Positions 1 through 64,000 of a DNA stretch of 64,000 nucleotides are shown here, one piece after another. Position numbers and translations under genes: made by a program. Origin of the DNA: Styela clava (taxonomy: Eukaryota); assembly GCF_964204865.1 (NCBI RefSeq), contig NC_135262.1, positions 4,278,001 to 4,342,000 of the forward strand, written 5' to 3'. Every line of letters starts with the position of its first letter. Within the stretch, counting starts at the first letter, position 1. The notes beneath the pieces were generated by a model that searched no databases, was not told the origin of the DNA, and was given only the letters and a program-made list of their open reading frames with translations.

Positions 1-190
1 TGGTAACCGCTGGTCGATTACGACTCCCTCCAACATGAAGTCCATACTTCCAAAAACAAATAACTGGCTGGCTGATCCCATACCCGACATGGAAAGGTAA
101 CCGGACGAGAGGCCGTGGTTCGTCATATAAGTAAGCCGCCCTGTCTTATCGGCTTTCCTCTCCTCCTGGATAAATATGTAAATCCTATTA
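1..190 (+). mobile_element. 3' part of tRNA-derived SINE (family also at 19290-20775, 35790-36335, 45122-45442, 48420-48508, 50472-50525)
   Basis: Matches the reverse complement of 45196-45270 (GTAACCGCTGGTCG.TTACG.CTCCCTCCAACA..AAGTCCAT.CTTCC.AAAACAAATAACT). Ends in CTTATCGG.TTT.CTCTCC...GGATAAATATGTAAATCCTA, also seen at 50478-50520. Confidence 0.75.
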
Positions 191-389
191 AGTCAATGCA
201 AACCGCAACATTCTGGGCGTCGCAAAGAGGATGATATGACCCATCTCTAAGCAACATTGAAAGGTGACTAATTTTTGAATTCAAAAGACTCATTGTTATG
301 TTGTATTTGTAATGTTCGACTTTTTATTTAAATTAAAAAAAATATGCTATATAGGAGTCTCCTGACGTATACATACAAAAATTAAATTT

Positions 390-641
390 TTACGTTTTTG
401 ATATTTGTGCGTATTGAAGTGGAAATCGATTTCTTGAGCCACGACCGATTGAAAAAACAATCTTTTTTTGCCAACGTGGAGCCGGTGCCAAATTCCGAGC
501 GTGGCGTAACCAGAGTTCTATAAAATTTGTCTCCGAGCCAATAATATTGCGTGGAAGACTGCAACGAGGTTGAAATACGTCATCTTGAAAATGAGGAAGC
601 GTCAGGCGTGCGTTGATGCCCAACGGACCATATATAGACAT
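390..641 (-). CDS. possible first coding exon of an unknown divergently oriented gene
   Basis: 83-codon ATG ORF, GC-richer than its flanks. Its apparent stop overlaps a plausible donor (AC|GTAAAA). No recognisable domain. Confidence 0.25.
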   Translation of the reverse strand: MSIYGPLGINARLTLPHFQDDVFQPRCSLPRNIIGSETNFIELWLRHARNLAPAPRWQKKIVFSIGRGSRNRFPLQYAQISKT

Positions 642-850
642 ACTCGTGTCTCAAACAATAGATATCTTAAACAAAGGGGTGAACAAAGCCCCCTTAGATA
701 AAAAGAAACTTCTAGATCGTCGAATTGTGTAGGTAGCGTACACGTCGCAACGTTCTAGGTATAGTTGATCTTTAAAATCAAATAACTAGATGAAAAGCAA
801 TTAGTTTGATTGGCGTTACGTCGTCAGCTAAAAGAACAGACACTATAGTC

Positions 851-1162
851 CAGTGGTTCTCAAACGGTGGTGCGCGCCCAACAAAGGGGGCGTAGGCAAT
901 TTTTGAGAGATTTGAAGCTAAATAATATATAAATATTTGTTAGATTTGATTTTGCCCGCCTTATTTTGGATATTCGCATTTCTTTATTGTTTAGAGATTG
1001 ATTGTTGTGCTCATTGTTAATTTTATTTCCTGTTATTTATATTACTCTCGCCCTATTATCTGGTATTTGTAGCTAATTGTTGGCTAGTTATATTTGAGGT
1101 GGGGAGCGGGAAATCAGAATTCAAAAAAGTTGGGCGCGACTTAAAAGGTTTGAGAACCGATG
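851..1162. mobile_element. hAT (Charlie-like) MITE
   Basis: Termini CAGTGGTTCTCAAAC ... GTTTGAGAACCGATG; imperfect 8-bp flanks CTATAGTC / TTATAGTT. Confidence 0.65.
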
Positions 1163-1373
1163 TTATAGTTATTTAAACATCAAATAGTTCAGAGGATGAA
1201 TATCAATGTGGATATATAGCGTATGTTTCAGTCGCTCTGTTTTGTATTAGTCTTTCCACGTGATATTATCTAACTAATAAACTGACTTAAACTATCAAAT
1301 GACCAGTTAAAAACGTAGTTAAACCTGTTGTGGCCATATATACATTGTCACCGTACGTAAATTTAACGGCACC

Positions 1374-4300
1374 ATGAACAAACTACATTTACTCATTGTG
1401 CTGACAATTTGCAGCTTGGCAGCTGTGGGATCGGAGGCCAGGTAAGTAATACCATTTCGATAAAGGTTTAATATTTCTTTCTTTATGTCGTCATTATAAA
1501 TTTTAACTATCCGGCCGTTATCCAAAGTTTTTAGTCCGTAGAATTAGAATAGTGATTTCCAGCACAAATTTATTAGTAATATCGATGTCCCCGTTCTACG
1601 TCTTCGTTTGAACCCCGCATCATTACATAAATAGCCACAAATCTGCACATATTATTTTCACTGTCGTCCAGATTCACATTTTTGACTATAAAATATGGCG
1701 CCATAATGGCATTTGAATGGGTACTCCTGTAGTATGCAAACCAAGATGGCGGACATCGGCAGGTAGTATTGTACCAGGTTGGGGTTAGGCCATAGTTTCA
1801 GGTACAAATACTACAGGAGTCACTTGGCTAGTCCCCAAAATCGTAATATAACTAAAATGAGGGAAAACTGGAATAAAATTATGGCATTACCATAAACTGG
1901 TACACATATTACGTTCCGGTGTTCGCTATCTTGGTTCACATACTATAAGAGTACCGCTGGAAGCGCCCACAATATACCCAAACATATCATTCATTGACGG
2001 AAAAGTTATTCAGAAATGTCAGATTCTTTTTAACGAATTAACAATTTTCTATTCGTTTATACGAGCCTTGCATATACAGTACATATATTAACTGAACTAT
2101 ACATTAACTTGAAAATTAATTTGTCCATTTCAGGCACATCCAGAATGATGTTGCCAGATTATGCCAAACAACTCCACTTTCAACTATTCAGAAAGGAATC
2201 AATTGCTCGTGTTCAGCTCACCACAGTCTACAGTCCATTCCGCGTCAAAATGATTGGCAGAAAAATGGTCTGGTTCTGACTATACGTCTTCATGGTTGTA
2301 GGGATATCGGAAGCATCGGCAAAGGTGCATTTTATTTCCATTCACAAATTATTATCCAGGTCTGCTTGGCGCCGGGTAAAATTTATCTGGATTCAAATTT
2401 CATCTCGCGTGTTTCTTTTTTTGCTTGATATTGGCAAAATTTAATATTTTGGAATCATGACAGTCGCCACATAATTAGTCTATATTTCCTACACCCTGTA
2501 CAGAAACTGCACACAACAAAGAAATGTTACAGAAAAAATAGGAAAATCCGACAAGACGACTAAATCATATGACGTACCTGGGCCTGTCGTCTGCCAGTTC
2601 ATGTTCGGTACTAAATTAGTTAGTCGGGTATATGTTTTCAGAGGCATAGGCGAGCTGGTGGAGAAAACCGTAACCGACCAGCTGCTACGTGAATTTCACA
2701 ATTAAACTTCACAATTTATCAGTACGTATCTATTACAGAGCTGTCCACATACCACGATCTAAAGACTCTGGATATTCAAGGAAGTGGAATAAAAAAGTTG
2801 GAAAACGGAGCGATGATTTTTAACATCGACATCACAACATTAATTATAAAAAACAGCAAAATATCGAGAATTGAACCAAACGCCTTTATCGGTAAATCGC
2901 TTTACTGTATCTTGTCGTTTCTTTTAAAAAAAATATTGAGTGAAAAATTGTTTAAGAAAATTGCCAACCTTAATTATTTTGAATATAGATGACTAAGTCA
3001 AGCCAATGTGCGCCCAACTCAAAAGTTTTATGTGAGATGAAAGATTAGCAAATATTCTGTAATATTTAAAATACTTTTACATAACTTTGAAGGCATTTCC
3101 AAACTTCGATATCTGGATTTATCTGGGAATAAGATTGACAACTTGCCCGCAGAAGCGTTCAAAGAGGCCAAAGCTTTACAAACTCTGAATCTAGATGGCA
3201 ACAAAATAGATTTCATAGGCAAAGAAATTTTCGTGAGACTCTCTTCACTGCAAAGTCTGTCCCTTCGAGGTAAACAATAAAAAAAAACGATTATTCTTAT
3301 GTGAAATTTTGCCTAATACATAAGCTGATATTATACTTGCTTCAAACTTCAGGCGGAATCGCAACGTCATTTATATTTAAAAAAACATTCAAACTATTGT
3401 GTTCCCATCAATTGTAAGGTATCGGGGTAGCCACTAAAGCTACATTATTATCCAATAATTTATTTCATTTTGTTTTACTAAGGAAACAAGATTAGTACCA
3501 TCGACCCAGACGCATTTCAGAACACGTTGTTACTTGGAGAAATATTTTTGGACAACAACGTGATTACAAATTTGGATTTCACATCTTTCGTTGGACTACC
3601 GGAATTGATTACCCTGAGTGTTACCAACAATAAAATAACAAAATTGACTGTACCATGTGAAGGGGTGGGTATCTATTGTTTGCTGAAGTGTTTTTGTTGT
3701 TATTATGGAAAAGAATCTCCACAAAAAATGTAACAATTGATATCAAATTTTCAGTGTCTAAAAATGGCTTTAGCGTGGAGGCATATCCTTGTAATTTTCT
3801 CAAAGTTTCTTCATCGTATAGGAGGCGCAGTTTTTGCCACTTCATGGCAGCTCCTGTTACGAACGAACAGATGGCAGCTCTTGCCGTGGTTATGGCGCTA
3901 TTACCTGCTGTATATTCCCAAAGCCATGTACTAGATTTTAGTTCATCATGCGGATTTATACCTACCCAAACCTGAAACCTAAATCCATTAAAACTGCAGC
4001 AAGATTTTACCCGCCCTTGGTTTCCAATTTGCTGCCGTGGCTGTAGCAACGGCAGCTCGTCATTTATTTGTGGCAGCTAAAAAGTCAGTCATCATGGGTT
4101 TGGCCACCGCGGCCATGGTTTGGAAATCTCGCCATGGTTTTGCGGTATCTTCAGACGCCACAAAATACTTGAAACTGCACTTGTCGGATAGCGTGATCAC
4201 TGGCGTGACGTGCCTATGTCTTATTTTTGTGGTTGTTTAGCCACTGATGTATTCACAGTGCCCATTACGACATTGGAGCATTTTATAAATCCCATTTTTT

Positions 4301-6801
4301 GTCACATTTACAGAACGGCGTATATGATACCAACGTAGATGGAAATGAAAATTGCTCTCCAGCAAAATTAATTTTAAAGTAAGAATTATATAAAATGAAT
4401 TGCGTAATGTTGTTGAACTAACAAGTTCCCATAGTACTTAGATGACTTCTATTTTAGGCTTCTAGGAACTTTTTTTAATAGTTTTCCGGGGATGAAAAAC
4501 GGGAATTTTAATGATGCAACTTTTTCCCTTTATTATAACGTAACCCATTACAGTATTATAACGTACACAATTCGCAATCGTGAGCCCAAAAGGATAGGAA
4601 ACATGATATATATGATCTTTATTCAGTCTGAACTGGTTTATACCAGATGGTTACACAATTATGTTTCAATTTCCTAGGATGTATGTAACAACACAATTTA
4701 TCGAAATTGACCCCTCGCATTCCAGATATTGTTGCGCTGCAGTGGTGCCGTATTATAGGCGTCACGATGTAGTCGCGGAGAATATATGCTATTTTCTATT
4801 GTCCACTAGACGGCGAAGTCACGATGCAAAATTGATCTGATCATTTGTTCATACAGGATTCTCAATATGGCAAACAACGACATGACGGTTTTGTCTGACA
4901 AATTTATTCAAGCGATGCCATTCATTGAATATTTTGATGTTTCTGACAATTCGTTAACTTACATTGGAGGAAACGCAATCTCAAAACTAAGGCAAGATAT
5001 CTATCTGCTCAACTGATAATATGGTGTAATATCTCCAAACGTGTATCATGCCATCACATTTTTATTTTGGTTCATCAACCCCATCACAGTTAACTCTAAG
5101 TCCATACTGCGAAGTGTTTGAAGTTATCTGAATTTTTGATAGCCTGTTAACATAAAAAGTGTTTTGGCAATTTCCCTTTGGACTATGGGCGCTCCAGAAG
5201 TATGTGTACCAATATGGAGGACGAGGTAGCTAATTTTGTACGCCCATTTTACATCAGTTTGTGTAACGGGACTGAAGCCTATTCACTTGGCTAGAACAGA
5301 CAGTCCCAGAACTAGAAATAAAATAAGGAAAATCGGAAAAAAACATGCCCGAACCCTAACCTGGTACACATACTACGGGAGTACCGGAGCATGTTAAAAG
5401 TGGAAATTGCTTTAATTTTATTTTTATATTTTAGAAACCTTAAAGTTCTCAATATATCCGGTAATGAATTGATATCTCCAAACGTCGAATGGGTTTTGCC
5501 AATAAGGGAAAACGGAGCAGGGTTTGAGAGCGATTTGAGCAACAACCCGTGGATTTGCAACTGTGAAACTGCAAAATACCAGGTTAGAACGTTCTTAATA
5601 ACACAGATACTATCCATCATTTAACAAAGTTCAGTCCCGTGGCAAAACCATGACTTTTCTTCCGGCTCCAACTCCAATCGAGTATTATAAGAATATTCGG
5701 TACTCCCATAGTATGGGAACCAAGATGGCGGACACCGGAACATAGTATGTGTACCAGGTTAAGGTTAGGCCATAATATCAGATACAAATGCTACGGGAGT
5801 CACTTGGCTGGTTCCCAGACTCGTAATAGAACTAAAATAAGGAAAATTGGAATAAAATTATGGCGTAAAGGCTGACCCTAACCTGGTACACATACTACGT
5901 TCCGGTGTCCGCCATCTTGGTTCACATACTACGGGAGTACCGATTATTCATCTATTTGTCCTAAATATATGTACTTGGATAGACGCCGTATCCAAATGGG
6001 TTATCCACGCGCTCAACACCGCCCCACTCTCCTGGATATTTACCCAGATACAACTACAGGATTATTAGACATGAAAAAACTTAGAGGAATTATCCTTGAA
6101 CAATTATGAGGCTTGCCAGGTTTAAACCCCTCAAAACGTTTCACATCGTCCAATAAGAAAGTAAATTTCACCCTATTTCTCGATATTTTGTTTCCATTAT
6201 CAAAATATATATATAATAATTGTCCCAAACATTCATGCAAATATGTTCAACGCAGCTTTTATATTTTCAGGCATTCATACTCGCAAATGGAAATAACGGC
6301 ATGGTGGCATCGTTGAATGTCGAGTGCACGCCGAAGAGTGAAAAGGAATACAGAGAATATCAACAGTGCCTCAACCCAAAAGGTGAAGAAACAACCTCGG
6401 CTGCAACAACGACATATGGCATTACTAGTTCTGAATTACCAACAGTCAGGCCGGCACATGACAATATTAGTTTTGAATTAACAACAGCCAGGCCGGCACA
6501 TGACAATACTAGTTCTGAATTAACAACAGCAGATGACACTTTAAACCAAAGCGAATATTATACTAATAGCATATTAAGCGCGATACTAATATTGTTATGC
6601 CTTGTGGTAATAGGATTCAATATATACTTTTGGAAGTTTCGACCCCAACAACAAGTGTACAGAGACGGTAGAATTATTGCTGAAAATATTCAGAGCATTC
6701 GTATTTCTCGGTCACATTCTCCGAGATCATCTCCAGCTCTATCTGAAGCGTCTTCAGGACTGTTAGATACCGAAGGTGGACCAAGAGAAAATGTTGTCTA
6801 G
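1374..6801 (+). CDS. LRR transmembrane receptor-like protein (signal peptide, LRRNT, about 10 LRRs, LRRCT, Thr/Ser-rich stalk, TM, short Ser-rich tail), about 549 aa; exons 1374-1441, 2134-2324, 2739-2891, 3093-3269, 3483-3664, 4314-4378, 4857-4991, 5435-5582, 6271-6801
   Basis: Manual splicing gives phase-compatible exons: MNKLHLLIVLTICSLAAVGSEAR (signal peptide), CSCS cap, LRRs such as LRYLDLSGNKIDNLPAEAF and LQTLNLDGNKIDFIGKEIF, LRRCT NNPWICNCE, and TM ILSAILILLCLVVIGFNIYFW. The exon 2 donor could alternatively follow 2375. Confidence 0.85.
1720..1955. mobile_element. palindromic MITE, GGTACTCC/GGCGCTCC-terminus family
   Basis: GGTACTCC...CAAGATGGCGGACA ... ATCTTGGTTCACATACTA..AGAGTACC long inverted arms; same family as 5699-5941. 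Confidence 0.7.
5188..5385. mobile_element. MITE, same family
   Basis: GGCGCTCC ... GGAGTACC; flanks GGACTATG / GGAGCATG. Confidence 0.7.
5699..5941. mobile_element. palindromic MITE with 8-bp TSD (Merlin-like termini)
   Basis: About 60-bp near-perfect TIRs (GGTACTCCC.TAGTATG.GAACCAAGATGGCGGACACCGGAAC); TSD GAATATTC / GATTATTC. Confidence 0.8.
6424..6531 (+). repeat. in-frame 42-bp tandem repeat (x2.5) in the LRR receptor stalk
   Basis: ACTAGTTCTGAATTACCAACAGTCAGGCCGGCACATGACAAT repeated; encodes TSSELPTVRPAHDN / ISFELTTARPAHDN / TSSELTTA. Confidence 0.9.
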
Positions 6802-7109
6802 CCTAGCGAACGGCTGAAGCCCCATTGCCTGTCTCATGACGAGACATTGAATATCTCAATCTCGTGACATATATATATATATAAGTTTAAATGTCATACG
6901 GTGTATGGACGGTTTGCTTAAATTATAGTGATTGCAATTATATTTTATTAATTTGATATTTCCATGTTGTGTTTCGACATATATATATATATATATATTC
7001 AATTCACATTTTACGGCAGATCTTTGAGGTGCGTATTGAAACACACAAAAATATCAGTAAAAATGGGCCCAGCAAATACGCTTGCCTATAGATAAAGTAT
7101 ACTTATTGA

Positions 7110-7360
7110 ACATGGCAAATCCGACCCGTTGGGTAATTCAATCTGACGCTGCCACAACCATACTTAAATGTTTTAGCTGAAAAATGTATCGAGATTAATA
7201 TTAAATTTAGTTTTGGCACGAGGCTTATTGTTTTTCACTTTTACTTTGTAACACTGTGAATATTGTTTATGAAATGTTACTTTTTACATTACACTTACAT
7301 GACCCGTCAGTCTAGGTCTAAAATTTTTGGTATCTGATCTAAAAACTTTGCCCACCCCTG
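7110..7360 (-). mobile_element. hAT MITE (family also at 51354-51664, 62139-62440, 63290-63617)
   Basis: Reverse complement of CAGGGGTGGGCAA... with internal CCAAAACTAAATTTAAT and AATAAGCCTCGTGCC, as at 62139-62440. Confidence 0.65.
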
Positions 7361-8997
7361 CTATAGACCGTCAGTGTATGCCAGATTTAAATATAAAAAA
7401 AAAAACAGAATTTTTTGGATTAAATACCGACCCTGAACAAATATATATACTAGCGATCTCTTCCATCTTCAAATATTGAAAACTTGAAGTGTCATTAGGT
7501 CTTGTTTTTATAGGAAAATTGATTTTCCTAACAACAACAATCATGTAGTATAGCCATCCATAAGCGATTTTCAGTCACACAATTTAAAAAATATATTATT
7601 GTGCTGTTATGTGATTTTATTGCGAATAGTATAAATGATTTATTTCGTGGCTTTTGTGATAAAAACCAAAGTATGTTTATTAATTGGACTGGGGGGACAC
7701 TCAAATAGAGTATAATAAATAGTTATGCATAAATGTACAATTTTCTTACACAATGAATGTTAAAATGAGTAGCCTAAGTCACGAAGATTGATTAAGATCA
7801 AATATATACTATTATATTTTTGCTTTAATCATTGCGTATATATTCCATTGTTGATAAAAATAAACAGTTCACTTTGACCGTTGGGTTTTAATCGTAGTTG
7901 TAATAAAGAAATTCAAAGAAATCTTTTGTTTACGTCGATAACTATAAAACGAAACGAGAATTGTGTGCGGGGCAGACGCAATTTGCACCAAAATGATAAA
8001 TACGGACAGCAGGGATTGTATATCCATTTTATTTCGAATTGCATTTACATATTGTACGGACCTTTGTTGGCGACAATGTAGTATACATATTTATATACAT
8101 AATACTTATATTTATTGTATTTTTGTCACAAACATCCTTTTTCGTGGTATTAGTAGCCAAATTCAATATTGAGCTATACAGCATACTCAGTGATTTCCAA
8201 AACTGCTGGTTGCGATTTGAATAAAGCTTTAGTTCTGTTATTATACCCTTTTATGGCAGAAAAACTGGAGGTACAAAAAAAAAAATAAATAAAAGCGAAC
8301 GAAACCCGCTTGTCTATGAAATGGACAAAATGAGAAAGATAAGTGAGACACCAAAAAAAACAGCGCAAACATGCCATACGTATTTGGAGTCACATGATGA
8401 AACTCGCCACCCAGACCAAGATACGTCATCGTATATCATATTTCCCAGAACATTGTATACAATACTGAATTACCAACAATAATCAAATTATAAAAGTATT
8501 CAACAAATTCAAACAAGTTTCGGTTTGAACTCTAATGGTTTCCATATAGTGTTTTTCTTTAATCCAGATTTGTTACATACTGGCGTAGAGACCTCAATAT
8601 CACAAATTCCTTCACCACCAAGGGTACGCATGATGCATCTAAAACTAATAAAAGGACAAGATGGCCGCCACGTGGCCCGCCATACGATTAGGTCGTATTA
8701 TAGACTTTCCTCTCCTTCGAGATAAAAACATATCTTATCCTTATTAATGCATTATGTCCAAATGAGCAATATTAATAATATTGTATTGCCGTATCTATGG
8801 GTGTAGGACTAGGTAAATCGGTAAGCAAACGCGGGTTTCTCCTTTAATGATTACAGTTTCGATTTTGTATGCATCATTCAAATTTGAATAAAAATTTCAA
8901 TTTTCCTCTAGTTTTTAATTTTTCGTCATCTTTATTCTGGTTTTCCGTGCATAACTAAACTTAAATGTATTTGTATCCCGGTCGTTCCCAGTTTCAA

Positions 8998-9135
8998 TGA
9001 CGTCAATTTATTTCGTTCCGCACACTGATTTCAAACTGTAAAACGGGCGTGCATTTCTGTTTGGTGGAGATTGTTCTGGAAGTTTGTTGGTTCTGGTCTT
9101 ACATTTAACTGTTATATTCGAGAATTCGCATACGA
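8998..9135 (+). promoter_or_regulatory. putative CCT5 proximal promoter with CRE palindrome and partial heat-shock-element-like motifs
   Basis: TGACGTCA at 8998-9005; nTTCnnGAAn motifs (GTTCTGGAAG about 9073, ATTCGAGAAT about 9116) just upstream of a chaperonin start codon. Confidence 0.35.
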
Positions 9136-9144
9136 AAAGCGAAA

Positions 9145-10761
9145 ATGGCGGCGGCAATGGCATTCGATGAGTACGGGAGACCGTTTATCATCGTCAGAGA
9201 TCAAGAAAGTAAATCTCGGTTAAGTGGACTGGAAGCAATTAAATCTCATATTTTAGCAGCTAAAACTGTAGCCTACACTGTCCGTACATCGCTTGGACCA
9301 AATGGCCTAGACAAGATGATGGTGTCTCCAGATGGAGAAGTCACTGTGACAAATGATGGAGCCACTATTTTAGATAAAATGGACGTTAACCACCAAATTG
9401 CTAAATTAATGGTGGAACTGTCAAAATCTCAGGATGACGAAATTGGAGATGGGACAACAGGGGTTGTTGTTCTGGCTGGGGCTTTATTGGAACATGCAGA
9501 ACAGTTGATTGATCGCGGAATTCATCCGATTCGAATTGCTGATGGTTACGAGGCAGCCATGCATGTTGCAATTAAAAAATTAGATGAAATCGCTGACGTT
9601 TTCAAAGTTGATCCAAACGATTCAGAAAATTTAGTCAGAGTTGCTATGACAACATTGGGGTCTAAAATCGTTAACAAGTGTCATCACCAATTTGCTAAAA
9701 TTGCTGTCGATGCAGTAATGGCTGTTGCAGATTTCAAACGTAAAGATGTCGATTTCGAATTGATCAAAGTAGAAGCGAAACAAGGAGGAAAATTAGAAGA
9801 CAGTCAACTCATCAAAGGTGTTCTTGTTGACAAGGATATGAGTCACCCACAGATGCCAAAAGTCATCAAAGGTGCCAAACTGGCTATCCTAACTTGTCCA
9901 TTTGAACCTCCAAAACCTAAAACCAAGCATAAGCTCGATGTTACTTCTGTGGAAGACTACAAACAGTTGCAAGAATATGAAAAAAAGAAGTTTCATGAAA
10001 TGATAAAGCAGGTGAAAGATACTGGAGCAAATTTAGCAATCTGCCAGTGGGGATTTGATGATGAAGCTAATCATTTATTACTGCAGAATGAATTGCCTGC
10101 TGTTCGATGGGTAGGAGGACCAGAAATTGAGCTGATCGCCATAGCAACTGGGGGTAGAATCGTACCTCGATTTTCAGAGCTCACTCCTGAGAAATTAGGT
10201 CATGCTGGACTTGTTCGAGAGTTGTCATTTGGAACTACGAAAGATAAAATGTTGGTTATTGAAGAATGTAAAAATACAAAAGCAGTAACCATTTTCCTTC
10301 GTGGTGGAAATAAAATGATTGTCCAAGAAGCCAAGCGTTCTGTTCATGATGCTCTGTGTGTAATTCGAAATCTTGTTCGTGATAATCGTGTTGTGTACGG
10401 AGGAGGTGCTTGTGAAATCGCCTGCGCAGTTGCAGTGTCTAAAGAAGCTGAATTAAACCCATCTTTGGAGCAATACGCTATGCGTGCCTACGTACAAGCA
10501 CTTGAGTCTGTGCCCCTTGCATTGGCAGAAAATAGTGGTTTGAATCCAATTCAGACCCTTTCTGATGTTCGTTCCAAACAAGTGAATGAAAGTAACTCGA
10601 ATCTTGGAATCGATTGTTTAAACAAAGGCACAAATGACATGAAGGAGCAACATGTTATTGAAACGCTTGTAGGAAAGAAACAACAAATCTCACTTGCAAC
10701 ACAACTTGTACGAATGATTCTGAAAATTGATGATGTCAGATCACCTGGTGAACAACAGTAG
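9145..10761 (+). CDS. CCT5: T-complex protein 1 subunit epsilon (CCT-epsilon), intronless
   Basis: 538-aa ORF starting [20 protein letters not shown], with [25 protein letters not shown] and [14 protein letters not shown], diagnostic of CCT5. Confidence 0.97.
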
Positions 10762-12189
10762 ATTTCTCACCACACATCGATGCGTCTTGCTCTTTCCTCA
10801 AATATCAAATGCACAATTGTACCACCCTTCCTATTAAATAGACTTCAATGGTAGAAGTGCTATATGGTTATCAAAAATTTAAACAACGTTTAACAGGAAA
10901 TTAAATATGTTATCATGAAAGGGAACCAAGCATCGTATCAGAAACACGAAATTATAACTTTTTTTGAAGTGTAATCATTGTTATTTCAATTTAGGAGGAA
11001 TTGCAGACCCAATCCTCGTTAGATGGTTGCATGAATTTTCTCACATCTGTTTGAATTATTCTACTTTAGTCATCTGATTAAGTATGGCCAAACTGTGTTC
11101 CTTGTTCAACTTTTGGCCAGCTGTAACGTGATATTTTGTATTGTTGCTCTAGGTAAATTGAAAGACTTGTTCCATCTTTTTCGCATGATTTGTTATTAAA
11201 ATGTAGACAAAAATGAATTTACAGTTGTTGAAATTCCTGCTAAATTGAGTTTATGTAACGAAAATGCTAGCATTCAGGATTTTATAGAGTATATCCTGAA
11301 GACGACATGAAAGGCAATTAATTATGCGAGCAATGTATGACAAACCATAGGCCTCTTCCCATAACTGTTGTATGTCAGTTATATCTCCGGTCAAAACACA
11401 TTTCAGACGCTCCACACAATTTTGAAGTCCATTCGATTTTAGGGAAAAGGGAATAGTTGAGTTGCGGTTAAGGTGAAAAATATTACAAATTTTCCTATTT
11501 TGTAGGGTTTTTGTCTTTTATCTCGATTTTTTTCCACATAGCATTAAAAAAAAGGTTTAGTAATATTACAAGGAAGCCACAGTAACGGTCTTTTCCTTCA
11601 CACCCGAAACAGCCACACTATTGTGTCATTTTATATTATTTATATTCACCGATGTCCTGATTACGTCATTGCCTCTCTGATACATCAACAGTTGTAATTA
11701 CAAACACCACATTATGACGGGTGAGAGTAATATTTGATGAAAGTTGTTTATTATAATTCTGCTAACCTATGTTAGTCCTTCGCGGTTGTCAGAGGTTTGT
11801 GACGTAACAGTTGATTCTCTTGAGAGCTGTGTTCCCATCTAAACTTGGAAAAGTCAGTTTTGTTGAAGTTTAAAGGTATTTTTCATACGTATTACTCAGT
11901 ATAAATTAGTGAAAGTAATGCTTCATAGTGTGATATCATACAAACTAAACGTACTAAGTTTGATAGAAGAGTCAGAGTTAGGACTTCTAGTTATTTTATT
12001 ATAGCTTATAACTGAAAGTGAGCACTGATTTGACATAACTCTGGTAGCAGTCATTATCTATACGTAAATAGGACACCAGGCCTCTGAAATCGTGTGTACA
12101 TCATAGATAGATTGTTCGCCTTATCCGTGGCCTATGGTAAATGATTTCTTAATCCCGTGTGCAATCAACGTAAGCATTTATCAACCGGA

Positions 12190-12341
12190 CTATAAATAGG
12201 TCAACGACGTCTATGACAAAGGCAAGCTCTCTTTGTAGTGATATTCATTTGTGTACTGGTTCCAGATCGTGCAGAGTGTACTTTTAAGAGGAGCGAGACT
12301 TGCAGGAGTTGATAGAACGAAGAAATCTAGCCAGACAAAAG
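12190..12341 (+). promoter_or_regulatory. putative promoter (overlapping MEF2/TATA element) and non-coding first exon of the HSPB7-like gene
   Basis: CTATAAATAG at 12190-12199 fits both MEF2 CTA(A/T)4TAG and TATAAA. Donor AAAAG|GTAGAT at 12341/2. An AG lies immediately before ATG 13828. Confidence 0.45.
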
Positions 12342-13827
12342 GTAGATTGATTTTTGTATGAGTATAAGATTATTTCGACTCAATAATCATAACAGGCAAT
12401 GATAATGATATGACTGATAAAAACAAATGAATATAAACTGATTATAAAATCATGATTGTGTTCAAGCTATTCCACCCAAAGAAAGTAAGATAGAGATTTA
12501 TTGCCACAAAAACAAAGTCACCACTATTATAAACATAATACGATAAAGAAAATATTTCAGCAGTAATGACATTGATTGAAAGTCTCCAATGCTTCTGGAT
12601 AAGGTTCACTTTTAGGTTGTTCGCGTTTACACAAGCCTCTGAGAATACCGACGAAATAAATATCTGAATCAAAATTTTTCAAAATATATATGTGTATTAT
12701 ATTATGTAGTCTTGAAGCCTAAACCATGATGTTAGTGTACCTTATTGTTGAATAGTGATAATTCGACACCCAATATTCTTTCGTAGTTGACATGCTGTGG
12801 CAGAAATAGTACATAACTTCCTTGTTGAATAGTTTTAACGAAAAAACATTGCCCTCTGTTTTCTGTCATTATTTAAAAATATAGACCGAGTGGTGAGTGC
12901 TAAATTATGATAACCGAGATGTAATAAAGTGTTTAAATGTCACCAGTTGGAGATAAAAGATAGATTAGTTTGAATAAAGCATTCCTCGCGTGTATGTTTA
13001 TATGCTTTTTGGTGGACGGGCGCGTACTCGTAGGTTTTTTTTTTAAAACTTTGTCCTTTTAAGTTATGCTCGTCCTCCAGGTCCTCTGCATTTTGTTTGT
13101 CCGTTTGTTGTTGTTTTGTTTTATGCATAGTGACCGAAATAAAATCGATACAATCGTCTTCAAGATCATTCTTTGTCTTAAATTGTTTTTAAGCTGGTTG
13201 ATGATCTAAAAATGTATTTAAATTTTCAAATAGATTATTTTCGGCTAATATTAATTTTGAATTTCAAAAGTAAATTTTCTGGGAATTTTGTCACTGGTTG
13301 TGTACTCGGGGATAATAATTTTAACAAAATGGCGACAAAACCCAATTTGACGCTCACGCTCATCCTCCAAACAATGCTCCACAAAGGCAGTTGAGGAATC
13401 TTCTACGTCCAATTTTGAAGCGTGATATCACACTGTAATTCCTAAATTATAATTGTATTAAAACATATAGAATATGGCATATTCATCAGTGTAGAATATC
13501 GTATGTCAAATACATAAAACGTTTTTATATGTTACAAATAGTTTTGTCGCTAAAAGCAAAATATTTACCACCTCATAGATTTCGAAACACCCCCCCCCCC
13601 CCCCCTAAAAGGAAAAGCTGGGGAACACACTGAGTAGACTCCTTTCCTGGCATGACAAATCAACTGCAACTGTTGGCCAATCAAAACTTTCACAGCTGTT
13701 TTCAAGCACTCCATTTACGCATATTGCTGTCTAGTAAACAAAAACAATAAAGTGTAAATTTGAGGTATTTACTTACCGATTGCAGGTATTTTTAGTTATT
13801 GACGTATTTGCTACGTAGCAAACATAG

Positions 13828-14737
13828 ATGGCGACGATCACGTCAATAGCGCGGTACACATCCACCCCAAGAGACATGTGGAGCATTAATGTAGCCATTG
13901 GAAAAACATTTGCACCGGAAGACGTCATCATAAAAGCCGTGAACAATGATCTAGAAATTATTGCGGAGAAATGGTCGCCGAACGGGACTGATTTACTAGC
14001 AAGTTTCAAACACCAGTAAGCAAATTTATATTTCAAGAATAATCCTAATTTGGTCTTCAAGATTTTCAAACAGTGTTTAGGGGCACAGAATTTCGGGCCA
14101 GTTCTCACAAAATTACATCTACCTAAAACCTCATCTTGGCACAATTTCTTCTCCCCACGGAATATGCAACTGATTAGTCAATGGACCCGTGGATTCTTCG
14201 TCAGTGTTTCAATCCACGCTTCGTTCAAGTCAAGTTCATTTTTTCCAACCAGTAAAACAAACAAAATGAACACAGAAAATACGAAAAAAAATGCGGGGAA
14301 CCAAAGCTGGTTATCCAGCAGCGACACCCGACTTGTACGCAGTTCTCACAAAATTCGTTTTCTATAAATAATTACATCTCCTCAAAACCTCATTTTGGCA
14401 ACATTTCATCATCCTACGGAACAAGCTACTTTAACCGCTGAGGCATGAATTTTTCGTCAGTGTTTTGATCCACGCTTCGTTCTTGTACGCATCTTGGTTT
14501 AATATAAGGTCAGGCTGCCCCATCGACTCTCCTTCCGTCGATATATATATACTGAGCTATATCATACATGCTACTCGGAATATTATTTGGAGCTGGTAAC
14601 ACAAAAATACATCCGTTTACATTTTTTATTATTATTTCAGATGTCATTTACCAGACGACGTTGACGCAAAAACCATCACTACCCAATTATTACCCGGAGG
14701 AAAATTGATGCTCAAAGCCCGCAAAGTCTCGAACTAA
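13828..14737 (+). CDS. HSPB7: HSPB7-like small heat-shock protein (alpha-crystallin domain), 94 aa; exons 13828-14015, 14641-14737
   Basis: Spliced product ...FAPEDVIIKAVNNDLEIIAEKWSPNGTDLLASFKHQ|CHLPDDVDAKTITTQLLPGGKLMLKARKVSN* parallels vertebrate HSPB7 as I recall it (FSPEDIIV...NNHIEVRAEKLAADGT...FAHKCQLPEDVDP...L..DG.L.IRAR). Phase-2 GT-AG intron. Confidence 0.75.
14101..14482 (+). repeat. diverged about 125-140-bp direct duplication in the HSPB7-like intron (14101-14227 vs 14342-14482)
   Basis: GTTCTCACAAAATT...ACATCT..C.AAAACCTCAT.TTGGCA...TTCGTCAGTGTTT..ATCCACGCTTCGTTC occurs twice. Confidence 0.75.
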
Positions 14738-14939
14738 ATATTAAAAGTCACTACCGGTTCTTGAATGAACAATTTTTGCAAATCGATAAAACGAACTGAT
14801 AAGACAATTTTGCCCTGAATGCCCAAACATATCGACATTTTCTACTATACATTATAGATTATACCATTGTCATATTTCGCCAATTTCTGACTACAATTTT
14901 AGTTTCAGAGGGTGTAATAACGGCCTTGCAGTTCACGTA

Positions 14940-15223
14940 CCGTGTTTTCTCGACAATAAGACCTAGTCGATAGCCCAATTTTTTTTTGGCCTTAGTCGAT
15001 AGCAACAAATCTTAGATCAATCATTTAAAATGTGTGAGAGAGGAAAAGGTTCAATGACATGAGGCAACGTGAAGATCACGCCACATTCATATTTTATATA
15101 TTTGAAAATCTCGTAATTCGCTACTTTATAATTGCGTTCTTAATACATGAAAATAGAAGCCCTAGTGTTACTTTTCGAAAGAAAATTGAAGTGAGAATCT
15201 GTCTTATTTTCGGGTAAACACGG
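14940..15223. mobile_element. Tc1/mariner (Tc2-like) MITE
   Basis: TA|CCGTGTTTTCTCGACAATAAGAC ... GTCTTATTTTCGGGTAAACACGG|TA; TA TSD; relatives at 23057 and 51798. Confidence 0.75.
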
Positions 15224-15627
15224 TATTATGGCTACAAAAATTGCCACGTGTGGCGAAATTTTTCCATTTCGACCTGTATATGAGACATATTTCTGGGCAA
15301 AGTATGTCATGGGAAAAAAAAGTTTTTTAATTGAATTTCATGTTTTCCAGCCTACCACATTCAGAATGAGATTTTGGTTAAATTAAAATTGGCAATGAAG
15401 AGAAATACATATGTTTGCTTGATGAATTTATAGCCTGTTATTGTTTCATAACTAACCTATAGTGGCTGGTTAAATTGAAAAGTACTCATACACTGAATCC
15501 TCTCATGACTTCGTTTACTATTTCTCAACATAACCATTTGAAAGTTACAATGGTACACCAAAAGGCCAATTTTCGTTTATATTTTATATCAATAGTTTCT
15601 AGATTGTAAACGATTTGTACAATTTTG

Positions 15628-15841
15628 GGTATTCCCGTAGTGTGTGTACCAGGTTAGAGTTAGGCAAAAATTTTATTCCGATTTTCATTATTTTAGTTCT
15701 ATTACGAATTCGGGGATTGTCTGTGTTTACCAAGTGAATATACCCCCTGTCCATAGGTTTCATTCTCTTTAAACAACTTGATGTAAAGTAGGCGAACAAA
15801 ATTAGTTACCTCCATATTGGTACACAAACTTCTGGCGCGCC
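15628..15841. mobile_element. MITE with perfect 8-bp TSD (GG...CC termini)
   Basis: CAATTTTG|GGTATTCC ... GGCGCGCC|CAATTTTG. Confidence 0.8.
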
Positions 15842-15852
15842 CAATTTTGAGT

Positions 15853-16471
15853 ATATATAATAAACAGTTTGCAGTACAAGAATATTCAGTGTTAAATTTA
15901 TGTACTCGTGAGTGACTTTTTTCCTGTGATATCATTCTCTGTTTTTACATTGTCATTTAGAAATAAACTTGAAATGCACTTTGAAATGATAGCGGCTCAT
16001 TTTTTTATTTAGGATAGCCATGGGCACATCTATGTTATTGCTGTACGAATTATCTGGATAAGCTGGTCTTTAATGGTCATTCTCATGTCTTGAATTGTTT
16101 TTGAGCTGAATAATTGAAATAACAGATCATGGTCATTTAAATCGCGGGTTGTATAGCGGTATGGATGATAGCGGTGTACTTGTATTCTAGAATTATATTT
16201 TGTAATATATATTGCGATTTAGAATATTCTAAACACACACATATTATGTTAAGTGTTTAATTTATGATATTATATAATAAACAGTTTGCAGTACAAGAAT
16301 ATTCAGTGTTAAATTTATGTACTCGTGAGTGACCTTTTTCCTGTGATATCATTCTCTGTTTTAACATTGTCATTTAGAAATAAACTTGAAATGCACTTTG
16401 AAATGATAGCGGCTCATTTTTTCATTTAGGATAGCCATGGGCACATCAATGTTATTGCTATACGAATTATC
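15853..16471 (+). repeat. about 200-bp near-identical direct duplication (15853-16054 / 16272-16471)
   Basis: TATATAATAAACAGTTTGCAGTACAAGAATATTCAG...TTATTGCT.TACGAATTATCT appears twice with few substitutions. Confidence 0.9.
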
Positions 16472-17686
16472 TTGATAGCTACCTATCGCATATAAAATAT
16501 ACCGACAAAAGCCATACATTTTACTTGGCTCGGCATTTTACATTTGCTTTTGTTTATTTGTTTTGTGTTATTTTATATAGACCGCAACGGTCTGGGGTAA
16601 TAAACGAATTGAAATTAAAAATGTGGACCGCCGTAACTTACTAGCACCTGCATGCGGGCCATCGTGGCTTTAGTTAGCAGGTCTGTGTCACAATGATGAT
16701 TCATGTGTCTTGTGCCAACATCTGGTCCTGCGTCGCCAGTATCGAAAATCTTCCGAATTTAGCGTAGCAAGATTTCGCAAAATCAAAATGAAAGATTGCA
16801 GTCATTCTTGGCGGATTAAAAACACAAATATAAAATTATAACACTGTACACCGAAATTTAGGATGAAATATCAGATTACAATGGGATTATATTTTGAAAG
16901 TTACTAGATTGATGAGCATCGCCGCTTGTTGTCTTAAGCGCGAGGGTTTTATTTAGGAAGTGAACATCAGTAATAAGTAGTTAAAGACTGGACTATGATA
17001 TAATTTCCATGTAATTCACATGTCCCGTGACAATGATCTACTCTTCTCCATTCAATTGCAACATGAATTGAAATACTAAGTAATCCGTTTCATTCCCTTC
17101 TCCATTATTGGAACAAAATATGAAAACAAGCCCCGCTTTTACCAGACAGCTACGAGTTAGTTCAGTGCCACCGCGCTGTGTTACGGTGGTAGCGGAACCG
17201 CCCTATCTGCAGAAGTTCTTATCTTGTGACAGTGTGAATTGAAATTGCAAGATGGTCCAACTCACAACTGTAGTAACACCAATGATCCGAGTCACTACTG
17301 TAATATACCACCAAGTACGGCACTATTCGCCATTTACCATTCCTCAAATCTTAGCAAAGCAAGGATTCCTTTACGAACAAGAGAGCTGTGCTCAAATATA
17401 TGTATACGTCACAAGGTGTCGCTATTTTTTATTCTGACACATAAAAAACGAGTCTCTTGAAATCTACAGAAATTTTTGAAATAAGTAAAAGTAATAGCCT
17501 TCTGGCAAAAAAATCAATCTTCAACCACTGAAAATTTCAAAGCAATTGATTCAGTATTCGGAGAGAAAAGAGATTTCATCATGACGAAAGAGAAGAATAC
17601 TAACAAGAACAAGAGAGCAATGCTCAAATATATGGACACCCAGAACAATTCCCCAAAAATCATATGCGGTGTCTTACCAATACCTG

Positions 17687-18525
17687 TATAAACAAAGCAC
17701 CACATCACAGAAATCAAACAGACTAAAACACGGTGGTCGCAAATTGGTTGACAACGATATTATCGACGTTTTGGAAATGCGCACCCTCTTATACCCCCTC
17801 CTTTGAATGTAAAAACGCGAAACCTTCAAAGATGGTTAAAAGAAACACAACTCTACCCACCTGCCAAGTTTCATCTTTTTATCTCTTACATTTGTATGAA
17901 TTTTCAAGCTTTTGACAGCTACGAGTTAGGTCAGTGTCACCGTGCTGTGTTACGGTACCAGAACTTTTCTATCTTTAAAAACATTGGGCTTTTAATTGCA
18001 TTTCTGACTGTCATATATTTTAAGAACACGGTTATTTCGAACAAAACTCGTCAAACTATAAACAAAGCACCACATCACAGCAATCAAACAGACTAAAACA
18101 CGGTGGTCGCAAATTGGTTACCAAATATATTATCGACGTATTGGAAATGCGCACCCCCCTATTCCCCCTCCTTTAGATGTAGAAACGCGAAACCTTCAAA
18201 GGTGGTTAAAAGAAACACAACTCTACCCACCTGTCAAGTTTCATCTTTTTATCTCTTATATTTGTATGGATTTTCGAGCTTAGGACAGCTACGAGTTAGT
18301 TCGGTGTCACCGCGCTGTGTTACGGTACCAAAACTTCTATATCTGGGCTTCTAATTGCATTTCTGACCGTCATATATTTTAAGAACACGGTTATTTTGAA
18401 CAAAACTCGTCAAATTATGAACAAAGCACCACATCACAGCAATCAAACAGACAAAAACGCAAATTGGTTGACAAAGATATTATCGACGTTTTGGAAATGC
18501 GCACCCCCCTATTCCCCTTCCTACC
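17687..18525 (+). repeat. about 360-370-bp tandem repeat, about 2.3 units
   Basis: TAT.AACAAAGCACCACATCACAG starts at about 17687, 18057 and 18416; near-identical ORF translations at 17733 and 18103. Confidence 0.9.
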
Positions 18526-18593
18526 TGTAATGCCAGACGCTTCTTCTTTGCAAAACCAACTTATTCGATTTATCACGGTAATTAAACAGCAGA

Positions 18594-18745
18594 TACCACA
18601 GTCTACAAATATATTCACACCAAGCGAAGCATTTCGACCACAGTCTACAAATATATTCACACCAAGCGAAGCAGTACTGTACCTGTACGGTTACCGTACC
18701 TTTAGACCACAGTCTACAAATATATTCACACCAAGAGAAGCAGTG
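18594..18745 (+). repeat. minisatellite (ACCACAGTCTACAAATATATTCACACCAAG) x3, with a fourth unit at about 20885-20913 beyond a transposon insertion
   Basis: Direct reading; PQSTNIFTP recurs in ORFs 18464 and 20616. Confidence 0.9.
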
Positions 18746-18780
18746 GAGTACGGTTTTCCGTACCTTTCTAGAGTCTAGAC

Positions 18781-20878
18781 CAGTGGTTCCCAAACTTTTT
18801 TGACCATCGCCCCCCTGAAGTAGTTTATACAACTTCATCGCCCCCCGGCAATACAAAAAAATGTAAAGTCAGAAACGAATATATTACAGACCAAATAAGA
18901 AGACAAATCATAGTTTATAGTGTTTTTTAATGAGAATAGATGAGCTTGGTGTTCTTCAGCGAGCTTTTTTTTATTATGTTTAAAATTACCCCGTTTAAGT
19001 CGACTTCGTTGTATTGATTGCAATAGTAGCACGGCAGAAAACCCCTTTTTCACCATATAATAGGTCGGAAATGAAAGAATCTAGGGTTCCACCTACTCAA
19101 AAACCGCCGTGTACTCTTGCCTTATAGCATTTCACTTCCTAAATTCACCCCATTTCACATTAAAATAATGAAAACAAAGTTAATTTTCCCAAACTTATAA
19201 TATTGATTTTCGTACATCTCATTCATTCGTACAGCCTGATGACCTTCCCCAAAATACTTCGGTAAAATTCACCCCCGATTCCTCATCCTACCACGGCCTC
19301 CAGTCTGATCATCAGTCCATAATTACCCAGCCATTGTTTTTGGATTCATGGACTCGGATGTGGAAGAAGCCGTGACCGACTATCGGCTACGGCCCAGATT
19401 GTCGGCAAATTTTATGTCGCTCGCAGGACAAAATTCAGGGTTGCTATGCTTTTGCGGGTCGCATATATTTTTCGGAAGTTAAAAAAGGAACAGCGCACAA
19501 AATCTGCGACAATTCGTGAACTCAACTCAGTCGTCTTATTATAAAAATATTACAATGACATTTAATGTGACACTGTCTTTTTGCTGCATCACGCTGGATA
19601 GCTTTACGACGCCAAGATTGAAACATTTTCTAAATGGGCATCACTAATCCCAGTTCGTTGCTTGTTCTTTGTAATGTTCATTTTCGAAAATAATTGTTCG
19701 CACAAATATGTACTTCCAAACATCGAAGTGAATATTTTCGCATGATTTGTGAAATTTCGATAAAGATTTTCTTTAAGAAGATACATTCTTACAAAAATTA
19801 AGCAGTGATGAATCTCTCGAATAGAATATGAATTTTATTTCTTTATGGCTTTGCAATATATTCGAATATTGACTGCGCTATTGAACCCCTGCCATCAGCA
19901 TCAACTTTTCTTCGAGTTTCCATTTGTTTAATTATAATTAAATTGTAGGCTCGTTAAACGAGAAGCCGTTCAATAGAATTTTTAGGATATATATAATAAA
20001 ATTTAGTCCAAAAGTTTCTCACGATAAATTCTGTTACGAAAAAAAATGTTATTTACTCCTCAAGCGTAGATTATAAATAAAAAAAATTTATCGTCAAAAC
20101 CGCCGTTTGGATGTTTCCCCGGGCATAGACTTCCTTGTTTACGTCGTGACATTGGCCAATCAGCAAGATGCAAAAAACGTAACAATGCCCCCTTTCGCAT
20201 CCGCTCAAGCGCTCAGACACGCTCACTCAGACAGATTTTCAGGCGTGGTGGTGAACATTACCTCATTTTCGCGTTTTTGAATTATATTCGTTAGTTTTTA
20301 GTTGTTTTTCGGAAATTTAAATATAAATCAAATAAGTCAATGATTACTTTGTCCTCCTATGAGTTTCAGTTTAAATACAGAAATCAAAAATTAGTGTAGA
20401 AATAGCTGTGATAGACTAGGATAAAATTCTTTATCGGTACTTTCAAAAAACAGATGGTTGAATGGTGTGTATTAGAAAGATAGTTTGAAACAAATACCCC
20501 ATTTTACAGGCAACAACTCGTGAAACCACTCTTTTAAAATAAGCACCGACAATTTTAAAATGGTAAAGTATCGGAAGAATTTTCCGCAGTCAAAGGTCGG
20601 GGAAAGATCCGTTCAGTGAATCGAATTTACTCCGGCCGTATTTTGCCGACCACTGGGATACGCAAACTACCGTACCTTACTGCGAAGACGAGTTCAGAAA
20701 TCCTTTCGCGTGTGATAATCGCCCACATGATTCAAGCCTGCGAATGCACACAGAGTACAGAATTAAGTGCGCCGAACATAAAACAGATTTCGCGAAATCG
20801 CCCCCTTCGAATTTTTCGCCCCCCTCCGTATCGTTTTCGCCCACTGGGGGGCGATATCGCCCACTTTGGGAATCACTG
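18781..20878. mobile_element. hAT non-autonomous element with perfect 8-bp TSD, containing nested insertions
   Basis: GTCTAGAC|CAGTGGTTCCCAAA ... TTTGGGAATCACTG|GTCTAGAC. Confidence 0.9.
19395..20655 (-). mobile_element. internally deleted Charlie/SPIN (GTF2IRD2-like) hAT element
   Basis: TIRs CAGATTGTCGGCAAA / TTTGCCGACCACTG. Minus-strand transposase N-terminus METRRKVDADGR from 19923, and C-terminal dimerisation motif SMFGSTYLCEQLFSKMN..K.KQR..ISDAHLE (19604-19786). Confidence 0.8.
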
Positions 20879-21767
20879 GTCTAGACCACAGTCTACAAAT
20901 ATATTCACACCAACAGTACAGTACGGTCTACCGTACCTTTAGCATCACCGCCATTCACCGGTAACCTCGAAAACTTGCGATTTTTGAGTAGCGACGACTT
21001 TCAGAATCCGCCGTCACCCCAACATTCGATGGCACGTGATCAAAAAAGAAGTGCCTGCATAGTGCATATGCGTTCGCAGAACGTTCAGTGACGTCATAGC
21101 AAACAAAAACAAATCTCACAGAGCTAACAGAAGTATTTGAAATAAATAAAGCAATAGCCTTCTGGAGAAAAATTTCATCTTTAATCATTAAAATTTCAAA
21201 GCAATTGGTCCAGCGATCAAAGAGAATAGCGGTGTTTTAATATTCCCACTAGGTGTCCAAAAAGTGTCAAAGTACAACATAACAACAAAACGATCGTTAT
21301 GTCCACTACGTGTCCAACAACAACATAATATTGAAACGATCGTTATGTACACTGACGTGTCCAAAAACGGTTGAAGTTACGTAAGTTGCATATAAGGAGA
21401 GGGAGTTGTGGTTGCAAACCATGCAAAAAATCTCAATTTTGGTCAAACCACACTGACCATTCGCATGTTGGTCATTGCGTTAGCTTCAGAGCAAAAACAA
21501 GGACAAAATTTGTGTATACACACAGGACACCGCATAGAATATCATAGCATATTGAAATGATTTTGTTGCGACATATCCGATGTTCAAACCAAGCACCATT
21601 GTTGAACCAGATATGTAATAAATTAATGTAGGTTTTCTCTTTGCTATCTAATCAAAACTACAAACATGACGCAACTTAATCTGTGTGTATGGTCAATCTT
21701 ATGTCACTTGATGATATAAGAGTAAAATTCAAGTATCAAACATTCAAAAAATCGCGATATATATAGC

Positions 21768-22263
21768 TAGGGTTAACATATTTTTGTGACTTCAAATCGG
21801 GACGCCTCGAAAGACAACGACCCCTTAGCTGTGATTTTGTAACTTTAAATTTTCCGACTTTAATACATAGGCCTACATTCCCACATTTAAAGCTGTCTTT
21901 ATTGACCATATTGTTATCGAAATTTCATGCGCATATTCTCTGTCCAAATATCGGGTTCAGTTCGAAAAATAGGAAGGAATTGACGTTAACGATACCGGTA
22001 CAAATAATTCGAATTTAGACTAAACAGTATTGGTTTTACATGCGATACGTCTGCCCTCAATAGGAATCAGCGGGGAACGAACGCATTCACCTCCAGTAAG
22101 TAGGCTAGCGCTGCGCTACGCAGCAACAACAGTAACGAGAACATGTTTTTGTATTATGCTGGAAAAGCGGGACTTTTGTCTGACTTATCGGGACGGCGGG
22201 ACAAAACGCTGAAAACTGTCTAGCGGGACTGTCCCGCCTAAAGCGGGACGTATGGTAAGCCTA
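21768..22263. mobile_element. hAT-Blackjack-like MITE
   Basis: TATATAGC|TAGGGTTAACATA ... TATGGTAAGCCTA|TATATAGC; subterminal CGGGAC repeats. Confidence 0.85.
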
Positions 22264-22439
22264 TATATAGCAGATAAATATATTGCATTGCATGGGGTCT
22301 ATTCATTGTTTATGTGTGTATTGATCCAAAGATCTTGCTAGCTTATGTTTTTAGATCAAGTACATCGCTGTGACAAAAGCACGACTCAGATCTATGTCAG
22401 TCGCATTCATAATTTGCAGTTATACTCGACATTGACAAG

Positions 22440-23045
22440 ATGCAGCGTATCATTTTAGACTCATTCTTAGTACTCATGTTGGCAATTTTCTCAAAAGCCT
22501 GCAAACTTCCATCTACTGACGTCGAGATTAATTTTGATACAATTCCGCAAAAATGGTATGCTGTAGCGCATTCTGGCCAGGCTGAGTACAACTCTTGGAA
22601 GTGCATTGTAATCAGTAAGCACAAAACTCTAGACGAATTCGAAGCCGATTTGCGTATCTTTCATACCGATGATCAAAGAGTACCAAACAACTTGACAGCA
22701 GTATTCTCGAGAGTCGCGCCATCAACATTTCAGGTGACAACTTCGAGTGGATTGGAGCTGGAGATACAGAAGCAACTGGATATTGTCCACGCAGAAGCAA
22801 GTGTTATAGTCGAGGAAGATGATTTTAAAAATATGCCAAACGTATATTTAACTGACGATGACCAGGAGTATTTCATCCTTCTCCAGTGTAGTCTCAACGG
22901 CAATAAGAGAGTGATTTTGGAGTCTTCGACACCCGTCCCCAGTGCCGAAATAATTTTGAAAGCACATAACATGCTTGTCCGAATCGGTGATGGCTGGGAG
23001 AGAGTAAAACTCCTGCCAAATAGTTGCAATGATTTGGGTGTTTAG
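22440..23045 (+). CDS. secreted lipocalin-like protein, intronless, 201 aa
   Basis: Signal peptide, then C...NFD...QKWY (SCR1 GxWY variant), YLTDDDQEYFILLQC (SCR2-like), VILESSTP (SCR3 ILSRTP variant) and a C-terminal Cys. Confidence 0.65.
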   Translation: MQRIILDSFLVLMLAIFSKACKLPSTDVEINFDTIPQKWYAVAHSGQAEYNSWKCIVISKHKTLDEFEADLRIFHTDDQRVPNNLTAVFSRVAPSTFQVTTSSGLELEIQKQLDIVHAEASVIVEEDDFKNMPNVYLTDDDQEYFILLQCSLNGNKRVILESSTPVPSAEIILKAHNMLVRIGDGWERVKLLPNSCNDLGV

Positions 23046-23056
23046 GAAAACATATA

Positions 23057-23449
23057 CCGTGTTTCTCCGAAAATAAGACCTAGCCTGAAATTAAAAATGA
23101 TTTTAATATAAACCCTCCCCTTAAAATGAGCTGGTCGATAGCGCATAGGTGAAAAATTTGCCAGAAAATTCAGTTCAATCTAGTGAATTGCAAGACCTTC
23201 CAGAGGATGTTGGTATGTTTATTTTTGAATAGTCTGTTTAACAGCTTTTCAAATAAAAACGTTGTATTTATAAGTAAATGAATATCGGTTTTCATATCTT
23301 GTATATTCGAAAATCTCGTAATTCTTTACTTTGCATTTTATTTTTGATAAATGAATATAAAATACCCTCTTCCAGAAAAAATAAGCCCTAGTGTTGTTAT
23401 TCGGAAGAAAATTGAAATGAGACCCTCTCTTACGTTCGGGGAAACACGG
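23057..23449. mobile_element. Tc2-like MITE
   Basis: TA|CCGTGTTTCTCCGAAAATAAGACC ... TTCGGGGAAACACGG|TA. Confidence 0.8.
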
Positions 23450-23670
23450 TATACATATAGCCCACACGCAATGTATTGTGCTTCAATATAATATATATCG
23501 CCAAATATTACTAAACGCTTATAAAAAGGATTGCTTTAATCAGCTTGAAAATAAAATCATATCAATAAAAAATATTTAGATTTTTTTACGTATTTTCGAG
23601 TGGCCAGCAGACGATGTATATTTTTAAATGACTAACTAGCGATTTAATTAGTTATTGACATAAGTGGTTT

Positions 23671-23820
23671 TGGTACTCCCTTAGTATGCGTACCAGGTTA
23701 GGGTTAGGCCATAATTTTATTCCGATTTTTCATATTTTAGTTCTATTACGAGTTCGGGGACTGTCTGTGTTAGCCAAGTGAATATACCCCCTGGGTTTCA
23801 GTCCCTTGTACACAACTAGA
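23671..23820. mobile_element. truncated copy of GGTACTCC-terminus MITE
   Basis: GGTACTCCC.TAGTATG.GTACCAGGTTAGGGTTAGGCCATAATTTTATTCCG...; no matching right end seen. Confidence 0.65.
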
Positions 23821-26666
23821 TAGATATATGGCTCCAGTCGGAATTTGAATAGACTTATCCACAGAAGGCAGTTGAGCTGCCAAATAAACACGGATTTAAT
23901 TTTGGGGCAACCGCACAATATGAGTCCTACCAACATGGATGGCCATAATAGAATACGTTACTATTCCGAATACATTCTGGAAAAATATTTTCGAATCTGA
24001 AATTCCGAATACCTTCCAGAACCCGTAAAGCATGAATTTTATTCACATTTCATAAATCCAAAGACATAGGAATTGGGCTTAAACAATTTAAGCACGTGCT
24101 TAGGGCACCAATCAAAGAGGGCACCACAGAAATTTTAGAGCAGAATTTTATATAGTTTATCGGTGTTTATTATAATATTACGAGTTCACCAAACGACTTA
24201 AACTTCGAAATGTTCCTTATTTTTTGTCTTCAAGTATCATATTAACCTTCTTTATTAAAAATAAACACTGGAACATATTTACTGGACACGAAATAGGCCT
24301 ATGAGTCGTTTTCTTAAATTGTTGTTGTTTCTTCTCTCTAGTATTCTCCTTGTTGCTGAATTTTGCTTTGAAAAAATTTCTTTTTTCTTCAACAACAACT
24401 TCTGTGTCGGTTCCACGATCGGATTTCAACGATCTAGTAATAGTCTGATTAGAACGGTAAACTCTCGTAGTTTATTAAATTTAAAGTAAGTGAACACGCG
24501 ATATTTCGGTCACCTTTGGGTTTTACCTGACTTGCGGCCCGCGAGACCTCCTCAAAAGTTTATGCAGAGTTTCAGTTTTTTATGTCTTTCAACCTAGCAA
24601 CCTTGAACCACCCTGAGGTAGACTACTATAGGTACGGGTAAAATTTCAAACTACAGGTGTGACTTCTATCCTTTGGTATTTCGATTCACGTTGAGACTGG
24701 AGGCATGGATCTTTATTCATGCCTCCCTCAGGATTAGAGATCAACCGATATATCGGCGCGATATTGCGTGTTGTGGCCGATATATATATAGCCTAACAGT
24801 TAAAAAACCTAAAAATGTTCGTAAAGTTGTTTTATTTACTGTTGGTTGTGATTATTTTTAATGGATAATAAACTTATGTGGTTTATTGTTTTTATAAATA
24901 AATTACACATGAGGGGGCACCAAAGTCTTCAGTACTTAGGGCACCAAAGGGGCTTAAACCGCCCCTGAATAAGCACACGAAAAATGAATAAAACTGATTC
25001 CATGCAATATCTTTATCTTCTATATACTGTATATGATTTTTTGATTGTTTGAAACTTTTTTTCAATATCCTAAAATTGGCAATGCACGCAGATTGAATTT
25101 TGAGCTCCGTATGGGCCGATATGTTAGTCGTTGTATGGGCTGAAAATGTTAACGGTATTAGTTACATATATGATTTAATATAATTACCAAACCTATTAGG
25201 TTTGCGCTATTCTTAAACCTGCCACACTTTGAAGGTCATTTTGTTTCGCCAATATTACCCTTGCCTTTATATATATATTTTATAGCATATAAAATTCCGA
25301 CAATAAAACTATTTCACGACGGATCCTTCGAGCCTCCAGGATGTTTCATTGGCGTTCCGTTTCACCGAAAGGTTTGAAAACCACTGGCATTGACATCCAA
25401 GACATTGACTGAATTGTATTGTTTGCTCTTGCCAGTTGAACAAGTTCTAGTACAGGGATGGCGAACCTTTTTCAATGAATGGGTCAAAAATTATAATTTT
25501 ATCGCGGAACAGAAGAGAGTGGGTCACAGATATTTAATTCACGTTCGTATCTATAAAAAAACTTCTGAAACAAATCTTATAAGCTGGTGTTGGTGTAGTT
25601 TTGGGCTTTACTTATGCAGCACTTCTATCAGGGACTTTTCATGGCACTTGGGTTTATGATATTAGAGTACGAAAACACGCACATGAATTACCAAAAACGT
25701 TTAGGATGATGCGTTAAATTATTTTACGGTTCTAGTGTTTGGAGGTAATTCCGCTTTGATAGTGTTATAATTTTCGATCAGCTTCCAACCACATTAAGCC
25801 ACTTTTACACTTCCCCATTGTTGTATCAGATTTCTAGATTTTTATTTCAAGTCTGAAAGTTTTTGTTTCCACAACGGCATTGTAGACTAGAAACTAATAA
25901 AATGCAAGGTAGCATCTAGTTCTCGTATAACCCCTAAAACAGTCTGCAGATGCACTTCCAAATAAGACAGGCGTTGCGAGAAATGAACAGATCAATTGCA
26001 TTGTTATGCCATAAACGATGTCAGGCCCAATAGCTGAATAACGGTACACAGCGGTGCATACTTGCGTACAAGATTAGGGGTTTTGAAAATTACCATACCG
26101 GCCCGAAATCAACATTTTGAACATGAGCGATCGCAGCCCTTCCTGACTGTCCAACTGACGGTACATTATAATAGTTTAGTTATTGTTAGATTAATTTTAG
26201 GCCGGTTTTATCAATTTTTATCACTGATATGTTAGCATTTTTTTATTTTATTCGTGCCTTTGCTTTTCAGTGGTTAAAGATTAATTTTTTCGCTAGAAGG
26301 CTATTACTTTTATTTATTTCAAAATTTTGCGTGAATTCTATGAAATTTGATATTTCGTCTAAAATTGTGCTGTATTATTTTTTATCCATGGGAACACGGA
26401 TTTTAGTCAGTGTCATGACTGGCTGTACGTTTTGATTCTGCAAAATATCGGCCCAACCGGCCGATATATATTAGTGTTAGTCGCTTTTCCACGTTCTAAA
26501 AAATGAGTATTTTTGCCCGGGAAATATCTGCGGCCGAGCGTTTTCTTTTTTTCGCTTCTCTCATTTTGCCTTTCAGTGAACAGAGTTCTCTTCTATATTT
26601 CTCTCTCTCTCTTTTATCTCGTCGTGCGGCGCAAAATCCTCGCCTTCGAATATCTTGCGTCCCAAC

Positions 26667-29600
26667 TAGGCTTGCACCAATGACATTAAACAACATGATG
26701 CGCAACTCCGGCATTTTTGTCCGAAGATCGTATTCGATAGCACGCTCCAATGCACATACTTGACGAGACGAAAACGAGCGGATGTGTGCTGCTTTCAAGG
26801 CGTAGCACGAATGGTGTTCGTGCCTGCTTTGACAGTTGTTGTCGATTTTAATGATATTTTTGAAAGTTGGGGTAAAAAGAAATCGGTAAAAGGTAAGGTG
26901 AATACTATTGTTGTATATCACACCCGGGCATCGCACTGTTAAGTACATGTGGGAAAGCCAGCCTTTGTCAAATACTACGAAGTTATTAATTCAGTACGGT
27001 ACGTAGTTGCCCATTTGCCGAAATTACATATTTACTTACCCCTTATGGTTTCAAATAGTTCATGCACCTCCAGTTAGATTTTTTGAATCAGTGAGGATAT
27101 ATACTCATTGTTGATTGCTGCTCATTGTAACATACTATTACGCATTCACTTTTATTTGCGTATTGAATCAAAGTGTTAACAAGTTCACCTAACATTTCAC
27201 TCATACCGGTCTATATTGTATAGTCTGATTTCTCAAGTATTTGGAGCCACGAATGCTTGTAATTTTCTGACTAAACCCTTTTATTAGTTGGTTTATATAC
27301 CAAATTCAGTAAAATATTTTTTAAATAAAACATGAGATATTGGATTTATTAGCTTTTCCATTCTGAATCATATAGACTGCTTTATTTATTCTTAACGAAA
27401 ATTAATAAATCTCCTCTCTTTCCTCAGATGTGAAAGTTGTGGACAAACCTGTCTAAGCATTGTGAGACTCTTGCAGCACAAGAGGCAATAGCAGAAATAG
27501 TAAGTATATCAATCAAAAAATTAAGCCGACATAAAGCAAAACTTTCAACTATTCGTCTAATCTCAATTTCCTATTATTTATTCACAGGACAACTATAGCA
27601 GACGGGGAGATATCAGAAGTCTGGCGACATATCAGTGACAGTGTGATTCCAAGAAATATAATGCAATTGAAAATAGAAATTTGCGATAGAAAAACAACCT
27701 ATGGAGGCATGCAAAGACATTTGACCCTCCGGTAGAGTTGTGTATGGCCCCCACATCCTGCAAGGCTTGAGGAAAATAACTAAAAATTCCAAAGCGTAAG
27801 ATTGCATAAGCGGTCTTATTTGTAAAAAGGCACAAAACACGCCAGACATACTTAAAACAGCTTTGGAAATGAGGATTACGGGTACCTCACTGCACCTGTG
27901 TTATATTTGGTTCATCAACTTTTGGTAGTACTATAGAAGAAATTCCGGAAGGGGTATAATCATCATTCATGATAAAATACTATCATATATTTTTTGAACA
28001 ACTTCAATCTAGACCAGGGATCTCAAACTCGCGGCCCCAGAGAACTTCCATTCCAGTGCGGCCCTCGAACGCTTAACAATAATTGTAATAGTATTTTGAA
28101 AGTTTTTTTTTTTTTAAATGTAATAGATTTTTTAAACCTTCTAAAGTGAAATTGATTATTCACACAGAAAACAATTTACTGAAAGTAGTTTTGGAATATT
28201 AATTTTTTTGTCCACATTTTGACCCAATTAAGAATACACATCAAGCTAGCAAAAGAATACTTGAATAAAACACTTGAGTAATTAAATTAAACGCAAAGTA
28301 CATGAAGAAGGTGGCATTTTCGAAGAAAATGGGAGTTGTAACATTTCTGCTCTTCACAAAATTCTGAAGCACATTGTTTAATTTGTCATATTTCCACCAA
28401 TACAATCAAAAAACACAATAAGCTCAGCAGTCAATATGACAAATTCGAAGACCAACTTCGAACAGAAAATTTCCATGTGTTTGTATATTAATATAATTAT
28501 ACAACGACTTAGTTACTAAAAATCAATATCAATAATAATTCAAGCAATCCTATGCCACGCAATGTAGTGCGAAATGTCTTGTCGAAAAAATCTGTCATTT
28601 GTTTTTTTACTGATCTATACATGAAATGATAAAAGTAACTTTTTTGCATTACTGGAATTAGTTAAACATTCGTAAAGATCCAGATAAACCCATGATCATG
28701 TGGCCTCGTTAGTTAGAGTTGGTACTATAAAATCATTTCAGACTGGCCTTAGTATGCTGGTGACACAAAAAAGATGCCAAACGCCAGGACAAATGTAATT
28801 ATTAAAACATTGAGTTTATACTGTAGTATTTTTGTTAATTTTAGGTTCATATATTTAGATTAAGTTATTTTTAGTGTATGTATTATTCTTTCCTAATTCA
28901 AAGCTTGTTCAAAAATGATTTTGATGGTTGTACATAGAATTTTACGATTTTTTATAATAAATACTGTAACTTGCAAATGTTGCAATAATAGTGGAATGCA
29001 AATATTAATATGTAATTGCATTTGAAATTGAAGAAAATAATAAAACTTAATCCAACTGTTTAGTTGCATCGCAATATATGTCACAAACTAAAACTATCTT
29101 AAAAATATCTTTTAAGTATACATTATCAAAAACTGTTTGCGGCTCTCGAAAACCCATGAGTTTGACACCACTGATCTATTCTAGACGATTCAAGCATTGC
29201 TTTGGGAAATTATATCACTTCAATTAAATTGAAATAATCTCGCTACATTAAATACAAAATCGTTGCTATCATAAAGGTAAACCAATTCAGCCACTCGAAA
29301 TATATTGGCCTTCACAAAGCAATGGAGGCAAAATTGGGAGTTAATGAGCTATGAACATTTGTTCTTTTCTTTGTCTTGAACTTTTCATACTCCACAGCCC
29401 CTATTAATTTTTTTTAATTTTAATTACCATGTGATGGTCATACATATCTTTAACTTGTATTTTCTGTCATGATGTATTATCTAAATGTGCCAAACTATTA
29501 ATTAGTGTGCATATTTTGCTTCCAGATGACATAAATGTGTTGTCATGTTTATTACCTCAGCTTGGAGTATTGACAACAAAAAGGTGCCAGTAAATTAGGT

Positions 29601-31732
29601 AAAAAAATTTCCAACTCATTGTAATAATCAGAATTCACAATCAATAGGAATTATAAACAGCCAACAATCAGTGAGAATTATATGCGAAATCCCCCAGAAT
29701 AAATTTGTCTAAAATCGGAGGAAGGCAAAAAATATAGGTAGTTTCCATCCACACAAGCATTTCAAGAAGACTTGCTCGAGCCAAACTAAATGAGCATCGT
29801 CAGGTGATCGGTAAGGCTGCAAGTTGAATTCAGCCCTGCAACCTCCTGCATAGAAGATAATATTAATTAGTGGGCTATGAGCTAAATTCCTAAATTTAAA
29901 CAAACCTATCTACGATGCATTATGTACCAGCAATGTTACCCACGATTAACTGAATATGTAATATGTCTAATAAATTCACCTACAAAAGCAAGTTCGATAG
30001 GTGCAAACTTTGTGTTATGGAATTGTATTGCAGCACAGTTTTGTATGACACCCTCTTTAAATGAAATTTCAATGATTAAGCGCAAACATTAAAATTACTA
30101 ACTTTGAACTTTGTCATTATCTGCAAAATGTTCCACACAAATCTTTCCGCTATCGCGTTTGTAATCTTCTCTGATAAAAAAAAAACGTCTATGATGTCCA
30201 GAATTGCTCTTTACAGCTTGCCTGTTATTCCAGCTTTCCAAGTAAGCAAAACTTCTTAGATATAGAGATTATTTTGTTTCGTTACAGGCGCAAAAAGGCA
30301 GGTACTACACGTAAAAAAGACGCCGAGTAGCAAAAGCGAGCGGAAAACGGACGCGAAAGGCGACGAAAAAATATGTGCATTGGAGCGTATCATGAAATAC
30401 AATGTTTTGCCTGTAGTCTTATGGAGTGACGTCAGAGTTGCCTATCATGTTGTTTAATGTCATTGCTTGCACGTAATCGACAAAAATCAATTCTGTAATT
30501 ACGGCAAAATTGATTACGTAATGACCCCGTAATTGCGATATTTTTTCACACATTTAAACCTATCATAACAACCATTTGAATCCACTTCTTTTCCGAACGG
30601 GGCATCGAAATTGGTTTTCATATTACCGACAGTACTACACGCCGGCGACAGATGTTAAAGACAAACACAAAGGAGTGAATTCAAATTAAATTTATTCTGA
30701 TTTTTATCTTTTGTGTTGGCTGTGATTTTCCTTTATCATCTTCGCAAATTAACCGTCCCAATTTTATGCGATCAATTTTATCATTACCGAGACTGGTATT
30801 CGAATATTTATGAAACGATAGTTGGCTTTTTTAAAATCGACTTTCGTATTGAATAAAAATTTCGGGTTTCTAAGTTATTAATCAACGACAAGCGCATTCT
30901 CTCGTTTGATTATACCTGCGCTTGCCTCGCGACGAAGACTTGTTATTGCTACGTTTTTTACATTATCCGACTTTGCTACCTAGTTAGCATTTTATAATAA
31001 TTATTGATGCTGAATTATTGACGATATTCCGATTACCAAGCTTCATTTTATATCAAATTATTTCGCGGCCTAAATGTTATAACATTATTTGCGATAAATT
31101 TAGATCAAATATTAATTATTTAGCCGGCGATAAATTCTTACCCGTAACTCGTTGTAAATTAATGCTAATAAATTCTATTTTGTTTTTTAATGCGCCGTGA
31201 TTTGTATTAATAAAAGTGATTGAGTCGGGAAAAGAAAGTAGCCTTCTCTCCTTTTGAGGGCCCATAGCGGTGGTAAAATTCGTTTCATGTCTGTTTCACG
31301 GAGAGAAAGAAAAATACGCCTTCCGGAATTACAATCAACTATCACACATTCTTATTTATCATTATCAGCGCCGAATAAAAAATATACCAAATCGTGAAGA
31401 CAAAAAAGCCTGTCGGTGTTAATTGCGTTACGGTGATAACGCTCATAATAATATCGTTTTGACCGTGAAACCGAACGCTTTTGACCGTGAAACCGAACGG
31501 GGTGGCAACGCGTCATGCCTTCCCCCACCTGCGTAACAAGAGAGAGAAAAACGGAGCGAATACCGTAACTGTAACTTCTTCTACTTGTTAAACTTTCATT
31601 TTTACAACCGACGGAATTGACTGCTTTGAAGGAGTACGTTTCAAACGCGAAAGCGCTCGACCAATAATTACGAATTTACGTAATTTGTAACTCGAAATAA
31701 TTACGTAATTCCGTAAATTACGTGCAAGCCTA
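26667..31732. mobile_element. compound TIR element(s) with TAGGCTTGCAC termini (hAT-like); inner element 30465-31732
   Basis: TAGGCTTGCAC at 26667 and GTGCAAGCCTA at 31722-31732. About 100-bp inverted similarity of 26667-26760 vs 30370-30470. GCTTGCACGTAAT/ATTACGTGCAAGC TIRs with CGTAAT subterminal repeats bound 30465-31732. TSD only 5/8. Confidence 0.5.
28015..29173. mobile_element. hAT (Charlie-like) non-autonomous element
   Basis: ATCTAGAC|CAGGGATCTCAAACTC ... GAGTTTGACACCACTG|ATCTATTC. Confidence 0.65.
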
Positions 31733-32474
31733 CTCTCCACCTACTACTGTATGGATTAAAATGGACTTTCAGAACCTTTTTAATGACTGCCTTTTTTCTT
31801 TTGTGCTTGGTTTTTTCAAACATTGCCTTCTGTGTGTGTTCTTATTGTTTGCTGTGAAACTTTTATCAATGATGCAAGCACTGTGTAGGACTGCTTTATT
31901 TTTCAACATAAACTTTTGATTGACTGAAACTTAATTTTCCTTACTAGTTGTATTTACTGCGGGTTCAGGTTGTAGATATCGGTATGTCGATATCGGTTAT
32001 CGGTCACTAGTTGGCCGATTTATCGGTATCGGTGCCAAAAAGTGATATCGGTCGAGCTCTAGGAGTACAGTTTTTGTGCAACTTGTGTAACGGTACTCAG
32101 GAAGTATAAATTCATTGAATAAACTGATGAAAGTGTAGTTACCGGTTTGATGTTTGACAATTATATTTGCACATTCTATCTAAACACGAGTATAATTAAA
32201 ATAAAACAACTTCAAGTACCTTATAAATGCAGGAGTTGTGAAAAAGTACCGTAGTGCAGTAGTGTACCGTACAGTCATACAAGTAGGATATCGTACGGTA
32301 TATTTCAGATCTTTATTCAATTAATGTTTAATTTTTACTAATTATGCAGAAATTATATTAAAGTAGCCTAGAATAAGTTGAAATCCTTATCAAATATTTA
32401 ATATTTCTAATGTGTCAGTGTTATTGGGTATAATTATTTGTAGGTACGGTGATGAATAGGTGACAGACAGAAAA

Positions 32475-33593
32475 ATGGAAACAAAAGATTTGTTAATCCT
32501 TGAACCGTTTTATGGTGGATCACACAAACAACTGATAAAAACGATAACAAATTCGTTGGATAACCACAATGTAAAATATGATTTATTCACACTACGAGCC
32601 AAGAAATGGCCTTGGAAAGCAAGATGTGGAGCTATTATGCTGTCGGAGGCCATTCCAAGAGATGTCTCATACAGAACATTATTCTGTAGTTCGGATTTGA
32701 GTCTCTCAGAATTTGTCGGAATAAGACCGGATTTTTATCACTGCCACAAGGTGGTGTATTTTCATGAAAACCAACTTGTATATCCAGTGCAGAAATCTGA
32801 AACTCTCGATTTTCAGTTTGGATATAACCAAATTTTGACAGCTCTTGCCGCAAATGAAATATATTTTAATTCTTTATACAACTTTCAATCGTTTGTTATG
32901 AATATAAATGAATTTCTACGGAGAATACCCGAATATAAACCCAAAGATATCAAAGAAAAAATAGAATCAAAAAGTAAAGTTTTACATTTTCCTCTGACAT
33001 TTAATAAAGAAATTTCAACTTTAAAAGTAAAAGAAGATTCAAATGAAAAAATACTTCACATTGTTTGGGCCCATAGATGGGAGTATGATAAAGATCCATT
33101 GACATTTTTTAAGACTTTGTTCGAGTTGCAAGAGAATGATTTCAAATTTTGCGTCTCAATTCTGGGACAGGGGTTCACCGATGTTCCGAAGGTTTTCACA
33201 GAGGGCAAGGAGAAGTTGAAAGAGGGTACAATTCAAAACTGGGGGTATGTTGAGGACAGGAACAAATATTTATCCATTTTACAATCGTGTGATGTCGCTA
33301 TATCAACAGCAATCCATGAATTCTTTGGAGTATCTATGATGGAATGTTGCTATAGTGGTTGTTATCCATTATGTCCAAATAAACTATCTTACCCAGAAAT
33401 ATATCCTTCTGAATGCCTTTACAACACGCCAAGGCAATTGTATAAAAAATTGAGAGAATTTTGTTTGAAACCCTGGCTTGCCTCAGAGTTGCATAAAAAG
33501 TTAAACATTGATTATTCAAAATATTCATGGGATAAAATGGAATCTGATTATTTAAACATTTTGAAAGTAGGATCAAAACGTCAATGTACATGA
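32475..33593 (+). CDS. GTDC1: glycosyltransferase-like domain-containing protein 1 / tRNA-queuosine alpha-mannosyltransferase, intronless CDS
   Basis: ILEPFYGGSHKQL, AKKW.W.AR, YFHENQLVYPV, W.HRWE.DK.P and STAIHEFFGVSM motifs (DUF3524 + GT-B). First in-frame ATG at 32475; the ORF track starts at an upstream GTG. Confidence 0.9.
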   Translation: METKDLLILEPFYGGSHKQLIKTITNSLDNHNVKYDLFTLRAKKWPWKARCGAIMLSEAIPRDVSYRTLFCSSDLSLSEFVGIRPDFYHCHKVVYFHENQLVYPVQKSETLDFQFGYNQILTALAANEIYFNSLYNFQSFVMNINEFLRRIPEYKPKDIKEKIESKSKVLHFPLTFNKEISTLKVKEDSNEKILHIVWAHRWEYDKDPLTFFKTLFELQENDFKFCVSILGQGFTDVPKVFTEGKEKLKEGTIQNWGYVEDRNKYLSILQSCDVAISTAIHEFFGVSMMECCYSGCYPLCPNKLSYPEIYPSECLYNTPRQLYKKLREFCLKPWLASELHKKLNIDYSKYSWDKMESDYLNILKVGSKRQCT

Positions 33594-34083
33594 GAAAATG
33601 AAATTGATAATCCTGTGACAAGGGATTTCTAAGTAATTGTTGAAGCGAAATTTTAAAGCAGCATTCTGTGAAGTGCTTTTTTTAGGATTTGCTATTCTGA
33701 TTGCCATAATTCAGTAATTGTTTTTTCTGTAGAGGTATTTTTGAAGTGGGATTATGATTTATTTTTATATTATCATTATTTCACTTCAAAATAAGTCGCA
33801 CGTAAAAAGAAATATAAGCATGGTGTAATCTAATTTATACTATCAAATCGTTCGTTAAATATTTGGAACATGAATTATGAGGCATTGTATGGTCCCACAA
33901 AATATTAATTATGTTTGTATTGATAGTATTTCTCAATCTGCTGATACAGATGAAATGATCATGTTTCACGTATTTTTACAGATGTTGTGACTTCTATGTT
34001 AAAAAGAGTAGGTGTTGCTCTATTTATGTTAGTGCTCTTCAAAATGGAATAATCAGTGGGGTGGATGTCATTAAAAAACAGGC

Positions 34084-35667
34084 ATGGGTGACACAATTTA
34101 TCTTTTTCGGATGGCCCTGTGGACAGCATTTGTAGGAATCACCATTCATTTGCTGGTGAAGTTATCAATATGGTTCTGGGGGCAATATGAAATCAGGAAA
34201 TGTACTTACGCATACTGGCCTTCATTGCCTTATCATTGGTTTTGGGGTCATTATCAACTTGCTGCAGTTATTCAGAAGTCACCCGAAAAAATGATTGAAT
34301 TTATCAAATCTGCCACTGATAAATTTAGTCATGGTACTGCTCTGTATGTTGGTCCACTTATAACGTACGTGCGTGTGTACCATGAGAATATACTCAAAAC
34401 AATTCTTGGCGGATCTGAGAAAAATTTCCCAAAGACTCCGACTCAATATCACGCTTTTGGTCCCTGGCTCGGAAAAGGCTTGTTAGTGCTTGATGGAAAA
34501 GAATGGCAACGACGCAGACGACTACTATCGAACTCATTCCATTTTGACATTCTGAAATCATATGCAATTAAAATGAATGAATGTTCGCAAGTTTTAGTTG
34601 ATAAATGGTCGAAAAGATTGAAAAGTCATGATGAAATGAGTGTTGAGATATTTCGTGAATTCAGCTTAATGACCATTGACGTTATCTTAAAGTGTTTAAT
34701 GGGTTTTGATTCTGAATGTCAAAAAGAAGACAGTGAGCATCAAGCTTATGTGAAAAGTATTTACAAAGTCACACGATGTGCAGCACAGCGATTTCGAGGG
34801 TCTATTTTACTGAGGTTTGATTGGATATATTATAAAACTCATGACGGGAAGGAATATTTAAAATCAAGTAAGGATGCTCGAGATTATGCCGAAAAAGTTA
34901 TCAATTTGAGAAGAAAGGAATATGCGGACGGGGCAACTATTGGCTCTAAATTAGGACTGAATAGAAAGAATAATCGGCATCATGATTTCCTTGATATACT
35001 TCTACAAGCGAAAGATTCCGATGGAAATCATTTAACGGAAAAAGAGATTTCAGATGAAGTCAATACTTTTATGTTTGAGGGTCACGATACCACAACAAGT
35101 GCAATATCATGGACTTGCTATTGCTTGGCTACGAATCCAAAACACCAAGATCTTTGTTACGATGAAATCTCAGAAATTTTAGGCGGCAAGGAAGACTTGG
35201 AATTAAATGATCTAACAAATTTGCCATATCTTACCATGTGTATAAAAGAAGCCTTACGTCTGTATCCACCCGTGCCTTCTATCACCCGGTCTCCAACATC
35301 AGATCTTAATGTTAATGGTAAAATTATAAAAAAGGGAACAGATGTTATTTTATCAATGTTAGGTGTTCACCACAACTCAAGACTTTGGCCAAATCCAGAA
35401 CTTTATGATCCGAGTCGATTTACACCCGAAAACTCATTGAAGCGTGACCCATTTTCTTACATTCCGTTTTCAGCTGGAATCCGTAACTGCATTGGCCAAA
35501 ATTTTGCGATGAATGAAATCAAAATATGCGTGGTGCATGTGCTTAGGAACTTCCATCTTGCTCTTGATGAAACGAAGCTGATCACAGAATCACTGGAGGT
35601 AATTTACAGGAGCAGAACTGGAATTCATTTAATTGTGAAGAAAAGAAGCCATAATGAACTTGAATAG
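34084..35667 (+). CDS. cytochrome P450, CYP4 clan, intronless, 527 aa
   Basis: N-terminal TM anchor, WxxxR (WQRRRR), EVNTFMFEGHDTT (CYP4 I-helix signature), KEALRLYPPVP, DPSRF and FSAGIRNCIG heme motif. Confidence 0.95.
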   Translation: MGDTIYLFRMALWTAFVGITIHLLVKLSIWFWGQYEIRKCTYAYWPSLPYHWFWGHYQLAAVIQKSPEKMIEFIKSATDKFSHGTALYVGPLITYVRVYHENILKTILGGSEKNFPKTPTQYHAFGPWLGKGLLVLDGKEWQRRRRLLSNSFHFDILKSYAIKMNECSQVLVDKWSKRLKSHDEMSVEIFREFSLMTIDVILKCLMGFDSECQKEDSEHQAYVKSIYKVTRCAAQRFRGSILLRFDWIYYKTHDGKEYLKSSKDARDYAEKVINLRRKEYADGATIGSKLGLNRKNNRHHDFLDILLQAKDSDGNHLTEKEISDEVNTFMFEGHDTTTSAISWTCYCLATNPKHQDLCYDEISEILGGKEDLELNDLTNLPYLTMCIKEALRLYPPVPSITRSPTSDLNVNGKIIKKGTDVILSMLGVHHNSRLWPNPELYDPSRFTPENSLKRDPFSYIPFSAGIRNCIGQNFAMNEIKICVVHVLRNFHLALDETKLITESLEVIYRSRTGIHLIVKKRSHNELE

Positions 35668-35789
35668 ATATTTTGTCCAGGTTGGGTCATTACATTTCTT
35701 GGTTTGTACCTAGTTTGTTCTTTGTTTATTCACGCATCTGAGTAAAAGTAACACTATCGCCATTGCATTACTGATTACTCTGCTGATAG

Positions 35790-36335
35790 CTGTGGGTGAT
35801 GATTATGTGCCAGATTCACCCTGTTTCCAGTCCATGTGGGGTATGGGAATAGCTTTCCTGTTATTCGTCTTTCAGATGCATGGACTTGATTGTGGAAGAA
35901 GCGTAACCGGCCAGTGGTTAGGTGAACCGCCCTACTGCTGCGAGGAGTCCAGCAATCCTCTCGCATATAATTATCCTCCACAGGATACGAGCCTGCGAAT
36001 CAATGCAAGCTAATCAAGACGTATGATGGCGAGTGTATTCCTATCGCTTAGCATGATGTGCACATCATTGAGACGATTTTTCAGTTATGCATTACTCCAT
36101 CATCAATGACCATATATCAGGCTCGGCAGAAACCATTTGTCACCGCATCTTTGAATGGGTTCACATGTTTGAACCCCATGGAAAACAATAATTTTCGAGA
36201 AGATTGCTAGACTTTTCACCATAGGTAGACTCTTTGTCATAGGATAATTCCTGTAATCGCTGGTCAGTTACTGCTTCCTCTACCACCAAGTCCATGCAAC
36301 TGATTGAAATAATTGGTTAACAAATTCCATACCCA
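35790..36335. mobile_element. two degraded SINE copies in opposite orientation (minus 35790-36070, plus about 36150-36335)
   Basis: GCGAGGAGTCCAGCAATCCTCTCGCA...CGCTTAGCA.GATG as at 45290-45430, then plus-strand GTAATCGCTGGTCAGTTAC.GCTTCCTC.ACCACCAAGTCCATGC. Confidence 0.65.
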
Positions 36336-38078
36336 AAAGGCCTTGATTCACTGTATATTTGAGACATCTTTTCGCTTTTCAGTCATTACCATATCCGGTC
36401 TCAACTGGTAGAATTAAGAAACCAATGGCTGGAATTAACCTGTTTTATTATCATTTTTTTCTCTTCTGTATAATTATGAAACTCCATTTCATTTTGGTCT
36501 ATGCTTGATGGCAGCGGAGTCGAGCATCTCTGCCAACCACTTAGAAGAAGTGTTCAGGCATATTATTGCGTCATAATTGACAGTTCACTGCAAAATGTCT
36601 ACTAGTTACCTAGTATTCTACGCTAGAAGGCTGTTGCTTTCACTTACCTTCGTCTTAGTGTCCATATATTTGAGCATTATATTTGATTGATACACAGTTT
36701 CCATTTATGTTTTCCAATATTCTCCAGGGTAAATTTTTATACAAAGTTCTACTATAAGACGTCTACTTAGCAAAGTTTTGATTTCTTTTTCAAACATAAC
36801 TAAAGGGTAAAGTTTTTTATATGCGTATTCATTATTCATTGTTTTATTTCTTGAATATGATAATAATATAAATATTATTTTGCAGTATTAATCCAATAGT
36901 AAAGCTTTTATTTGTTTGTTTCTGATATTTTCTTGATGTTACTTAAATCTGTTATAACAATTTCTTCAATATTTTTAATAAATTTTATTTATGACACGAA
37001 TTTGTGTCTGCCACTCTAAACAATACCAACTGATATCTGATGACATGTAAGGTGCTCCTGTTTTTTTGAAAAAAAAAAAATCTTTTCGCTTCAGCATTGC
37101 CTACCTAATTTGTTAACCCTGAGTGGAGTGGTTTATTTGATTTTACTACCTTTATTGATTTAGTTCCCAAGCAGCCTCAATCAATTTTTATATCTTAATA
37201 CAGGGGTCGGGGACCTTTTTGATCAAGAGAGCCATGAAAAGTACATATTTCCAATTCGTGTAAACCAAATAACTTTTCTTCACTCAATCAGGCGTTAAAT
37301 TTTTACTCAAAAGTCAACACTTACAGTCAATATACATTTAATGTGGCTTCTGATGCTGCATGTTGTGCTGATGGCCTTGAACGCTTGCTCTGATGCAGCA
37401 CAAGTTGAAATCTACGATACTCATCACCCTTCTTTCGTTTAGGCATTTCTGTAGTATTTTAAAAACTAGCTTTCCTAGTCCGATCTAAATATTACAAATT
37501 ATATTTCCATGGGTATTTATCACTCTTCTTATTGCTATTATAATCGGTTGCTGCGCAATCGTTCTCTCATGCAATGTGCACTGTTGAGATGTTTTAAATA
37601 TTTAGCCAACTGTTAGGCATAATTATCATTTTGCACCAATAATGTGCTCTCAAATGCTTTTTAATTTAGAATGTATCTTTTCATAATTTCAATCTATAAA
37701 TTGTAGAAATCTTCTTCCATATTGTGTGATAATTTGAAAATTCTAAAATATTTCCGAGTAGTATACTATACCAAATACTTTATGAAAAATATTCTTAAAT
37801 TTGAAAATTTGAATGTTTAACTTAAATATTTGAATGAATTGCTTTCTAGATTCTTTCAGATTTAATTCTAGGAATATAATAAATCTTTATTTTGTTCAAT
37901 TTGCTGGAGTGACAATTTTGGAATAAAAATGTTAGTAATTAATAATTATTCATGATTATTATTTGAATCAGGAATTATGAGAAACAACCAGTTTTAAATA
38001 TATTCGATTCATTTTGTTCATCACTATTGTTAAATTCATTCAATATAACACTATGGGATATTGAATTCAACAAATTTG

Positions 38079-38189
38079 GGACCTCCATAAGTATGCGCAC
38101 CAAGATGGCACACAACCTGAAATTAGTATGTGTGTACCAGTTGGGATTCAGGTTGTGTGACATCTTGGTACGCATACTTCTGGAGCTCC
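38079..38189. mobile_element. short palindromic MITE, 8-bp TSD
   Basis: CAAATTTG|GGACCTCC...CAAGATGGC ... CATCTTG...GGAGCTCC|CAAATTTT. Confidence 0.75.
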
Positions 38190-38684
38190 CAAATTTTTGT
38201 GGACATCTATTGACTTAAATTTATTTACATAAAATAATGTGTTCAATGTGAATATCGTTACTTTCTTAATAATTAATATCTCCCTTTGTTACTTCTATGT
38301 TATGTGCAAACTGTTATTTGGTGCCCAAGTGCATTTGTTAGGTTTCTGTCATTTCTAACAAATACTAAGAATTTTTTAATAAGAAAAATGTCCTCCATAT
38401 CACATATTTTTAAATTCTAGAAATCTAATTCAGCGTTAATTTATATTTCTTAGAATACAGCTTCAGCGTATGGCTGAATTTTTATTTTTGATCTTTCGAG
38501 ATGCAGTGAAGCTTGACTATATCTGTCATAATGATATTATCCTGTACATGCTTCATTGAAATTGACTTTTGAATTTGAAATTGGGATTTTTTCAAAAAAT
38601 ATTGGAATGGTCTTTCTGTTCAAAGTGTTAAATTCTTCATTGTATTTCCAGTTTATTAATAGTCATTGAAAGATAGTTATTAGA

Positions 38685-41600
38685 ATGTCTGTAAAGAAAA
38701 TTTGCTGCATTGGGGCTGGTTATGTAGGTGGACCAACATGCTCTGTGATTGCAAAAGAATGTCCCCATATTCGTGTGACAATCGTGGATATAAATGCAGA
38801 TCGTATCGCTGCCTGGAATTCAAATGAATTGCCGATTTATGAACCGGAACTGGAAGACATTGTGATGTCATGCCGAGGAAAAAATTTGTTTTTTTCAACA
38901 GAAGTAGAAAAAGAAATTATTGAAGCAGATTTAATTTTTATTTCTGTGAATACGCCAACAAAAACGTACGGTGTAGGAAAAGGAAGAGCAGCAGATCTGA
39001 AATATGTAGAAGCGTGCGCAAGGACAATTGCTGCAGTTTCAAAAAGCGATAAAATTGTCGTGGAAAAAAGCACAGTACCAGTCAAAGCAGCAGCAAGCAT
39101 CCAAAGGATTCTCGGTGCCAATATGAATTTAGATATTAAATTTCAAGTCCTTTCAAATCCTGAATTTCTTGCAGAAGGGACTGCAATTCAAAACTTGCTT
39201 CATCCAGACAGGGTTTTAATAGGTGGAGAAGAATCTAAAGCTGGGAAAAAGGCAATTGAAACCTTATCTGAGGTATATAGCAATTGGGTGCCTAAAGAAA
39301 AGATTATAACAACAAATACATGGTCTTCGGAATTATCGAAATTAGCTGCAAATGCTTTTTTAGCTCAAAGAATCAGCAGCATTAATGCTATGAGTGCAGT
39401 TTGTGAAGCCACAGGGGCTGACGTGGAAGAAGTTGCGAATGCCATAGGAATGGATACAAGAATCGGCAATAAGTTTTTGAAAGCTTCGGTCGGTTTTGGA
39501 GGAAGCTGTTTTCAGAAGGACGTGTTAAATTTAGTATATTTGTGTGAAAGTTTGAATTTACCGAAAGTAGCACAATATTGGCAACAAGTTATTGAAATCA
39601 ATAATTATCAACGCAAACGTTTTGCTAGTGGGATCATAAATTGTCTTTTCAACACTGTATCGGGAAAGAAAATAACACTGTTCGGTTTCGCTTTCAAAAA
39701 GGACACTGGAGACACCAGAGAGTCATCTGCAATCTACATTTCAAAATACCTTCTTGACGAAGGTGCAAAGTTAGCAATATACGATCCAAAAGTGTCGAGA
39801 CGACAAATTATAAGTGATTTGAGCCATCCAACCATTTCAACTCCAGAAAAGGTAGCTGAGCTTGTTACTTCAGTAACAGACCCGTACGAAGCATGCAAGG
39901 ATTCCCATGCAATTGCAGTCTGTACTGAATGGGACATGTTCAAAGACCTTGATTATAAAAGAATATTCGATTGCATGTTGAAACCGGCATTCATTTTTGA
40001 TGGTCGTGGAATTCTGCCTCATGAAGAATTGAATAGCATAGGATTTCATGTAAGTATACTTATCGCTTAGATCTGTGTAAATTTGAGTAACTATCAGGTT
40101 GAATAATTGTCTTGGTAAATCATTAAAAGTCTTGCATTGTTTAACACAGTGGTTCTCAACCATTTATGCTGTGTGACCCCTCTTCTGAAGGTATTTATCA
40201 CTTATGGTCCCATGTTTATCATTCCAGTGGTATTTATAGTGTTATGTTGACTGTTGGATCCCATTATGTTCAAACAATTCATGCTCAAAAAAGTGAAAAC
40301 ATTATGTTTAAACAATTCATGCTCAAAAAAGTGAAAACATCCTGTGAAATAATTTTATCAAGTCATGCAACTAGAAGAACAAGGAGTTTTCTTGTAAAGT
40401 GGAAAGTAAAGTCAGTTTTGGGCCCACAATTGGGGCCTCCCTCCAATGCTCTGTGGCCCCCGGATGGAACATTGATGTCTCCCAAATATTTGAACTACAA
40501 TTCAGGGACGTTCTAACCGGTCAATTTGATTGAAAATTTAATATATAAAATATTTTAAATTCCCGATTATCAAAATAATTTAGAATAGTTATATATATTA
40601 AAATCATTACAGCAAATGAAGTCTCACAGTCCGATCAGAAAAGCTCTCTTTCAATTTTTGAAAATAATAAAAAAAAAAAAAGATTTGTGACTCTATTTGG
40701 AATATATACAATATTCAATGATATTATTTTATAATCTGTTTGGGAATGATTGTTCTTCCACCTGCAGCCACCCCGCTGCAGCTTTTTGAATAAGAGTTAT
40801 GCTATTCATGCGTCGTATTATTGACCCTGCTTTGATCAATACATATTCAACGATATTATTTTCTAGAAAAAATATCTGTTATGTTGCAAAAAGACATGTT
40901 TTCTCGATTAACTTATCAAGCATTTACGATTATATATATACAGCTATTATTATTCAAATCACGAAGGTTATTTTCGAAGGCTTATTAAATTTTTCTTTTA
41001 TCTTGGCTCAATAAATTGCACTTCTGTGGATTTAAATAATCCTTATTAGAAATTGACCACCGATCTACTTTAGTAAATTTAATCCTTGTTTTAATATTTT
41101 ATTAATTAAAATTGTGATTTATTCCACATCGCCCTCGGTCATGCCTAAGATTGTGATCATAATATATCATTAAATGAGTTATGTTTATAAAAACCATTAA
41201 GGAGTGGCCACCTGATAATAACCATGGAATGCAATATTGTAAACTAAAATAGAAAGAGAGCTTCCTAGAAATTGGTCATTTCCAGACTCTAAATATTTTG
41301 AAATCAAAATACCAAGGACTTATTTTGTCAATTATCTTTGCCAATGTTTAGATTCCAGTGTCTGTTATTGTTTTTAGGGGGAGCAGTTAATACCTGTTCA
41401 GACTAACAGTCCCCACAGTGTGATTTGTATTCAGTAAAATAAATTTATTGTGTAAGGAACAGTGATGAGGAAATTTCTTGCCAATTCTACTAAATAAAAT
41501 TAATTTTGATACATCAAAATATGCCTTATTTACTTCTTAATGCTTTATTTTTCAGGAGCGACATTTGACATTATTCATATTGAAATTTGTTAAACTCAAG

Positions 41601-41981
41601 TAAAAATCATTAGAAGAATAAAAATAAATACAGTAATTCTAAAACATAAAATTGTTTCCCATTTCCTATCATAATGGCATCTCTATGAAATAAAATTTGT
41701 CAGAGGGAAAAATAATAAGTCATGGGTGGCAGCTTTCAAACCCTTTGTAAATACATACCTGGGCGTTAACTTTTCTTCTCTATATTTATGTATAACTTGA
41801 CATTTAAATGCTAAAGGTTTCTTACAACCTTCACAATACCAAAAGAATTTTCATTCATAAAATACTGCTGTTTACTTTTTAGGTGGAGGCGATTGGAAAG
41901 ACTGTTTCAAAAGGAAGCGCCTTCATGGTACAAAGCAATGGAAATAATATATTATCGCCTACGTCAAGAGTCCTGCCATAA
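38685..41981 (+). CDS. UGDH: UDP-glucose 6-dehydrogenase; exons 38685-40049 and 41883-41981 (487 aa)
   Basis: [41 protein letters not shown] and [13 protein letters not shown] motifs. Donor CAT|GTAAGT at 40049; acceptor TTTTTAG|GTG at 41883 restores the conserved GF(H)VEAIGK. Confidence 0.95.
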
Positions 41982-44900
41982 TGAATTTTAGTTATTTGCT
42001 GCTGTATTATGTACAATGCCGTATTCTTCAATTATGTAGTGATTGGTATTTATCTACCATATCCTGTTACTATTATTTATTATATAGGGCGGATGCTTAT
42101 TACCACTGTTCAAAATTCAGTGGCCCATCTAATTTCTCATGCAAGGGAAAAACTATGAGAAACAAGAATTTTTTTTCGCAAAAATAGACACTTCAACTTT
42201 TTACTCAAAATGAAAAAGACGACCCAATTTCCAAAAACAGCATCATCATTCATTGATAGTCAATCAAATTATACCTATTTATCAATAACTCCTGCAATTT
42301 TCAATGTGTTTATGACTCACCTGAAAATGTGTCTGTGACCCAGCAGTGGGCCATGCATGGCCCACTGGTTGAGAACCGGTGCTCTAGTCATTTACTTGAC
42401 CCAAGTTGGATGAGATTCTGAATCACTAATGAAATGAAAAATGACTTGGATTTGAACTCAACTGGCCACCACTGAGACTCAGTGATTGACTCGACTTGAC
42501 TCTGGTTTGAGGGACCTCCACAAGTGGCGACATGGGCAAACTACTAATATACACTAGTAATGCATTTTTGAATGAAATATTCTCCTATATCACAATATCA
42601 TAAAGTATGTTAGTTTTGTTTGTAAAATTTGTTTTTACTTGTTTGTTTTATACGCCATAGTTCTGAAGGAGTTGTGTAAATCGAATTTAATTTCTAATAA
42701 TATAATTTTAAATGTGTTTCTTCAATGAAATCAGTAATATTAATAATATTGTTCAATTAAATATGTGTTTCTAACTGTTATTCCAACTTAATCCGTGTAA
42801 AATGGATTTATTGCTGTGTTGTTTTTTACCCTTTATCAAGATTATGGGATTTGTATTATTAATTTCATATGTATGCTTACTTTATTTTCTCTTGCTATGC
42901 TTAATGCTTGGAAAGTGGTTAGAACCTTTTATACAGACCACGGCTGACCGACAGTCTATGTTCAGTCACCACAGTTATTTCTGATCTTTGCAGTAGGATT
43001 TTATCCGCTAAATCTTTGAGTGCTGGTTGCAGTATGTAATCCACGTGCCATTGTGATGAACAGAACCCTGTATCATGACTAACATAAATGTTCAACTCAT
43101 AATATGTTCCCATTGGTCAATATATCAAACAAACTTGAAGTCAAATCAAATCGAATTTCCTGCGACCCTTCAGTTTGGTGATGATTGGCGCTAACATTGT
43201 CACTGGAACAAGCATGTAGACCAAATACTACACACACAACAATATTTCTATCATTAAAATAGCCAACAAAATTTAATTTCCTCACAAAAATTGAAGTAAC
43301 AAATCGATTAGTTAAGATAAGTCAAGTCGTTATTTGTTTTCAGATGCATGGACAGATATGTATGTCGCAAAATAATGTCCACATCAACATCTGTCAAGTG
43401 CTGTTATGTTCATTCTAATACACAAATGTTAATGTTGCCAAGTTTTTAAGAAGTTCCAAGTCCACTGTATTTTGATACAACATTAACTTATTAGATTGTA
43501 TTCACAATAAGCTACACAATTCTGGACCAATGTTTATTTTCCTGTTGCCATGATTATCTCTATATTTAATGAGCGATTGATGCTATCATGTTTTTATATT
43601 GTTACTTTTATGTTTGATTGCATATCATTGTGGTCATGCTTTCAATCCCAATTCCAGATTAAACTTTGAAACCAAGGTTTTTTGATTGTTGCATTATGAC
43701 CTTGTTTGGGTTACTGGTGCTATGTTTTTTTATTTTTCAACTTCATTACTGTTTTTCAATATTATTTGCGGATGTGCTAGTCAAGGATTACAATTTTAAT
43801 CAGTTTTGAATACTGTATAATTAAAGCATTCTTTTTTGTTGCATTGAATGATTTTTATTATATGCAATAATACAGAAAGAATGATTTTTTGAAAATAAGA
43901 TATTATTAGCTGTTATTTATCCTACCCATCAAATGATGAAGTGTAATGAATTAAAAATATTACATATGAATGGTAAAATTATTGGCAATGCACGCTTGGA
44001 GGTGAACTCTCACACTTGTAGTGCGACAAAATTAATCAATTTTAAAACATTCAAAGTTGTGAGAAATTTTACAAGTGTACACCAACATACTGAAACTGGC
44101 ATGTGACCATACATATATAAAATTTAGGGGTCAATTTATTTGATGAGTTGACTATTCCCAGATATGATGGGGTTGATGACCACTAATAACAAGTAAAACA
44201 AATATCCATATTTTTTTTTCGATGTGTGATAGATATTGTTTTCATAGAAACATTATTCCTTTTATACTATATGTTGCGTATATGTTTATTACTATTTAAT
44301 TATTTGTGCCATAGTACTTCACTTAGCAATTTTCAACTTACATTTACTGCAAGAGCTGGAAACTTTCCTGATACATGGCTTCCAAAGACTCTCCTTTTCG
44401 TCGCACCTGGCTCTTTTCAACAAAAGTACTTTTGCTTTCATCAACGTGTTTGCCCGGTGGCAACACGTCAAACTCCCATTTCAACTCCCGACTTTGAGGG
44501 AATTATGACTTTTGACTTCCGGATGTTTCAGAAAACGACTCTGGCTCCGAATCCAATGGCGAACTGCCGACTCTGCACCCTGCTTGCAACGACTTGATTG
44601 ACAGAACCTTCATAAAATTCCAACAACATATTATAATGTAATCATGAAGCGCAATAATTTCCACTATATATTTTATTTTCAATTTCGTATTGTGCACAAT
44701 TAGGCAATCATTAATTTATTATGACTTGTTCTGTAGCTGCCTGTAGTAAGATATATATGATATGAAGTGTCCTGTGTTTCTCTTGTATTGGTTGGAGGCC
44801 TTTGATCTAAGAAATTGAAAAGAAGGATCGATCTTGATTCCGTCCGTTTTGAAATCAAAGTGCGGTCATGCGTAGTCGGGAAGGGTTTCCCAGGGCTGAG

Positions 44901-45121
44901 GGTTTGGAAATATTCATTATTACTTCATTACCCATTACATCACGCAATTTCCTGGGTCTCTCATTGCGTGGATAGGACAAGCCATCGTCCCAATCCCATA
45001 TTTTGAATGCCCATTGTATTCATCATGATAAAATTGCATTATGAATTAATTCACAGAAGGATTTGAAAGATGAATGAAATATATATGCGAAATCCCCCAG
45101 CACTTTTTACACGCTGTTCAA

Positions 45122-45442
45122 GTATATGCTTCCGTAAAAAAATAACTTGCTAACCGATTCCATACCCGACGTGGAATGGTAAACGGACGAGAGGCCATGG
45201 TATGGGATTAGTTATTTGTTTTCGGAAGCATGGACTTGGTGTTGGAGGGAGCCGTAACCGACCAGCGGTTACGTGAACCACCCTACGGCGGCGAGGAGTC
45301 CAGCAATCCTCTCGCACATAACCATCCCGCATGAGATTCGATTCCTACGAACCCAATCAATCAATCAATCATCCCACACAGAGTAATTAGAGGTGCGACG
45401 GCGAGCGTATTCCTAACGCTTAGCACGATGAGCCACACCGCC
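45122..45442 (-). mobile_element. tRNA-derived SINE (minus-strand copy 45196-45442 abutting an inverted plus-strand 3' fragment 45122-45200)
   Basis: The minus strand begins GGCGGTGTGGCTCATCGTGCTAAGCG (A-box-like), with a B-box-like segment next to a (CAAT)n expansion. The 48420-48508 copy shows an intact GGTTCGAATC. Confidence 0.75.
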
Positions 45443-45604
45443 GCGCCTATTATGTTGCATTTCGCAATTTTAGATGATGGAAACTTAAAGGCTGAATATC
45501 TCTCATTCGACTCTTCAAGGGTCGCCGACGGAGTTCTACGTCGAGCAGTGGCAAACGAGTAAACGCCTATTAATTCAGGTTAATGAAGATCACGTTTATT
45601 TGAC

Positions 45605-45714
45605 GGCGCTCCCGAAGTATGTGTACAAAGATGGCGCACAGCCTGAACCATAACCTGGTAAACATACTATGTTCAGGTTGTGCGCCATCTTGGTACACTT
45701 CCTTCGGGAGCTCC
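45605..45714. mobile_element. short palindromic MITE, 8-bp TSD
   Basis: TATTTGAC|GGCGCTCCCGAAG ... CTTCGGGAGCTCC|TATTTGAT. Confidence 0.8.
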
Positions 45715-46308
45715 TATTTGATAGCTAGATTAGCATCTGCTGGATTTCTTCTGGAACGTGTTTTGTGTTAAAATAGTGTTATCTATCGTGTAATGATTAA
45801 AATAAAGATTGAGAATAACGAAGCGTTTAAATCATGTATGGAAAATGTGATAGTCACACATTTGTTAGTAATATGAAGTAGCAAGCAATAGAATGGAACG
45901 GTGACAGCACATTTGAACCCATACATTGGCACCCGTACTCTCAAAATAAACACATATAAAAAACTGGCTCTATGGTCAATTATAGAAGAACTTTTTCAAT
46001 GGTATATGAGCTATATGATGAGGTATAGGATGGTTGCATTTGACCAGTGGTATTAAATTTTTTTTTGGATGGAACTGAACCCCAATGAAACCATATTCCA
46101 GAGGAAACCATGCGCAGCAGTTTAATTATATATATTTAGCAATAATATTTTATTGAATTTTGCAAAGCATTCTGTAAAATAGTCAAGATATAAATCAAGA
46201 TAATAATTCATTTTATCATTATCGTTCGTGCACAATTTACACTAAATATCCATATATATAAAACTTTTAAGAAAAAAAAAAAAAATTGGCCCAGGGTCGA
46301 AGTCCCGC

Positions 46309-47452
46309 GGGGTCGGAGGAAGTCGGACCCACTAATAAGTTATTTTGAATAACTCTTCAAGCAGCTTTCGCAGCTGCATTCGTTCTACGTTTGATTTATG
46401 CATCCACCCTCCAGCTATCTTGCCACATTTGCACATTGTTGCCATAGCAACGAATCGAAATTTACGCCCGATTTTCAGTTAAAAAAATATCGGGGTAAGT
46501 TAGACACTTTGTGGGCAAGACGGACACACACCAAAATAAACTTGATGGAGTCTAAGATTTCGGTCATAAGACTTCGGTCAGCGCCCAGATGCCCCAGGAT
46601 TATGTCTCTTCAATTTTTTTCATACATATCACTTTTCTTGCATATTAAAAAGTATGTCCGTCTTACCCCATAAAGGAAATTACAGGGCAATTTTCAAGTG
46701 AGTTTGAACAGTTTTAGAAAAACCAGAAATTAGAAATTTAGTTTGCACTTTTTCAACTGCAATTTTTATATCTTCTTTACACGGACTACCTCTAGAAGTA
46801 TTTATTTTGTAATTTCTTGGCATAACCTTGGGCGTATTTTATACGCATATGAAAAAAAAAAATTGGACGGGGTAAGATGAAATTTTACGCCTGACCTAAC
46901 TTCTAGGAGACCCAGTATAAATATGGCGATGAGTGTGCTTTTGATCTTTGGTGTAAAAGGGTACTTAGTACCAAAAAATAATTATTTACAAGTTTCGATG
47001 ACGACGGCCCATTGACATTCCCAACAGACTATATTGAAAAAAATTCTTCCACCTTCCCCATCCAAAATCCACCCTACCTGTTAAGTGACCCTACCAACCC
47101 AAAAATGAGTACCGGAAGTCTGCTGAAGAATTTATCCGATCTAATGTAACTACTTTCAACGAATAAACAAAATAGAACCGAGTTCGCAAACTTTTTTGGC
47201 TAAAATTAATCTTCGCCACCATGGGACTCTATAATTTGACGTTTTCTGTCCCATCAGAAACACTCCTACCCCAAAAAGCACCGCTTTGTAAGTTGTCGAG
47301 CCTGAAATGTAAAATCTTGGTTCTGTCGTTGTTCGCATGATGGCCCCCTTCACGCGATGCGTTTTGAGCGATTAAAAAGCGCGAGGTGTCTCTATTAGGA
47401 GGATTTTATTCCGACTGACCATCATACCCCGGGTGTCCGATTTACCCCGACC
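46309..47452. mobile_element. about 1.1-kb non-autonomous DNA transposon (pogo/Tc1-like TIRs)
   Basis: GGTCGGAGGAAGTCGGAC at the left vs GTGTCCGATTTACCCCGACC at the right; internal GGGGTAAG repeats in both orientations. Confidence 0.45.
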
Positions 47453-48419
47453 TACATATATCAAAATCGAAGTCGACTCCATTCACTTTTTGACCTCGGT
47501 TGGTTAGCTATGGTGGTCATTCATTCATCATCATTTACACAAACCTTACGTTCAATATCAGGAGCTCCCGTAGTATGTGAACCAAGATGGCGCACAACCT
47601 GAACATAGTATGTGTACCAGGTTAGGGTTCAGGCTGTGCGTCATCTTGGTACACACACACACCTAAAGTTCGATATCATTCCTATCATAACTTGTCGAAA
47701 TTCGCGCTGAACTTCAGGTTTTTGTTGGATCCAGAAAAACGTTGTCCATTGCAGATATGGCGCTCATCAATAAAAAATTTAAAAAACATAGTTGCCACTT
47801 TCTTTATTTTAGGATCTCCATGATTTCTGAGGATCGTAATTGTTTTAAATATCATTCAGGCATTTCATGGATATCCAATACCTCACCGCCATTGATCATT
47901 TTACAAAGCAGCACTATATTTATAATAATAGTAGGCTCCATAAACCTAAAATATAATGTGATGCAATTTTTGTTCGCTTCTTTCTTATACGAATCTTGCC
48001 ATTTCAATTTATACACAGTATGGTAAGGGCTGTAATGCTTGATAGTGAAATCCATTCATCCTCAACCATTATGGGATAAATATGTTGTTCTTTAGCTCGG
48101 TCTTGAACGCAGAGGTTAAATATATGCGGAAGGATTATTTATTTCAATGTGTGTTTCTCAGAGCATTTACTTTTTCGTTCAGGCTAGCAATAAGGTAAGT
48201 GTTGTAGAATGATAACCTAGGTTGATCGAGCAAATTGTCTAAAATAGCTTGCGCATTTGCGAGTGTTTCCAACCCCTCATCAATAGAGACGCCGAAATAT
48301 TTTGAGGCCGCCAATGCATATCCAATCGTCCCCAAGCGCGATAAAGGCGCAGAAAACAAACAAACAGACAAATACCCACCAACTATATATAATACGGCTT
48401 AAACATATAGTGAACCACG

Positions 48420-48508
48420 GCAAACCTCTCGCACATAACCATTCGATTCGAACCTGCGAACCCACGCAGGGTGATCAGAGGACGCTTAGCACGATGCGCC
48501 ACGCCGCC
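48420..48508 (-). mobile_element. SINE 5' head (tRNA-like)
   Basis: Minus strand GGCGGCGTGGCGCATCGTGCTAAGCG...GCAGGTTCGAATCG (A- and B-box-like). Confidence 0.65.
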
Positions 48509-49287
48509 GAGTAGGGAAGTTTTATCGATGCTTTTAATATTCTCGATTTGACTAAGATGTGGATTGGCCTGGGGTTTTTTAAAATAAATTTTCATTCCAT
48601 GCTCGGGGTATACATAATAAAATTTTTATATACGATTGCATGTCATTATAAAAATCTCAGAAAAGCAATAATGATGAAAAATAATTGGAAACATTGCATT
48701 TTTCTGTTTAGAATCACAGATGTCTTCAATAAAATAGATATTTTTTTTGTAATTCAATCATTCATATGAATTTTTTTTTTTTGATAGAATATCTTCCTAT
48801 TAAACTACAGTGGTTCGTACAAATGATTCACATCAGAAATTCATCTTTGCTGGAATGCCGACTGAACAAGGCACATGCAATAATCTACATGGCCACTTGG
48901 AGCGGTATAGTTCAATTATCGAATTTTTGAGAAGTACTAATTGTTTGTTTCAGGCACTGGGGGCCTGGGGGATGAAATACAGCAATTTTACTACCGTACT
49001 GGTATGTGCCGATATTCAGTGATGAAGTTGTACCAATATTGTTTAGATAGTCAGTGTTTTGGTATAGGTACATATTTATACGCTCAATCACACGGTATAA
49101 GTCAGCTGAACATCTCACCACATAAGGATCCTCCATCAAAAAAAGTAAAAACCTATACGCCCATACGGTACTTTCTATGCATAACGGTACCGGTTGAAGG
49201 GAAAGCCGCACAATTAATTATAACGCGTCGAGCGCAATCTGCAGTACCGTAGATAGGCCTACTTAAAATGTGGCTGTGGCTTTCTAT

Positions 49288-50463
49288 TAGGGCCCGACCG
49301 ATACTGCCTTTTTGAACCGATACCGATACTGCTAGTTTTCCAAAACTAGGCCGATAAGCCGATAACGATGTTTCTTCACATAAAAAAATTGCTACAAGTA
49401 ACAAACAACACTCTGAGAATTCTGTGTTTTTCTTGCAAAAGAAATAAATGTTGAAACTCATGCAATGATTATAAAAAAATGCAAATTTGTGCATCACTAA
49501 GTTTTTTTAAGAATAGCGATTTTCAACGCCAGCATTTTCTGTCACGAGAAGAGTCATTATTTTCTGGCTCACAAGTTCATATATTTGTGGCAGCATTTCT
49601 GTTCTGAAATACTTCTCAGTCTTTAGGGCGTAGCGAGGTTCAATGGTTTCTATTAGCCTGCGGAATCCATCATCTTGCACTATTGCAAATGGCCTGTTGT
49701 CAGTGGCTATCATCTCCATTATTATTTTATCAAGTGATTTCGTTCTTGCGTCATTTCCATGCCATTTATTAAATTTATCCATTATGTGTTCCCATGAAGG
49801 TTGCCGATTAAACTGGGAAGCTTCAGCTGGCCTTTTTCGCGTTAACTGCGTCTGCGAAATCTCATCATACTTGCTCTTGTGTTTCGATCTGAGATGACTC
49901 CACAAATTACTGGTGTTTTTCTTTTTGGAATCGGCGGAACCTTGACTTAACAATGATGAGCATTTTTTACAAAGTACACCATCACTGTGGCATACAAAGT
50001 ATTCCCATACTTTGCTCTTACCGCTAGAACCAGCCATCTATAACATACCAATACAAGAAGTTAAACAATACCTTCAACGACTAAAGCGCAAGGGAAATCA
50101 AGCGCCGTGTAAACTACGCGAAAATTCTCTATCTAGCGTATATTATTTGACACAAATAAGCCGTTCACGTGTTCTATTGCTTCGATTTGTGAGCCACCAC
50201 GCTGCAAACTTGCTTGCAAAGTGTGAAATCCCGTGTCGCAATCGTCCGTGAAACCGCTTTTGATAAGAGAGAAATAGAAATAGTGAAGAAAAAGAGTTTC
50301 ACGCAGAACCGCTCTCGAATTAAACAAGCGATAAAACTGCTTTCCCGGCGCAATTTTGACACTTTGGCAGTCACGTGATTAGCCGATAACTATCGGTAAA
50401 ATTAGCCGATACCGATAGTTCAAAATTTGTGAAAAACAAGGCCGATATATCGGTCGGGCCCTA
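49288..50463 (-). mobile_element. internally deleted hAT element with BED-finger ORF
   Basis: CTTTCTAT|TAGGGCCCGACCGATA ... TATCGGTCGGGCCCTA|CTTTCTAT: perfect 16-bp TIRs and 8-bp TSD; CCGATA subterminal repeats. Confidence 0.92.
49507..50037 (-). CDS. truncated ZBED-type hAT transposase N-terminus (BED zinc finger + DNA-binding region; no DDE core)
   Basis: KSKVWEYF...CKKC...NTSNLWSHLRSKH (BED), and MIATDNRPFAIVQDDGFRRLI..IEPRY, typical of ZBED4-like transposases. Confidence 0.85.
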   Translation of the reverse strand: MAGSSGKSKVWEYFVCHSDGVLCKKCSSLLSQGSADSKKKNTSNLWSHLRSKHKSKYDEISQTQLTRKRPAEASQFNRQPSWEHIMDKFNKWHGNDARTKSLDKIIMEMIATDNRPFAIVQDDGFRRLIETIEPRYALKTEKYFRTEMLPQIYELVSQKIMTLLVTENAGVENRYS

Positions 50464-50810
50464 CTTTCTATAGTAATCTTATCGGTTTTTCTCTCCCCTG
50501 GGATAAATATGTAAATCCTATTCTAATTACTATGTTATGTAGATGTGAGTCATGTGACTCATATTTGAAATGTTAAACCTTATTTGACTGTTTGAAGTTT
50601 TGGTAACCTTTTTGAATTTCTGTCCTGTGTATTATCCATACTACTGAGGGAGTTAAAAAATTATTATACTTATGGTAATTAGAAAGAAGATTTCTATAAT
50701 GCCAATTGCCAAAATATTCACAAATATTTCTTGATTGAGAAACAATTTTATCAACCTTTAAATCTGTTTCAATATGCATATCAGGTTAAGTTATATAAAT
50801 CAGTATAGCT

Positions 50811-53800
50811 ATGTCGGTGACGGAGCAGGACAAACCAGAGGATTCTTTGTCTCAAGATGGCGTTTATGTAATGTCGGCCTGGGGAAAACGACAAATAGTT
50901 TTGAATGGATATCTGTACCGAAAACAAAAAGTTATAAAACATAAATCTTATTGGAATTGTGTTTCTGAAGCAAAATATAAATGCAAGGCAAAAATTCATG
51001 TCAGCGAGGATGGAGCGGCTACACCAACCATAACACGAGCACTTGAAAATCACTGCCATGATCAACTTTTACATAAGATAGAAGAGAGACTAGCCGTCAG
51101 CAGGTTAATATTTTATGTTCCTAATTATATAAGAAAATATATAAGTTTTCTCTTTATTTAAATCACTGGTTCTTAACCGCCGGTCCGCGGACTGGTGCCG
51201 GTCCGCGGCAACCTTGCTGCCAGTCCGCCAAATATTTTCCAATATTAATATATTATAAGCAAATTGCAAAATACAGAGTGTTGACGGCATGTCCGTTAGT
51301 TTTTTTTTTTCTTCTAATTATTGATTCGTAGTACCGCAGTCTAACTGTTGGACCAGTAGTGGGCAAGATTTTCAGACCGGGGCCAACAATTTTGCCCATC
51401 TAGACTGGCGGACCATGGAAGTATGAAGTAAAATGTGAAAATTACATTTATGGACAATATTTGCAATGCTACAAAAGCAAAAGTAGAAAACGATAAGCCC
51501 CATGCCAAAACTAAATTTTATCGCAATCCCAACAAATTCCTTGAGCTATTTTTTGCTGAAACAGCAAAATTTGGATTTAGTTTGGTTGTAACACCAACAG
51601 GCGGGCCAGATTGAATAACCCAACAGGCCGATTCGGCCCGCGGGCCGTAGTTTACCCATGCCTGTGTTAGACTCGAACAACCAAACTTGGTGAGATGTCC
51701 TTTGCCAATTTCAAGCCCTGAACTACTTGATGTTCGTTAAGTCTATGACCTCATAACGGCGACTAGCGTAATAACGGAGGAGTTTGATAGCACATTCCGT
51801 GTTTGCCTGAAAATAAGACTGGGTTATATTTCAATATTTTTCTGAAAAAATAACACTGGGGCTTGTTTTCGGGGGATGTCTTATATTTTTATTTAATAAA
51901 AACAAAATTCAAAAGTAAAGAATTACGATAATTTCGTATATATATATATAAAGTATGAAAACAGATATCCATTTACTTATAAATATCACGTTTTTATTCA
52001 AAACAACTGCGACGTGTAGGAGAGATTTCTTGATATCGACTAGGTCAAAAAAAAGTTTGCGTTATTGACTAGATCCCATTTTAATAAGGGGGGGGGGCTT
52101 TTATTAAAATATTGCTTAAAATTCAGGCTAGGTCTTTTTTCCATGGTATGTCTCAATTTCGGGGAAACATGTTTCACGTTTCAAAAGAAACCCAGCGGTG
52201 AAAACCAATTTAGTGGTGTTTACAGGAAGAGACTGCTACTTCAACTTTATAACATACCCCGAAACGACCTTTCATGTTGCAGCAAAATTGACATGGATCA
52301 TGCGTAAACGAGCAAAAATCGAGAGGGATATTTTATTGAGCACTATAATAACTATTTGGAGCTAGGTTTCACTATTGCTCCCAGCAGCGAAAAAGTACCG
52401 CTTCCTATGTGCCTAGTCTGCGCCAAAATTCTTTCAAACGGCGCAATGAAACCCGCAAAGCTAACGAAATCGTGTGGAAGTCAACGCTCTACTTTGCCTT
52501 GCACAAACTTCATTAGAACTACGTTCAACACGTATAATATCAAAAAGACAGCAGCAAATTTCTCATTGAATTGGATTGTCTTCTTTTGCACCGCCTACTT
52601 TTGTCGTAATCGCATTCTTTTGATTATGTTTTGTGTTCATGACATTTTTGGTTAATTTTGAAGGTCCGCCAGTCCGCGAAATTTTTTTTGAAATTTTACG
52701 GTCCCCGAACTGAAAAAGGTTGAGAACCTCTGATTTAAACCGTTTCCCAATAGTTGAGAAATTCCGCTCCAGAACAAAGTTTTGTCAATCTTGTGGAGGA
52801 ATTTTGCATTGGCTTTGTATTCGCTGTACATTTTTCTAATTATGTTGGAATTATGGGATAGAGATCTGAGATATACTTTAAAAAAAACATCTTTGTACTT
52901 CTGAAAATAGCTTAATGTCTAATTGGTTGCTCATCAATTCATTTTAGACTGAAAATGAAAGTTTTAGAATCTGGGGAACCTGTGGCGAAAGCAATGAGAA
53001 AATTTGTTATTGAAGAACCAATTATTGCTGAGAAAGGAGAAGAGAAAGTACGATCTGCTATGAGAAAAGTGAGAAGAAGAGTTAGACAATCTCAGGTTTG
53101 TTTCTCTTTCGACAATTTATTTTCAAATTCACGGAAGAATTAAGGAGTTTTGTTGATAAAGTATTCAATGCTTTGTACCATTGCTGTATCATCATCGCAA
53201 AACATTTTAATTCTTTTTTTAGAGTAAAGTCCACATTGGTCCTAATTCTCTTGCTTGAATGAAAAATCTAGATGTGAATTTTTCAAATGGTCTGGAGAAG
53301 CAGTCATTCATAGAATAAGTTTATTGGCTTTATGCCAGTTATCTGGTTGAATATTGTTCACAATTTATTGCTCTCTACTCTTTTGATAGTGGTTTCCACA
53401 AGGCCAAATCTAACAAAAAGTTTCATACCGTTAGAATCATTACCATTAAAAAATATACGGCAAAAATTGTTTATTCAATCAGTTGGCTTGATTAATTACT
53501 AATAGATATCATTGCGTTTTGGTAAATCATGTTCTCTGAAATGTCCATATAATACATTCGCATTTCGACTTATATCTTATTATTTATTGTGTGTTCCCCT
53601 CAAAGATGGCAACAATTAATTATAACGATATGATGTTCAAGTAAATGTTTTGATATTTTTGCATGTTTTATGTGACAGTTACAAGTGACTTGCATCAGGA
53701 AATGCATGAGGTGACATGTTGACACTCACCAGTCATTGATTGAGAATTGATCATAAAATCTTCTCTTTGAGTTTCCTTTTCATTCAGTCTGTTTGTAGCC

Positions 53801-55538
53801 TGCACTGCAGCAAGGCAGAAGTTTTCATTTGCAGAAAATCAAATTTGAAAGTCTTTTGTGAAGCTTAATAAAGTAAAAATAACTTAGAAATTGAGATTCT
53901 AAAAGGTCTTACTTTAGTAAGAATAAAGATATCTTGATAATGGATATTGTAAAAACAGTTTTAGTTACAATAAGTTTGTAGCCTATTCAATATCTATTTA
54001 CCCAGATGTTTGAATCTTTTAACGTAATTTTCAATGATGCGGAATTTATTAAACATGTTTTTGGGGTCAGATTTTGCTTCTATTATCCAATTATTTCATA
54101 TGCTCTAGATTGATGCGATTCACTATTGTTTCCTTTTAATTAGATTGAGTGGATATGCTGGACTAGTGGTCAAAGAGTTTGAATTAATTGTGTTGGCATC
54201 GTAGATTGAAAATCTTGTGTTCAAATCTCATGCTCACCGCTTCAAAAAAAATTAGTAATGAATTTGGATGGATAATGCCAAACTGGAGTTACGGCTTTTC
54301 AAATATAAGAGTTCTTCGCATAGTAGTGGTTTCTCACGCAGAGTTTTGTTTGGAATTAAAGACAATTAAAATTAATTATCAAAACATCTGTTCAATACAG
54401 TATTGAATATCTTTGAATCCATTATGTTTGTTTGAAATTCATAAAATGTCAATGGTATAAAGTTTAAACAATGAAATGTTTCGTTTTACAGAGGTTATCA
54501 CTGGAAAACAGTGAGGAATCAAACAACACAAAAAAGAAATCTAGCAAAAGTAAAAAAGACGCCACTCTTGTCTATGATTGGGAGGGTATCAGTAATTCCC
54601 CATCCTTTATGAGAAGTGGATTTATGCAAAATCTTGGTTCAAAATATAAAAATTCCTCAAGTGAATCTTTGATTAAATCTGACAATTTAAACAGCGAATC
54701 AATATCGAACTTACCAAATTTGCAAGTTGAAATACAAGTACCAGAACCATATTCCGAGAACGATACGAACATGAGTGAATTAAGCGCATTCGAAGGAAGT
54801 TTGCAAGGCAAAGTAATCTTAGTCGCTGGTGCATCAAGTGGAATCGGGAAGGCTATTGCGGAAGCTGTTGCAAGAGCGGGTGCACACGTATGTGTTGGCG
54901 CACGAAGACAAGATAAACTTGCTGAAGTCTGTGAAAAAATTGACTCTGAAGGTGGTATTGTACACCAATATGAATTGGACGTAACGGATCGGGCTCAATT
55001 TTCTGAAGTTGTGAAAACTATTGAGGAACTTATGGGCCCGATTGATATTTTAATAAACAATGCTGGATGCATGTTTTACACGCACATGCACAATGCAATG
55101 ATGGATGATTGGGATAAAATGATTAATATTAATTGTCGTGGCGTAACTAACGGTATTGGGTGTGTTCTACCTGGAATGGTAGAAAGGGGGAAAGGTCATA
55201 TTGTTAACACATCATCAGATGCAGGCAGGAGAGGGTTTCCTGGTTTAGCGGTATACTCCGCAACAAAATTTTTTGTAGAAGGACTTTCTCAATCTTTAAG
55301 GCAAGAAGTAAAAGACAAGGGGGTCAGAGTAACTTGTATTCAACCCGGTGACGTTGCGACTGAAATTGGGAATTATACGAGAGATCTGGATGCCCAAGTG
55401 CAATACAATACAATGGGTTCAGCAAGTAAAATCCTTGACCCTGAAGACATTGGAAGGGCTGTCTTATATGCCCTTACTCAGCCAGATCATGTAGGTGTAA
55501 ATGAAATTCTTATAGAGCCCACAGAAGCTCCAATCTAA
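50811..55538 (+). CDS. FLYWCH zinc finger - short-chain dehydrogenase/reductase fusion protein, 495 aa; exons 50811-51103, 52948-53095, 54492-55538
   Basis: Exon 1 GKRQIVLNGYLY...YWNC...KCKAKI...NHCH (FLYWCH). AG|GT..AG|A phase-2 and CAG|GT..CAG|AGG phase-0 junctions keep one frame. Exon 3 GASSGIG, ARR, NNAG, SSDAG and YSATK (classical NADP(H) SDR). The SDR itself is near certain; the fusion is inferred. Confidence 0.7.
51164..52732 (+). mobile_element. Charlie/Buster-type hAT remnant in intron 1 of the fusion gene, with nested MITEs (51354-51664 hAT; about 51798-52170 Tc2-like)
   Basis: ATTTAAAT|CACTGGTTCTTAACC ... GGTTGAGAACCTCTG|ATTTAAAC. Transposase remnant YLELGF...PMCLVCAKILSNGAMKPAKL (about 52350-52465). 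The inner hAT has TSD TGTTGGAC/TGTTAGAC. Confidence 0.8.
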
Positions 55539-57557
55539 TTTATGGTATTTGACAACCTTTCCGTATCTGAGCGTTTGTTTTTCAGATATGTTTTTAAGTT
55601 TACTTAGTCCAATGTATGCTGTTCCTGCCAGACTAAAATCAAGCCGAAAGGCTGTTTCAAGCATTAGTTGAAAATAATATTAAATTCTGGGTGCCAATAA
55701 TATTGTGTTTTGTGACAAAATCATGATACATAAACTGCATGAACTGGTATATAAATCGTGTTTTCTTTTGTTAACTAAACTGCTTGTATATAGATTGTGA
55801 TAGCCAAATGTTTTTTATGCATGGAATATATTTGTGAGGTCAACTTTTCGCAGTTACATATAGACGATAAATTATTCCAGAATTTTAATAAAAAGTGTGT
55901 TTTTGATTTTAGCGCTTGTGGGAATTATGGCATACCGGTACTTGAATTATTTTATTTACTGATTTCCAACAAATGTTAAACTGACTTATATCATATAATC
56001 AGGGAAATCACTACGAAATGGTTAAATTAGATGTCAGTTTACGTATAGTCCAATGTATTTTTCTGGTTTTGCTTTGAAATCGTGATATAATGTGGTCTAT
56101 TTTCAAACTACTTGGTAAATTGTTTTTGATGTACGTAGTCCAATTTTGATTTTTAAGCTGTTTTTCTTCAGCAATTATTCAGTTTACTCCAGATCCCAAG
56201 TTTTTATGAATGGAGGAATATTGAATAATGTTTATTCAGAAGATTGATTAGTTATTAAAGTTTTAAAATATATATCATACCAAACTAATGTTTCGTCTCT
56301 TAAGAAAATACTTTTGTAGTGTTATTATTGTATTTTGAGGCTTTCATAATTATGTTCATTCATGGAATACCTTCTAATAAAAGCATTATTAAATGCATTT
56401 GTGTAGTTTGTAGGAATTATATCTAAACATTACTGTAACTACATTTTTAGCACTTGACCTTAGAGATGGGATAGGGAATTTTTTCATTATTTTAATGAAT
56501 TAGAAAATTATAAATTGAAAAAAAAAGGATGGGCATGAAATGGAGTTGCAAAACTTTCTGCCAGCTCCATTTACAACAAAAATCCATGGCTTTAGTCCCG
56601 TCCGAATACTCCAGTAACAAGGCAGCATTTACCTGATTAAGTGCGCCTGACTTGGTTTCTAGTTAATACTGGACTGTGGTTTGCTATGGAATGATTCATC
56701 TTATTTTCAATCTCAGGGTTTATATAGAAATTCTATCAGCTTGGTAAACCAAGTATTGCAAAATGGATCTTCAAATATTGTACAATCATTTCTACCTTTT
56801 TTTCTTATCTCCAAGTTATTTATTCCTCACATTCTTGGTGCAGATAAAAATAGTAGGCTATTCAAATTATCATTCAGTAGATGCTTTTCATTCTCAAATT
56901 AATTGCATAGACCTGAGACAATTACAAAGTTATCTATACCCATACTTGTCCTGGACATACAACCGGACAAGAAACAGTCTACCATAGGATTAAGCCATTT
57001 CATCAGCCTTGCTCAGGATAAATATAAAAAACCTATCTTGATTGTCATTAGCAAATATGCTATACATGTTGATTATATTCTTATATTATAAGCGGTAGTA
57101 ATGAAAATTTGATTAAGTTATTATAAAACAACGATTACGGTACTTGTAATATGAACGAGTGTTTTCTTCTAACATTGATTTGGTTTTGACGTGTATGGGC
57201 CAAATATCAAAGTTTTTTATTGAAAAATTTTGAGTTTTGTTTTCCAATAATCCAGGCCTCCTTGTAAACATAGGCCATTGCTTCAAAAACGTTTTTGATC
57301 TATTCAAGCATTATTAAAATTATCATCATTCATTTCTCATTTTCGTTTATTTTTACATATTGTTGAATCACTCAACTCATCAAAACAGTTTTTTTGGGGG
57401 ATTCGTTACCATGGGAATCGAAATCTTCATCAAAAATTGTTTTTGTGATAATCTGTTATATGTTAAACTATTATTAATTGAATTCTTTCAATGTAGATTA
57501 ATTGATAGTTTAATTAACTGTATTCGCTGACCCATGAAGGTCATTGAATGCAGCAAT

Positions 57558-60500
57558 ATGAACGATTCATTGCAGTCTTACATTGCGAAACATCCTATTG
57601 AATGTATGTTCTTCAGTGAATTTCATCATTTGCAAGGACCCAAGATAACTTATCAGGTATTTAACAATGGAGTGGACCTATAAATCGTTTTGTGAATATT
57701 ATGTTGTTATTGTTCTTCTTGGTATTTTTCTTCTTATGGTTATGGAAAAATCGTTTTTTTCTTCAACTCCTGGACCAATTGCTTTGGAATTTTTAGTGGT
57801 TAGAGATTGTGTTTTTCATATTTAAGCATTGTTTTGTTGTTTCTTGAACATTGTCCATGACTGAATATTATAAGGTTGAAATATGTCTCAGTATTTTTAA
57901 TGTGTTCTGTACAATAATATAAAAAAAGGGAATATTGAATGTAGAAGTAAAATTGTTGTATAAGTTCAAGTTTCGTCTCTTGTTTTTCAAAAATCTGATA
58001 ACTTGAACAAATTTTCATGATTGTAAAACATCTACTACATCTAATATTGGTCTAACTATCATTAGCTCTGGAATATAGTTTTCTGATCAGTGATGTTGTC
58101 CTTCCTATTGTTATGACTTGATTTCCTTCTTTGCAATAAATCATTTGATATGATATTTTAATTTCAGTATCCTGATGGATATTTTAACCAACAAGAAGGA
58201 TTATTTGAAGAAGTTACGAATTATATCATTCCTAAACCAGAATTACAAGAGAAATTGACAACTGTGTTGGTATATTTTGTAATTTATTTTCCTTGAAATG
58301 AATGAAATACACACAAAATTTGGTCAAATAACAGGGAAGAATATCTCAAGCCCAGGGGTGTGCAATCTTTATTACATGAAGACCACATTCAAATAACTGG
58401 AAGAAAACGTGGCCCGCACCTTTATTTAACATAGGCTTTAATGTAGTTGCATGCACAAAAAGCTAGCTAGCTGTTAGGGCATTGTAACGTCGTAAAAATT
58501 GGTCTCGGGTATAGGCTTTGCAACTCTAAGGTATTGGGGTTACTCGCTCATACCAGATAAAACTAAATTAAAACTGCGTTTCCCGGGCCGCACACAATCC
58601 AAAATTGGCATGTCTCCGCAGGCCGCACAATTTTTCCCGGTGGGCCTCAATTGGCTTGCAGGCCACAGGTTGCACAACCCTGCTTCAGCTTGTTCTGAGC
58701 TGTAAATGGGATTAAAATATTTTTGTTTAATCAAATTTTCTGCAATACACTATGACCAAGCTATTCCTAGATTCTGACTATCGTAGAGAATTGTGGTTTA
58801 CTATAATTGGTGGTATTCAATCAGAGTCTGATTTGAAAGGGTGTACTATTTGGAATCTGGATTCAGTATTTGGGACTTTGAGAGAGTTGGGAGTCCAAAT
58901 TTTTATTGGTTAAAATAGTAGTTAAAATAGTTTCTCACATTTGTAAGCTGTAGTGAGTTAAGATTTTGTCAATTCAGACCCTTGACTTAGACCTGCATTT
59001 TGAATCTCTGGAGTGAGAAGAAACTTTTTTCAGACAAAAAACGTCCTAACTATGTATTTTCATAGGGCTATTCTGAAATGAAGGTAGCTGTGTTTGCTTC
59101 TCTTTAGCTATCATGCAGCATTATTAAAAATGTGACTATAACACGCAGTAAATATCATTTGTCTATAATTAATACTGTATTTAGGAATGTAGGGAAAAAG
59201 AAAGTGATTGGATGTCCAGTATGTATCGAGGGATCTCATTATCCAAGAAATAATTTCATCTTTAACTTTGGTCTGGTGCTCGATAGTAAACATAAGAGTT
59301 CTCCTTGTATTCCAATGATCAAACAACTCTCAAAATATATGTCAGAACTTGAGAAGGAGAATGGCTTCGTTTCTAATGAAGAGACTAGAGAAATGATTCC
59401 AAGTAAGAAACAACCCTTAACTGTAAATCTGGTTTGAAAGAAATTTAGGACTTCTGCTCAATTTAACTGCCAATAAGAAATAAAAACCATCGCATTTTAA
59501 GTCTTTTTCATAAATAAACTGAAAAATGGGCGCTCCAGAAGTATGTGTACCAATATGGAGGTGACTAATTTTGTTTGCCTATTTTACATCCAAGTTATAT
59601 AAAGTGACTGAAACTTGTGGGCAGGGGGTATATTCACTTGGCTAACACAGACAATCCCTGACTTGTAATAGAATTAAAATAAAGAAAATCGGAATAAAAT
59701 TATGGCCTAACCCTAACATGGTGCACATACTACGGGAGTACTCAAAAATATATTTGGCCCTGTGCAGACAATACAGCTAGTTATGTTATTGTTATGTTAA
59801 GTATATATCTTGATTTTAAACAAAAAAATAAGTCTCATTCTTTCAGGGTGTAAGAATTTGGTAGGTTTTGCATAAACATAGATTCTGGTTATTTTAAAAT
59901 ATTGTATCCGTAGATCTATATCCAAACCCTCGTTTAAAGTACATTTATGAAATGTCCCAAAAATAGCCAAATTAATATTACATTCACGATACAAACACTC
60001 ATTTTACAGTCGTATGAAGCAGATCTCATATTTTGGAGCGAAATGTGTGTGCATAATAATGCAAAATAGCCTGCTCCTGTTTCTTTCCCGCGGAGCACTA
60101 TAATCCGGCCCGCGACGCTTCACTAAATTATAGTAACAAAACATCCGTTTTGACGAATATATTCTTTAGACTTAATTATATTATAACCCAACAATTATAT
60201 AATTCACAATTACTCGTTTAATGAGCATATAATTTAATTATAATTAGGCAAATGGCAACAAAACGCGGAAAAGTTAATTCTAAGTGCAAAGGGTTCAATG
60301 GCGCTGAAAATATTCAAATGGGATTTTATGAGATGCAATGAGGAAATAAATCTATATTCTATTCGAGAGATGTATCAGTGCTTGATTTTTATTATAAAAA
60401 GTACCATCCGTTCGAAATTTTCAACTTTCTAAAAATATGTGCGACCCGTCAATGACTTGCAACCTTAATTTTGGCCCGCGAGTGACAAAAGGTTTCCTCA

Positions 60501-62670
60501 CTGCTGTACTCTATTGGTTTGATTGTAAAACAATCACCTTTGAGGTTTATTACCATTACAGATTACATTCCTACATTTTTCTAGATATTCTGCGCGATAT
60601 GCTTGAAGAACTAAATACAAAAGGAAGTTGCTGCACAAGGGTTAATGATAACACAACTTTATTTTTAAAAGTATTTCCCCCCACAACCCTTCCTCCTGTA
60701 GTAAAAGATCATGATGTGCCGATACTGATGGTATCGATAGATGAATTCATGCCAGGAGGATGGGATTTGACCACAGAAAGGGTAAGATTGTAGTTAATGT
60801 GAATTTTGAATATTCCATAGTTAGTGGGACCTCCTGAAGTATGCGCACCAAGATGGCGCACAACCTGAACTCAGGTTGTGTACCAGGTTAGAGTTCAGGT
60901 TACGCGACATTTTGGTGTGCATACTTCAGGAGTACCGTATTTTTTTTATATTTTATAAGGTTTCCAATCTCCACTCGTGAGTTAATAATTAAACATGGTT
61001 TTGTAATTTGGCTTACAAGGAAGGTAAGAAATGCTCATGGATGTGAGCTTTGAATATTTCATGGTTGAAAATTGGGTACTTCTATAGTGTGTTTACCAGG
61101 TTAGGCCATAATTTTTTACCGATTTTCCTTATTTTAGTTCCCATTTTCCCATATTTTCAATGAGTTCTTGATAGAATAATCATTTGACAATAAATTTAGC
61201 ACATTCTATGAATTTACTATAAAATTGGGACATTTATCAGAAATGAAGAATATATCTGTATTTTCAGGGCTGAAAATTAGATTGCCAAACTGTTTGAACA
61301 TTTGCATTCATAATTAAATTAAATCACCAACCCATATTCTTTTTTTTTTCTGATACTGATTGCACGAGGACGTACCATCATCGCTTTCCTTTTTTTCAGA
61401 TTCTTCCATTCATTGATGGATTTCGTCATGTTCAGAAGATCGCATATTTAGCTGATGTTGATCCAAGGTTGACAAGAACTTGCATCAGGGATCTTGCATT
61501 TTACAGAATTGTCGAATTGATTTCTATATTTCAATATTCGAATACTTATGTGACAACATCAAATTTGTCGAGGTTTGATGATGAAAATTTTTCTTTTATG
61601 TATTTTTGTTAAAACTTACTAATTATTGGGTATTCCCGTAGTGTATGTACCAGGTTAGGCCATAATTTTATTCCGATTTTCCCTATTTTAGTTCTATTAA
61701 GCGTTTGGGGACTGTCTGTGTTAGCCAAGTGAATATACCCCCTGCCCATAGCCTTTCGTCCCTTTACACAACTTGATATAAAGTGGGTGAACAAAATTGG
61801 TATTATATTGGTACACATAATTTTGGAGCCAATTATTGGCAGTTTTGTCATTTTTATTCCAGGTCAGTGATAAGGTGATAAAAATACCACTTAATCATTT
61901 GATAAACCATGGTCGGATTCGGTTCCAAGTTGGGTATGTGGTTACCTAACCCAGGGGGGTGCAACTTGCGAGCCACAAGGAAAATTTGTGTAGCTCGCGG
62001 AGAAATGTCAATTTTGAATAGTGTGCCGTGCGACCTGCTGAATGAGTTTTTAATTTTGTTTAATCTGGTACGTACAAGCAATGCCAATTCGTTACAGTGG
62101 CCTAACAGCTAGCTTGTGCGAAGCGAACAACTCAGAGCAGGGGTGGGCAAGGTTTTTAGATTACGGGCCAAAAAAATTTCACGACCTAGACTGGGGTGCC
62201 ATGTATGCGTGACGTAAAATGTTACATTTCATGAACAATATTTACAGTGTTACAAAGCAAAGGTGAAAACAATAAGCCTCGTGCCAAAACTAAATGTAGT
62301 CGCAATCTCGGCGAATTTCTTGAGATATTTTTTAGCTTAAACTGCAAAATATGACTTTTCTTCGGTTGTGGCAGCACCAGGCGGGCCAGAATGAATTACT
62401 CAGCGGGCCGGATTTGGCCCGTTGGCCACAGTTTTCCCATGTCAACTTTAGAATGTACTTTTATTCACAAATAAACATTTCACCAAAAATTTTCAGGTTG
62501 ATGTCTGATAAAGCTCTTCAGACTGAATGTATTCAATATGTATCTAGACCTGGACATCCAAAACCAACACTGAATGATATTCTTGCGATTTATTGTGGTT
62601 TAACTCCCGGTGTAACTGTTGATAACTTATGTAGTCGACATCAGAAGGAATTGAATAAAGTTAATGAACA
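57558..62670 (+). CDS. NPRL2: GATOR1 subunit NPRL2, 5' part; exons 57558(or 57534)-57656, 58168-58265, 59185-59402, 60585-60781, 61400-61572, 62497-62670; continues beyond the window
   Basis: IECMFFSEFH..QGPKITYQ | ...YIIPKPELQEKL..V | ..IGCPVCIE...Y.RN.F.FN | LEELN..G.C...WDLTT | ILPFIDGFRHVQKIA..ADV...FQYSNTY | YC.LTPG.TV. All junctions are phase-compatible GT-AG. Confidence 0.92.
58353..58682. mobile_element. hAT MITE in NPRL2 intron 2
   Basis: CAGGGGTGTGCAA ... TTGCACAACCCTG; GGCCGCA subterminal repeats. Confidence 0.65.
59529..59742. mobile_element. GGCGCTCC-terminus MITE
   Basis: Near-identical to 5188-5385 and to the reverse of 15628-15841. Confidence 0.75.
60827..60935. mobile_element. 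short palindromic MITE
   Basis: GGACCTCCTGAAGTATGCGCACCAAGATGGCG ... GCATACTTCAGGAGTACC. Confidence 0.7.
61629..61830. mobile_element. MITE with perfect 8-bp TSD
   Basis: AATTATTG|GGTATTCC ... GGAGCC|AATTATTG. Confidence 0.8.
62139..62440 (+). mobile_element. hAT MITE
   Basis: CAGGGGTGGGCAAG start; internal sequence shared with 51354-51664 and 63290-63617. Confidence 0.65.
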
Positions 62671-62697
62671 GTAAGTTCAATATGAAGTAAATTCTTT

Positions 62698-62903
62698 GGT
62701 GACTGTACATTTGAACCCACGTAGATTTGAACCCATGTGTACATTCACGGGTTCAATCTATGTGCAGGTGCTAAAACCCATGGGTTAGGGTTGGTATGAG
62801 TTCAAATATCCGTAAAACAAAAAAAAAAACTCCATAGGTGCAATAGTATGCAGGTGCCATTGTCGTGGGTTACAATGTACGTGGGTTCAAATGTAATGGA
62901 ACC
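62698..62903. mobile_element. MITE with 9-bp TSD (Mutator- or Merlin-like)
   Basis: AAATTCTTT|GGTGACTGTACATTTGAACCCACGTA ... TACGTGGGTTCAAATGTAATGGAACC|AAATTCTTT; a related left end lies at about 45900. Confidence 0.8.
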
Positions 62904-64000
62904 AAATTCTTTATATTTTCATTATTTATTTAGGACACTCCATAACCCGCTGCTAAGCCACATAAACATTTTCAGGTTACAAATCTATTAAAAATTGATT
63001 GACTTGTTGATAAATTAGTTGAATTTGTTGTATTAGAAATGAATGATAATGTTCTTTTTCGCTACTAAATGGTAATTTTCATTCCTATTAAAACAGACGT
63101 ACCCATTCTTGCGAAATGAATTTCTTGTTTTTCTTGTAGTTTTTCGCTTGCACATGTTAATTCAAGGGCACTTAATGGGCCACCTAATATTTTTGTACAA
63201 CGAAAGTGGGCCACGAGAGAAAAAAAGTATGAGAACCACTGATTTAGGGGAAGATGAATAATGAGCTATTGTGGTTAACTAAAGCTGTTGGGCCTGGCAA
63301 AACTCTCAACTCCAGGTTGTGAGAAATTAGGACTCTGACTCCAAAAATTTTGCTCATATAGACTGGCGAGCCATGTAGGTGTGACATAAAAAGTTATATT
63401 TTTAAACAATAATTACAGTGTTACAAAAAATAAAAAGTGAAACAATAATCCTCATGCCAAAACTAAATTTAATCGCAATCTGAACAAATTTCTTGAGCTA
63501 TTTTCAGCTAAACATTAAAATTGGTTTCAGTTTGGTTGTGGCAGCATCAGTCGAGCCAGATTGAAGTAACGAACAGGCCAGATTTGGCTCGCGGGCCATA
63601 GTTTGCACATGTCAGCTCTAGCAGATTTGGCTAATGTCAGCTCTTGCAGCATCGTATTATAAAAAGACAAAAAAGAAATTAACAAACCATTTTTGTATTT
63701 TTTTCGACTTGATGAATAATCTTCCCCCTTTATTCTGAATAAATTGTAATAATCACAATTAAAATTGTTAGCGTCTGAAAATTTTATATACTTTATATTT
63801 GCATAGCTCAAGCACACAGTTTCTGTGCTCATTTGATCTCCACAAATAAACAATAAACCTCAACTCAACATCCTTGGTTTTTGGATATATTATCTAGCAG
63901 TTTCTAATAAGTCAAACATCACAATTTTCAGAAAATTAATTCAGTTTGGACTCATTAACAAATTAATTCGAAGAATCCACGTTTATCCTGTGAAAACCAG

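Follow-up and report, generated by a model that had tools for sequence, protein, structure and literature searches.

The window, a 64,000 nt stretch of Styela clava contig NC_135262.1 (positions 4,278,001 to 4,342,000), contains a gene of three exons on the + strand, at 50811–51103, 52948–53095 and 54492–55538, as read directly from the window sequence. Joined by a local script, the exons give 1488 nt and 495 codons with a single terminal stop; this joined model served only for the frame check and for the classification of SNPs, and the exons were searched separately. Whole-protein comparisons were made with P0001, a database protein with 3 residues different from the window translation. The coding part of exon 1 (50811–51103) encodes residues 1–97 and a further 2 nt and ends AG/GT in phase 2. 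Exon 2 (52948–53095, residues 98–147) starts after an AG and ends CAG/GT in phase 0. Exon 3 also starts after an AG; its first part (54492–54809) encodes a Ser/Asn/Lys-rich linker, residues 148–253, and its second part (54810–55535) encodes an intronless SDR (residues 254–495), probably of NADP(H) type and recognised by adh_short and by its motifs. Both introns are GT-AG, the first (51104–52947) of 1844 nt and filled with high-copy repeats, the second (53096–54491) of 1396 nt and single-copy. The 5' UTR extends at least over 50720–50810, an X1 contig starting at 50720. An in-frame TAA at 50796–50798 precedes the ATG at 50811, and an upstream ATG at 50774 is out of frame and polymorphic (G>A at 50776). 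The stop codon at 55536–55538 and the 3' UTR are covered by RNA contigs to 55900, which is the end of the stretch compared with these contigs, with an AATAAA at 55887–55892.

Both splice joints, 51103/52948 and 53095/54492, are present in contigs of X1, X2 and X3, three runs from three separate studies in which both introns are skipped. Neither joint is present in the DNA run X10. X1, X2 and X3, whose labelled run type is a guess, are very likely RNA runs because their coverage is limited to exons and the GT-AG joints are missing from DNA. Depth over intron 2 is zero in X2 and X3 and ~10 in X10. The second joint was aligned at 53091/54488; this is equivalent to 53095/54492, the skipped length of 1396 nt being the same, plus a synonymous T>A change at 53092. 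The initial annotation had raised the possibility that no transcript links exons 1 and 2 to exon 3. This does not hold: a single contig of 1601 nt covers 50720–55560 and includes all three exons. Assembled contigs show exon joints, while 5' ends, isoform ratios and a trans-spliced SDR-only mRNA are beyond their resolution. One loose contig end, at 53006, has a continuing sequence that was not found anywhere in the window. The depth over intron 1 is hundreds to thousands in comparison to ~10 in the flanks, with spikes at 51504–52055 and 52424–52791 in all runs, which fits the repeat-filled intron that had been described. The three-exon arrangement first proposed, with its GT-AG introns in phases 2 then 0 and its stop-free frame of 495 aa, is borne out by the sequence and by the contigs of the three runs. 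There is very little doubt that the fusion is a genuine gene, transcribed as one spliced mRNA.

The FLYWCH zinc finger occupies residues 19–83 (50865–51059, + strand). Exon 1 matches Pfam PF04500 at 54.4 bits (cut-off 23.6; E 1.5e-14) across profile positions 1–62 of 62, which is a complete finger. The motif residues W48, C50, C58 and H81xH83 are present, and the W-C...C...HxH residues are kept in P0002, the orthologue from a second species. The finger matches PDB 2RPR (FLYWCH1) with an E of 2.9e-5, and in the predicted structure it is a beta-sheet domain with a pLDDT of 74–92. No Pfam family was found for exon 2, which ends in the basic motif RKVRRRVR (137–144); the model has helices across 87–162. 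The linker has a pLDDT below 50 at residues 161–241 and is predicted to be disordered. It contains a second basic cluster, a conserved LQVEIQVPE (224–232) and a conserved Met241. The succession of FLYWCH finger, basic helical segment, disordered linker and intact SDR, probably of NADP type, that was first read from the letters is confirmed by Pfam, by the motifs and by the structure model.

The N-terminus had been compared to that of Mutator-like transposases. In MULE transposases, the catalytic core is preceded by FLYWCH, a helix and a basic IRRVRR-like motif. FLYWCH and exon 2 are collinear with the FLYWCH-MULE proteins P0188, P0203 and L021 as far as the basic motif; L021 is a FLYWCH-MULE of S. 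clava itself. The part of this match after the finger is short and statistically weak, the comparison of exon 2 to transposase N-termini having an E of 0.001 against a tiny sequence set. Against a direct transposon source, a paralogous host-like FLYWCH gene on C1 (17.595 Mb) has its intron in the same place with the same AG/GT phase 2, and a collinear exon 2. No downstream exons, such as those for a BTB domain as in P0178, were found within ~14 kb of this paralogue. The likeness to Mutator transposases is plausible on this evidence, though indirect. With intron place and phase common to the two genes, the direct donor of the FLYWCH module may have been a gene that was already domesticated, and not a transposon.

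The S. clava genome carries a high-copy FLYWCH-MULE family, which would suit a transposon-borne, Pack-MULE-like capture in place of a host gene; an artefact, of chimeric transcription or of assembly, was considered together with it. This reading is already contradicted on several counts and is extremely improbable. Exon 1 matches itself in the 377-Mb genome and only one other place, at 29% identity; the FLYWCH exon is single-copy and outside any high-copy MULE. DNA depth is ~10 over the exons and intron 2, as it is in the flanks. There are no flanking terminal inverted repeats, the sole pair being 23 nt at 78% and chance-like. The MULE catalytic core PF10551 has no Pfam match in the three exons, and tblastn with FLYWCH-MULE proteins matched the window at the finger only, with no core remnant. 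The joints are identical in three studies, and there is an orthologue in a second species. The possibility, raised at the outset, that the FLYWCH exons belong to a neutrally evolving high-copy MULE likewise does not hold, given the single copy and the purifying selection. The locus is instead single-copy, free of TIRs, expressed and spliced to a host domain, with purifying selection on its transposase-type part, as is characteristic of host-transposase fusions.

Exon 3 matches adh_short (PF00106) at 200.8 bits (E 2e-59), so that Pfam recovers both of the domains named in the initial annotation. The cofactor and catalytic set is complete, with GASSGIG (260), NNAG (336), N361, S388 and Y402xxxK406. 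The residue before GASSGIG is Ala259 in S. clava and Thr in P0002. The basic residues after strand 2 are ARR at 284–286, which is conserved among YdfG-like relatives. By these motifs the SDR, a C-terminal part of 242 residues with a predicted structure of pLDDT mostly >90, is classical and probably of NADP(H) type. Its nearest solved structure is clavaldehyde dehydrogenase 2JAH, an NADPH aldehyde reductase (E 1.5e-52), and the best structure matches, 2JAH, 3ASU/3ASV and 6IXJ, span E 1.5e-52 to 6.6e-34. NmrA matched the exons with an E of 0.0073, under the Pfam cut-off.

The closest paralogues of the SDR are the R2 domains of two tandem ATRR-like (A-T-R1-R2) genes on C1, which carry AMP-binding, PP-binding, NAD_binding_4 and adh_short parts. 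Identity between the SDR and these R2 domains is 67–78% exon by exon, and no locus elsewhere in the genome is more than 74% identical to the SDR. In the SDR tree, the fusions and P0005 are sister to S. clava ATRR R2 and P0006 with a support of 98/96, which applies to this grouping, the deep nodes lacking resolution. The R2 is split by four introns in both C1 genes, in comparison to zero in the SDR of the fusion gene, which is located on C17. The A, T and R1 parts of the C1 paralogues are not found in exons 1–3, which contain FLYWCH and adh_short only. As the adenylation, carrier and R1 parts are missing, the gene should be seen as R2-derived and not as an ATRR. A derivation of the linker from the R1-R2 interdomain region of ATRR-like genes was also considered and was set aside, similarity being absent upstream of residue 251.

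The R2 of an ATRR-like gene would have been copied to another chromosome, likely by retroposition, since all four R2 introns are gone. The absence of every parental intron and the different locus (C17 rather than C1) are as expected of a retrogene. Intronlessness is nevertheless weak evidence for retroposition here, because four other conserved genes in the window are also single uninterrupted ORFs. At ~70–75% protein identity, neither a poly(A) remnant nor a target-site duplication would be expected to persist. Exon shuffling would then have placed the R2 copy downstream of exons 1 and 2 of a FLYWCH gene, as the terminal exon. The donor would be a paralogue of the FLYWCH gene at C1:17.595 Mb and ultimately of MULE type. 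This origin of the two halves, from an ATRR R2 and from a FLYWCH gene of MULE type, is considered likely from the sequence comparisons.

The orthologue P0002 has 499 aa and the same FLYWCH-linker-SDR architecture. Its identity to the S. clava protein is 63% ungapped in FLYWCH, 69% ungapped in exon 2, 41% gapped in the linker and 84% in the SDR. The listed SNPs in exons 1 and 2 are all synonymous (5 out of 5), as are those in the SDR (10 synonymous and 0 non-synonymous), and the linker has 3 synonymous and 3 non-synonymous. From these comparisons, the FLYWCH exons and the SDR are both under purifying selection, and the linker evolves fast. The selection that had been argued from the open frame is upheld.

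Retrocopies commonly recruit upstream exons. It could be that the reductase alone is of importance and that the FLYWCH exons gave a promoterless SDR copy no more than its promoter, 5' end and start codon, with an N-terminus that has no DNA-binding or targeting role. Met241 is conserved and corresponds roughly to the start of the stand-alone relative P0005, and for this reason an SDR-only product is conceivable. An N-terminus without a role is improbable in view of the 63–69% ungapped identity of exons 1 and 2 between the species in comparison to 41% gapped in the linker, the retention of the finger motif residues and the absence of listed non-synonymous SNPs in these exons. Exon 1 is, in addition, part of the spanning contigs in 3 out of 3 cases.

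A protein search with residues 1–147 of P0001 had P0001 and P0002 as its only matches, and exon 1 alone, searched against short proteins, had no match. An exhaustive FLYWCH search gave 195 matches, none above 45% identity outside P0001's own cluster; 10 of the 195 were domain-scanned and an SDR was found in none of these. On the basis of these searches, the pairing of FLYWCH and SDR is found in one other relative only, P0002. The searched literature contains no description of the LOC120332525 protein and never has FLYWCH and Styela together, and its co-mentions of FLYWCH and short-chain dehydrogenase are all unrelated to this gene. The initial annotation knew of no FLYWCH-SDR architecture. The gene was already predicted by RefSeq (XP_039255726, 'uncharacterized protein LOC120332525'), and GFZF is a precedent for the joining of FLYWCH to an enzyme.

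FLYWCH domains are capable of protein contacts as well as DNA binding. In the proposed mechanism, the two basic clusters would carry the protein into the nucleus, where the FLYWCH module would attach to DNA or to a partner in chromatin. The SDR is probably an oligomer like its relatives; it would bind NADPH and would then either reduce, on site, a small aldehyde of the betaine aldehyde type or signal the NADP(H) state to a complex with a regulatory role. Such a nuclear, DNA-tethered reductase is a possible mechanism and is put forward tentatively. Alternatively, the SDR may be a non-catalytic NADP(H) sensor within a transcription regulator that tracks the NADPH/NADP+ ratio through its activity or oligomeric state, with no turnover. 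A sensor would be in keeping with a Rossmann fold joined to a domain of DNA-binding type, and the summed branches after the duplication, ~0.52 in the fusion lineage in comparison to 0.22 in the ATRR R2 lineage, are compatible with a change of role. A sensor has no need of the catalytic set, yet N361, S388, Y402, K406 and NNAG are all kept in both species and identity in the substrate-side region reaches 84%; although this retention is still compatible with sensing, a non-catalytic role is rather unlikely. The account that joins the fused gene, its proposed origin and the tethered reductase, judged as a blend of these parts, is somewhat favoured as the best explanation overall.

A more specific version, in which the protein would be a sequence-specific, DNA-bound NADPH reductase of betaine aldehyde/choline type or an NADPH sensor, placed by its MULE-derived FLYWCH, possibly at relics of MULE ends, is speculative and unlikely to be correct. 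If it were, ascidian gene regulation would be directly coupled to osmolyte or one-carbon metabolism, and this would be the first transcription-factor-like protein made from an NRPS-like reductase domain. A direct metabolism-chromatin link would have a tractable model in this protein if it both binds DNA and reduces, or senses, a small aldehyde or NADPH. Ascidians are open to transgenesis, and for the enzyme half an assay is already established for the fungal homologue. The locus would be a clean example, open to dating, of a gene born in a chordate relative by exon shuffling, combining a transposase-type DNA-binding module with a single domain cut from a multi-domain NRPS-like enzyme, both halves then being kept by selection. 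Even if its function is mundane, it is a well-documented, lineage-specific chimeric gene.

Fusions of a DNA-binding domain with a metabolic enzyme are rare, GFZF and SETMAR being the familiar cases. GFZF is a nuclear transcription cofactor. The Drosophila protein is described as a GST-containing FLYWCH zinc-finger protein (Dai et al. 2004, cited in PMC10027918). Like the fusion gene, it unites in one polypeptide a small-molecule enzyme fold with FLYWCH finger(s), and it is the nearest FLYWCH-enzyme precedent. Compared by architecture only, the insect protein differs in having several fingers and a GST rather than one finger and an SDR, and the enzyme halves are unrelated. CtBP, NmrA and HSCARG are Rossmann-fold, NAD(P)-sensing regulators without a DNA-binding domain of their own. 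These employ a dinucleotide-binding fold in gene regulation, and by analogy a sensor role is possible, but they have no detectable kinship to the S. clava SDR beyond the fold. The proteins of 2JAH, 3ASU/3ASV (E. coli-type YdfG) and 6IXJ (sulfoacetaldehyde reductase) have the same motifs and are NADPH-dependent reductases whose substrates are small aldehydes or hydroxy acids; unlike the fusion protein, these bacterial enzymes of ~250 aa stand alone and lack an N-terminal extension.

The fungal ATRR is an NRPS-like glycine betaine reductase with an A-T-R1-R2 order, the excised R2 of which alone reduces betaine aldehyde to choline (bioRxiv 10.1101/559534), and ATRR-like genes occur in animals (PMC11050029). 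The SDR of the fusion gene is of the same YdfG-like R2 type and is closest to the R2 of the S. clava A-T-R1-R2 genes. It differs in having a zinc finger as its N-terminus and an intronless R2, with adenylation, carrier and R1 absent. Host-transposase fusion genes include SETMAR, GTF2IRD2, PGBD3-CSB and KRABINER (bioRxiv 10.1101/2020.05.07.082677). Unlike these vertebrate genes, the tunicate gene has a metabolic SDR as its partner, only SETMAR among those listed having an enzyme partner, and its FLYWCH exons share introns with a host-like paralogue, so that the donor may have been domesticated before. As in these fusions, the gene splices a DNA-binding module of transposase type to a host domain, is single-copy and expressed, and has its transposase-type part under purifying selection.

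The fusion gene lies at 50811–55538 on the forward strand. Its three open reading frame pieces sit where the initial annotation had placed them, and the two introns proposed there, in phases 2 and then 0, are both GT-AG with agreeing phases when the junctions are read directly. The start codon is the ATG at 50811, with an in-frame TAA upstream at 50796. Exon 1 ends at an AG/GT donor in phase 2 (51103/51104), exon 2 runs from its acceptor at 52947/52948 to a CAG/GT donor in phase 0 (53095/53096), and exon 3 runs from its acceptor at 54491/54492 to the stop codon at 55536–55538. The exons joined by a local script make a frame of 1488 nt with 495 codons and a single stop at its end. Both predicted domains are complete in Pfam searches: exon 1 has the FLYWCH finger at E 1.5e-14, over profile positions 1–62 of 62, and exon 3 has adh_short at E 2e-59. 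The gene is a member of both the FLYWCH and the classical short-chain dehydrogenase/reductase (SDR) families. Exon 2 has no Pfam family match.

The linkage of exons 1 and 2 to exon 3 in transcripts, which had been predicted from the sequence, is borne out by contigs of three small runs from three different studies (X1, X2 and X3), aligned to 50400–55900 together with those of a DNA run (X10). Contigs of all three contain both joints. The first, at 51101/52946, becomes GT..AG after a 2-nt right shift to 51103/52948; the second, at 53091/54488, skips exactly the predicted 1396 nt and coincides with the canonical 53095/54492 provided that the animals sequenced have A for T at 53092, a synonymous change. 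A single 1601-nt X1 contig covers 50720 to 55560 through all three exons. Neither joint was seen in the X10 contigs on this interval, and the depth over intron 2 is zero in X2 and X3 and an even ~10 in X10. The run type was guessed by software, but with the backing of this coverage pattern X1 to X3 are very likely RNA. Nine small runs from the same organism contain about one in four of the words sampled, which is the share expected with the exons alone present, and four further runs contain 68–79%.

Because the contigs do not resolve 5' ends or isoform ratios, an additional SDR-only mRNA may be made from this locus alongside the three-exon transcript. One X3 contig follows exon 2 to 53006 (+) and continues into at least 255 letters absent from the window; the continuation may stem from a further isoform, from an insertion in one haplotype or from chimerism of the contig. 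Another (580 nt, depth 26) spans 55811 to ~56390, beyond the AATAAA at 55887–55892, and belongs either to an isoform with an extended 3' UTR or to an adjacent transcript.

The gene is thus real, its function is predicted only, and RefSeq already contains an automatically predicted model of it. A protein search with exon 3 found the 495-aa 'uncharacterized protein LOC120332525 [Styela clava]' (XP_039255726; P0001 here), which is 99% identical, carries precomputed FLYWCH and SDR domains and differs from the window translation at two linker residues and one SDR residue. The same architecture is found in a 499-aa protein from an assembled public run (P0002). No other locus in the S. clava genome has more than 74% identity to the SDR, therefore P0002 comes from a different species. 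In searches of ~5.8 billion clustered proteins, the FLYWCH-SDR pairing was found in just two clusters, P0001 and P0002. The initial annotation knew of no such architecture. This holds for the literature searched, in which no mention was found of FLYWCH together with Styela or of a FLYWCH-SDR protein, but not for the databases, where these two proteins have it.

Both halves of the reading frame appear to be under constraint, in line with the selection that the initial annotation had argued for from the open frame, and the linker looks much less so. Between P0001 and P0002 identity is 63% in FLYWCH, 69% in exon 2 and 84% in the SDR, all without gaps, and 41% in the linker with 10 gapped positions. 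Conserved between the two are the residues of the zinc-finger motif, the basic motif RKV(R/K)RRVR, the linker motif LQVEIQVPE and Met241. Many sites differ between the reference and the animals of the RNA runs; among the differences listed, with 18 further differences outside these counts, exons 1–2 have 5 synonymous and 0 non-synonymous, the linker 3 and 3, and the SDR 10 and 0. That the N-terminus is merely a donated 5' end conflicts with these conservation data. The AlphaFold2 model of P0001, made with protein alignment A2, has a beta-sheet domain at residues 14–83 (pLDDT 74–92), helices at 87–162 (56–79), no structure at 161–241 (below 50) and a Rossmann fold at 254–490 (mostly above 90). 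Taken together, the fusion is one mRNA encoding two constrained domains joined by a flexible linker.

The FLYWCH exons do not lie in a high-copy Mutator-like transposon (MULE). In the 377-Mb genome the FLYWCH exon matches only itself and one other place at 29% identity, the window has no MULE core remnant, no inverted repeats were found flanking the gene, and the X10 depth of the exons equals that of the flanks. Without a MULE core, the gene is not a member of the MULE transposases. There are at least 86 FLYWCH matches in the genome, most of them in a high-copy FLYWCH-plus-MULE transposase family, but origin of the fusion locus as a transposon capture or artefact is contradicted by the copy number, the lack of terminal inverted repeats, the three independent studies and the orthologue. 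The transposase family itself, represented by L021:1489–2844 (G000:C13, +) and ~80 other places, has many long open frames of 289–454 aa, which suggests that Mutator-like elements are, or were until recently, active in S. clava. Shortly before the fusion gene, on the opposite strand, is a 176-aa BED zinc-finger ORF resembling a hAT transposase N-terminus (49507–50037, -), adjoined by a very high-copy repeat (50400–50583) that all runs cover thousands of times.

The nearest solved structure to exon 1 by sequence is human FLYWCH1 (2RPR). Among proteins with one FLYWCH finger at the N-terminus, the best matches (38–45% identity) include the FLYWCH-MULE transposases P0188 and P0172 and the FLYWCH-BTB protein P0178. 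When the first 150–170 residues are aligned, the fusion proteins, P0188, P0203 and the S. clava MULE L021 have one common order of finger, helix, ~30 residues and a basic motif, (I/M)R(R/K)V(R/K)R, although similarity after the finger is short and statistically weak. The motif is followed by the catalytic core in the transposases, whereas in the fusion it is followed by the exon 2/3 boundary. The sole other genomic match to exon 1 is a paralogous FLYWCH gene on contig C1 (17.595 Mb; L030:5361–6491, G000:C1:17595361–17596491, +) with the same two-exon layout. Its exon 1 ends in AG/GT in phase 2 at the aligned position, and its exon 2 ends in AAMRRVRRKK before a possible phase-0 donor; downstream exons were not found within ~14 kb. 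Its closest database relative is P0178 (42% over exon 1). This matching layout and intron phase suggest that fusion exons 1–2 were duplicated from a FLYWCH gene that had introns and descended from a MULE, and were not taken straight from an element without introns. The initially proposed likeness to a Mutator-type N-terminus is plausible, though indirect, and the immediate donor may have been a different one.

The nearest genomic relatives of the SDR are two tandem C1 loci at ~14.895 and 14.925 Mb (67–78% identity exon by exon). Both have AMP-binding, PP-binding and NAD_binding_4 segments upstream of the SDR and are therefore ATRR-type genes, that is NRPS-like A-T-R1-R2 reductases (L027, L028 and L029; G000:C1:14894500–14933999, -, ~29 kb apart). 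One R2 exon of the second copy has an odd stretch that may be an exon-boundary stitching artefact or gene damage. Other top SDR matches (P0007, P0012, P0018 and P0020) are C-terminal fragments with an R1 family domain or R1-like sequence before the SDR. The fusion gene has no A, T or R1 and is not itself an ATRR. A maximum-likelihood tree built from 33 SDR domains pairs P0001 with P0002 (support 100/96) and joins them to the stand-alone 251-aa P0005 (96/91). The sister of these three is made up of the ATRR R2 domains from both S. clava genes and P0006 (98/89, inside a 98/96 clade), with deeper nodes unresolved. Counted from the node they share, the branches come to ~0.52 changes per site in the fusion lineage and ~0.22 in the ATRR R2 lineage. 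The same YdfG-like SDR is at the C-terminus of two longer Phytophthora proteins, P0003 (508 aa) and P0004 (412 aa), one of them named 'bZIP transcription factor 1' by one source; this could be a further case of a regulator joined to an SDR, or an artefact of the gene models.

The R2 region has four introns in both C1 genes and is one exon, on another contig, in the fusion gene. Most simply, part of an ATRR-like mRNA would have been retroposed, which would make the SDR part a processed copy. This reading is tentative, because four other conserved genes in the window likewise consist of one unbroken ORF each: a TCP-1/CCT chaperonin subunit (538 aa, 9145–10761, +), a QTMAN-like tRNA-queuosine mannosyltransferase (377 aa, 32460–33593, +), a cytochrome P450 (527 aa, 34084–35667, +) and a UDP-glucose dehydrogenase (461 aa, 38685–40070, +). 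Such genes are intron-rich in most animals. Their unbroken frames make intron loss seem common in the S. clava genome and suggest that such loss, or retrogene replacement, has been widespread there.

By analogy with MULE transposases and FLYWCH transcription factors, the FLYWCH-plus-helix module would bind DNA, and the basic clusters at 137–144 and 159–168 are putative nuclear targeting signals. By sequence, the nearest solved SDR structures are clavaldehyde dehydrogenase (2JAH, E 1.5e-52), YdfG-type 3ASU and sulfoacetaldehyde reductase (6IXJ). Enzymes of these three kinds are NADPH-dependent and reduce small carbonyls. The SDR would likewise bind NADPH and may, with no other assembly-line domains present, reduce a substrate resembling betaine aldehyde, as the excised R2 of a fungal ATRR does with betaine aldehyde (bioRxiv 10.1101/559534). 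It could catalyse a reaction at chromatin or serve as a switch that depends on NADP(H); since the whole catalytic set is kept in both P0001 and P0002, catalysis is favoured over the switch.

The gene is of interest chiefly as an example of gene birth and as a possible link from metabolism to chromatin. It fits the concept of host-transposase fusion genes (bioRxiv 10.1101/2020.05.07.082677), and the nearest precedent for its architecture is the GST-containing FLYWCH protein GFZF of Drosophila (cited in PMC10027918).
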